Shown: in pieces, positions 1 through 48,982 of the stretch
Numbering within the stretch: position 1 is the stretch's first letter
Layout: each line of letters starts with the position of its first letter
Source of the DNA: Piedraia hortae CBS 480.64
Taxonomy: Eukaryota
Direction: 5' to 3'
Assembly: GCA_010093745.1 (NCBI GenBank)
Contig: MU005970.1
Location: 267,549-316,530 of the forward strand
DNA: 48,982 nt
Notes under the pieces: model-generated
Database searches by the model: none
The model's input: the letters and a program-made list of their open reading frames with translations, nothing else
What the model was told of the DNA's origin: nothing
Position numbers and translations under genes: made by a program

Positions 1-1391
1 TTCCACTGACGCCATGCTTCTTCGATGCTCTCGCCGTGCTTCACAAACTGTCGCGTCCACCACTTGTTACTTGATTGACGATTCAGAATGAAGCCAAGAC
101 CAAATGAGTACCACAGACGCCAAATGACGGCGTTCAAGACGAAGACAGCCTGCCAAGTCCTGTTCGATGGGGAGAGTATGGCTGCAATATAAAGGTAGAC
201 CTGCAAAACCACCAAGGAGACATTTGTGGTACGATACAGGCCACCTTGTCGCCCCAAGCGCTGGTTGAAGACAATCCTCGTGTCCTCACCAGAATAGAGT
301 GTCCCAGGACGGGTATTCTCCCCCGCTTGCTTCTGTTCGGTCTCATTACTTGGCGTATTGTACGTGCGCTCGATGTGCGGATTCTCAACCACGGCCAAGA
401 AAAGCAACTGGGCGGTGTGGGCGATGATTGAAACAAACAGCACCTTGTAGCTAGCGGTTAGCATGGAAATGCCATAGTAGCCAGCATATCCCACGGAATA
501 CATGGGGTGAGGCGCCAACTCAAATACCCCATCAAAGGTAAGTTCCTGGTCGATGAGGAAGAAAAAGTCTCCCCAGTACCAGGCAAAATCCTTCACCACC
601 CGATGTGCATCCAGCTTCACCCAGAGGTTGAAAAGGATCAGAAGCACACCGCCGGTCCATCGCAGGAGGGTCACGGGTGTGCTTTCACCGGCTGGTTGGT
701 GTACACATGCCAATGCAAATAGGCAGTAGGATGTGAAATCGCTCATCAGAACAAGGTCGACCACACGACGAAAAAGGAGCCAGGTGTTGAATTCCACTGG
801 CGCCTTGTCAAAGCTGTAACCTTTTGGGATTTTGGATTCCAGGTCTCGCTTCAGGAAGTTGTACACATATGGGCGCGGATGCTCCTTTGGTTGGGGCCGG
901 TCCAAAATTTTATATTTCTTGGCCCAATTGATTAGACGGTTGTGCTGAGATTGATTGTAGAGCAGCCAGCCGATCCCCAGATTGTAGCAAGTCCTCCAGA
1001 AGAGAAAGATTACCGCAAAAACCGGTGCTCTCGTCCCAGGCGGTAACAGAAAATAGAAGCAGCAAAGGCCCACTAGTATTCCGACAATGAAAGCGTCCGA
1101 AATGTTTTTGGGTTGCCATGGATTGAAGAGTTGGGAAACCATATCCTCCGTGTGAGGAACTGTGAATATGGTGCCATCTGGAGTGCGGCCAAACGTGTGT
1201 CCGCCTTCACTATCCTGCCCATTTTCATCGTTGAGTTTTTTTACGGTAGCTTGGGCGTTTTGAGCCTTTGCTGGTTCTCGAGTCAGCAGCCGCTCTCGAA
1301 GTTCTGCTGTATCTGTGTGGGGTTTCCCTTTTGGGTCCGCCACATCCATGTTGTTATGGCTGGAACTTGAGCTTTTTGCTACATTAGACAT
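1..1391 (-). CDS. CHO2: Phosphatidylethanolamine N-methyltransferase (5' part; runs off the window start)
   Basis: Absent from the ORF track because it has no stop inside the window. Hand translation from ATG 1391 gives MSNVAKSS...HTFGRTPDGTIFTVPHTEDMVSQLFNP...WVKLDAHRVVKDFAWYWGDFFFLIDQELTFDGVFELAPHPMYSVGYAGYYGISM, characteristic of fungal Cho2. Confidence 0.92.
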   Translation of the reverse strand, partial: MSNVAKSSSSSHNNMDVADPKGKPHTDTAELRERLLTREPAKAQNAQATVKKLNDENGQDSEGGHTFGRTPDGTIFTVPHTEDMVSQLFNPWQPKNISDAFIVGILVGLCCFYFLLPPGTRAPVFAVIFLFWRTCYNLGIGWLLYNQSQHNRLINWAKKYKILDRPQPKEHPRPYVYNFLKRDLESKIPKGYSFDKAPVEFNTWLLFRRVVDLVLMSDFTSYCLFALACVHQPAGESTPVTLLRWTGGVLLILFNLWVKLDAHRVVKDFAWYWGDFFFLIDQELTFDGVFELAPHPMYSVGYAGYYGISMLTASYKVLFVSIIAHTAQLLFLAVVENPHIERTYNTPSNETEQKQAGENTRPGTLYSGEDTRIVFNQRLGRQGGLYRTTNVSLVVLQVYLYIAAILSPSNRTWQAVFVLNAVIWRLWYSFGLGFILNRQSSNKWWTRQFVKHGESIEEAWRQW

Positions 1392-2162
1392 TGCGTGTTG
1401 TCATTATTTGGTGGACACCAAAGAGATTCTGTATAAACGTGGGCGAAAAGCTCATACGGCTGGCAATGTAAGTGCACGTGACACGTCTTCATTCGCTGGC
1501 GTGTCGGGTAAAGGCGGAAACATGTGTTTGCGCACTGCATTTTGGTCTCGTTGAGAGCGGGGTTACTCTACAGTAGGTGCATATCATCTAGTTTTTGATA
1601 TGAATCCGGCTGGCTCAACCGCCAGTCACGTCCAACGCCTCGAGAGATGTTGAGATTGAAGGTAAACATGTGTCCGCAGCTGCTGGTTCAGTTGTGGGGC
1701 CGTTCTCTGCTTTGTTAGTTATTGTCTTTCTTCTGGTACTTTAGCGATGGCAACTCTTTCGATTGATTCGCACACGTTTGCGAAGGACGTGATATCATCG
1801 AGCGATGAAACAAGTATGGTGACGAAACAATGCATGATCGCTGATTGATCTTCATCAAAGCTTTGATGTAGAACAACCGATGGGACATATCTTACCTGAA
1901 GGTCGTCGGCTCTGCCTATTTGAGTGCAGCTCCATCGTTAGACTACTGCTTAATAGATACCCCCTTGAAAACTAATAGGCATTGAAACTTTACTGTGCCT
2001 TTGAAGGCTTGGCTCTTGAAACAGAACAAGTTTCTTTGAAATTCGGCACAAACGCAACACGATGCCGAGGCCAGACGGCACAAAGAAGCTGAATTAGTAG
2101 TATCGATCAAAGGAACTCCAATCAGAGCATTTCTTATCTCTCTTAAACTCACATTTCCTACC

Positions 2163-2672
2163 ATGGAGCATCAATCCATCATAATGTGGCCCAAGTCTCC
2201 TTACTTGACCTTGGAAACCCTCTACTATAACCTCGCTGGAATTGAGAAAACACTGGCTGAACACACTGAAGCCAGGAATTCGGAAACATTGTGCTGGCAA
2301 GGCAGACTTACTCGAAAAGAAAAGAAAAAACTACAATGGACTCGTGGCATAGCCAAGGCCCAGATACGAAGGTTGGAGAGCGCTCTGGCACAGGCAGTGG
2401 ACCTGTCTGCATGTACCATGCCATTGGATCCTTTTACATCATCGCCTCCTTTCACCGCTTACGCGCCTTGCATGCTTGACTCAAAGTCATTGTCACATTT
2501 TCTGCCTTATGATTTCACACCGCCACCGCATACGTCTTCATCGGCTGTACATGCCATTCCAAGAAGGTTCTCAGACAGCGTCGCCCTCACAAGGAGCAAT
2601 ACGAGCTTACCGCCAAGCGAGAGCCATCCTTCTTTGCCGAGCGACGACTCTTCATTATATAGCCAAAAGTAG
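2163..2672 (+). CDS. Hypothetical protein, Ser/Pro-rich C-terminus; upstream exons (possibly from ATG 1747) unresolved
   Basis: 169 aa ORF, frame open from about 2040. A candidate intron (gtatgg...aag, about 1815-1860) lies upstream. No recognisable domain. Confidence 0.45.
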   Translation: MEHQSIIMWPKSPYLTLETLYYNLAGIEKTLAEHTEARNSETLCWQGRLTRKEKKKLQWTRGIAKAQIRRLESALAQAVDLSACTMPLDPFTSSPPFTAYAPCMLDSKSLSHFLPYDFTPPPHTSSSAVHAIPRRFSDSVALTRSNTSLPPSESHPSLPSDDSSLYSQK

Positions 2673-2738
2673 GACTTTTAAGGGTAGAGCTTGAAGATAA
2701 TTGTAGAACATTGTCATGAGGTCGTCATTTAGAGGAGC

Positions 2739-3746
2739 CTATGGTTCATCCCAATCATCTCCAAGGCCTTTCGCCACTGCTCTTACTACGCTTTTGATAG
2801 CCTTGCAAGCGGGTGAGTCAGGAAATTGATCGAGATAGCTCTCACCGTAGTCGCATGCACGCCCGATTCGCGGGTCCAATGGCACAGAGCCCAAGAAGGG
2901 GATATCAGTCTCTTCAGCAAGCCGACGGCCTCCTCCTGTGTTGGTTCGGAAAATTTCCGATTGGTGCTTGCATTTGGGACAAACAAAGCCTGACATGTTC
3001 TCAACGAGGCCGAGCATTCGGATACCAGCTTTGCGACAAAAGTCGATTTCTTTTCGCACGTCTAGCAGGCTGACCTCCTGCGGCGTTGTCACCAGCACCG
3101 CGCCGTCTACCCCCGATTCTCTAAGGTAGCTGGTCACGCTCAAGTGCTCGTCACTCGTTCCCGGCGGCGTGTCGACGATCAAGTAGTCCATGTCGCCCCA
3201 CTCGACGTCTTTCAAGAATTGCTTGATAAGGCCATTCTTCTTGGGCCCACGCCAGATAACGGCATCATCGCGATTGGGCAACATGAACTGCACGCTCATA
3301 ACGCCCAGATTGTCCGACGTCCACACGGGCTCCCATCCAGAGCTGGTCACGTGGATGGTCTCATCTTCAACTCCCATCATTTTAGGGATGCTTGGGCCGC
3401 AAATGTCCGTGTCCATGATTCCGACCGTCTTTTCAGGCTGGCTCGCAAAGGCCTGGGCTAGCATGACGCTAAATGTGCTCTTTCCAACACCGCCCTTGCC
3501 GCTAAGGACGAGAACCTTATGTCTGACACTCTCCAGCCGCTGTGTGATGAGTGGTGTGTCCGGATCAGGGCCTTTGGGCGTTGAAGCGCATATTTTTTGG
3601 TTCGGACATCCGGCACAAGCATCGGCTTTTCCCGCCTGTTCACCCTCGGGTCCGGGACAGTGTTCGGGCTCGGGAGCAACCAACGGAGCTTTGCGAAGGG
3701 TGAAGGCGGCAAGAGACTCCTCTACCGAATTTTCTGAATGAGGCAT
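2739..3746 (-). CDS. NBP35: Cytosolic Fe-S cluster assembly factor Nbp35 (Mrp/NBP35 P-loop ATPase)
   Basis: N-terminal [24 protein letters not shown] cluster motif, [11 protein letters not shown]alker [11 protein letters not shown], and C-terminal CPKC; intronless. Confidence 0.97.
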
Positions 3747-3830
3747 TTGGAAGTGTATGACGTGAGGTGGAAGGTTTGAAATGTAATGTGATGTGTGGGA
3801 TGTAACAGACCTTGTTACGTCACATCCACA

Positions 3831-4874
3831 ATGATCCCGCGACGAACCCTCGGAGCCGCCGAGTGGGCTACCGGTCGTCGATGGCGCTCATTCCTTGCAC
3901 CGCCATTCCTCTTAGATGACTACACACCCCGATACCAACTGCTCTCATCGACGCAGGCGGCATTGAAGCGGAGCGAGGCCTATGCGCACCTCCGAAACTG
4001 CAACCTATGTCCTCACCGCTGCGGCGTAAACCGATACGAGCGGAGCGGAACATGTCTGGTAGGTGCAGATGTTTTGGTAAGCACAATTGCACCGCACTTT
4101 GGAGAGGAACCGTGTCTGCAAGGCCATAACGGCAGCGGCAGCGTCTTCTTCTCCGGCTGCAACCTGCGTTGTGTCTTCTGCCAAAATCATGACATTTCCC
4201 ACCAGCGAAGCGGCTTCAGCTTGACGCCTGAAGAGCTCGCAGAGTGGTATATCAAGCTGCAGGACGTGGGTAGCGTGCATAACATCAATCTGGTAACGCC
4301 GGAACACGTCGTTCCCCAGGTCGTCTTGAGCATTCTCCATGCAAGAGAGATTGGTCTGAAGCTGCCAATAGTCTACAATACCTCGTCGTTTGACTCGCTA
4401 GAGTCCATCAGCCTCCTAGAAGGGCTGGTAGACATCTACTTGCCCGACTTCAAGGTCTGGGACCGAGCAACGTCGAGACGGTTGCTCAAGGCTGACAACT
4501 ACGCTGACGTGGCTAAGGAGAGCATCAGAGCCATGCACTCGCAGGTCGGTGATCTCTGTTTCACCGCCGACGGGTTGGCCAAGAAAGGTGTCCTGCTACG
4601 GCACTTGGTCATGCCAGGCCTTGAAGACGAAGGCCGCCAGATCATGGCCTGGCTGGCAGCTAACGTCAGCCAAGACTTGTACGTGCACGTCATGGAACAA
4701 TATCACCCACGCGCTCATGTGGGCAAGACGAAACGCGTCGGCGGTTCGACCAAATACGTCGACATTAACCGTGCCATCAATCCCCGAGAACTGGAAACGG
4801 TGCGAAAATCCGGTGAAGCTGCGGGGTTGTGGCGCTTCCTTGACCCGGCGGGGCACGGCGGATTTAATATCTGA
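3831..4874 (+). CDS. Radical SAM protein, PflX-like (pyruvate formate-lyase activating enzyme family)
   Basis: CNLRCVFC CxxxCxxC motif, N-terminal [29 protein letters not shown] and DIYLPDFK. First ATG at 3831 (the ORF track starts at GTG 3795). Confidence 0.9.
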
Positions 4875-5420
4875 CCAAAATAATCCCGGTCTTCCAGAAG
4901 ATTTTTAACCCCCGGCCCCTGAGCCTAATTGCCGCGGACGTTTGATCCATGTGAGCCGCGTTTCACTGCATCCTCGGGTTCGCAGATGCGTTCTCCCGAG
5001 TTGCGATGACGGCTGTCAATACGAACTACTCTAATGAATCCTCGCCTACTTCCCCATCAAAACCCCGCCATGGTTGCTTTCCATCGCGCGAGCCTATTCA
5101 ACCAGACGATGGGCGGATGGCAATCCCTCGTCCGAGCTCCAAACGGTATTATAAAAAGACTCTCTCCTTTTGTGTTTCTTCTCGCTCTCGCCGGTCGAGC
5201 CTTTGAACAATTCACTCTCTAGTAAAAGACCTTTGTGCTCCACTTTATTTTTCCCGAACCCCCGATTTGCCATTGAAGCTTTGGCAAAGCACTGATATGC
5301 TTACCTTTCCCGGAGGGCAATGCCCCCAACAGCGACACTCGACCTTCAGCACAACGCTCGTTTATTCCTTCCTTTGGTCTTAAACACTCTCCTCAGCACC
5401 CTGTTCCACATTCGCTTAAG

Positions 5421-6503
5421 ATGTTTTTCTCTGTGCTGCTCTTGGCACTACCAGCCCTAGCACTTCCCTTGGATGATGCCACCGATGCCACCACCGCAAA
5501 TATCACGGAACGAGCAGCATCGTCCCCCATCATGGGCGGACTAAATTTCCCAGATCCCTCGGTGATTCGAATGGCTGATGGATGGCACGCCTTTGCCACT
5601 AATGCATTTGTTGACGGCAAGCGCATTCACGTTCAGGTTGCCAACACTCCAGACTTCAAGAACTGGAATTATCGCCGAGGCTACGATGCCATGCCAAATT
5701 TGCCGGACTGGATCGATAAGACTAGCCCTCGACTCTGGGCTCCCGATGTTAATCAACTACCAAATGGGAAGTTTATAATGTACTACACCGCTGCCATGGC
5801 GTCCAAACCCACGCTGCACTGCGTCAGCTATGCCATAAGCGATCATGTCGAAGGTCCATATTCTTCAGGCCCAGCCCAGCCTTGGGTTTGCCCAACGGAT
5901 AAGGGTGGCGCCATCGATCCGTCCGGCTACCTTGACCGCTCCGGCTCTCGTTGGGTCGTGTACAAGGTGGACGGCAATGCCATTGGCCATGGCGGTGTTT
6001 GCGGAAACACTTTGGCTCCCATCGTTCCAACACCTATCATGCTGCAACAGGTTGATGCCACCGATGGCATCACAAAAATCGGCAGCCCGATCCAGCTAAT
6101 CACCAACGGAAAGTGGGACGGACCGGTTGTGGAGGCTCCCTCGTTGACGAAGCTCGGCGACAGATACGTTCTTTTCTTTTCGTCCAACTGCTTCGCCACG
6201 ACCAAGTACGATGTGTCGTACGCAACGTCGACACATATCACCGGTCCGTATACAAAATACGGCCCCCTGTTTGTGACGGGCAGCAGGGGAATGACAGCCC
6301 CGGGGGGCTTAGATATTGCCGTAAATGGTGATCACGTAATTTGGCATGCGTACGTTAAACATTCCCCTTCTTAGCCCCAAGGCTGTATCAGTCGGAGCAA
6401 GCATACTGACGGTTGTGGTAGGAACATAGGTTCCGGTCGCGCTTCATTTACAGGCGTCTTATCGATGTCGGGAAATGACGTGAGGGTCATCAGCACCTCA
6501 TGA
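5421..6503 (+). CDS. Secreted glycoside hydrolase family 43 (arabinanase/xylosidase-like)
   Basis: Signal peptide MFFSVLLLALPALA, then FPDPSV, WAPDV, AIDPS and VVEAPSL motifs. Intron 6350-6421 (gtacgt...ctgac...tag); last exon ends at TGA 6503. Confidence 0.9.
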
Positions 6504-6836
6504 ATGATTCCTTCTCTTTTCGAATTTTCCAGGAGCAAGGCGTTGGTAGATACCCGTACGTTGCATCTCTTTCTTTCTCTGCATACTCAAGATCGATATC
6601 ACCACCGTACGGCAATTTATCGTAGCCCTACTGTGTAGCTCCTCATAGGTATTACATCTTCGCGCATGTATTTCACTTGGGCACGTTGCCCCCCTAACAA
6701 CAATGTGTGTGAACAATAACAAAACTGTGGCATCTACTATTGGTCGCCCAGCATCCACAACTAAACAAGGCATTCAAACGCCCTCCACGTCAACAAAGGG
6801 CCGATCTGCATAATCTACTTGTTTCCGATTGTTCAT

Positions 6837-6864
6837 CCCCCCCCCCCCCCCCCAAAAAAAAAAA
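6837..6864. repeat. Adjacent homopolymers C17 + A11
   Basis: Read directly, about 55 bp upstream of ATG 6918. Confidence 0.9.
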
Positions 6865-6917
6865 GGAAGCACATTGTATCCCAAGCATATAAGTCATTCC
6901 CCTTCCATTGACAGTCA

Positions 6918-7433
6918 ATGATGGCTCACATTCAAGTCGAAGTGCGAACCCTCTACGTCTTCTCCGATCGCATGCAAAAATCAAAGACCGCACTAATAAC
7001 CAAAGCCCTCCAGAAAGGGATTAACTTCCCCGAATTCGAAGAATCCCGAGACACGTTCGAGGACTGCTATGAAGCCATCTCTGCCATTCTGCACAAGGTT
7101 GCCCAGCTGCTCGATGATGAAGTCCTCATCAGCACGCCCCAGAGCGATATAGTGGGGGAAATGTATACCATCCCTACGCCGATGTCAGGGGAGGTCAACG
7201 GTGCGCCTGAGCATGGGGACGAATTTCTCATTGCAGACCTCATGGAAGAGTTTCGGGGCATAGGGGCCTATAGGAGGGAAATGCTGGCTGCCTATCAGAG
7301 GTTGGAGAGAATTGTAATGGAGGCAGATTTGGTACCGTTGATGCAGGGACTCAAATTGAGGGCTGCAGAGAGAAGTGAGGGTGGTGACGAGATTGAGAGA
7401 TTGGCCGGAGAACTGGATCGTTTTGGGTTGTAA
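6918..7433 (+). CDS. Hypothetical acidic, helical protein (171 aa)
   Basis: Uninterrupted ATG-to-stop ORF with protein-like composition filling the gap between GH43 and P450; no family recognised. Confidence 0.6.
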   Translation: MMAHIQVEVRTLYVFSDRMQKSKTALITKALQKGINFPEFEESRDTFEDCYEAISAILHKVAQLLDDEVLISTPQSDIVGEMYTIPTPMSGEVNGAPEHGDEFLIADLMEEFRGIGAYRREMLAAYQRLERIVMEADLVPLMQGLKLRAAERSEGGDEIERLAGELDRFGL

Positions 7434-7455
7434 GACTGGGCTATGATAGTGTAGC

Positions 7456-9013
7456 TTACCTAACTTGTCCTCGCGGAATTAATTTGACATTCAACTCTCG
7501 TTGCATGACAAACCAGTGACAAACCATCTCCCATTCCTTTTCAGGCTGTGCAAGCTCAAGGTCATAGTGCAGAAAAAGCGTTGGGGTCAATTTCTCCCTA
7601 AGCTCGTTAGCGGATTTTCTTCAATTTCTTTGATGCGCCCACATTTCAATCCATGAGAGGTTTCTCCCCATGCATGTGCGTGCGCCAGAGCCAAAAGCGA
7701 AAAAGAAGCGGTGCATATCGCCCTGTTTCTCGCCCATCCAACGTTCAGGACGGAAGGCTTCGACATCTTCGCCAAACACGTCTCGATTTCTATGGAGCAC
7801 CCAGGGGTTTACACCGACGATGGTCCCTCCTGGAACATGGACTCCCGCGATGTTTGCACCGCCCGGAGGTGCTACGCGTGGTATATTCATTCCTACTGCC
7901 GGATGGAGGCGAAGAGCCTCATACATGACGGCTTGCAGGTATGAAATTTTCTCGGCCTCGGCCATGGTGACTGGGTCGCTAAGCTTGCCCTGATCACGAA
8001 GCGTTAGTAGTTCACCAACTAGGCGTTGTTTGCACGAGGGGTTTTTGAGGAGATAGTATATGATTGCGCGAGTTGAAATGGCTGTCGTGTCAGACCCAGC
8101 AAATATGTTGCTTGTTGCCATACTTGTCACAGCCACGTCGTCAAGCTCGAGAGGTTTCTCTTTTTGCGTGGCCCGAAGTTTGGACAATATATCTTTTCGC
8201 TCAACGGCACGGTCTTGTCGAGCAGCAATCTCCTTGACTGCAAAGTTGCGAATAGAGCCATGGCGGACTGTAATAGCGAGGTGGTTTCCGATATATGGCA
8301 TCAAGGCGTCGTGCAGCCAGTATAGCCACGAGACTTGCCCAATCCAAGCGGCGCATTTGAGTGCTGCGTTGATTTGCTTGATTGATCCATCATCTGATCC
8401 CGCGACCATGAACCCGAAGCGCTTGCTGAATGTAACGTCGCCAATAACATCTGCTTTGGTTAGTCGAAGGCAATCGGCCTAGACACGGCGCACCAAAAGC
8501 AAAAAGTTGCACCCACTTGGCCATATCGACAATTCGGTCTTGCTGGTGACGCATGCAATTGAGAAAAACACCTATAGCGCTATCCACCTCAGATTCAAGA
8601 TCTTTTAGTGCTTCCACTGAATAAGCTCTGCTAACAAGCCGTCTTTGGGCAGCATGAATCTGCTCATCTCGCTCGGCAAAGATGTCAAACTTGCGATGGC
8701 CCTGGAAGACAGAGTACCAGTTGGACTTTCGAAATCGTGTTCCGGCTCCATAAATCTGCTTTACAGCCGCTAATTCGCACACGCTGACTTCATTTGGACC
8801 AGTGCGTACGAGGTTGCCGTACTTTTTATGCAATTCGATCATTGTCGTATGCATATCGCCATCCCAAGAGTGCTTTACTAACCACAGTCTAGTTAATCGG
8901 GCCAAAAACGGGCCCGGAACTGATGCCAACGGATGCCATGTGTTTTGGTAAAGTATGTAGCCGAGTACGAGGTCCACCAAGGCAATTGACAGCAAGCCTA
9001 CGCTCAACTCCAT
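7456..9013 (-). CDS. Cytochrome P450 (CYP53-clan / pisatin-demethylase-like), 3 exons
   Basis: N-terminal TM anchor + PGP, AGSDTT (I-helix), EALR, PERW and FGSGARTCMG heme motif. Introns 8451-8493 and 7598-7642 join ORFs 8390..9073 and 7621..8409 and a final exon ending at TAA 7456. Confidence 0.93.
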
Positions 9014-9432
9014 AGTGGCATGTGGTTTTGATAAGGTTACTCCGATGCGCAGTACCGTTGATTGTTTGTGCAAGAGCTACATGCATGATGTCATGCTAGC
9101 AAAAGTGTAGGTGTTCCCTCATCTTCATCTTCCTTGGGTAGTGGGAGTGAAGCCATCAACTGGGTATCATATCGGTCGCGAGTAGATTATCGTTCCGATG
9201 ATCTCTGATGTGATCCCGGTGGTGGATGGTTGGCCGTTCCGGTCGTCAATCCCCGGACTCTAACCTCCGCATCAGATTGTCTGCCTGCCGGCGCCAAAGC
9301 CGGTAGACAGCCGGACCCAGAGCCGACGAATCAGCCGCCCCCAACTCGACTCCGTGTCGAGTGCCGGGGCGACATGCCTGATAGAAGGTGGTATATAGAC
9401 TTAGACTGTCTGCTTTTATCCTTTACCCAGCC

Positions 9433-11322
9433 ATGTCTATCGAGCGCTACGACATTGTGATCATTGGCGCCGGCCCTGTTGGCCTCTTGCTTTCCACTTG
9501 TCTAGCTAGATGGGGTTACAAGATCAAGCATGTTGATATGCGTCCAGTACCCACGGTGACCGGCCGTGCAGATGGTATCCAACCAAGGTCCCTTGATCTA
9601 TTGCGCAATATGGGCCTCAAGCGGGCCATAATGGCACACGATCCTGCCAAGGTATACGAGGTTGCTTTCTGGGATCCTGCGGAGGGCAATGAGGGAATTC
9701 ACAGGACTGGAACCTGGGCTTCGTGTCCAAAATTCATCGATGCGCGTTATCCATTCACTACCCTGCTCCATCAGGGCCTGATTGAGCGCGTTTTCATCAG
9801 CGATCTAGAGAAGAACGGCGTCAAGATTCAGCGGCCGTGGCGAATAACTGGCTTTAATACGGACGGCGTCGACAAGCACTACCCGGTCGAGGTAAGTCTT
9901 GCTCATGTCGATGGCGACGAGCAAGAAACTGTCCGAGCAAAGTACCTTTTCAGTGGGGAGGGAGCGCGCAGCTTCATTCGCGAGCAGCTCGGCATCAAGA
10001 TCACCCACATCGATCCCATTCAGCATGTCTGGGGCGTTATGGACGGTGTGGTGCGGACAGATTTCCCCGATATCAAAACGAAGTGCACCATACACTCTGA
10101 TGCTGGCTCCATCATGGTCATTCCTCGCGAAGCCAACATGGTGCGACTCTACATCCAACTTGCATCCTCAGATGACAAGGACTGGAATCCACGCAAGTCG
10201 GCGACCACAGAAGAAGTGCAGGAAGCAGCTAAGCGCATCCTCAAGCCTTATAAGATTGAGTGGGACCGCGTGGAGTGGTACTCTGTTTATCCAATTGGTC
10301 AAGGAATCGCTGATAGGTACACTCTTGATGAACGAGTCTTTATGGGCGGCGATTGCTGCCACACGCACTCTCCTAAGGCCGGGCAGGGCATGAACACTGC
10401 CTTTTTGGATGCCCAAAATTTGGCGTGGAAGATTCATCACGTCGAGTCAGGATTCGCTGACCGCTCAATCCTAAAGTCGTATGAGAGCGAGCGGAAGCTC
10501 ATTGCGAAGAACCTACTCCAATTTGATAATCAATATGCCAAGCTCTTCTCGCAACGGCAGCCATCTGCAGGGGAGATTGGCCACGCCAACAAGCACGCCA
10601 GCGAGGAAGTTGACGAGAGTGAGTTCATCAAAGTCTTCAAAGCGTCCTGCGAGTTCACCTCTGGCTATGGTGTGGTATATGATGCGAATTTGTTCAACTG
10701 GTCAGACTCCCATCCAGTGCAGAGCCCGCTAATCTTGACCCATCCTACCGGCACAACTCAGAGGCCCGGCCACATCATGACACCAGCCACTGTAACCCGC
10801 GTTGCGGATGCAAACGTTGTGCATCTTGAGCAGGAAATTCCTCTCAACGGCTCCTTCCGCCTCTACATCTTCGCTGGAATGTACGACAAGACGAAGAAGG
10901 CTGTTGCCGACTTTGCCCGGGCGCTTGAGAAGCCAAACTCGTTTTTCAACATTTACAGACGGCGGCCTGGAGACTATTATCACGAAAGACACAATCCCGA
11001 TAGCCTCTTCTACTCCTTTGCAATCATTTTCAACTCTCCGAGGCCAGACGTTGAGATCCGCGCGATGCTGCCTCGAGTTCTTTCGCGCTATTTTGACCAC
11101 GTGTACGCCGACGATATTTGGGATCAGCGCGTCCCCAATGCTCGAGCCGCGGCCCACACCAAAATGGGACTTTCGGAAGACGAAGGAGGCGTGGTTGTAG
11201 TACGCCCTGATGGATACATTAGTTGTGTGGTCAAATTGGTCGGCGAAGAGACTGTTGATGTCTTAAATCGATATTTTGCTTCTTTTGCTGTGCAACAGAA
11301 GGATCAAAAGGCGTTGTTGTAA
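9433..11322 (+). CDS. FAD-dependent aromatic hydroxylase, phenol 2-monooxygenase family (PhhA-like p-hydroxybenzoate m-hydroxylase)
   Basis: [32 protein letters not shown] and C-terminal VVVRPDGY thioredoxin-like domain. Resembles Aspergillus PhhA as recalled; not searched. Confidence 0.9.
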
Positions 11323-11549
11323 TTACATCCATTTGACAGGTTGAATGGACAAACTCATTTTAAATGATTTATGTTTTATCAAGAACGGGAAAGAGCACCA
11401 GGGCAGAAGTCTCCGTGTTGTGAATATGCGGGCATATCACGCGCATTGTTAGTAATCGGCGCTCGGCTCTGGGCTCGACGCGTCAACTAATTTTCTGGAG
11501 AGACGTGTAGACATACTGGTACACATCTACTCACAATTATAACACTCCG

Positions 11550-11676
11550 GCCACGGAGTTTGCCGATGCCATACGTTAGTTACTATATGGCGGGCTATCC
11601 CGCGACTCTATCAGGCATGACATACGTTAGTTACCGTATAGCGGAACAATCCTGCAGCATCGGCAAACTCCATGGC
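11550..11676. repeat. 127 bp element: 20 bp terminal inverted repeats enclosing a tandem direct repeat (MITE-like)
   Basis: gccacggagtttgccgatgc (11550-11569) vs gcatcggcaaactccatggc (11657-11676), 19/20 complementary. catacgttagttac occurs at 11570 and 11621. Confidence 0.7.
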
Positions 11677-11723
11677 ACGAAATGGAGACCTCTCGCACAA
11701 ACCAGCTATTAACAGTTGCACTC

Positions 11724-11750
11724 ACCACTACCACCACCACCACCACTACC
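11724..11750. repeat. Imperfect (CCA)n microsatellite
   Basis: caccactaccaccaccaccaccactacc read directly. Confidence 0.8.
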
Positions 11751-11820
11751 GCTGCATTATCAATCGATAATGGAATATTTTTCCATCAGACGTGCACGAA
11801 TTTGAAGTGGCGATCGCGGA

Positions 11821-12560
11821 GTGGGAGAGAACTCTAGGCCCCTACGACCAGGTGACACTGGCAGTCACCAAAATCTGGGCTGTGCGTTACTCTCGCTCGG
11901 CAGGCTAGAGGAAGCAGAACAAAGATTCCAACAAGCGCTTCAAGGACTCGAAAAGTCAGCTGGTATAAACAACCTGATTGCGTTTAACTGCTTGGATTGC
12001 TTGGGGATAACCTACAGGAAACAGGATAAGTGGGAAGCATCACTAGCCATGCATAAACAATCATATGGGCTATACAAAAGGGCTGGGGGTCCAACTCACG
12101 AGGGTATGATGAGAAGCGTAGGTCATGTGGGTAATTTATATTTCAACCTAGAAAGGTAGAGCGAAGCGGAGAAGGCGTACAAAGTCTGGGTCGCAGGTCT
12201 GAACAAATCTCTCGGTCGAGAGCACCTCTTAATCCTCAATGCAGCCAAAATCGTGGCCGACTTCATGACACATCGACGCAAAATCGACAAAGCTGAGCCC
12301 CTATATTAACAGTGCCTGCGAGGATACGATAAGTCCCCGGGGCCTGAGTCCAGCATAGCCATAGAGTTGGTCCATTCTTTAGCCCATGTCTATGACCAGC
12401 AGCAGAAATGGGAAAGGTCAGAGCCACTGTAGCAGCGCATGCTGAAGCATAAGAAGACTTTGGGACCGAAGCATGAAATAGCACTGGACATGCGCTTGCA
12501 GCTGGCTCGTGTTTATCGTGAAAAGGGCAAGCAGGCATAAGCAATGGAGATGTTTTCACG
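11821..12560 (+). pseudogene. Degenerate kinesin-light-chain-type TPR repeat gene (fungal NLR-like C-terminus)
   Basis: NLGCALLSLGRLEEAEQRFQQALQGLEK and related repeats continue past in-frame stops (R*SEAEKAYK...LGREH; EPL*QRMLK...LGPKHE...LARVYREKGKQA*A). No ATG-led N-terminal domain is evident. Confidence 0.75.
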
Positions 12561-13749
12561 TTCACTGCAGATTAAATGAGGGACATGCTCCTTGATTATC
12601 GATGAGCCGGGTAGCGCACTCTGCAAGAGGATTCGGCTGCTTTGGACAGCAAAGTACGTACTAATAACTTCTTCGTCAAAAGAACATTAACTTCGTATCA
12701 TCAATCTTTGAGATTTTTGGGCGTGATGATGCTCAAGCAGGGTCGCTGACATGCATGGCGTCTTGCTAGGGCTAGATTTATCCAATCGGCCAGTCCCTCG
12801 GTTCCAAAGTGCTCTGAAGCCACTTGTTCTTGACTTTTTGCCGTCGCTGCGTGGAAGACAGGGCGTGCCCGACGACATTGTGCGAATTGCTCACAGGGTC
12901 TTTCTTTTGCCATCTCTTCAGTCTGGCTACGGAAGAAACTCAGTTTACTCCTCTTGATCTCAATGAAGACGGACATAAACTCATAAAGTATCTCCTCATG
13001 CCCACGAGTGGTTAACAAGAATAGACTATACTGAGCCGTTACTTTCTGGTGACCACCAATTCGTGAATATGTCGTTTTTTGGCACATGTCGGAGTGTCAT
13101 CTGATCCGCAAAAGCGCGCCGTTCCAGCTCTGAAGAGTCTGTCTGCTGTGTGGCCTTGGAACCGGCCACGACAGGAGTCAAACCAGGCGGCGCTGGTTGT
13201 GTGCTGGCGTTGCGACACAAAAAAGTTATAAAGCAATGCCGCAGAGATTCCTGGGGCCTCCCATTCCATCATCTTTATGCCATAGGACATTGAGGTAGGT
13301 ACTCCCATCTCCACTTGTCTCTATGCCAAAGCTTGCTTATCTTGGTGGGCCTCGTTACCTCAGTAGCCGCTGCCCATGGACGGAGTAAATAATTGCTTTG
13401 GGTATCGTGCAACTCTGAAGATCAGGTCGCAGACTCCCAAACTGCCCGGATAGCGCCGACTTGATCTACCACATTGGCAAACTTGTGGCCTACATCCTCA
13501 GCCAGCTTATTCACCCGTGTGTTGCTTTGCCCATTAATCAGTTTAGTTCCTGGCAAATTTTCGGACTCTAGGCTAGTAAAAGATTCCGTGTGAAAGTTTT
13601 GACGTAGAGACAGAGCAGCAATGCCTTTCCATCACCTTCCATCAATGAACATTGAACCTGGCGTTGAAACTGCCACCATGCTGTTGAACATCTTGACTTG
13701 AGCTGGCACCATCAGGTGGCATGGAAGCAGCCATTAACGTAAGAGAAAC

Positions 13750-14224
13750 TTGGCATTCGGCAAAAGCTCATGTTATGTTATTATTTTAACGCCAGGGCCG
13801 AAACGGCCGCGTACAACCGCCCGCGGCCTCCCGAAGGGCATCAGGCGTGCTAGTCTAGGATTATTAGAGGTAAACCCAACCCAGCCAGCAAATCTATCTC
13901 CGTAGGGCTCTCAATCCTCCTGCTGCGTGCCTCTCCCGTCGGTCGGGGAGTGTCTCAGCCTTGTCTTGTCTTGTCTTTTCTTTGATAGAAGCGCATTCAC
14001 CGTGTGGCGGCCCCGAGAGCACGCACCACACGAACCGCAGGAAAAAAAACCCTCGGTGAGGGGAAAACCTGAGAAACTCCCCATGCTCTGTTTATGTCCA
14101 GTGCCCGGGCAGGCCTTGGCTCGGAGAAGAGATTTTCTCCGCAGGGCGGCATGGGACTTGACCAAAGCTCATTTTAGTGTTGGTCGTTTTCTTGCCAGAG
14201 CGGCCCGTGCCAATTCCATTTACA
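13750..14224 (+). ncRNA. Candidate structured non-coding RNA, family unassigned
   Basis: Several nested helices found by eye, a long-range 5'/3' closing helix, and G-U pairs favouring the + strand. No credible ORF. Not matched to a known family. Confidence 0.3.
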
Positions 14225-14674
14225 GTAAGCGTTGGACCCATTGACAACATAGCAAAGTCTGACTAAAAGTATCCACGGCTTACACGATGCAGTTTGTGGA
14301 AGATATAGGTAGACAACACAGTCTCGGTTCCGCCAGGTAGATTTGTCACCTAGCTTTACGCTAGCATGCAGGGCACTCTGACTTGATGTCGACGACGACG
14401 GAAAATTCCGTGTCAGAATGAAGCCCATCTCAGTCATGCTCTACATCATGCGACCAACATTCACACGAGAATTTCTGTCAACATTACAATCGCACATAAA
14501 TCCGTTAAATTTCGAATTTGGCAATACAACAAGCGAGTGAACCAACAGACAAAGAATGAAGTAAATGATGAAGCCGACTTTGAAGTACAATGAAATCGCG
14601 TGATCACTATAACAGGTGCATCTTGAGCTGCACTGCATAGGAAGGAGGGGGTGGCAATTCCAGCTCTTATTTCG

Positions 14675-15457
14675 ATGGAGCACTTCACCTTCTCCCCGAA
14701 GGCAATCATCACACTTACCATGGCTTTAATTCTTTGCTTCTGGATTTTGTCATTCGTCATTCGCGGCGGACTCAGCGTGCCCAGCCCTGTTGCTTGGTAT
14801 GCCAACGGGAAAACACCTTCTCGTCGATATGGAAGTCCGGCCTATGGCACCTCTAAAATCCCAATGGATATCTACATCATGTCGAAATGTCCCGATGCAA
14901 GAGACTGCATGCAGATGCTGATCTTGCCCACCATGCAAAACGTTTCTGACATTATTGATCTCAACCTTTCATACATTGGAACGTGAGTGCCAGATGGCAG
15001 AAGGGAATATCCGTGCTAATAGCATTCTGATAGCGAAAATGCCGACGGCAGTGTGACTTGCAAGCACGGACCAACGGAATGCCAAGGAAACATCATCGAG
15101 CTTTGTGCAGCACAAATCAATCCCGATCCGAAGACTATACTCGGCTTTACCATGTGTATGTACTTACAATACCCACTTATTCCGAATCGGGAGTTGGTAG
15201 AATCCTGTGCGCTTCAACATTGGATTCCCATCGAGAAGCTTGATGAATGCACTTCGAGGGATAATGGCGAATTTGGCATGAGCTTGTTGAGGAAGAGTGT
15301 TGCCAAGAGCGCCGAGGACGAGGTGAAAATCAGCTGCACTGTTAAGCTCGAGGGTAAAACAGTATGTGTAAGAGATGGGGGCGAGTGGGTAGACTGTCCA
15401 AGGCATGAGCCGCAGGAGCTGGAAGATGACATCAAGAAACTTGCTGGGAAGCAATGA
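14675..15457 (+). CDS. GILT-family (gamma-interferon-inducible lysosomal thiol reductase-like) protein
   Basis: N-terminal hydrophobic anchor, YIMSKCPDARDC and CKHGPTECQGN signatures. Intron 14983-15033 joins two ORFs in frame. Confidence 0.88.
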
Positions 15458-15598
15458 TCAACCTACAATAAGCTCTGATGAGATATGAATTTCAGGTAGA
15501 TTATACATGGCCTAGTTGCCAAAGAGAAACTTCACCCAATTTCATTTGCCCTTGCGCTTGAAGGATTCCAGGGGAGTACATAACCTAAAAAACTACTC

Positions 15599-17156
15599 CT
15601 AAAGGAAGTAGCGATATGTGTCGTACAGATCTCCTAGCTCGACGTTTGCAACCTCCGCGGCGTTCCCCTGCCGACGCTTTTGATTTTCCCTCAGGCACAG
15701 AAAGCCATAAGCCATGGCACTGATTATGGAAAGAGTCGCAAAGGCAAGGCAAATGCTGTAGCCCGTTATATACCGTGGGGCGTCGGTCTTGAGAAAACTG
15801 AAGACAGCAACGATGCCACCAATGTTGCCGACACTAATAATCCACGCCGTGCCCACGGAGCGTCTGTGATGGCCTCCAAGGTTCATAGTGAACCAGCAGA
15901 CCACCAGGGGCATGGCCGAGAATGAGCCACAGATAACGAGGAAAAGTGCCCCGTACTGTAGATGAATATCATCGTGCACCTTTAAAAGGATGGCCAGCCC
16001 AGTCAATGCCATAACAGTGCACGAGATTGCAAAGGGCATGCGCATCCTCGCACGGTCGGAGAGTGCGGCTATCATCATGCTGAAAATGAACGCCGATGCC
16101 CACGGCGGGACAGAGAACAGCTGGGTGTGAATAGGATCATAGCCATATGTTCTGATCAAGGTCGGGCTGAAATACGCATAACTAGCTGGATTAGTGATTG
16201 CGTGCAAGAGGATTTGCAGGGCACTTACCCATAGCTCGAAACAATGACACCCATGTACATAAGGGCTGCAGGGTATATTTTGAAGTCCTTGAAAAGACCG
16301 AGGACATCTTTGATGGTGATTTTCTTGTCCAGAGCTGCCTGTCCCTGGTCTTCTTCTAACCGCGAAGCAACATATTTCTTCTCACTGGCAGCGAGCCACT
16401 TTGCTTCCTCCGGAAATCCGGGAAGAATGAAAAAGAACACGCAAGCAACCAAGACTGTAAAGAGGCCCTCCAATATAAAGATCCAACGCCAGCCGGAATA
16501 ACCGGCAGTGCCAGCCATTTTTCCGATACCGGCCGCAATCAAACCACCGAACGCCCCAGCCAACGTTGTCGAGCCAAAGAAGAACGTGAACCGTTTTTGA
16601 GCCTCGCTGCGCTTGTACCACATACCGATAAGGTAAAAACATCCGGGAAACATGCCCGTTTCGAAGAGACCGAGGAAAAAACGAACCGCCACCAAACTGC
16701 CGTAGCTCTTGACAAACCCCTGCATCATGGTTGCGAAGCCGAACAGGAACATGTTGATGCTGAGCCAGAGACGCGGCCTGAAGTGTTTCAACAGGATATT
16801 GCTCGGGATCTCGAACAAAATGTAGGGTATGAAGAAGACAACAAGGGCAACGTTGTATTCGTGTCCCTTGAGCCCCAACTCTTCGCTGAGACCATAGACA
16901 TTTGCATTGCCGATGTTGACTCGGTCTAAGAACGCTTCTGGCATTAGCAATCATTTTCAAGTGATCTTGCCGACGTACCCAGTAGGTAGAGAACACAGAG
17001 GAACGGAATGACATGTAGATCTATACGAGCCAAAAGCTTGCGCTCAGTGGTATGTTCCGGGCAAGACATCTTCGAACGTCCTCCAGCATTTCCGCTTCCT
17101 TGGTTTTGGTCCATAGTGGTCTGAAGTGCAAACGTATCCTTTTCGTTGTTCGCCAT
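15599..17156 (-). CDS. MFS transporter, anion:cation symporter / allantoate-nicotinate permease family
   Basis: ERKLLARIDLHVIP, FLDRVNIGNA, FEIPSN, RFFLGLFE, WRWIFILEG and APRY motifs. Introns 16935-16978 and 16182-16228. Confidence 0.92.
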
Positions 17157-18259
17157 TTCTGACTGTGTTCGCGGAGCCTTTGGAAGGAAAAGATAAGACT
17201 GTCGGTTTGAGGAAAACATTGCGATAGCAGTGACTGCACGTCGGACTTTCAGAAGGTACAAGATGTACAGTTGTCTTGAGAGCAATGCGAATGCCGCAGT
17301 GACCGCACGTTAACACGGTGCTTGATATGGAGATTGGGCTAACCTCAGCTTTTCAAGGTAGATGAGAGTGCAACAAAAGGTAATCGGTTCTTCACTGGGA
17401 ATGAGTTCGTCGCCAGTGATTCCGAACGCAGGTGATGCCATAGCTGATGAAGCGTCATTCCCGGCTTCAAATGCAGAGCCCTTTCCAAACCAGATGATAT
17501 AATCGAACCTTAAGATAAACAGGGGTTGGCGTGAAGATGGGAGGATAAAGTGTTACCACCTTGGTGGTACCTGTGCGGGTATCCGTGTGGCACTACTTTC
17601 CACCTCATTGGGTCCTTCGTGATGGGAAAGGTACAGAGCTGTATCTGATTGAGGTATGGACATGATCTGAGTCCTGCAAGTTGTATGTCCCCACTGACAC
17701 TCCACGGAGGCGTATGATGGTTTTATCCTTCCCAGAGCTCTGCCTTTATCCGGTATCATGCAAAGCTTGGCTGCACTAAGCCCTTCGATACGCATTCACC
17801 AGCTTAACTGCACGCGGCCGCATTCGAATGTTCATAGCAACGTCAAGCAAATAAGTCTTTCACCACAATGTTTTCATAGCAATCACGGCTTGTTGCGAAG
17901 TTTGTTACACGGGCTGAAGGGACGATAGGCACGATGGGGCTGATTAGAGTTACAAGGCTGTGAAAAAACTTTCAGGATAAGTGAATTGGCTTTTCAATGC
18001 TTCAGTTCCTGATGATAAATTCTTCATCAAATCGAAGTCATCACGTCGACACATTCACCTGAAAAGATCAAAGAAGCTTGGCTTAACAGGAGAGCCAACG
18101 AGACGCATAACAAAAGTGACAATTACCAAACAACGTTCAGCTGTCGTTGGGTATGTGATGTAGTGATGTATTTGTAAAGCACTGAGAGCAAACAATTGCG
18201 GAGCTGACTAAAGGTGCCGAAACCATTAAACGCCGTAGGGTATTGTATGCACACTAAGC

Positions 18260-19606
18260 CTAAGCAGCTACGCTCTGCCCTTCACTTTTCTTCCCTTCTT
18301 CTGCGATGGACAAATCAGTAGACGTGATGCCCAAATCGTCAATCTTGTCACTCAATCTGTCGACTTCCTTCGCAAGGGATCTATCCCTCTCCTCTTTCTC
18401 CAATTGTTCGAATTCCTCCTCGATATCCTCGTCGGCCACTGACTGCTCGCCAGTAGCGGGCTGGAACAATGCATTCTGTACCTCGTCCGTGTACTGCTTC
18501 TCTTCTTGAAGCTGCTCGACCACGTTCTGAATTTTATCCACGCCACCAGTCATCTTGTTGAGCACTTTGAGCGTCTGGGCCGACGCTTCAAGAATGGACA
18601 ACATCTCAACCGAGTCGGCAGCTTTCTCGGTTTGGGCATATACGTCCTCAAGTTGCACGAGGGAAGCCGTACGCTGTGCAAGCTTTTCTTGAGCCAGTTT
18701 CTTTTGCCGCAGCGCAGAGCGCGCCTGTTCCTGTTTTCGCTCAACCACAAGCTTACGGGCAGCACCATCGTGCTGAGAAACGCGCTGTGAGAGAATGACA
18801 ACCTCCCTCTCCAGCGACACGATGAGACTGCGTAGAGAGGCTATAGTGATGTCCTCCTTTTGCACGCTAGGTGGCAGAGTATCTGAGGCGGCCTTGACCT
18901 TGATAGTTGCTGTAGCGGCATCGTAGGCGATGGCAGCGTGATCGCGCGCAAGATGGAGAAGAAGTACTGCTCTGTCACGCGAGGACAGAGTTTCCATGTT
19001 CGTTGCCTCGCACACCGTCTGGTCGAACATGTCGCGCGAGAAGATGCGCGATGTACGTGATGTAGCAGTTTTGGAGATATGGTCCAAGACGTTCTTTGCA
19101 GCGGCCTCGACGTTGGCGAGGATTACGTACTCTCCTCCATCCTCGCGGCGACCGACCAGCGCCTGCCAGCCCAAGGTGAGGAGTTGGCGGGGGGACGGGA
19201 TCCATGAGGTGGCGTAGATGCTCTCTTTGCAGGAGAGAAAAGTGTCGAGGGGGATGAAGGAGCCGTTGCGCACTGCTTCGCGGACTACGCAGCCCAAGCC
19301 TTGCGGGCGACCATGGGTCTTGGTCTCAAGCGCAGTCGCAAGAGATGTGGTGGAAATGATATAGCGATTGCCCAGTTTACCTGAAGCAGTAGCCAGAGAC
19401 AGTGCGCGCAGCCAGGCGGCGACGTTGGCGTGGTAGCCATCGGGATTAGACTGGGCCTGGTTCTGGAAAGAGCTATAGAGGGACGACAGGCGGTTGTGGC
19501 TGGAAAGCGGGTTAGCAGCGGTCAACATACACAGGGAAGGGGGCAACGACTTGCGAAAGGCCTCGTCGTTGGCGGCCAGGAATTCGACGACGTTGTTGAC
19601 GGTCAT
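18260..19606 (-). CDS. CHM7: ESCRT-II/III hybrid protein Chm7/CHMP7 (winged helices + Snf7 domain)
   Basis: RLSSLYSSF...NPDGYHANVAAW and GRPQGLGCVV N-terminal motifs, followed by a Snf7 coiled coil (ARSALRQKKL...LKVLNKMTGGVDKIQNVVEQL). Confidence 0.85.
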   Translation of the reverse strand: MTVNNVVEFLAANDEAFRKSLPPSLCMLTAANPLSSHNRLSSLYSSFQNQAQSNPDGYHANVAAWLRALSLATASGKLGNRYIISTTSLATALETKTHGRPQGLGCVVREAVRNGSFIPLDTFLSCKESIYATSWIPSPRQLLTLGWQALVGRREDGGEYVILANVEAAAKNVLDHISKTATSRTSRIFSRDMFDQTVCEATNMETLSSRDRAVLLLHLARDHAAIAYDAATATIKVKAASDTLPPSVQKEDITIASLRSLIVSLEREVVILSQRVSQHDGAARKLVVERKQEQARSALRQKKLAQEKLAQRTASLVQLEDVYAQTEKAADSVEMLSILEASAQTLKVLNKMTGGVDKIQNVVEQLQEEKQYTDEVQNALFQPATGEQSVADEDIEEEFEQLEKEERDRSLAKEVDRLSDKIDDLGITSTDLSIAEEGKKSEGQSVAA

Positions 19607-19654
19607 TGTTCACATCGCCCGTCACATCCCAAAGGGGAAGTCGCCGCAAACACC

Positions 19655-20593
19655 ATGACCACATCAACCGCCGACGCCCTCACCGATGCCCTACCCGATG
19701 CGACCGACTGGGTGTCCACGCCGTTGCGCGCCGTCGCTGAGATTGAGGCCAGCCTGCACTGCCAAATATGTAAGGAGTTCTTCGCGACGCCCATGACCAC
19801 GTCGTGCGCCCACACCTTCTGCTCCAAATGCATCCGCACAAGCCTCTCGGCCGACGGCAAGTGCCCAACGTGTCGCGCGCAGGACCAGGCAAGCAAACTC
19901 AGGCATAACTGGGCATTGGAGGACGTCGTAGACAAGTTCCTCAACGCGCGACCGGCGATGTTGGCAGTTGCCAGAGGCAAACGAGCGAGGGAGCGTTATA
20001 ACAACGTCGATATTGAAGAGATGTATGCAGACAAGGGGGAGGGTGGGCGCACGCGGAAGAGTCGCCGCATCGCCGTAAAAGCAGAGGAGCAGACAGAAGA
20101 GCACGAAGAGAATGCTCTAGTAGAATGTCCTCTAGGTTGTGGAAAGAGAATGCAGATTGCACTGGTAGACGGTCACCTGGACAGATGCGAAGACGAACAG
20201 AGAGAGGCCAAAATGCCACCACCTCCCCCGCCCGAACGCCTGGCCGAACTGAACTACTCGCTTCTCAAGGAAAATGCACTGAGGAGAAAGTTGGAAGAGC
20301 TTGGAATCCCTTCTTGGGGAAACAAATTATTAATGACAAAGCGTCATGTAGAGTGGACCAATCTGTGGAATGCAAACTGCGATTCTACAAGGCCGAGGAG
20401 CAAGAAAGACCTTCTAAAGGACCTGAACGGGTGGGAAAGAAGTCAAGGAGGCAGAGCGGCGGGAGGAACATCCGCAGTGGCAAGGAAAGATTTCGATGCC
20501 TCGGGTTGGGCCGAAAAGAACAAGGACGAATTTGTCCGTCTTGTTGCCGCCGCCAGAACGAGGCCAGACAAAGAACGGGATGTTCAGCAATGA
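19655..20593 (+). CDS. RAD18: Postreplication repair E3 ubiquitin ligase Rad18
   Basis: RING (CQICKEF...CAHTFCSKC...CPTC), UBZ (CPLGC...HLDRC), SAP domain and LWNANCDS motif. First ATG at 19655. Confidence 0.93.
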   Translation: MTTSTADALTDALPDATDWVSTPLRAVAEIEASLHCQICKEFFATPMTTSCAHTFCSKCIRTSLSADGKCPTCRAQDQASKLRHNWALEDVVDKFLNARPAMLAVARGKRARERYNNVDIEEMYADKGEGGRTRKSRRIAVKAEEQTEEHEENALVECPLGCGKRMQIALVDGHLDRCEDEQREAKMPPPPPPERLAELNYSLLKENALRRKLEELGIPSWGNKLLMTKRHVEWTNLWNANCDSTRPRSKKDLLKDLNGWERSQGGRAAGGTSAVARKDFDASGWAEKNKDEFVRLVAAARTRPDKERDVQQ

Positions 20594-20695
20594 TGTCATG
20601 GACCTGCATTACCAATCACGACCAACCCCGGTCAGGCGTGTTAGGGTTGCGATGACGTGCTCCCCGCACCTCCACTCCTGTCCCTCTCACCTCAA

Positions 20696-21178
20696 ATGTC
20701 CCTCTTACTCCGAACATTTCCTGTCATTACCTCAAGATCTTTGCTGTCCACCAGACCGTTGACAAGGACATTCAGAATGTCTTCCCACGCTTCTGCAGAC
20801 AATGCTTCCATCGGAGTGCATAATCTGACCAGCAAAAAGGACTTTGATGAGGCTCTAGCGGTCAAGGGCTCGCTTATGGTTGTCGACTTCTTCGCGACCT
20901 GGTGCGGGCCGTGCAAGGTTATCGCTCCTCAAGTAGTAGAGTGGGTCGCTCACTGACGGATCTAAACTCTCCCCTAACTTGCTGCTAGGATGTCTAATCG
21001 ATTCAAGAATGCTCGCTTCTACAAGATTGACGTGGACGAGTTGCCTGCCGTCGCCCAAGAGCTCGGTATCACTGCCATGCCTACCTTCGTTCTCTTCAAG
21101 GACGGCGAAAAGGTTCAAGATGTCGTTGGGGCCAGAACGGCGGTCCTGGAGAAGGCTATCCAGACGCACTGCAATTAG
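20696..21178 (+). CDS. Thioredoxin with probable mitochondrial presequence
   Basis: WCGPC active site and AMPTF motif; intron 20941-20988; Arg/Ser/Leu-rich N-terminus with a second ATG at 20777. Confidence 0.92.
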
Positions 21179-21247
21179 AAGAAAGTAAGAGACAATGGTA
21201 TCGATCAGTAATACACCTTGCAGCTGAGTATCAACCAGCTGGACATT

Positions 21248-22589
21248 TCAACCAAAATTTGCCAAGAAGGTAGGAAGCAGACTCCTATGCATGTGTTAGG
21301 ATCTTAGAGCAGACACGTGTAGGGGAACATACCCAATCGCCAAGCTGAAGGCGATGCCCGTCACCAACCGGCGCCTCATGCGCTCTTTCCTCAGCTCGAT
21401 ACTCACACGCGCTCGCTTTGGCGCTGGTCGGCTGTCAGTCTCCGAATCCGAATCCGCCTCAAGCTCCGATGCCTTCCTCTTATTGCTAGACTTGTTGACT
21501 CCTCCAATCTTCTCTGCCTCGGCCACCATACGTCTGGCCTCTCTCAGTAGCTCTTGCGGATCGTCAGGGATTGCAAGATTGGGATGATCCTTCGGCATGT
21601 TCACATTGACGCGCGTGTCTTCCACTTCGCCGTTGCCGCTCAATCGCGTCTTCTGCTCAACCTCGACTGTTACAGTCTCAGAAGCCGGTGCTGTTTTCTC
21701 TACGGGACCAAAAGGTTCAGCTGTATGATCTGTAGAGCCTAGTCAGTGGCGCCTCTCGGACATGGCCAACCGACTTACCCCTTCGTGTGCGTCTGGACTT
21801 TGGAGTTTTTATAGCACGAGTAGGAGTCTTGGCAGGTATGGGCGACTCGGAACGCTCCCTGTTTCCAGCACGTTTGCTTCGCCTGGTCCCTGCCGCTCGT
21901 TCCGGCGTGCGCCCCAAATCGCTCATGGACAGCTTGCCCTTGTAGGATGGCGGAGACTTGATATAACGCGTGGCGTCAAGCCCGCGACTGATCGGGCTCG
22001 GGTCAAGCAGCGCCGCGATCCACAATGCGATGCCATATTCTTCAGCTAACTGAAGGGCTGCTTCGGGCGAAACCCAGACGTTACCAGCAACCTCCTCGCT
22101 AGACGTATTGGGCATGGACTTGATGTATTCCTTTTCATCCGCTTCCTCCTCTGGCTCTGCATAAGGAAAAGCCGCCTTGAACATGCCAGTTGCGCTGATA
22201 TAACCATCGCTCGAGCGGCGCTGTACGCTTAGCACCTTCATGGCGCACGTGTCTGCAAGGGACCTACCATCAAAAAATACGCTTCGGGGAACTTTCGGTT
22301 TGCGCCGCGCGTAAAAATTTTGCTGCCGCTGAGATCCTTTGGCAAGGGGACGCGCAGATGTGCGTAGTCAAGCAAGCCAAGGTTGTCCTGCTTGGTCGCA
22401 TTCGTAAGCCCCACCTGGCCGGGCCTCACTCGGAGCTCCGTCTGGCCCAGGCAGCGGCGCTCGACTAAAATTTCATCTGTTGTTGTCAGTACAGCGACGC
22501 GAGGTCTGAGGTGGGAAAAACAAACGTGGCGGAGCGCGCTCCTCAGCAAGCATTGGATTTCGGTGCTCGGGAAGCTGGCGCGCCATCAT
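21248..22589 (-). CDS. APSES/KilA-N domain protein with C-terminal transmembrane tail (Bqt4-like), 5 exons
   Basis: Spliced product contains [23 protein letters not shown]...GNVWVSPEAALQLAEEY and a terminal TM segment. Introns 22476-22525, 22221-22267, about 21730-21778 and 21285-21332. Confidence 0.8.
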
Positions 22590-23605
22590 GCTTCGTAGCG
22601 TTGGGAGAAATTGTCTGTTTCGTATGATGTTATTGTGCACTTTGCGACGCGACGCGACGGAAAGAAAGGGCCAGGGTGGCTGGTGGGGGATGATGTGTGG
22701 CGGGGAACTGGATCGGACCCCGGAAAAACTACACACGGTCTCGCTTTGTCCTTTTTTTCTGGGTATCTTTGTGAAATTGAGCTATACAGACCTGGAAGAC
22801 TGTCAATACATTTGATGGTTAGTGCTGCGGCGCTTCATGAGATTGCTTCGTGCAGGTGTTAAGGTTATAACCGCTCCTTGAGCCGGGGCATTCTGGGCGT
22901 ATGATGTTCATACACTCTCCCAATGGAAGTTACAACATCTACATCAAGGTCCCTATGCTGCTAGTCATCTAGTCTGAAAATGAACCGCCAAAAGTTCTTT
23001 CATCTCAATTGCACTCCTCTGCTCATTCAATTCTCTAGCACGGATGTCAAATTGCAATACTGCCCTATTATGGCTTTGTTGTGCCGTAGAGGTACTTATA
23101 TCAACACATGCAATGCTCGTTCACTAATTGGCCCACTTCCTGATGGACTAGGATACTGGGCCGGAACAGATGCGTACACGTCAGATACGAGCTATTTTGA
23201 GACCTGCTTGCAGGAGCAACATCGGCGTGAAAGACCCAACGTAACTACACCGCCGTATGCTGCATGACCCTCGGCTAGGAATACATAAACACTCCGTGAT
23301 ACTTGATGGTAGCTGCCTGTATGGTTCCATGCTGGCAGATAGCATGCGTGACAGTTCGTTGAATGTCGATCAAAGAGTGATTGAACAAGGTTCGCGGCAG
23401 TACTCTGACCTCCTGCTCTCGGTGAGCAGCAGTGAACTGTGCCTCCATCAATACCCGCTAAAGCATCAATCAATTCTCCTGCAAGTGATTCATCGAAACA
23501 AGCAAACCGCTCATTCTTCTGACCTTCACCCCTTGGTTCCTTCCCCCACAGCCCCACTCTCCCCCTCAACACATTGACAACAACAGGCAGGATCCGGCCG
23601 CGATC

Positions 23606-24334
23606 ATGTCCGCCCCTCAGCCCGATGAGCTTGAGCCCGAGCAGACCGAGGGATTCAAAGTAGGCGAAAAGAAGTGGGTGTGATCCGTTCCTTGCACCAC
23701 GTTAACGCTGACTGTTTAGAACAATTGACGAGTATCAGCAGCTTGGTTGGTCAGTTCCCAGACAAAGTATTTGGCGCTGATAATTAGACCAAAATGATGA
23801 ATCTCTGCGAAAATGGAAGGCCTCACTGGGTATTGGCTCCGGCACCAGCATCTCCGACCCGAATGATCCACGGAAAGTCATCATCTACTCCCTCGGGCTA
23901 GAGGTTGACGGCCGCCCTGATATCATCATTGACCTCACCAAGCCTGGTGCGTTGGATACACTGAACAAGCAGCCGTTCACCATCAAAGAGGGCGCAACCT
24001 TTCGCATGAAGGCCCGTTTCAAAGTTCAGCATCAGATCCTGAGCGGCCTAAAATACGTCCAAGTTGTTAGTCGCATGGGTGTGAAGAACAAGATGCAGGA
24101 AATGATTGGGTCATATTCGCCAAACACGACAGACAAGCCCGAATACGAGAAGAAGTGTGAGTAAATATGCAAGTGGACACGGAAAAGGTGCTAACAGCAT
24201 CAGTCGAGCCCGAAACAGCCCCTTCAGGAATGATGGGAAGAGGACACTACGAAGCTGTTTCCAAATTCATTGATGATGACAACCAGACCCATCTCCAATT
24301 CAAGTGGTCGTTTGATATCAAAAAGGATTGGTAA
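23606..24334 (+). CDS. RDI1: Rho GDP-dissociation inhibitor, 4 exons
   Basis: GFKVGEKKTIDEYQQLDQNDESLRKWKASLG, FTIKEG, LSGLKY and APSGMMGRGHY. Introns 23674-23719, 23746-23787 and 24157-24203. Confidence 0.95.
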
Positions 24335-25286
24335 TCAAGTTGGTTGGTCTACCTCCTTAGTTCTACGTAAGTTCAATAAGTTCACGTCTATCCAGTAGCA
24401 GTGCATTGGATTACTCGTATATCCCTTGTATTGTGAGTGGTCTGGACTGCCTGTTACTGTCCTCTACAGCCTATGCCGCATCAACTTTTTTGTTCTCTGT
24501 AAGCTGCCATATGGGATGTTATACTTGGAAACGAACCTAGCCTTCGACGCATTTTCCAGTATTCACACGATGGAGACAGGAAAAATTCCATGAAAGCTTC
24601 AAGACGATTACCAATGCATCTGCAGCATCAGGCGGAGCGTCCGGTGACTCGACGCGGAAAGCCTAGCTTTCATTGGCTGCAAGATATACATCAGACGTAG
24701 TTTACAAGATGTCACGGCCCAATAGCTCGCTCCAGCATGACTCGAGACGCCAAGTCTCAAACGTTTATCGTTTTGAAAGAGGCGCCAAACATACGTTGAG
24801 CCAAAAGAAAAAAAAAGAAATTGATTGGATGGTGCGCTGGGGTTAGAATGACATCTCAGAGGTGATTTTTTTTTTAGACGGGCCCGAAGAGTTCTTCAAT
24901 GGTATTAGCTTCTCCATGTTATTTTTGCGAAACGAAGATGAAGCAGTCAGAGGTGTCAAATGCGGCCAATGCCAAGACATGTGGACATGTCCGCGTGGCC
25001 TCTGCCCGTCTTTTCCGGTTTCTGAGATCAGCTGTTTCTTGATCATACATATCTTTTGTCCGCCGTACAGTACTTTGTAATATCCGTGAACCAACGGCCC
25101 ATATTAAGATCATTCAATTAGCAGTGTCTCGGTGTCTTATATTTCTGGTGTTCCTTGATATGTATTCACTACATCTCGCCCCTGCCATGTTTTCATTTGT
25201 TCAGCTGCGTTATCAGCTCAAAAACAATATTATAACAGGACAGTCAACGGCCAATCGACGCGTACCCCCCTCTCCCCAGTATCAAT

Positions 25287-26547
25287 TCAAACCTCGTCTT
25301 TCTTGCCAGCAATGTGTATATCACTATTGTCGTCAGTCTGAAATCTTGAAAGACTTTCAAGACTCACTCGAATTGTCGTAACAGGGTGCCTTCGCCCCCT
25401 TTGGCCAGGTCGATCGCAAAGACAAAAAAATCGCCCTCGTTAGTCGCTACCATTACGTGCGGTGTGCTTGCACACATGGCCACAACAGAACGCACAGCCG
25501 TCCCCGATTTGCCTCGTGGAACCCTCATCCAGGCAAAATCACGTTGAGGTTCTAGTGCACCCGCTACAGAGCTTGGCAAATAACCGGCAGCACGGCTGAC
25601 AAGTCCCGTTGATACGTTTTGCGATGTTCTCTTTACAAAGGACATAAATCCTGGCTGTGATTCGGAAAGCGCACTTTCAGCATCTGAAGCAGGACTAGTG
25701 CTACGTTCTGGAAGCGAGCTTAGTTTGAAAACGTGCACTGTTTCCGTTGCAGATGAGACGCAGAGCAGGGTTGATGCGACGTTGAAGCTCATGCTAAATA
25801 TTCGCGCGGGCATGCTTCCACGGCGAAACTGACACACCTTCTGGCCTTTGGGGATGGAGAATATGCGAATGACCGTTCCTTTTTCGGAGGCTGTAGCCAA
25901 AAGGGTACCCTCACCATTCATTGCGAGACAGGATAATGGGGCCTGATGTGCTGAGACTACAGCCACTTCCTGTAGCGTATCCAAGTCGAAGACCGCCACC
26001 TCTCCACCTATTGCCTCTCGACGAATAGATGGGGGCACATGACTAGGATTGAAAGCCTTTGGTTGATCTGCATAGTGAGGTAGGGCAAGAAAATTGTGTT
26101 TCGACTGCGTTGACAAGGCACAAATGCCTGCCGAATTTAAGGGGGTCTCCTGTTGATGCTGTAGAGACATGTTGCTGATGTCATACACGAAAAACACTTC
26201 CTCCAACACGGTGACCAGTTTCATTCGATTCATCCGAACGGCTACAATCATTCCGTGAAAAGTGAGCTCGCATATGGTCGTATGTCTCTGCGCGCGTTAG
26301 TGCAAAAACAGAATGGAAAGGAAGGTCGAATCGGAACTTTAGTATTGACTATACGTAGCAGTCGCGGGGTGACGACTGTTGCAACCAACGATGTAGAGAA
26401 GAGCTGTTCCGCCAAGGAAACTTCATGATCGTATGTGGCTGTTGTCAACTCAAACGGGTCCGTGTTAAAGATACGCAAACCGTTAGTTGTGGCAAGAGCC
26501 AGGGATGTGTTGTCTTGATTAAAGGCCAAGTAGTTGAGTCGGGCCAT
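25287..26547 (-). CDS. ATG18: Autophagy PROPPIN WD40 protein Atg18, 3 exons
   Basis: FNQD, LFSTSLVA, LATASEKGTVIRIF and the FRRG phosphoinositide-binding motif. Introns 26288-26337 and 25324-25367. Confidence 0.92.
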
Positions 26548-26821
26548 ATACAACGGGTCTTGTTGATGTTTGAGTTTGTGACCTGAACAAGTAGTTTGAC
26601 AGATTCCTTTGATTCTCAGACGGGGGGCAGGTGCCTGGTGAGCAGCTAAGTTCGCAAACGGTGTTGCATATCTGCAAGATCTTATCGCGGGGCCGATGCG
26701 GGCCGAGCCGGTGACAGCTCGAACTTCCAATTTTAGGTTTCGGGAGAGGGGATATGTGTGGGCCGCACTGACTTCACTCGTGAAGAGCTGGTAATGTGTA
26801 AGACCTAAGGTTACCAGGACA

Positions 26822-29800
26822 ATGTTGGGCGTCGAAGAGGACGATGGAATGCCTCAGGATGCGGGTGAGAGCAAAGAATTCACTCCATCCGGTGACCATC
26901 AAATCAAAGGTCATGTTGAAGAGCCCAAAAGCCTGAGAACACAAGATGACTCTCAGAGCCTCAAAGATGGCAGAAAACCAAACAAAAGCCGCGATCACCT
27001 TATCATGGGCACGAATTCCAGCAGCATCGTGTCCAAGCGCTCAGTTGAAAAATTCTACTATGCTGGAGAGCCCGAATATCTTCGTTACTTTGTATCCACA
27101 TTTAAACGCCGTTCACCTTTAATAAATCGTGGCTACTGGCTGCGTATGATGGCCATAGAGCAAACCATAGGCCGCTTCCTTGCCGAGCCCTCGCCAAAAC
27201 AAAAGGTTCTCGTTAACTTGGGGTGCGGTTACGACACATTACCTTGGCTGTGCCTCGGTCGACGGCCTGAGTTATGCGGTCAAGCGACTTTTGTTGATGT
27301 AGATTATCCAGCTCTGATGCAGAAGAAGCTTGCCATTATCGAGAAGACGGAGCCATTACGCTGTTTATTGCCAAACTTCTCCCGCACAGCAAACCCAAAT
27401 GGTCTTTTGGCACACAGCGACCCATATGTTGCGATTGGCTGTGATCTCTATGATCTTGATCTCTTGGATTCGATCTTGCATGAACATTTGCACATTCGTG
27501 AGGGTAATGCTACCGTCATGTTTGTGGCCGAGGTTTCCCTAGCGTACATGGAGAAAGAAGCTTCGCAACAGATTATTGAGTGGGCAGCTAATCTTCCAGA
27601 CTCCCGATTCTGCTTGCTGGAGCAGCATCTACCAGACGGGGCTGACCACCCCTTTGCTCGTACCATGCTAGCACACTTCGAGAAGCTTGGCACGCCACTC
27701 AAAGCCATCGGTACAATGGAAGAGATGCGGCGTCGATTCATTGATGCTGGATGGCCCGAACGTGGTGTTCAAATACAGTCACTATGGAAGCTGTGGTCCG
27801 ACCCTGCCTATCTGACTCCGGAACAGAGACGCTCTCTGGATGACGTCGAGCCATTTGATGAGTGGGAAGAGTTTGCTCTTTTTGGATCACATTATTTCCA
27901 TTTAGTGGCCGAATTAACACCACCACCTCGCCCTCCAAAAGACCTTAAGGAGCAAACCTCTCATCTCTCTCTAGCATCACACCCGTCATCGTCAACGCCA
28001 TCTAAGCCGGCGGAGCAGCCCCTGCAGGCTCCTATGCTTCCGGGTAAAGCCGTATTCCGTCGTTATGCTGCAGTCGTACCGGCAACTTCTGAAATATCCG
28101 AGGGTGAAGCGGTTGGCCTCTTGGGCGGCCTTGGCACCCAAGAACGGTTGACCGACTGTGATACTTATGCTCGCACAGAAGATTTACTACCGATTCAGGG
28201 CCCACCAATGCGTACAGGCCTTGTTTGTCACACTATTACTCGCCTTGGAGGTACTTCCAACTGCATCATGGCCGGTGGCCGCACATCTCCCGACAAAGCT
28301 TCTGCAGAATGCTGGCTTAGGCAGGACGGGCTATGGCGGAAAGTGCAAAGTTTGCCAGAAGGGCGCTACAGACACTGCGCAGCACCCTTGCGTTTGCCTA
28401 CAGACCCAAGACCTGCGCATACGGTCCTCCTTTTCGGCGGGAAAACCAGCAATGGCCATGTACTGGATGAATGGTTACTATGGCTAGGAGAGGAGGGCTG
28501 GCGACATATCCCAGTGGTGGGTGACGCCCCTCCGGCTCGCTTTGGGGCAGCAATGATCACAAATGCACGGGAGGGAGTTTCGGGGGTGCTGATAGGCGGC
28601 ATGACGAGCTCTGGTCGTGTTCTCAACGATTTCTGGCATTGGAGCCTCGAACCCGACTTGACCTTGTACTGCCGCAATGTTACAGCGCGGGCGTTGGCGG
28701 TGCTAAGGAATAATGCAGGAATCTTGGGCCGCTTTGGCGCACAGCTTGTGCGGACAAATCGCGGTATCCTGATGATAGGCGGCATTTGCGACGGGCGCAT
28801 GCTGACGAGCCAGGATGAGGTTCTCAACATGAAGACGTTGCGGATACACCCCATGATTGGCCCACGACCACTGTTCATCGGTACAGCAATAACAGATGTC
28901 GACGGTGGGCTGATTGTTCTTGGAGGTGGCGCAACATGCTTCTCATTTGGCAGCCACTGGAACAAACCCGCCATACTCACTGATGATCCCGAAGCATCAT
29001 TGCGATGCGGGTGGCAATTACTGACAACACAAGCACCGGCAACTGCTGCAGAGTCGCCCATCCATCACCCAGTCGTCAACGGCTCTGGCCCACGACTTCC
29101 AGAGCCGTCCCAGCTACCTCGACGTAGCCTCGAGGCCGGGATCGACTTTGAACGCATTTGCGAGGACGCCAAACCCGTAGTATTTTGCGACGGCGATATT
29201 GGACGATGCACGCGGCTATGGGACGTGGCATATCTAAAGCGAATGATCGGAGCAGACCGCAAGGTAGTTGTCCATTCCTCGTCCGGAGAGCGAATGGATT
29301 TCGCCAAGAAAAACTTTGAGTATAGAACTATGGAGTTTGGGGCATTCTTAGACCGATGCGAAAGGGGCGAGCGACTGTATCTACGATCCATTTCGCAAGA
29401 GCTGCCCAGTGAGCAACCCACTAATCTGGCAGACGATTATCCCGAGATAGCTGCGGACTTTGAGTTGCCTGGAGAACTCATCTCTGTGGTAGAGAGCCTA
29501 CATAGCTCACCGCTACGAATATCCGGTCCGGTACGCATGTGGTTGCATTACGATGTGATGGCCAACGTGCTTTGTCAAGTGAGGGGCAGGAAGCGGGTGC
29601 GACTTTATCCACCTGCAGATGTCAACCTCCTGGGGTTTGCCCCCGGCGCCTCGAGCTCGTTGATAGATGTGTTTGAGGTTGGAGAAGGAGGCCGGTTGCG
29701 GGCGGCCTTGGCAAATACACACCCTTTCGAAGTAGACCTTCATCCCGGGGAAATCTTATTCATCCCTCCAATGTGGATGCACACGGTTGCACCCACGGAT

Positions 29801-30061
29801 GGTATTAGCGTTGCCGTGAACATTTTTTTCCGCAATCTGGGTCCAGAGTTTTACGCGGCAGGCAAGGATGTGTATGGAAATCGTGACCTTGCCGCCTACG
29901 AACGGGGAAGAAGAGACGTGGCGAAGATGACAAAGTGGTTTGAGGCACTACCACCTGACATTGCCCGTTTCTATTTGGAGCGACTGGGACAAGAGCTGAT
30001 TGCAAAGGGAAGGACCTTGGCATCAAGCTCGCTGCATTCACTTTACGCAGAGCTATCATAA
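26822..30061 (+). CDS. PPM2: tRNA wybutosine-synthesizing protein 4 (LCM methyltransferase + Kelch) with C-terminal JmjC (Tyw5-like) domain
   Basis: TNSSSIVSKRSVE, RRSPLINRGY, NLGCGYD and EPFDEWEEF; Kelch GG repeats; JmjC WLHYD...WMH. Intronless, 1079 aa. Confidence 0.93.
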   Translation: MLGVEEDDGMPQDAGESKEFTPSGDHQIKGHVEEPKSLRTQDDSQSLKDGRKPNKSRDHLIMGTNSSSIVSKRSVEKFYYAGEPEYLRYFVSTFKRRSPLINRGYWLRMMAIEQTIGRFLAEPSPKQKVLVNLGCGYDTLPWLCLGRRPELCGQATFVDVDYPALMQKKLAIIEKTEPLRCLLPNFSRTANPNGLLAHSDPYVAIGCDLYDLDLLDSILHEHLHIREGNATVMFVAEVSLAYMEKEASQQIIEWAANLPDSRFCLLEQHLPDGADHPFARTMLAHFEKLGTPLKAIGTMEEMRRRFIDAGWPERGVQIQSLWKLWSDPAYLTPEQRRSLDDVEPFDEWEEFALFGSHYFHLVAELTPPPRPPKDLKEQTSHLSLASHPSSSTPSKPAEQPLQAPMLPGKAVFRRYAAVVPATSEISEGEAVGLLGGLGTQERLTDCDTYARTEDLLPIQGPPMRTGLVCHTITRLGGTSNCIMAGGRTSPDKASAECWLRQDGLWRKVQSLPEGRYRHCAAPLRLPTDPRPAHTVLLFGGKTSNGHVLDEWLLWLGEEGWRHIPVVGDAPPARFGAAMITNAREGVSGVLIGGMTSSGRVLNDFWHWSLEPDLTLYCRNVTARALAVLRNNAGILGRFGAQLVRTNRGILMIGGICDGRMLTSQDEVLNMKTLRIHPMIGPRPLFIGTAITDVDGGLIVLGGGATCFSFGSHWNKPAILTDDPEASLRCGWQLLTTQAPATAAESPIHHPVVNGSGPRLPEPSQLPRRSLEAGIDFERICEDAKPVVFCDGDIGRCTRLWDVAYLKRMIGADRKVVVHSSSGERMDFAKKNFEYRTMEFGAFLDRCERGERLYLRSISQELPSEQPTNLADDYPEIAADFELPGELISVVESLHSSPLRISGPVRMWLHYDVMANVLCQVRGRKRVRLYPPADVNLLGFAPGASSSLIDVFEVGEGGRLRAALANTHPFEVDLHPGEILFIPPMWMHTVAPTDGISVAVNIFFRNLGPEFYAAGKDVYGNRDLAAYERGRRDVAKMTKWFEALPPDIARFYLERLGQELIAKGRTLASSSLHSLYAELS

Positions 30062-31259
30062 CACGGGCAGAAACCATGGCGAAACGATTTTACATGTGGT
30101 GATATGAATGCGCAAATGGAAACGACCTCACGTGAACAGGATCGGACATGTTTGAGTGACGATGTGCCTTTTGACTGTATCCGGTTGTGTAGCTCTTCAA
30201 CATCCACTCCAATCCTATATGAATTTCTGATGGAACTTAACAGCACGATGGTAAAATGGTTAGTTACTGGCCGGCCTACAACGAATACAGGTAGAGGATA
30301 GGCAGTAAACGGTTTTCGAAATTTTCGGCTTGAAACCTCTGCTGTGACTTTGGGGTTTCCAGCAGACCAACACAAGGCAATGATTCTCTGTTTTTCCGTA
30401 AAATTCACCCAATCACTGTCCGCTGATCAGGCCACAGCTGTATGGAGATGAATGTACTTTGTGTTACGGAACCATATCGCAGCCACGAGATCTGACACCT
30501 CACCTCCAGCCCATAGGGTAGTCAGCTCTTCCGTAAGGCACAATGCAGTTGTAAGGATAGCATAGTTCGCGCGGTGACAGTCTGACACTCGCGGGATGCT
30601 CTCAAATCTGTGACTTAGGATCATGTTGCGGAATCATTTATGGTGGGACTTGTAGCTACATCTATGGCCTTCAAACCGAGCACCGTTCTTGAAGCATATT
30701 ATGACAAGTGGGAAAAAAAAACTTCCAACAAGTTGCAGAAATGCAAATTGAAGTAAATAAACGTTAGTTTGGTACCTATCGATTCTTAGCCATTTGAATA
30801 ATCCAGAGAGAGACATGGTAGGCCTTTCGCATGCTGTGGGAGCCCGTGCAAGCCTGAGGAGGAAAGCTGTGGGCCCGGTTGCCTAGAACTTAACTTTACT
30901 GTATCCAACCCTAAGCCAACAACTTGCTACGACTTATTTGGGGGTTTGCAACTCGCTGAACATTGGGGAGAAGGTTTGGCCGCGTAGCATAGTATGAAAG
31001 CTCCGTTAGTTGAGCCACCACTCATATCCCTTCCAGGTTGAAATTGGCGGTTTTTCAACTATCCAAACCTTGTGAACAGCTTGATTGAAGAACCTCACCC
31101 TGCCATCACATGCAGAAATGATTCTAGCTGGGCGTTGCTGCCCCACGAGTTCAAGGTTAAGCGACCCGCAGAATTCCCCGGACCCACCGTCCGAACCCCT
31201 CCTTAGCGTTATTGCAGGTGTCGCATGCGCCAGTGTATCGTTCGACCATGTTTGGATGA

Positions 31260-33149
31260 ATGGCAGCCATGACTTCCCTTACACAATGCCCTTCGGCCTG
31301 GCCTAAAATATGCAGCGATCCCCCAGTGTACTCCATCTCGGCGGATGCTCTCAGTCAAGCTATAGAGCACCTTGCCGCTCAGCCGCTGCCACCTTCCCAA
31401 CAAGTTTTTCCGTGGCTCCACGGTTTACATAGGAATAATAGGTTGCAAATGGCGTTTTTTGCCGCCAATGAGGTGAATCCTCCAACATGTCTTCGTGGAT
31501 TGACCCTGGTCAAGACCGGGGGCGATCTTTCACACAGCAAGCTCAAAGGAGCTGTTGATCCTTTGAGCATACTTGTCCCCGGGGCCGAGTGTTTCCGCGA
31601 TGCGGACCCGCGCTGCGGATTCGGTCTGCGCAATTTTCATATTCAGCTGTGCAAAATGGCAGCTATCAGCGACATCATCGTCTATCATGACGAATTGACG
31701 CCACGAGCTAATGCGGAACGTCTGGCTCATCGTATAGCGCGAGCCCAAGCAGCGCAAAAGAATTCAGGCTTCAATACGTTTCTCGTGTCAGACAGCTGGA
31801 CTACGATTGAAGAACGATATCCCAGACTCATTGCGCTGAACTCTAGGGGAGAAATGCCGTCGGGCGTCATCAATTTTGCCATGCAGGAGCGTATCGAACT
31901 GTGCAGAATGTCAGCGCCATCGCAAATCTCCTACAACGTTTGGCTGGGCCCGACCCCAGACCGCTCAATTCCCATCATCTCGGATGTTGATTTTGATGTG
32001 ATGATTGAAACAAACGAGATGGCCTGCATTCCCGACTCTAGAGGGCTGGAGAAACTGCATGAAATGCTGCAAGAGATGGTGAAGCAAAAAGAGATAGGGG
32101 ACCTTGCGACAGGAGTCGTGCCTCAGATAGAGTTCCCTTCATCTGGCAGCCCAAAATTTTCCGAAGTTGGCGCAGTAAACGGATTATTGGACATGTGCCG
32201 ATGGGTTTATGAGAAAGCGAATGGATTATCTGACACGCCCATGGGTCGGCGCGATAGTAAATTGATGGGCGATGGCCGACGCATTCTAATCCATTGCGTG
32301 GACGGATACACGGATTCGTCGCTACTGGCACTGGCTTATTTGATGTTTTCAGAATGTATCTCGGCCGCAGAGGCTTGGATACGCTTGCACAGGGATTTGA
32401 AGCGGAATTTTTTCGCATATCCAGGCGATGCGGTATTCCTGCACGCCATTCAGGATCAAATCGTACGGGCATCACCAAGCTGGAGAGACTGTGAAGCACA
32501 GCTCCACTGTCCAAATGAACCATGGTTCGAACAATCAGATGGCAGTCTGCCGAGCCGAATCATGGATCATTTGTATCTTGGTAACCTTGTCCATGCCAAT
32601 AATGCGGACATGTTACGACGGCTCGGTATCACCCGTGTGTTGAGCGTAGGAGAGCCTGCAGACTGGAGTGATGAAGAGCGCTCGCGGTGGCCTGCGGATG
32701 AGCTTCTTTACATTGACAAGGTGCAAGACAATGGTATTGACGCACTAATGGAAGAATTTCCGCGCTGTCTAGAATTCATTGGTAAGCCTGAAAGGCCAAG
32801 GACTGACCCGAGATTGACTTCTTTTAGACAGTGGGCGCAAAAAAGGCGCAAAAACGTTGGTGCATTGCCGCGTGGGCGTCTCGCGATCCGCCACAATATG
32901 CATTGCAGCCGTAATGAGAGAATTGAACCTCTCATTTCCGCGAGCATATTGCTATGTTCGTGCCCGAAGGCTGAATATCATCATCCAGCCCCATTTGAGA
33001 TTTGTGTACGTGCCTAGGCTAGCTTTGGCTCCGTGGCTTGCTAATGAATCAGATATGAACTGCTCCAATGGGAAAAGACGCCTCGTGAGCTGGACTGGGC
33101 CACAATTTCCCACGAGATTGCCATGTTGAACATGCCTTATGTGAAATGA
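31260..33149 (+). CDS. PPS1: Dual-specificity protein phosphatase Pps1-like, 3 exons
   Basis: FPWLHGLH, LIHCVDGYTDSS, GSLPSRI and catalytic VHCRVGVSRSAT. Introns 32782-32827 and 33006-33052. Confidence 0.9.
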
Positions 33150-33413
33150 TGTTTTGCTATGTTGAGCGAATCTAGCCCTTGGAAAATTTGCCATGAGCTG
33201 GGCACCAGGAACCAATCATTCCACCGGTTCAGAATAGCATCGAGGTTCCCGAGGCGGCCCGCGCCATGCCGTTCGGGTCAACTTCGGGTCGCCACCTCCG
33301 CAGGTCCGGGTTCCACGTAATGCGCGGCTGGATCCACCAAGGTACCCCACTGCGACCCAGGACGACGGATTTCCACCAAATTAACCAGCTCGCTATGAGG
33401 CGATCATTGACGC

Positions 33414-35081
33414 ATGGCAAAGATAACTCCCAAGCATCGGTACGGCATAGTCCTCGACGCGGGATCTTCGGGCACACGCATCTACGTGTACAAGTGGGAG
33501 ACAACAGGCGTAGAAGACCGTCTCCCGCACATCACGACGCACAAGAAATGGCGCATGAAGGTCCATCCAGGCATTTCGTCTGTTTCGTCCGGGAACGTAG
33601 CAACATACCTCCAGCCACTACTGGACCTTGCGCGTGATGTTGTCCCACCCGAGCAGGCCTCGCAAACACCAATCTTCTTGCTTGCAACTGCGGGAATGCG
33701 CCTTTTGGCCGAGGAACAAAGCAACGCCCTGTTGGAGGAGACATGCAGCTTTTTGAAGACTTCATCTTTCTGGCTTCCCGACTGTAATCGCCACGTCCGC
33801 ATCATTCCCGGCGAGACAGAAGGATTGTACGGTTGGATTGCGGCCAACTACCTACTTGGAGGTCTAGATGCGGGTAATCGAACCTTTGGTTTTCTCGACA
33901 TGGGCGGTGCCAGCGCGCAGATTGCCTTTGCGCCTAATGCGACAGAGTCGGCAAAACATTCCAACGATTTGACGCTATTGCGACTGAGGACCATGGCGGG
34001 CAAGATGCATGAATACCGCATTTTCATCACAACTTGGCTGGGGTTTGGGGCAAACGAGGCGAGAAGACGGTATGTAGATGGGTTGAAGGAAGCTACGCCC
34101 GAGGGAGTGGTTCTCGATCCCTGCTTGCCAGTTGGACTTTCGGTCGATGGGTTGGAAGGAACCGGACAATTCGCCGAGTGCCTGAACAAAACATATCCTC
34201 TACTGGAAAAAGATACTGTTTGCTTGGATGAGCCATGTTTGATTAATGGGCAGCATACGCCGGCGGTGGATTTTGGGATCAACCGCTTCGTTGGTGTCTC
34301 GGAATACTGGCACACCACGCACGATGTCTTTGCCAAGGACAAGGCATTTGATCTGGCGAGTTACCAAAAACAGGCTCATGACTTTTGCTCGCGGGACTGG
34401 AAAGATATTATGGTAGACGTAGGGGAACACAAATGGGGCAAAAAGGTTGACAACCAAACGGTGGCCAACATTTGCTTCAAGGCAAGCTGGGTGATGAACA
34501 TGCTGCACGAAGGTATCGGTATCCCGCGCATGGGGCTGGAGACATCTCCCACACACAAAAACACGACAAAGGCTGTGCTTGACCAGGCCGCTCACCGGGG
34601 CTTCATCGAACCGTTTCAAGCAATCGACGAGATTGACGGCACAGAAGTCAGTTGGACACTTGGCAAGATTGTGATTTACGCCTCGTCCTTTCTAGGCACT
34701 GGAGTGGGATTCGGACAAAATCCTGTCGACGGCGGTCCCGTTGATGATTTAGCCCAAGGCATGTCATTGTCTCTGTTTCAGGGAAGGGCGACTCGAAGAG
34801 TACCAGGATTGGCGATATTCATAGTTATGCTTGTTTTGGCGATTTGGCTTGCACTTCGCGGCCGAAGGAGGAAACCTGTATATGAGCGCGTATTGGAAGA
34901 GGCCGAGGTGGTGCCTGAGGTGGAACTGGAGCCTTTTGAATTATCCGGGACGGGGAGGGCTTCGGGATGGGCCACGCCTAACCCGACGTTGCACGGTCTA
35001 TCACCTTTGCCCTCTCCCAGATTGGATGGAGTCGGATTATCTGTGCGCGCACCAAGTAGAGTGGGAAGCCCACGGCTATAA
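33414..35081 (+). CDS. YND1: Golgi apyrase (GDA1/CD39 NTPDase family)
   Basis: DAGSSGTR, ATAGMR, EGLYGW, DMGGASAQ and SWTLG apyrase conserved regions; C-terminal TM helix. Confidence 0.92.
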   Translation: MAKITPKHRYGIVLDAGSSGTRIYVYKWETTGVEDRLPHITTHKKWRMKVHPGISSVSSGNVATYLQPLLDLARDVVPPEQASQTPIFLLATAGMRLLAEEQSNALLEETCSFLKTSSFWLPDCNRHVRIIPGETEGLYGWIAANYLLGGLDAGNRTFGFLDMGGASAQIAFAPNATESAKHSNDLTLLRLRTMAGKMHEYRIFITTWLGFGANEARRRYVDGLKEATPEGVVLDPCLPVGLSVDGLEGTGQFAECLNKTYPLLEKDTVCLDEPCLINGQHTPAVDFGINRFVGVSEYWHTTHDVFAKDKAFDLASYQKQAHDFCSRDWKDIMVDVGEHKWGKKVDNQTVANICFKASWVMNMLHEGIGIPRMGLETSPTHKNTTKAVLDQAAHRGFIEPFQAIDEIDGTEVSWTLGKIVIYASSFLGTGVGFGQNPVDGGPVDDLAQGMSLSLFQGRATRRVPGLAIFIVMLVLAIWLALRGRRRKPVYERVLEEAEVVPEVELEPFELSGTGRASGWATPNPTLHGLSPLPSPRLDGVGLSVRAPSRVGSPRL

Positions 35082-35087
35082 ATGTAC

Positions 35088-35894
35088 CTATTTCTCTATT
35101 GACTCGCCCAGCATGAACTTAAGCAGTACCTCAGCAATCCTTACACCGTCATGAGGCTGCCCAACCCGCCTCATTGCATCCTCATAGACTTGGTCATCTA
35201 GGATGCCATTCTCATGGCGCACCCTGATTACAGTCTCCACAAACTCTTGTTTAAATTCTGGGTGACCCTGGACAGTTACTACGCGGTTGGGTTTATACAT
35301 GCCTTGAAAGTCGCAGGTTGGCGACCTGCCCAGTGATTGCACTCCAGGAGGAAGGGAGTAGACAATGTCGCGATGCATTTGGTGAACTGCAAGTGTATTC
35401 GATCCAAAGATCTCCCTTCCCTTTTCAGAGAGGTCAAAAGGAAGTACGCTGACCTCCCATCCATGCCTACATGGCCCGGTTTCGCTACCAAGAGCACGTG
35501 CGACAATCTGATGGCCGAAACAGATCCCGACCAGCCTAGTTGTAGGATGTGCCAGAACCTTTTCAGCGGCATTAATCAGGTTCAAAATCCATGGATCCTT
35601 GTCATGGGCGTTGTGCCCTGAACCATGTCAGCGATACAAGTACGCCTTTAGCCTGCATTACATACGGCTCCCGGTTATGAGAACGGCATCAAAGTTGTCT
35701 GGATTAGGGTATTCCGTTCCGTTGACAACGTCATACCGTGAGAACTCTAGTTCTGGAGGAGGTGATAGTTTGCCCGCTGCTGCTTCAAAAAGCTCGGAAA
35801 ATAGCTTGGTGTAGTTTGGCCAACGGGCCTGAAGCAGCTGATGCGGCGTATCGGCCTCGAGAATTGCAACTTTGAGGGTTTTTGGAACAGACAT
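35088..35894 (-). CDS. Class I glutamine amidotransferase-like protein
   Basis: LITGS, GICFGHQ and QGHPEF (Cys-His-Glu triad). Intron 35618-35665 joins the two ORFs. Confidence 0.9.
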
Positions 35895-36661
35895 TGCGAT
35901 TCGGAGAAGTCTTCAGTGTAATTGCCACTATAGATGTCGGTCGGCAAAGTCTTGGCGCTCAGATACACGGAGAGAAGTTCGACACATCACAACACACATA
36001 ATTTATACACGATTGTGGTCCGCTATCCCCACTTTTGGACGGCTCAAAAGGCCTACCATCGAATGACCACAATCTTGTTTGGAAATCCGATCAATCGGAG
36101 AGCCAGCTGACAAGGCACCACTAGGATGCATGTATCATTGATTAGACCATGGTGGCAGTGATACCATTATATTAGACAGATTCGTCTGGGTTGGTATCTT
36201 GCGGTCAATCTAGCCAGCAGAGGCCATCCAATCTTGACCATCTCTTATGAGTCCATCTGGCTCTTCGATTTTGATTTGATGCTCATCAAAAGCATTGGCT
36301 CCAAAGGCCCAATCTAACCCAAATAGGATGTTTTTCGGACGAAACACGCTAATGCCGGCTGAATTGGAGGTCTGGCCGCGGCGCTTTGACTGTGAAGGGC
36401 GAGCGAAACAGGGACGGCCGTCACCTCACTCCTTTACACTTGCGCACCTATTTCCTATTTCCCATTGCTATTCCCTAATCCACTGTTGCCTGGTCGCGAC
36501 AGTAGCAAACAATTGGGGCACTCGAGGCACGTGAAGATCAGAGCGTTCGCTCACGCGCGCCACATACCCAGAAGGGACTGGCACTTGTTACCCTAACGAG
36601 CGTTTGTTGCAAGCAGGATCTGCCTAACGCTGCTTCGCCACACTCGCTTTGCACGTCAAAC

Positions 36662-38545
36662 ATGCGTAAGTTCTATGCCAGCGCGACGACTGTAGCAATG
36701 GCAGCTGACAGACATGGCGTGTAGATTCCATCAAAAAGGCCGCGCGACGCGAGGCCTGGTTCGATAGCGACCCGGATAACAAGACATACAACCCGTTTGG
36801 CCGTATTGGCAATCGAGGACCGCGCCGTCCGTCAGACATCGAACAGGGCGCTTTGCAGCACCGCCGTACCGATGGCGACGTGCAGTCGCCCTCTCAAGAG
36901 CAGAGGCTACTAGATGGCCGGGCGGACGGTATTCAAAAGTCAGGCACATTCCCCACCGGGCCTGGCGACCATTTGCCCAACCATCGCCAGCAGGAATTAG
37001 CCGAGGGAATCAGCCCCTATGCGCCGCTGAATGGCGGCCAGGTTAACGGCTCCGATGGCGAAAAGACGGCGACCCAGCCAGAGCCCGCTCCGCCTGCTGC
37101 GGGCGAAACCCATCAGCCGGTCGGGGCCGAAGGTGCACGGAAGCGCAAATCGCGCAAGTTCCTTCCATGGAAGAAGGACGAGACCGGCGCAGATATGGAG
37201 CGCACGAATACGAGTTTGTCGCAGAAGAAGAAGTTCCCCAAGTTGTCCATAATGAGTCAGATCAGGGCCGTCTTCGGATCTTGGATCAACATCATGCTGG
37301 TTTTCGTACCGGTCGGGATTGCGCTCGAGTACGCTCACGTCAACAAGATTCTCGTCTTCATCATGAACTTCCTGGCCATTATTCCGCTGGCAGCCATGCT
37401 TTCGTACGCCACCGAGGAGCTGGCCATGTACATTGGCGAGACGCTCGGCGGTCTGCTCAACGCCACGTTCGGCAACGCCGTCGAGCTGATTGTCAGTATC
37501 ATCGCTCTGACGCAGGGAAAGATTCTCATCGTGCAAACGTCGCTCATCGGGAGCATGTTGTCCAATCTGCTGCTTGTGCTCGGCATGTGCTTCTATTTTG
37601 GCGGAATGAGGCGCGAGGAACAGTACTTCAACCTCACTGTAGCCCAGACGGCCTCGTCGCTGCTTTCCCTGGCTATTGGTTCACTCATCATCCCTACCGC
37701 GTTTGTGTCTTTTGCCAACGTCGACAAGGGGGCGACTCCGGCTTCGCGTGGCACTGCCGTCATGCTGCTGTTCGTGTACGGGGCATATCTCATTTTCCAG
37801 CTGCACACCCATGCCACCATGTACAATGAACCGTCGCGAAAATCGCCCAAGAAGCCATCGAACCGGAGGGGCGTTGGCGAGATGACAAGGAGCCTTGCTC
37901 ACATGGGAGCTGGCACCGGATCTGCCAAGGCCCACGAGGCCGAGAAGCAGGCCGAGAGGCCCAAGGAAGATGAGGCCGCGAATCAGGAAGACCAAGAAGA
38001 AGAGGAAACGCCGCAGTTGACGGTGCTGGGTGCCATTATCACTCTAGCCGGCTCGACGGTGCTTATTGCCCTGTGCGCCGAATACATGGTTAGCTCCATC
38101 AATGAAGTCGCCAAGAGCGTGTCGCCCGAGTTTATTGGCCTGATCTTGCTGCCGATTGTCGGTAACGCGGCTGAGCACGCGACTGCTGTGACGGTTGCCA
38201 TCAAGGACAAGATGGATCTCGCTATTGGAGTCGCCGTCGGCTCGTCTCTGCAGATTGCGCTGCTGGTGCTACCGTTTATGGTGTGTCTGAACTGGTGGGG
38301 AGTGGGCAGCCCGGCTGTCTTGTCCCTCAGCTTCGACGGCTTCCAGGTCTGTGTCCTCTTCATTGCCGTCATCCTCGTCAACTATGTTATCAATGTAAGT
38401 CAACTTCAACCCATTCACTTCTCAGCTGACCACAAAACAGGATGGCAAATCACACTGGCTCGAGGGCATCATGCTGACCATTACGTACATGATCATCGCC
38501 GTGTCTGCTTGGTTCTACCCTGCGAGTGGCGATGTTGCTGGTTAG
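36662..38545 (+). CDS. VCX1: Vacuolar Ca2+/H+ exchanger (CAX family), 3 exons
   Basis: GNAVE and GNAAEH alpha repeats with an acidic loop. First coding exon is ATGC; introns 36666-36724 and 38395-38440; the last exon supplies DGKSHWLEG. Confidence 0.92.
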
Positions 38546-38726
38546 TTCAGCTTGTCGCTTCGGGAGTTCCGGCGTTTTCTTTCTGCCTTCTCACTCAGCG
38601 GCGAGCAAATGTCTTTAATAGTGTTCTGTATCAATTCGAAAGTGCTTTGAACATTGCCATAGTACGCGAATTGCAGAAAAGTGAGGAGCAGCTTGCGTGG
38701 CCCAGCTGAGTCAGAAGGCTTACAAA

Positions 38727-41517
38727 CTATCCACTTTGGGTATTCTTGGCGCAGATCATGCCTTCTAGCCCCGGTTCCGCGTCTACCAGGATCTGGCACT
38801 CGTTGACGAAATCTTCGGTGCCGTGGCCATGTTCTCTCGCAACTTTCGATAGTGCCCTCACTACTCCTCTCAATTCTTCGCTAGACCCACGTGTTTCATC
38901 ACTGAGCCAGGCAAGACAGGCACTCTTCATGATCTCCGCACGGTAGCGATAAACCCTTGGCGCACAAGTCTGAATCACTACGATCATGATTCTTGCCAAA
39001 ATGTTCGTTTGATGTGAAGACTTGCTCCGTCCCAGCTCAGTCACGAGTATTGGAATAATGAACTTCATATGTTTCACCGTTTCAATCCCCATGTCTTGCA
39101 TTATCGGAATCAACCATTGAAGCAATTCCGCTGCTAAATGGGGATCTGATTCGGCAAAGCCGTGAGCGGAGAGGATCTTCCGCATCAGCGTATCGAGGAA
39201 GGCGAGCTTGTTATTCTGCTTGTTTGCAAGGACGATCAAGGCAGGGATCGTGTGAGAGATGAGCTCTATTGACTCCTCGGGGGACGTTGAAGGAGGCATA
39301 TAATGCATGCTTGCTAATAGAGTAGAAGACAATATCTCATCGAGACCTGTGCGATGGAGCAAGTCTGCAGAGGCAAGTTCAAAGAGGCGCTTGCTCGAGT
39401 TTGCGCCGATGCATTTGTATCGAATCTCCCAATCATCGAGTAGCGTGAGGAGCGGAGGTATGACGAGATGCCAGTATTGCCTTAAAACAGAGGGGGTCAA
39501 AGAATGCACTGTCCACTGAAGGAGTTCGAGGGCATATGCATTCTTTTTCTCCTTCCAAGCTACGTCTTGAAGGACCATAGGGCTTGGATTTAGGGGCAAA
39601 GTCTCGCCCATTACTTTACGTCCTTGTTCAGTGATGTTGGTTGGCCTGGCCTTGAAAAGAGGACGAATCGTGAGCTCGAGAAAATGAACGGCAAGGTCAT
39701 GCGACAGCTCACCTCTGTGGTCTTTGACGGCCTCTATCACCTTCGCCGGATCTGTTTCTTCTGCATGGCGCAACTGGTATGCAGCAGCAACGTCCAATGC
39801 ATCCTTTAGCCATGGTCCAGGCATGGTGTTCAGTGCTTTTGTCAAACTAGTGCCATCGACGATCAGCTTCATTGCATAGGCGTCGAGAATCGAGAGCGAC
39901 TTGAGGCGTTCAAGAAGAGCAGAGTACCTGCGCTCAGTTGCTCGAAAGGGTTAATAACATCAACGCTGCGATACAAGGAAACATACCTTCGATCGAGCCC
40001 GGATTATCAGCCACCTCGACCAAAAAGCTGTACAAGACTTGACTGCGCCAGGAAGGTCCCAATTTGCGGATGAACATTCCAAGAATATCACGGGCGCCGG
40101 CATTTTTGCCATCAGGCCCGCGCTTTTGCTGATTGAATTTCTCAACCACACTGGCTATTTCACCCTGGTTGGCCAGGGAAGTCTCAATAACGCTCGACAC
40201 TTTGTTTGGAGCCTTGAAACCGCTTCTTGCCACTCGCACAGCCAAAGGGATAGCCTTTTGCTTCTTGTCCTTTGGCGGTGGAGGTGCGTCACGATAGGGT
40301 ACAATGGCCGCCAAAAGCCATGCCATATAGCGTTCTTGTCCATTCCTCACGAGGGTTTGCATGGACAGGGATTCGGCATCGATTTCATCTCGCAAAGTGC
40401 CAATGACAGACTGCCAATCCCCGATGTCTGGCTTGTAGTCGTCTACAGCATCTACTTCAGGATCACAAAATACTGTATCATACAAGCCACATGAGAATAT
40501 CAGACGCAATGCTTCGTGCGGGTCAGGACCACGGAGAGCCTTTTCGAGTTCCACGCCGATCCGCTCCCGGCTTATCTTTCGTTTCAGAGCATCTTTGATC
40601 GATTGATCGCTCATGGCCTCAAGTGCCTCGTCGTCTATGGTATAGCCCAGACGACTAGCAAAGCGAATTAGCCTGAGGACACGCAAAGGATCATCCTTAA
40701 ATGTTTGAAAAGGTTCAAGAGGAGTTCGTATTATCTTCTTGTGCATGTCTTGACGCCCTTTACCCGTAAAGTCTTCGACTTCTTGCGAGTGGAGGTTGTA
40801 AAACATGGCATTGACTGTAGCATCTCTGCGCAATGCGTCTTCCAACGGCGTGCCAACCTCCATCTGTGGGTTACGACTGTCCTCACTGTAAGTTTCCTTG
40901 CGCAGATTCACCAGATCAAGGTCGAATCCGAGCAGCTTTGTTGTTACCGTCTCCAAGTGCTTTGACTTTTCCGGGTTGGCATCAATCTTGTGAATGCCAC
41001 CGAGAGATGACGGTGTCTTTGGGTCTTGGTCAGATAAGCCATATTTGGCGAGATTGCCGGGGATCTCGAGGTAATCCTTCAGCTGCAAGGCAAATTGATA
41101 CCCGGTCATTATGTTGATGGCCACATCTATGTCGTTACTTTGCACGCCAAGCAACTTGTCTCGGACCCATCCCCCTGTGAAGCGGAGGACGATGCGGTCT
41201 GAGTTTGGTGTCTTCGAATTTTGATCAATGTGTTCAGCAGCGTCGAGAAGCAAAGCACGGAGAGAAGACTCGGCGGGAGTGAGATGGATGGGTTTGAAGC
41301 CATCATCACCGTCAATTTCTTGAATCAAACCTGATGTCATTGTGGGCGTGGCAGTGCTCAGTTTACGGCGTTTGGGTGGGTGTGATGTTGACCGTGTCAA
41401 CATCACTGGCCGCTGAACAGCAGCAACACGGCAAGAGACAACGGAAACACGAGCACGTCTACCTGCAGCCAGACCGGAGCCGAACCTCTGCGCTGTTGTC
41501 ACGCCCGCGCGTCTCAT
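38727..41517 (-). CDS. CCA1: CCA tRNA nucleotidyltransferase with fused C-terminal Tti2-like domain
   Basis: GGWVRDKLL, DIDVA, RRDATVNA and DDPLRVLR class II CCA motifs. Intron 39941-39986 links in frame to ORF 38727..39872, which starts with the CCA tail (VDGTSL...PGPW...YQL) and continues into a Tti2-like region. Confidence 0.88.
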
Positions 41518-41607
41518 TGCAGAAGTGCGGCCGAGATTCAGCCGACGTCACGGCAACAACTGGCTACAGGCCATGAGCCGGAAGCGGACAGCAGCCTCTC
41601 CTAGACG

Positions 41608-43866
41608 ATGTCAGATGAGCCGCAAGACTCGGAGGCAGACCCGGTGCTCAAGACACCGCGCTCGAGACCGGGCCATTCATATCGCCATTCAAGCCCCTCG
41701 TTCAGACACATCACCAGCCCGGCTTACCATGGCCGTCTCTCTCTGGGCGGCACCGCGACTCCCCCAGCCAGAACCCGCGGCAGTGTATCATCTGGTCGGA
41801 GATCGTCATCCCCCTCTCATCCCGCAGGGGTCCACAGCGAGGCGCGGGCACTTATCGTACGAGCTTTTGCGCCCCACGTGGCCGTTCTGCCATCTCCAGA
41901 CACTGAAGAGCTGTTGAGACAAAAGGGGATTGGCGGTGGCCTGCTGCAGCTGCTCCGTCCGTTTGGGGAACATGTACAAGGCAAAGTCACGATCCGGGAC
42001 AGCAGCGGGGTTAACAAGTCCTGGGACGACTTTGGCATACGATTCGTAGGGATCAGGGATTATCTTGACACCGAGACGGCGGAAAACGGACGGCGGCCGT
42101 CGGTGTTCGACTACAAGTCACCGCGCCTTCGGACCGGAGGATATATTCCCCATCTTGAGCAGCTGGTGGAGCGACACTTGACTTTTGTCGAAGAGCAATC
42201 TAGCCCCTTTGACGCAGACTATGAATTCTCTCGGCCACAAAACCCCGGGGCTACGTCCCCTTTTTACTTGCTACACCTACGTCGTCTCATGTCCGGCTTA
42301 CCGCTGGTGCCTTCAGAAACATTTTCCCATCCCGTTGCATTGGTGATCACTGTCTCTTCCCGCTGTGCTGCGCCAATCGAGGAGCTCAGTAGGCTCTATT
42401 TATCTTCTAATCAGGCCGAGGATCGGCTACCGCCCTGGGTGCACAATGAATTTCTACGATACTATGTTTTAGTCCATGACGAAAGTCGCGACGACATTGC
42501 CCAAACCATGGCGCTGTTCGATCAAATGAAGAGACATTTCGGCCTACATTGCCACCTGCTTCGGCTGATCAGTACACAGTGTGGCTGCTCAGATGAAGGT
42601 TCCATAAAACTGCCCATGTGCGAGTGGATGTCTGCATCCGAGGAGCTGGCGGAGATTGTAAGGTGCGAAGCCGACGAGGAGAATGGGCCACAGGTGCCGT
42701 ATATCCTTGAGTCAGATGCCGCTGCGCTACGAGCTTTTGTACGGGAAATGGTTACCCAATCCATAGTGCCGTCAATGGAGCGTGCGTCAGCCACTTGGAA
42801 CGACCAAGTTGCATCTCGCAGGCGAGGCTTGAGCGGAAGATTTGTCTCGCTTTCCAAACGCTTTACCACCTTTGGTGGCAAATCCGCCGTTGGTCCGGCC
42901 TTGGGAGCAGGAGGGGGCAATTATGACAGTGTACAAGGCGTATACCGTCCAGACGCTGCCGAAGCCGTAATGCGTAAGCTGGCCGACTATGCTGTTATGC
43001 TTAGAGATTACCGCCTCGCACACGGCACGTATAAGATACTCTGTCAAGATTTCAAGCACGACAGGGCCTGGAAATATTACGCCGCCGCCAGCGAGATGAC
43101 AGCGGTGACGGCTCTTCTGTCCCTTGGCCACCTCGGTGCCAAAGCCCAGGCAGAGATGGTGGACCAGCAGCTGGAGTCTGCTTATTACTCGTACACCACT
43201 CGCGTGCAGTCGCCATTCTACGCATTACGCACTATCATAGTGGGCGCAGAACTTCTCAAAGTGTGCGGTGGGCATGCCTTGGATGACGCAGCAAATTGGT
43301 TCAATCGCCTCATTAATGACAACGTCGTAGGGCCAGTGGGGCGTGCTTTGATAATGGAGCGCATTGCTAGCTGCTGCGAAGAGAAGAAACGTTCCCCAAG
43401 AAGAAGAAAAGCAGCCTTTTGGCATCTCCTAGCGGCAGACACATGGCTGAGCATGGATAAAGCAAGGCAAGGACAGAGAAATCTCTCCGAAGCGGTGCGA
43501 CTATATGGAGTCAATGACGGTCGTCTTACTTTTGATGGCATGTTGAGTTTCATAAAATCTTTACAGCACGCAGTTGAAGAAGGTACCCGACACTTTGATG
43601 AGCCGCCAGAGGTCGAAAGCGAAGAAGTTCATCTACAGAATGAGCCCCTTTCTTCCCCACATGGCTCTCCTGTTGTTCATCGCAAGAGTCTTAGCATCTC
43701 CACGGCCGCGTCTAAAAATGTCTTTGACGACCCTCTTGGTGCTGTGCCAAGCGCATACGACAAACAAGAAAGGCTCTTGGACGATCCCCTGAGTCCGCAC
43801 ACGACGATTACGACACCCGCTGCTGTACCTGAACGGAAGGACCCCAGAGAAGATGGGTTTGAGTAG
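41608..43866 (+). CDS. TRS85: TRAPPIII-specific subunit Trs85 / TRAPPC8
   Basis: LLRPFG, ETFSHPVA, LRYYVLVHD, MKRHFGLHCHLL, MRKLADYA and RKAAFW motifs; intronless. Confidence 0.92.
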   Translation: MSDEPQDSEADPVLKTPRSRPGHSYRHSSPSFRHITSPAYHGRLSLGGTATPPARTRGSVSSGRRSSSPSHPAGVHSEARALIVRAFAPHVAVLPSPDTEELLRQKGIGGGLLQLLRPFGEHVQGKVTIRDSSGVNKSWDDFGIRFVGIRDYLDTETAENGRRPSVFDYKSPRLRTGGYIPHLEQLVERHLTFVEEQSSPFDADYEFSRPQNPGATSPFYLLHLRRLMSGLPLVPSETFSHPVALVITVSSRCAAPIEELSRLYLSSNQAEDRLPPWVHNEFLRYYVLVHDESRDDIAQTMALFDQMKRHFGLHCHLLRLISTQCGCSDEGSIKLPMCEWMSASEELAEIVRCEADEENGPQVPYILESDAAALRAFVREMVTQSIVPSMERASATWNDQVASRRRGLSGRFVSLSKRFTTFGGKSAVGPALGAGGGNYDSVQGVYRPDAAEAVMRKLADYAVMLRDYRLAHGTYKILCQDFKHDRAWKYYAAASEMTAVTALLSLGHLGAKAQAEMVDQQLESAYYSYTTRVQSPFYALRTIIVGAELLKVCGGHALDDAANWFNRLINDNVVGPVGRALIMERIASCCEEKKRSPRRRKAAFWHLLAADTWLSMDKARQGQRNLSEAVRLYGVNDGRLTFDGMLSFIKSLQHAVEEGTRHFDEPPEVESEEVHLQNEPLSSPHGSPVVHRKSLSISTAASKNVFDDPLGAVPSAYDKQERLLDDPLSPHTTITTPAAVPERKDPREDGFE

Positions 43867-46275
43867 ACTAATTTTGTCTGGCGTTGACCTTTTTCCAGTC
43901 CCAGCGGTATGTATACGGATTGAGCAACGCCAGGAGTTGCTGGTCCCCACATAGAGGGTGCAATTTCATACGCATATTTGAAAGGCTTCCATTTCTCAAT
44001 CAAGCCCAATGGTACAGTATCTCGTCTACCATTTGATGTGAAGGGTTGTTTCGCACGACTTCTGCGGTCGAGCTGAAACCATCCTCACGCAGCTATCTCT
44101 CGGCGTCGTTCTTATGTCGGACCTTCGATGTTGACAGATGAAATGCCTGCGCCATTCAAGATAACAAGATACGGATTGCTGGAAACCGACTTCCTCAAAT
44201 TGCATCATGTGCCCCAGGGAGAAGATCAAGGTTGGGCAAACTCTACCGTGACTAGGAAAATTAAGAGTTCGAACGAAAAATTGTAAATTGTAGGCGAAAG
44301 AATTGCCCAGAGAATGCATTCCTGACATTGCATAGGGCGCAGTGCTTGAGCTTGACTTCTCGATCTAGGCAGGTTTGTCCAGCCAACACAAGTGGTCGAG
44401 CCAGTCTTGACATGGGTTCACTGCAAGTTGCAAGACTACGCTTTCCAGAAACCGGTCATCAAATTCAACCGGGGAATGGCAGTCCATAGATTAGGCCATC
44501 AGGACCTCCATATGAGACGGCGGTTGCAGCGATTCTATCAGACTTTAGGGAAGTGATATTCCGTTACGTCAAAGGTAACCCACGGCTTGGTCAACAAAAT
44601 ACAATGCTCTAGGCAAATTAAAGAAGCTAACGACTGTAAAATGTCCCTTGAAGTGCACAAGCCTCTACCAGGCAATGAGGATGGATTCTCAATGATCGTT
44701 TCAACCTTCTTGATGCCAGCCTGAGACTGGTTTGACCTGTGAAACCCAGCATTTGAAAAGATCATTGGGCGACTTGAAGGACCAAGATACCTTCTCACAT
44801 TGAGTATGGCCATGATGCTAAAGATCTACGTCCGGCGATGGATACGACGACTATTCATTTTACCCGAAAGTGACTTTCTGCTGCATGTAAACTGTAACCG
44901 CACCCGATGGGAGAAGGTCGTTGCAAAATACAACAGCAAGATATGTTAAAAATTCTCGAGGAGCACCAGAAAATTGCTCGTCTCTCAGTCCTTGATCCGC
45001 ATGATCTACAAATATTAACTTACAATGCCAAGCCACTCGTAGCCATTATCGCAGATCCAAACTATTCATAGCTTGTTGTCGCTGTTCCTAAGAATGATTG
45101 CCTTGACGATGGCCACAAGTTTTGACTATTTTACTCACTTCGGCTTTGGAAAGGCCTATAGCTCTTGTATTCTAATCGGTTCACGCCGTGTGCCAAGAGA
45201 AGGCGCAAATGGCCCGCACTTACACCGCTCACACATGCTTGAACTCTCAGAGTCTTTGAATGATCAACTTAACCACAACGCTTTATTGAAGAGATGGCCG
45301 TCTCACTAGGCTTTTGCAACACACCGAGGGTTAGTACTGCGACCTCTCAAAGCACTGTGAAGCCTCCTTCCTTAGGACAATTCCTTCCTAACATTCAGAA
45401 TCACACATCCTCTCGAAAGAGTCTGGTAGTAAATAATTCCAGTTCATTACAAAACTCAACCCTCAATTGTCTACATGCTTGCAGAGAGTTTTCACAACTT
45501 AACGCTCACCAGCAATTCGACATGCGAAATATACACAGCTCCTACCAACTTTCAAATGCATATACGTGGGTCACGTTGTCGGACCCTGGCCAACGGCTTT
45601 TCAGGTGGCCTTGTCCAGTCATGTAAGCCCTTATCAAACGGTTGATCCACAGACGGACGATATGTCACATCATTGAGCAGTGGCCAGAATACAGAGATGA
45701 TGATGGAGAGGGCTGCTCCGAAACAGCAATGACACAGATCGTGCGACCAACGTGTGCCTGGAAAACAGGATGACACAAGCAACGGATGCATGCAGGCCCA
45801 ATGGAGGCCGCACGACGTAAACCATTGCTCATCCATGGGCCATGGCGAGGGGCAGGGCCGGTGCGACCTCCCTATCACAAGTGAGACAAGTCTCGGGGAG
45901 GGGTGGGGATAGTGGGGAGAAGGGGGAGTGGGGGAAAGGGCACGCGACAGTAGCGTCGCGCCGGACGGAATGCGACGTCATCGCTCGTGATCGAAATGCG
46001 CGCACTTTTGCTTTTCGCGACAACAACAACAATCACAACGGCGCAAAACAAAAGACGCGACAGAGACGACGTCGCGTGTCGACCGCTGAGCGCCACTAGT
46101 GTTGCGCGCGAAACGAAAGCAAGGGCCAGCCGCGCTGCCATTGGAATATCCTCCCATTGTTGCCTTGCGCCACCAATCCGTGTTCTCTCCTCGCGCTCAG
46201 CTCGCCCACTCCGCGTGCGGTGCAGCCTCACAGGGATGCCATTTTTGTCTGAAACTTCCGCCACCCCCGCCCAAC

Positions 46276-48444
46276 ATGTTTACCTGGCCGTTCCGGAGAA
46301 CACGAAAGCGTGACAACGCCCATTGCCCGCCGTTCGCTGCGGGTCCTGCGATTGTGACCACGACCGCGACCGAAGCCACGCCAGCGGCCACGCCCGAGAC
46401 CCTTTCCACCTCACTGCATCGACGACTGAGTAAGCGTGACAGCTGGCGCTGGTGGAGTCGCTCGCCTAGCGCTGAGATGACGGAACAACGCGTCAATCTT
46501 TCGCCACGCCGCCGCAGCGTCGAGAACGTCACCGCACTACCTACCTATCGTCTTACAGCAGATACCAGTCCACACCTCCGGCCGGTCGGCGCTGAGTGGC
46601 CTCATAAGCGCACCAACAAGGCTGCGGCAGCTGATGCGAACACCGGACTCCCGACGCCTCCACAGTCGCGACAGAGCAATGGAAGAATTGTGCGAAAGCT
46701 AAGCAAAAGGCGACCGGATACGCAACAATCATCGGCAAGTGCGCCAATTCCTATTCCAAAGCGCCCTGGCGAGGCTCCTTCGCGCATGACTAGCAAAAAA
46801 CGATGGCAACAGGGGAATCGCGATTCGGCCGCATCTTTACCGCCTGTAGACTCTGTACGGACTTCAGTTCATGGAGCCGAGCCACGTGTGTGGGCTGTGG
46901 GTGGACTGGATATGTTCAGTCCGCGGCCTGCAGTACGCTTATCCGGGTCTTATCACAATCTGATGAGCCGATCCAACTCGCACAGTGCATCCACGAATAG
47001 GGGGCTCAAGACAAAGCGCAGCGCAATGTCCGAGTTGTCCAAGCGACATCAACGTATCGGAAAGCAGGCTGACGAGCTCAGCGCGACAGAGCTTCGAACC
47101 CTGATGGAGCGAGACGCACGCCGCAAGGAGAGACCTCAATCTGAGCACGTGAAGCCACCCGAACATGACTTGCAGCAGCGGAAAGAACGACCGGCAAGTC
47201 AAGCCTCGATGCACCCTGCCTTGCGCAACTCGGTGAACGTGGGCCTTCGCATCGATGCGTCTTCCGGGACTGTCAAACACGAGCCAGAGTCCAGTAGGTT
47301 CTCTTCTGGGCCAGATGCAACGACTCGAAGATCCCAACCTACGCTTGATGGTGCCTTGCCAGAAGTAGAAACGGAGTCTCTACCGACGGTGCAATTGCAA
47401 ACCTCACCCAAATACCCTTTCCCGCCCAAGCCGGCTACAAACATCCCTTGCATATCCTCTTCACTTGGCAGAGACCAACTTCAGCCCCTACCAATCGTCC
47501 CACGTAGTTCGTCAACTTCAAGGGAACGGCGAACAAGTCCATGGGGCTCCTTATTTCGCCGTGGCAGCAACATGTTTCGAAAGTCTGCCACAGAATCAAT
47601 GTCCGAAGGCTCGTTCTCAAATACCTCGCGTGAGGCAATGCGCATGCAGCCTCGGCCTACTCATCTCCTCGACGCTCAACCATACAAGCCGCCCAGTTCA
47701 AGCATAAGAACGCATAGCAGGTTCCGGGAAGAATTGCCCGAACTCCCCTCACCTCCAGATTCGCGGATACCTTCGCCCGATCTAGCGTCGGCTGTTACAC
47801 GGAAATCGCCATCGCGCATAGAGGCTGTGCAGACAACCCAACTACTGGACAATTCAAGGGCTGACAACCCCCATGTACGCAGCGATACTCCAATCAGCCC
47901 TGTCACGTTTGATCAGGAGCTGGAAACCTCATTCGGATCCTTGGATTCCGAAGGATCCTGGCTGGCGAGCTCCTCGAGACAGCAGTCTGGCAAAGCCGGA
48001 TTGCGGAAACGATATGACTCTCTGAACAAGCACCAGCACGAAGCAGCGATGGGAAGAGAACAAAGTTCAGAGTTCCTTGATCGCCGGAAAAGCAGTCCTA
48101 CCATATACACCCACGGACATCAGCATCGTCGAAACAGTCCTCCCATGTACAACCATGTAGAGCATCATCAGCCGACCATTGTGCCACATGAAAGCCGCAT
48201 CCGGTCCCGCCAGTGTCTGGTTGCCGATATTTTTGATGAGATTGACGCGCTCGAAGAGCTTGAAGGCGAGAACGCGGGCGGTGCGGAGCCCATGGTCCAA
48301 CTTGGTCGGGCACGCAGCGTCAAAGTTGACCTGGGACATGCAAGACAAGTTTCTGCAGGCAGTGCGCGGCTGCTGGACATACCGCCATCCAGCAAACGAT
48401 GTTCCACTGGCTCCTCTTCATATTCCCGCACAGAATCACAGTGA
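46276..48444 (+). CDS. Hypothetical low-complexity Ser/Arg/Pro-rich protein
   Basis: Long uninterrupted ORF (about 720 aa from ATG 46276), probably intrinsically disordered; no family recognised. Confidence 0.75.
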   Translation: MFTWPFRRTRKRDNAHCPPFAAGPAIVTTTATEATPAATPETLSTSLHRRLSKRDSWRWWSRSPSAEMTEQRVNLSPRRRSVENVTALPTYRLTADTSPHLRPVGAEWPHKRTNKAAAADANTGLPTPPQSRQSNGRIVRKLSKRRPDTQQSSASAPIPIPKRPGEAPSRMTSKKRWQQGNRDSAASLPPVDSVRTSVHGAEPRVWAVGGLDMFSPRPAVRLSGSYHNLMSRSNSHSASTNRGLKTKRSAMSELSKRHQRIGKQADELSATELRTLMERDARRKERPQSEHVKPPEHDLQQRKERPASQASMHPALRNSVNVGLRIDASSGTVKHEPESSRFSSGPDATTRRSQPTLDGALPEVETESLPTVQLQTSPKYPFPPKPATNIPCISSSLGRDQLQPLPIVPRSSSTSRERRTSPWGSLFRRGSNMFRKSATESMSEGSFSNTSREAMRMQPRPTHLLDAQPYKPPSSSIRTHSRFREELPELPSPPDSRIPSPDLASAVTRKSPSRIEAVQTTQLLDNSRADNPHVRSDTPISPVTFDQELETSFGSLDSEGSWLASSSRQQSGKAGLRKRYDSLNKHQHEAAMGREQSSEFLDRRKSSPTIYTHGHQHRRNSPPMYNHVEHHQPTIVPHESRIRSRQCLVADIFDEIDALEELEGENAGGAEPMVQLGRARSVKVDLGHARQVSAGSARLLDIPPSSKRCSTGSSSYSRTESQ

Positions 48445-48676
48445 ATCTTTTCCTTGGTTAATTTCATCTGCCCTCTTTTTTTCTTTTTCCCCAAAGCCTA
48501 GGCTTGATTGAGCTTGATACCCTGATTGTTTGAGCAGCGATACATATTTGAAGGCGATGTGGTCATGCCTTAACAGAGTCACAACCATTATAATAGTTGA
48601 TAGGCATTGTAATAGTTGATAGGTTTATTTTGACTTAAAATAAATCCGATCCAGCCTGCCTGCCTAGCCCAACGAG

Positions 48677-48822
48677 CAATGGGCATAGGGCGTATGCCCA
48701 TTGACCGGCACAAAAAGGCCTAAAATGACATCCCACAATGTTCTAGAGACGTGTAGAGTAGGTTAGAGTGGTTTTCTAAGAGGTCGATTTTGGTGAGGGG
48801 GGAAGAGCGTATGCCCATTGAC
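48677..48822. repeat. Perfect 11 bp hairpin plus a 16 bp direct repeat
   Basis: caatgggcata-gggcg-tatgcccattg at 48677-48703; gcgtatgcccattgac at 48690 and 48807. Confidence 0.75.
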
Positions 48823-48982
48823 TTTTGATGGACTTGTCGAGGCGAAATTTGAACAGGGTAATGAGATGGTCCCGATGCAGGTTAGGAAAAAAGTTGAGAT
48901 GATTCTAATGGTTGGATGGCGATATAGGCAGGCAGTGGTTGGGGGTAGGGAGAGTAGTGGTGGGGGGATAGGGTTGGTAGTA

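Follow-up and report, generated by a model that had tools for sequence, protein, structure and literature searches.

A single minus-strand unit in the fungus Piedraia hortae CBS 480.64 appears, on balance, to hold two coding capacities, switched by a frame-shifting exitron at the boundary between a CCA-adding enzyme part (CCA1) and a Tti2 part. The locus probably yields either CCA1 alone or a CCA1-Tti2 fusion. CCA1 and TTI2 are separate genes in yeasts and animals, both are essential in yeast, and Tti2 and CCA1 serve unrelated housekeeping functions. A preliminary description of this DNA, made from its letters alone, had started from the two being separate genes in yeasts and animals, and this fails for the fungal class concerned, as fused models are annotated in 25 of the 31 relatives listed. 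These 25 carry both domains, and the named carriers are Dothideomycetes. A literature search returned no paper describing a CCA1-Tti2 fusion or its junction intron.

The locus lies in a stretch of 48,982 nucleotides (the window), and positions are counted from its first letter. Its features are read as follows:

39987..41517, minus strand: CCA1 exon 1, from the first in-frame ATG at 41517
about 40726..41187, minus strand: PolyA_pol domain within CCA1 exon 1, converted from P0002 residues
about 40450..40647, minus strand: PolyA_pol_RNAbd domain within CCA1 exon 1, converted from P0002 residues
39941..39986, minus strand: intron 1, 46 nt, GTATGT...TTAAC...GAG, skipped in the RNA-derived contig
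39713..39940, minus strand: exon 2, the CCA1 C-terminal tail …YSALLERLKSLSILDAYAMKLIVDG…PGPWLKDALDVAAAYQLRH…AVKDHR plus the first base of a Gly codon, by alignment to 9ns4_A
39651..39712, minus strand: junction intron (the proposed exitron), 62 nt, GTGAGC...CTCAC...pyrimidine run...AAG, skipped in the RNA-derived contig
39628..39650, minus strand: predicted tail of the spliced form, a hybrid Gly codon and QANQHH, with stop TGA at 39630..39628, by sequence reading
38727..39650, minus strand: remaining Tti2 coding part, read only when the junction intron is retained, with stop TAG at 38729..38727, by ORF and Pfam match

The minus-strand stop-to-stop ORF 38727..39950 comprises 407 codons and runs from the CCA1 tail LIVDGTSLTKALNTMPGPWLKDALDVAAAYQLRH into all of the Tti2 motifs quoted in the preliminary description without a stop, which bears out its reading of an open frame across the joint; the start given there, 39872, is the in-frame ATG of 'MKLIVDG'. 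Both domain identities proposed there were also correct, and the profile search that it suggested placed PolyA_pol and PF10521 above their curated cut-offs. Tti2 (PF10521) matched this ORF with an E-value of 1.3e-48 (166.4 bits against a cut-off of 25.2) over ORF residues 73-304 and profile positions 29-270 of 279. In nucleotides the match spans about 39039..39734, and its start falls inside exon 2 and the exitron. In the upstream ORF, 39934..41547, the PolyA_pol head domain (PF01743) matched residues 121-274 of P0002 (E 1.2e-22, 81 bits against a cut-off of 23), and the PolyA_pol_RNAbd neck/body domain (PF12627) matched residues 301-366 (E 4.5e-9, 36.4 bits against a cut-off of 22). A match of tRNA_NucTran2_2 (PF13735) to the CCA1 tail was weak, at 16.1 bits and below the curated cut-off of 27. 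The tail (P0001 residues 8-65) aligned with residues 416-473 of 9ns4_A, a solved fungal CCA enzyme of 487 residues (E 9.7e-4). A putative catalytic carboxylate motif, RFTGGWVRDKLLGVQSNDIDVAIN, was read in CCA1 exon 1 and is invariant across three fused proteins; we take GG..RD ... DxD to be the catalytic carboxylate motif of class II tRNA nucleotidyltransferases. As judged from its sequence, the predicted CCA1 part has the features of a class II tRNA nucleotidyltransferase (CCA1/TRNT1), namely the head, an RNA-binding domain and a C-terminal tail, and it resembles the yeast and animal enzymes in the class II head and RNA-binding domains and solved fungal CCA enzymes in the tail.

The ATG at 41517 is present, and further in-frame ATGs lie in exon 1 at 41403 and 41340. 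From 41517, the predicted spliced product would be CCA1 alone at 593 aa and the predicted product with the junction intron retained a fusion of 914 aa; from 41340 the lengths would be 534 and 855 aa, respectively. The last agrees with P0003, the annotated 855-aa fused model of P. hortae CBS 480.64, which starts at 41340 and is 100% identical to the reading of the window. The full-length size of about 100 kDa estimated in the preliminary description agrees with that predicted for the fusion.

Evidence for the junction intron came from an assembled contig of run X1, a run presumed to be RNA. The contig covers 38300..41900 with 0 other letters and skips 46 nt and 62 nt. Both skips are GT..AG on the gene strand, and the 62-nt skip ends CT..AC on the plus strand. 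At intron 1 the join reads ...GSIE-ATERRY..., consistent with homologues aligned over that point; an alternative acceptor at 39928 and an alternative donor at 40033 were dropped, since homologues and the RNA-derived contig fix the intron at 39986..39941. The 62-nt skip, 39712..39651, sits exactly at the CCA1/Tti2 joint, 'DHR-G/ELSHDLAVHFLELTIRPLFK/A', and its removal changes the frame so that CCA1 terminates seven codons on, at ...KDHRGQANQHH-stop. When retained, the same 62 nt encode G-ELSHDLAVHFLELTIRPLFK, and this peptide forms the first helix conserved in the Tti2 part (GEL..HFL.LTIRPLF). The junction intron is a canonical intron within conserved coding sequence that is removed in RNA, and as such a probable exitron.

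These results did not confirm that the junction lies within one exon, as had been claimed, and the RNA evidence points away from a single constitutive polypeptide, as the P. hortae contig encodes CCA1 alone; the evidence favours the fallback offered at the time, in which alternative transcripts resolve a bifunctional locus. No intron-retaining contig was found in run X1, and the spliced form was the only one seen in P. hortae. Run X1 consists of assembled contigs from a single run, in which rare variants are dropped and which carry no transcript starts, ends, strand or isoform ratios, so the lack of a retained contig there is no evidence of absence.

The junction was compared over 80 metagenome loci and the window, and codons were counted over 60 distinct junction DNA segments. 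All 80 loci and the window carry G/S-E-L at a fixed spacing before the FL.LT motif (78 of the loci by pattern, L060 and L079 by eye). The donor GTGAGCT was invariant in 60 of 60 segments, at synonymous sites. The first junction codon was GGT in 43 and AGT in 17, Glu was GAG in all 60 and Leu was CTN in all 60, whereas the same ORFs overall encode Gly by GGT in 23% of cases, Ser by AGT in 12% and Glu by GAG in 54%. Other third codon positions within the junction intron were only about 41-69% conserved, except in the L-T codons, where they reach 98% and 89% and make a CTTAC branch-like motif. This motif is kept though the synonymous CTAAC would be possible too, and under the tentative proposal given below it would mark a deliberately sub-optimal exitron.

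The AG acceptor lay at +65 in 54 segments, at +62 in two and at +71 in four, and every resulting length is 2 mod 3. Past the predicted splice, all loci with enough sequence reach a stop within 1-29 codons. The synonymous invariance of GTGAGCT in 60 of 60 segments, together with an AG that is always 2 mod 3, indicates selection for splicing. Across the junction segments, the predicted splice signals are kept beyond coding needs.

The frame that depends on retention is also conserved. No stop interrupts it at the CCA1/Tti2 joint, whether in the window or in any of the 80 metagenome loci, and wherever the contig permits it runs on for a further 328-385 codons. HFL.LTIRPLF is invariant in three annotated fusions that are only 37-39% identical to the Tti2 part of the window, and a three-sequence alignment of the annotated fusions has many invariant columns in the Tti2 part. 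The same helix motif occurs in the stand-alone Tti2 proteins P0034, P0037, P0044 and P0052. As judged from these alignments, the predicted retained reading frame is under selection at the protein level. In 54 of the 54 loci that have at least 1500 nt upstream, the CCA1 body is the immediate upstream neighbour, in the same orientation.

Re-initiation after splicing, at the first in-frame Met past the acceptor (ATG 39611 in the window), was considered as a general source of Tti2. This Met lies 3 to 296 codons downstream, with a median of 40, and often beyond the conserved W-K/R. Re-initiation was rejected because the position of the Met varies and is not conserved, and because the conserved helix would be lost.

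The identity of the Tti2 part was further supported by a profile comparison. A three-sequence Tti2 profile searched against the PDB matched TTI2 chains only, in three of three matches (9wjy_B, 1.3e-4; 7f4u_C, 1.4e-4; 7ole_J, 7.2e-4). The Tti2 part aligned to human TTI2 only from residue 199 or 218 onward, and the match begins near residue 190 in the stand-alone homologues P0034, P0037, P0044 and others. An N-terminal region of about 190 residues, present in stand-alone fungal Tti2, is therefore missing from the Tti2 part, and the CCA1 tail directly precedes the helix. The part matches PF10521 as yeast and animal TTI2 do (7f4u, 7ole, 9wjy), but here it shares a frame with CCA1 and is missing the N-terminal region.

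The predicted model of the Tti2 part is all-helical, with a mean pLDDT of 83.1, and the helix encoded by the junction intron forms residues 81-98, with block pLDDT means of about 86-91. Foldseek with this model returned nothing at E<=0.001, and a wide VIA-align search returned ARM/HEAT solenoids (best Z 18.3), with TTI2 not among the best 50 matches listed. The closest ESM Atlas clusters were Tti2 families, with scores of 0.93-0.95, which takes the identification no further than Pfam does. An exhaustive search found 1269 relatives; a word-indexed search aimed at stand-alone Tti2 proteins of about the same length found none at E<=0.001 among 4500 candidates, a result that reflects its limited sensitivity and is no evidence against them. 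In a tree of 115 Tti2 domains, built by a quick method with the junction helix left out and labelled by crude patterns on gene models, the CCA-tail-type and stand-alone labels required 5 changes; they were clustered (0 of 500 shuffles as low) and did not form one clade. P0003 sat on a long branch (1.67) in this tree.

Database proteins of both kinds were found. Annotated fusions include those of Hortaea werneckii (907 aa) and Neohortaea acidophila (991 aa) and models from Septoria, Alternaria, Bipolaris, Pyrenophora and Ascochyta. These PolyA_pol plus Tti2 proteins of Dothideomycetes have the same locus and architecture, and their records are automatic models that read straight through; none of the record names examined refers to a junction intron or to a product with CCA1 alone. 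For one gene of Ascochyta lentis there are records of both 905 aa and 552 aa. The CCA1-only proteins P0158 (Ascochyta lentis), P0161, P0172 and P0175, which come from Ascochyta lentis, Coniothyrium glycines and two JGI clusters, end exactly at the predicted spliced junction. P0175, 98.8-99.8% identical to loci L044-L046, lacks their 47-nt intron 1 and ends where the exitron donor lies. The fused protein P0179, 908 aa long and found on a 3165-nt contig, corresponds to L063 at 99%, with the 49-nt intron 1 skipped and the exitron kept. Because intron 1 is absent and the contigs are small, P0179, P0172 and P0175 probably derive from cDNA-like contigs. The spliced-type (P0172, P0175) and retained-type (P0179) proteins come from different organisms.

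Under the splice-switched reading that we prefer, removal of the intron 39712..39651 would shift the frame and stop CCA1 about where stand-alone CCA enzymes end, and the Tti2 sequence would then fall in the 3' UTR. With the intron retained, the same ribosome would continue from CCA1 into the Tti2 domain and produce the fusion of about 100 kDa. We infer that a single P. hortae pre-mRNA gives rise to both forms and that translation of the retained one yields a fusion, which would supply Tti2 function in the Tel2-Tti1-Tti2 complex. A further-reaching proposal is put forward only tentatively, namely that the sole cellular Tti2 in Dothideomycetes may be the C-terminal extension of CCA1, made only from transcripts that retain a sub-optimal exitron of 62-71 nt, and that the splicing ratio may set the supply of the Tel2-Tti1-Tti2 co-chaperone, which folds TOR, ATR and ATM, against that of the tRNA-maturation enzyme. 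On this proposal the locus would form a physical and regulatory link from tRNA 3'-end metabolism to PIKK biogenesis, kept across a whole fungal class.

The strongest competitor is a pair of overlapping genes, which we regard as unlikely. Here the CCA1 mRNA would always be spliced at the junction, and Tti2 would come from a shorter transcript with a promoter inside CCA1, an in-frame Met in the tail and the intron unspliced. Many database models of about 380-450 aa do start inside the CCA1 tail (P0012 with 'MKDALDVVMAWQL...', P0021 and P0028 with 'MAWQL...'), an in-frame Met lies upstream of the donor in 58 of the 60 distinct junction segments, mostly by 23-38 codons and in six by 2-4, and the window itself has in-frame ATGs in the CCA1 tail at 39872 and 39824. 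However, the short models may be mere choices of the gene caller, and their Met residues are residues of the CCA1 tail that are present too in the 1236-aa P0081, which has no G/S-E-L junction motif and has kept the N-terminal Tti2 region of the stand-alone type. In P. hortae, Leu and Ala occupy the two Met positions in question. P0179, moreover, is a fused ORF of full length from which intron 1 is absent. A short mRNA would also keep both splice sites, and retention would therefore still need regulation.

That the fusion is constitutive, with the 62-nt splice minor or aberrant and the CCA1 activity of the cell residing in the fusion, is improbable. The frame does run on unbroken in the window and in each of its 80 relatives, and fused models are annotated in most of the relatives listed, as given above, yet the assembler kept the spliced form in P. 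hortae RNA, the invariant donor and the constant 2 mod 3 acceptor phase show selection for splicing, and CCA1-only proteins stop at the splice junction in four other clusters. Least credible of all, and very improbable, is that the Tti2 part is a decaying, never translated relic in the CCA1 3' UTR whose open frame is an annotation artefact: the CCA1-only form is indeed the only one seen in P. hortae RNA, but every complete relative preserves an open frame of 328-385 codons, and a relic does not fit the many invariant columns at 37-39% identity, the Pfam E-value of 1.3e-48 or the mean pLDDT of 83.

Exitrons have been described in plants and animals. Marquez et al., in 2015, are said to have described them as alternatively spliced introns inside protein-coding exons. 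The junction intron is like them in being a GT..AG intron wholly within conserved coding sequence whose retention would give a longer protein; it differs in that its length is always 2 mod 3 and that it is kept in all 60 distinct junctions. With a length of 2 mod 3, splicing would therefore work as a terminator at the domain boundary and keep apart two essential functions that have nothing else in common. Fungal genes that give two proteins by alternative splicing include SKI7/HBS1 and those for peroxisomal isoforms of glycolytic enzymes (splicing or read-through). The CCA1-Tti2 locus resembles these in giving two C-terminally different proteins from one locus by splicing near the 3' end, but they add a targeting signal or swap related domains, whereas here a whole unrelated co-chaperone subunit would be added.

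If a whole fungal class does make Tti2 only by keeping an intron in the CCA1 message, the public annotations, which give either a fusion of about 900 aa or CCA1 alone at about 550 aa, are each half right, and two isoforms would be needed. A synonymous GGT-to-GGC change would block the splice and leave the fusion protein unchanged, and precise deletion of the intron would force the CCA1-only form. The locus would then be a clear case in nature of an exitron that switches between a single enzyme and a two-function fusion, and would offer a handle on Tti2 dosage and on the missing N-terminal region in the Tel2-Tti1-Tti2 complex.

The locus lies on the minus strand and is arranged as follows:

38709, plus strand: end of a frame with a Na_Ca_ex match (PF01699), 17 nt from the Tti2 stop at 38727 (minus strand)
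38727..39950, minus strand: reading frame of 407 codons, stop to stop, with the CCA-enzyme tail and then Tti2
39712..39651, minus strand: junction intron (exitron), 62 nt, GT..AG ends, skipped in the RNA-derived contig
39986..39941, minus strand: intron 1, 46 nt, GTATGT...GAG, skipped in the same contig
39934..41547, minus strand: reading frame of 537 codons, stop to stop, with PolyA_pol and PolyA_pol_RNAbd
41605: first ATG of a TRAPP Trs85 gene (PF12739, E 1e-131), 87 nt from the CCA1 ATG at 41517

Pfam identified PolyA_pol (PF01743, E 1.2e-22) and PolyA_pol_RNAbd (PF12627, E 4.5e-9) in the 537-codon frame. In the 407-codon frame, residues 8-65 aligned with residues 416-473 of the 487-residue 9ns4_A, a solved fungal CCA enzyme (E 9.7e-4), and residues 73-304 matched profile positions 29-270 of 279 of Tti2 (PF10521; E 1.3e-48, 166 bits against a cut-off of 25). 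All three PDB sequence matches to the Tti2-part profile were TELO2-interacting protein 2. The predicted structure of this part had a mean pLDDT of 83.1, and fold searches with the model matched only generic ARM/HEAT solenoids. The preliminary description had named both domains, which Pfam bore out, and had read an open frame from CCA1 into Tti2; since the CCA tail, the Tti2 match and every peptide string it quoted lie in one frame (38727..39950), that observation is correct.

Its placement of the junction within one exon was contradicted by RNA-derived sequence, which is also part of what it had itself listed as speaking against its reading. The evidence consists of one public P. hortae run with a single contig of 11,408 nt, which over 38300..41900 had no differing letters and skipped two pieces, intron 1 and the junction intron. 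In the run's record RNA is a guess, and it is the skipping of these 46-nt and 62-nt GT..AG introns that indicates an RNA origin. As a single contig it carries no isoform ratios and no transcript ends, and it crosses several genes because these are tightly packed at both ends; the 3' UTRs of the Na_Ca_ex gene and Tti2 must overlap, given their close ends on opposite strands. Intron 1 joins the two frames, and the joined sequence (...GSIE-ATERRY...) aligns with homologues. The junction intron (GTGAGC...CTCAC...TCCTCTTTTCAAG) is ordinary-looking for a fungal intron and sits precisely on the domain boundary (...KDHR-G/ELSHDLAVHFLELTIRPLFK/ARP...). The open genomic frame stands, but in the RNA contig splicing shifts the frame at the joint, and CCA1 ends ...KDHRGQANQHH-stop (TGA, 39630..39628). 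The spliced product is 593 aa from the ATG at 41517 or 534 aa from that at 41340, and the read-through product 914 or 855 aa, respectively.

Three in-frame ATGs (41517, 41403 and 41340; 41340..41517, minus strand) precede the conserved CCA1 body, and the longest N-terminus is Arg/Ser-rich (MRRAGVTTAQRFGSGLAAGRRARVS...), followed by PPKRRKL. This is reminiscent of yeast CCA1, in which alternative starts yield mitochondrial and nucleo-cytosolic forms. Alternative starts together with the exitron could give up to six products from the locus.

A metagenome scan gave 127 pattern matches, 86 of them coding for a relative, and yielded 80 loci. The junction motif was found by pattern in 78 loci and the window, and by eye in L060 (a Thr-to-Ser variant) and L079 (truncated at a contig end). 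The 79 pattern hits represent 60 distinct junction DNA segments from related loci, so that counts are not independent events. The donor codon was GGT in 43 segments and AGT in 17, giving GT in 60/60, and the next codons were GAG (Glu) and CTN (Leu) in 60/60 each; GTGAGCT is thus invariant. Codon usage in the same ORFs was 23% for GGT within Gly, 12% for AGT within Ser, 54% for GAG within Glu and 80% for CTN within Leu. The AG lay at +65 in 54 segments, +62 in two and +71 in four, and because all these positions are 2 mod 3, splicing always shifts the frame. The residues alternate between Gly and Ser at the donor and between Lys and Gln (AAG/CAG) at the acceptor, as predicted if GT and AG are conserved rather than the residues. 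Where the AG was at +65 (54 segments), the ordinary third positions within the exitron were conserved at 41-69%, and those of an 'LT' pair at 98% (Leu) and 89% (Thr), giving CTTAC, a putative branch site, 23 nt before the AG. The near-randomness of nearby synonymous sites indicates that the splice signal is specific despite the relatedness of the loci. The shifted frame reached a stop 1-29 codons past the predicted splice in every locus with enough sequence, and the retained frame ran for 328-385 further codons wherever the contig permitted. The CCA1 body lay directly upstream on the same strand in all 54 loci whose upstream flank was 1500 nt or longer. We are confident that the junction splice exists and is conserved.

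Of the 54 segments with AG at +65, 98% use CTT for the Leu of the 'LT' pair (+39..+44). A synonymous CTA would give CTAAC, a consensus-like branch site; judged from sequence, a sub-optimal site may be kept that permits partial retention. In one group of relatives (L042, L043, L047, L048, L051, L053, L055-L059, L077 and L078), the shifted frame stayed open for 23-29 codons, and its end carries a basic motif that is conserved (...PPRKVRRG-stop or ...RPAKVRK[C/R]-stop), whereas the P. hortae CCA1-only tail has just 7 residues. In this group two-frame conservation seems to extend over about 25 codons, and an NLS-like tail may be added to the CCA1-only form. In L012, L024, L028 and L075 (genomic contigs of 21-160 kb), the frame was open for 642-657 codons upstream of the junction, so these loci lack intron 1; each is one continuous frame of roughly 1000 codons, broken only by the exitron if spliced.

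Both products were represented among database proteins. Ascochyta lentis has a fused record of 905 aa (...ESD-SELPQRLASHFLKLTIPPFF...) and a CCA1-only record of 552 aa that diverges at the predicted donor and ends ...ESDN-stop. The same ending was found in Coniothyrium glycines (551 aa) and in the JGI clusters P0172 (545 aa) and P0175 (630 aa), each with five member sequences and longest contigs of about 3.0 kb. P0175 was 98.8-99.8% identical to genomic loci L044-L046, with their 47-nt intron 1 skipped, a stop at the exitron donor and the predicted hybrid codon as last residue. P0179 (908 aa, fused; longest contig 3165 nt) was 99% identical to genomic L063, with the 49-nt intron 1 skipped and the exitron read through. 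Because P0174, a JGI protein from a 117-kb contig, reads straight through intron 1, we infer that each of these JGI proteins corresponds to an unbroken ORF of the contig it comes from; P0172, P0175 and P0179 would therefore derive from cDNA-like contigs, about 3 kb long, that cover both coding parts.

The exitron is also conserved as coding sequence. RGEL..L..HFL.LTIRPLF.K was invariant among three annotated fusions, whose Tti2 parts share 37-39% identity with that of the window. An exhaustive search recovered the homologous helix in stand-alone Tti2 proteins (e.g. ...LLRERIKPAFAK...TQQGRK; P0034, P0037, P0044 and P0052). The Tti2 Pfam match begins upstream of this helix, and residues 81-98 were predicted as one confident helix. 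Since the exitron encodes a conserved, confidently predicted helix inside the Pfam match, its retention is needed for complete Tti2 translation.

The fused reading of P. hortae (Dothideomycetes, Capnodiales) is already an 855-aa NCBI/UniProt protein (100% identity) with all three Pfam domains. Fused models are known from Hortaea werneckii (907 aa) and Neohortaea acidophila (991 aa), with 37% identity over the second frame. Of 31 proteins found in a search with the C-terminal half of CCA1, 25 have PF01743 together with PF10521, and six are CCA1-only or truncated. Those of the 25 that carry a species name belong to Capnodiales-type genera (Vermiconidia, Septoria, Rachicladosporium) or to one of many Pleosporales (Alternaria, Bipolaris, Pyrenophora, Ascochyta, Corynespora and others). 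The annotated fusion is therefore neither new nor special to the species; it is class-wide and present in databases as automatic models. A literature search at the level of titles gave no paper mentioning the architecture. Crude patterns were applied to P0004, P0005 and the exhaustive search's 150 best representatives; of these 152 proteins, 50 showed the CCA tail and/or junction motif and 102 neither. On a quick tree of 115 Tti2 domains, the CCA-tail type needs five changes, and P. hortae sits on a long branch, a result compatible with one origin of this type or with several. One protein model, P0081 (1236 aa), combines CCA1 with a downstream full-length Tti2 in which the stand-alone-type N-terminal region is preserved, with K-D-E-L in place of G/S-E-L after the CCA1 tail; it possibly represents an intermediate or an arrangement of independent origin, or else two gene models merged into one.

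Together, these results make it probable that the locus is one transcription unit, mostly spliced to CCA1 alone and partly retained as a CCA1-Tti2 fusion supplying Tti2. The exitron would be removed in most molecules, the spliced form being the one kept by the assembler in P. hortae, to give CCA1 alone and leave the Tti2 sequence in the 3' UTR. Retention in a fraction of molecules would give the fusion, which we infer to be translated and to serve as the cell's Tti2. Separate internal TTI2 transcripts, translated from a Met in the CCA1 tail, are a less likely source; both of the widely conserved Mets belong to CCA1, and P. hortae carries Leu and Ala in their place. Re-initiation past the CCA1 stop was discarded as a general route, since the downstream distance to the next in-frame Met varies from 3 to 296 codons (median 40). 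A constitutive fusion is improbable, being at odds with the RNA evidence and splice-site conservation, and an untranslated Tti2 relic, at odds with conservation, is more improbable still. The conserved, frame-shifting coding intron at the CCA1/Tti2 joint appears to be the undescribed part, and it turns what looked like a simple fusion into a locus with two products.
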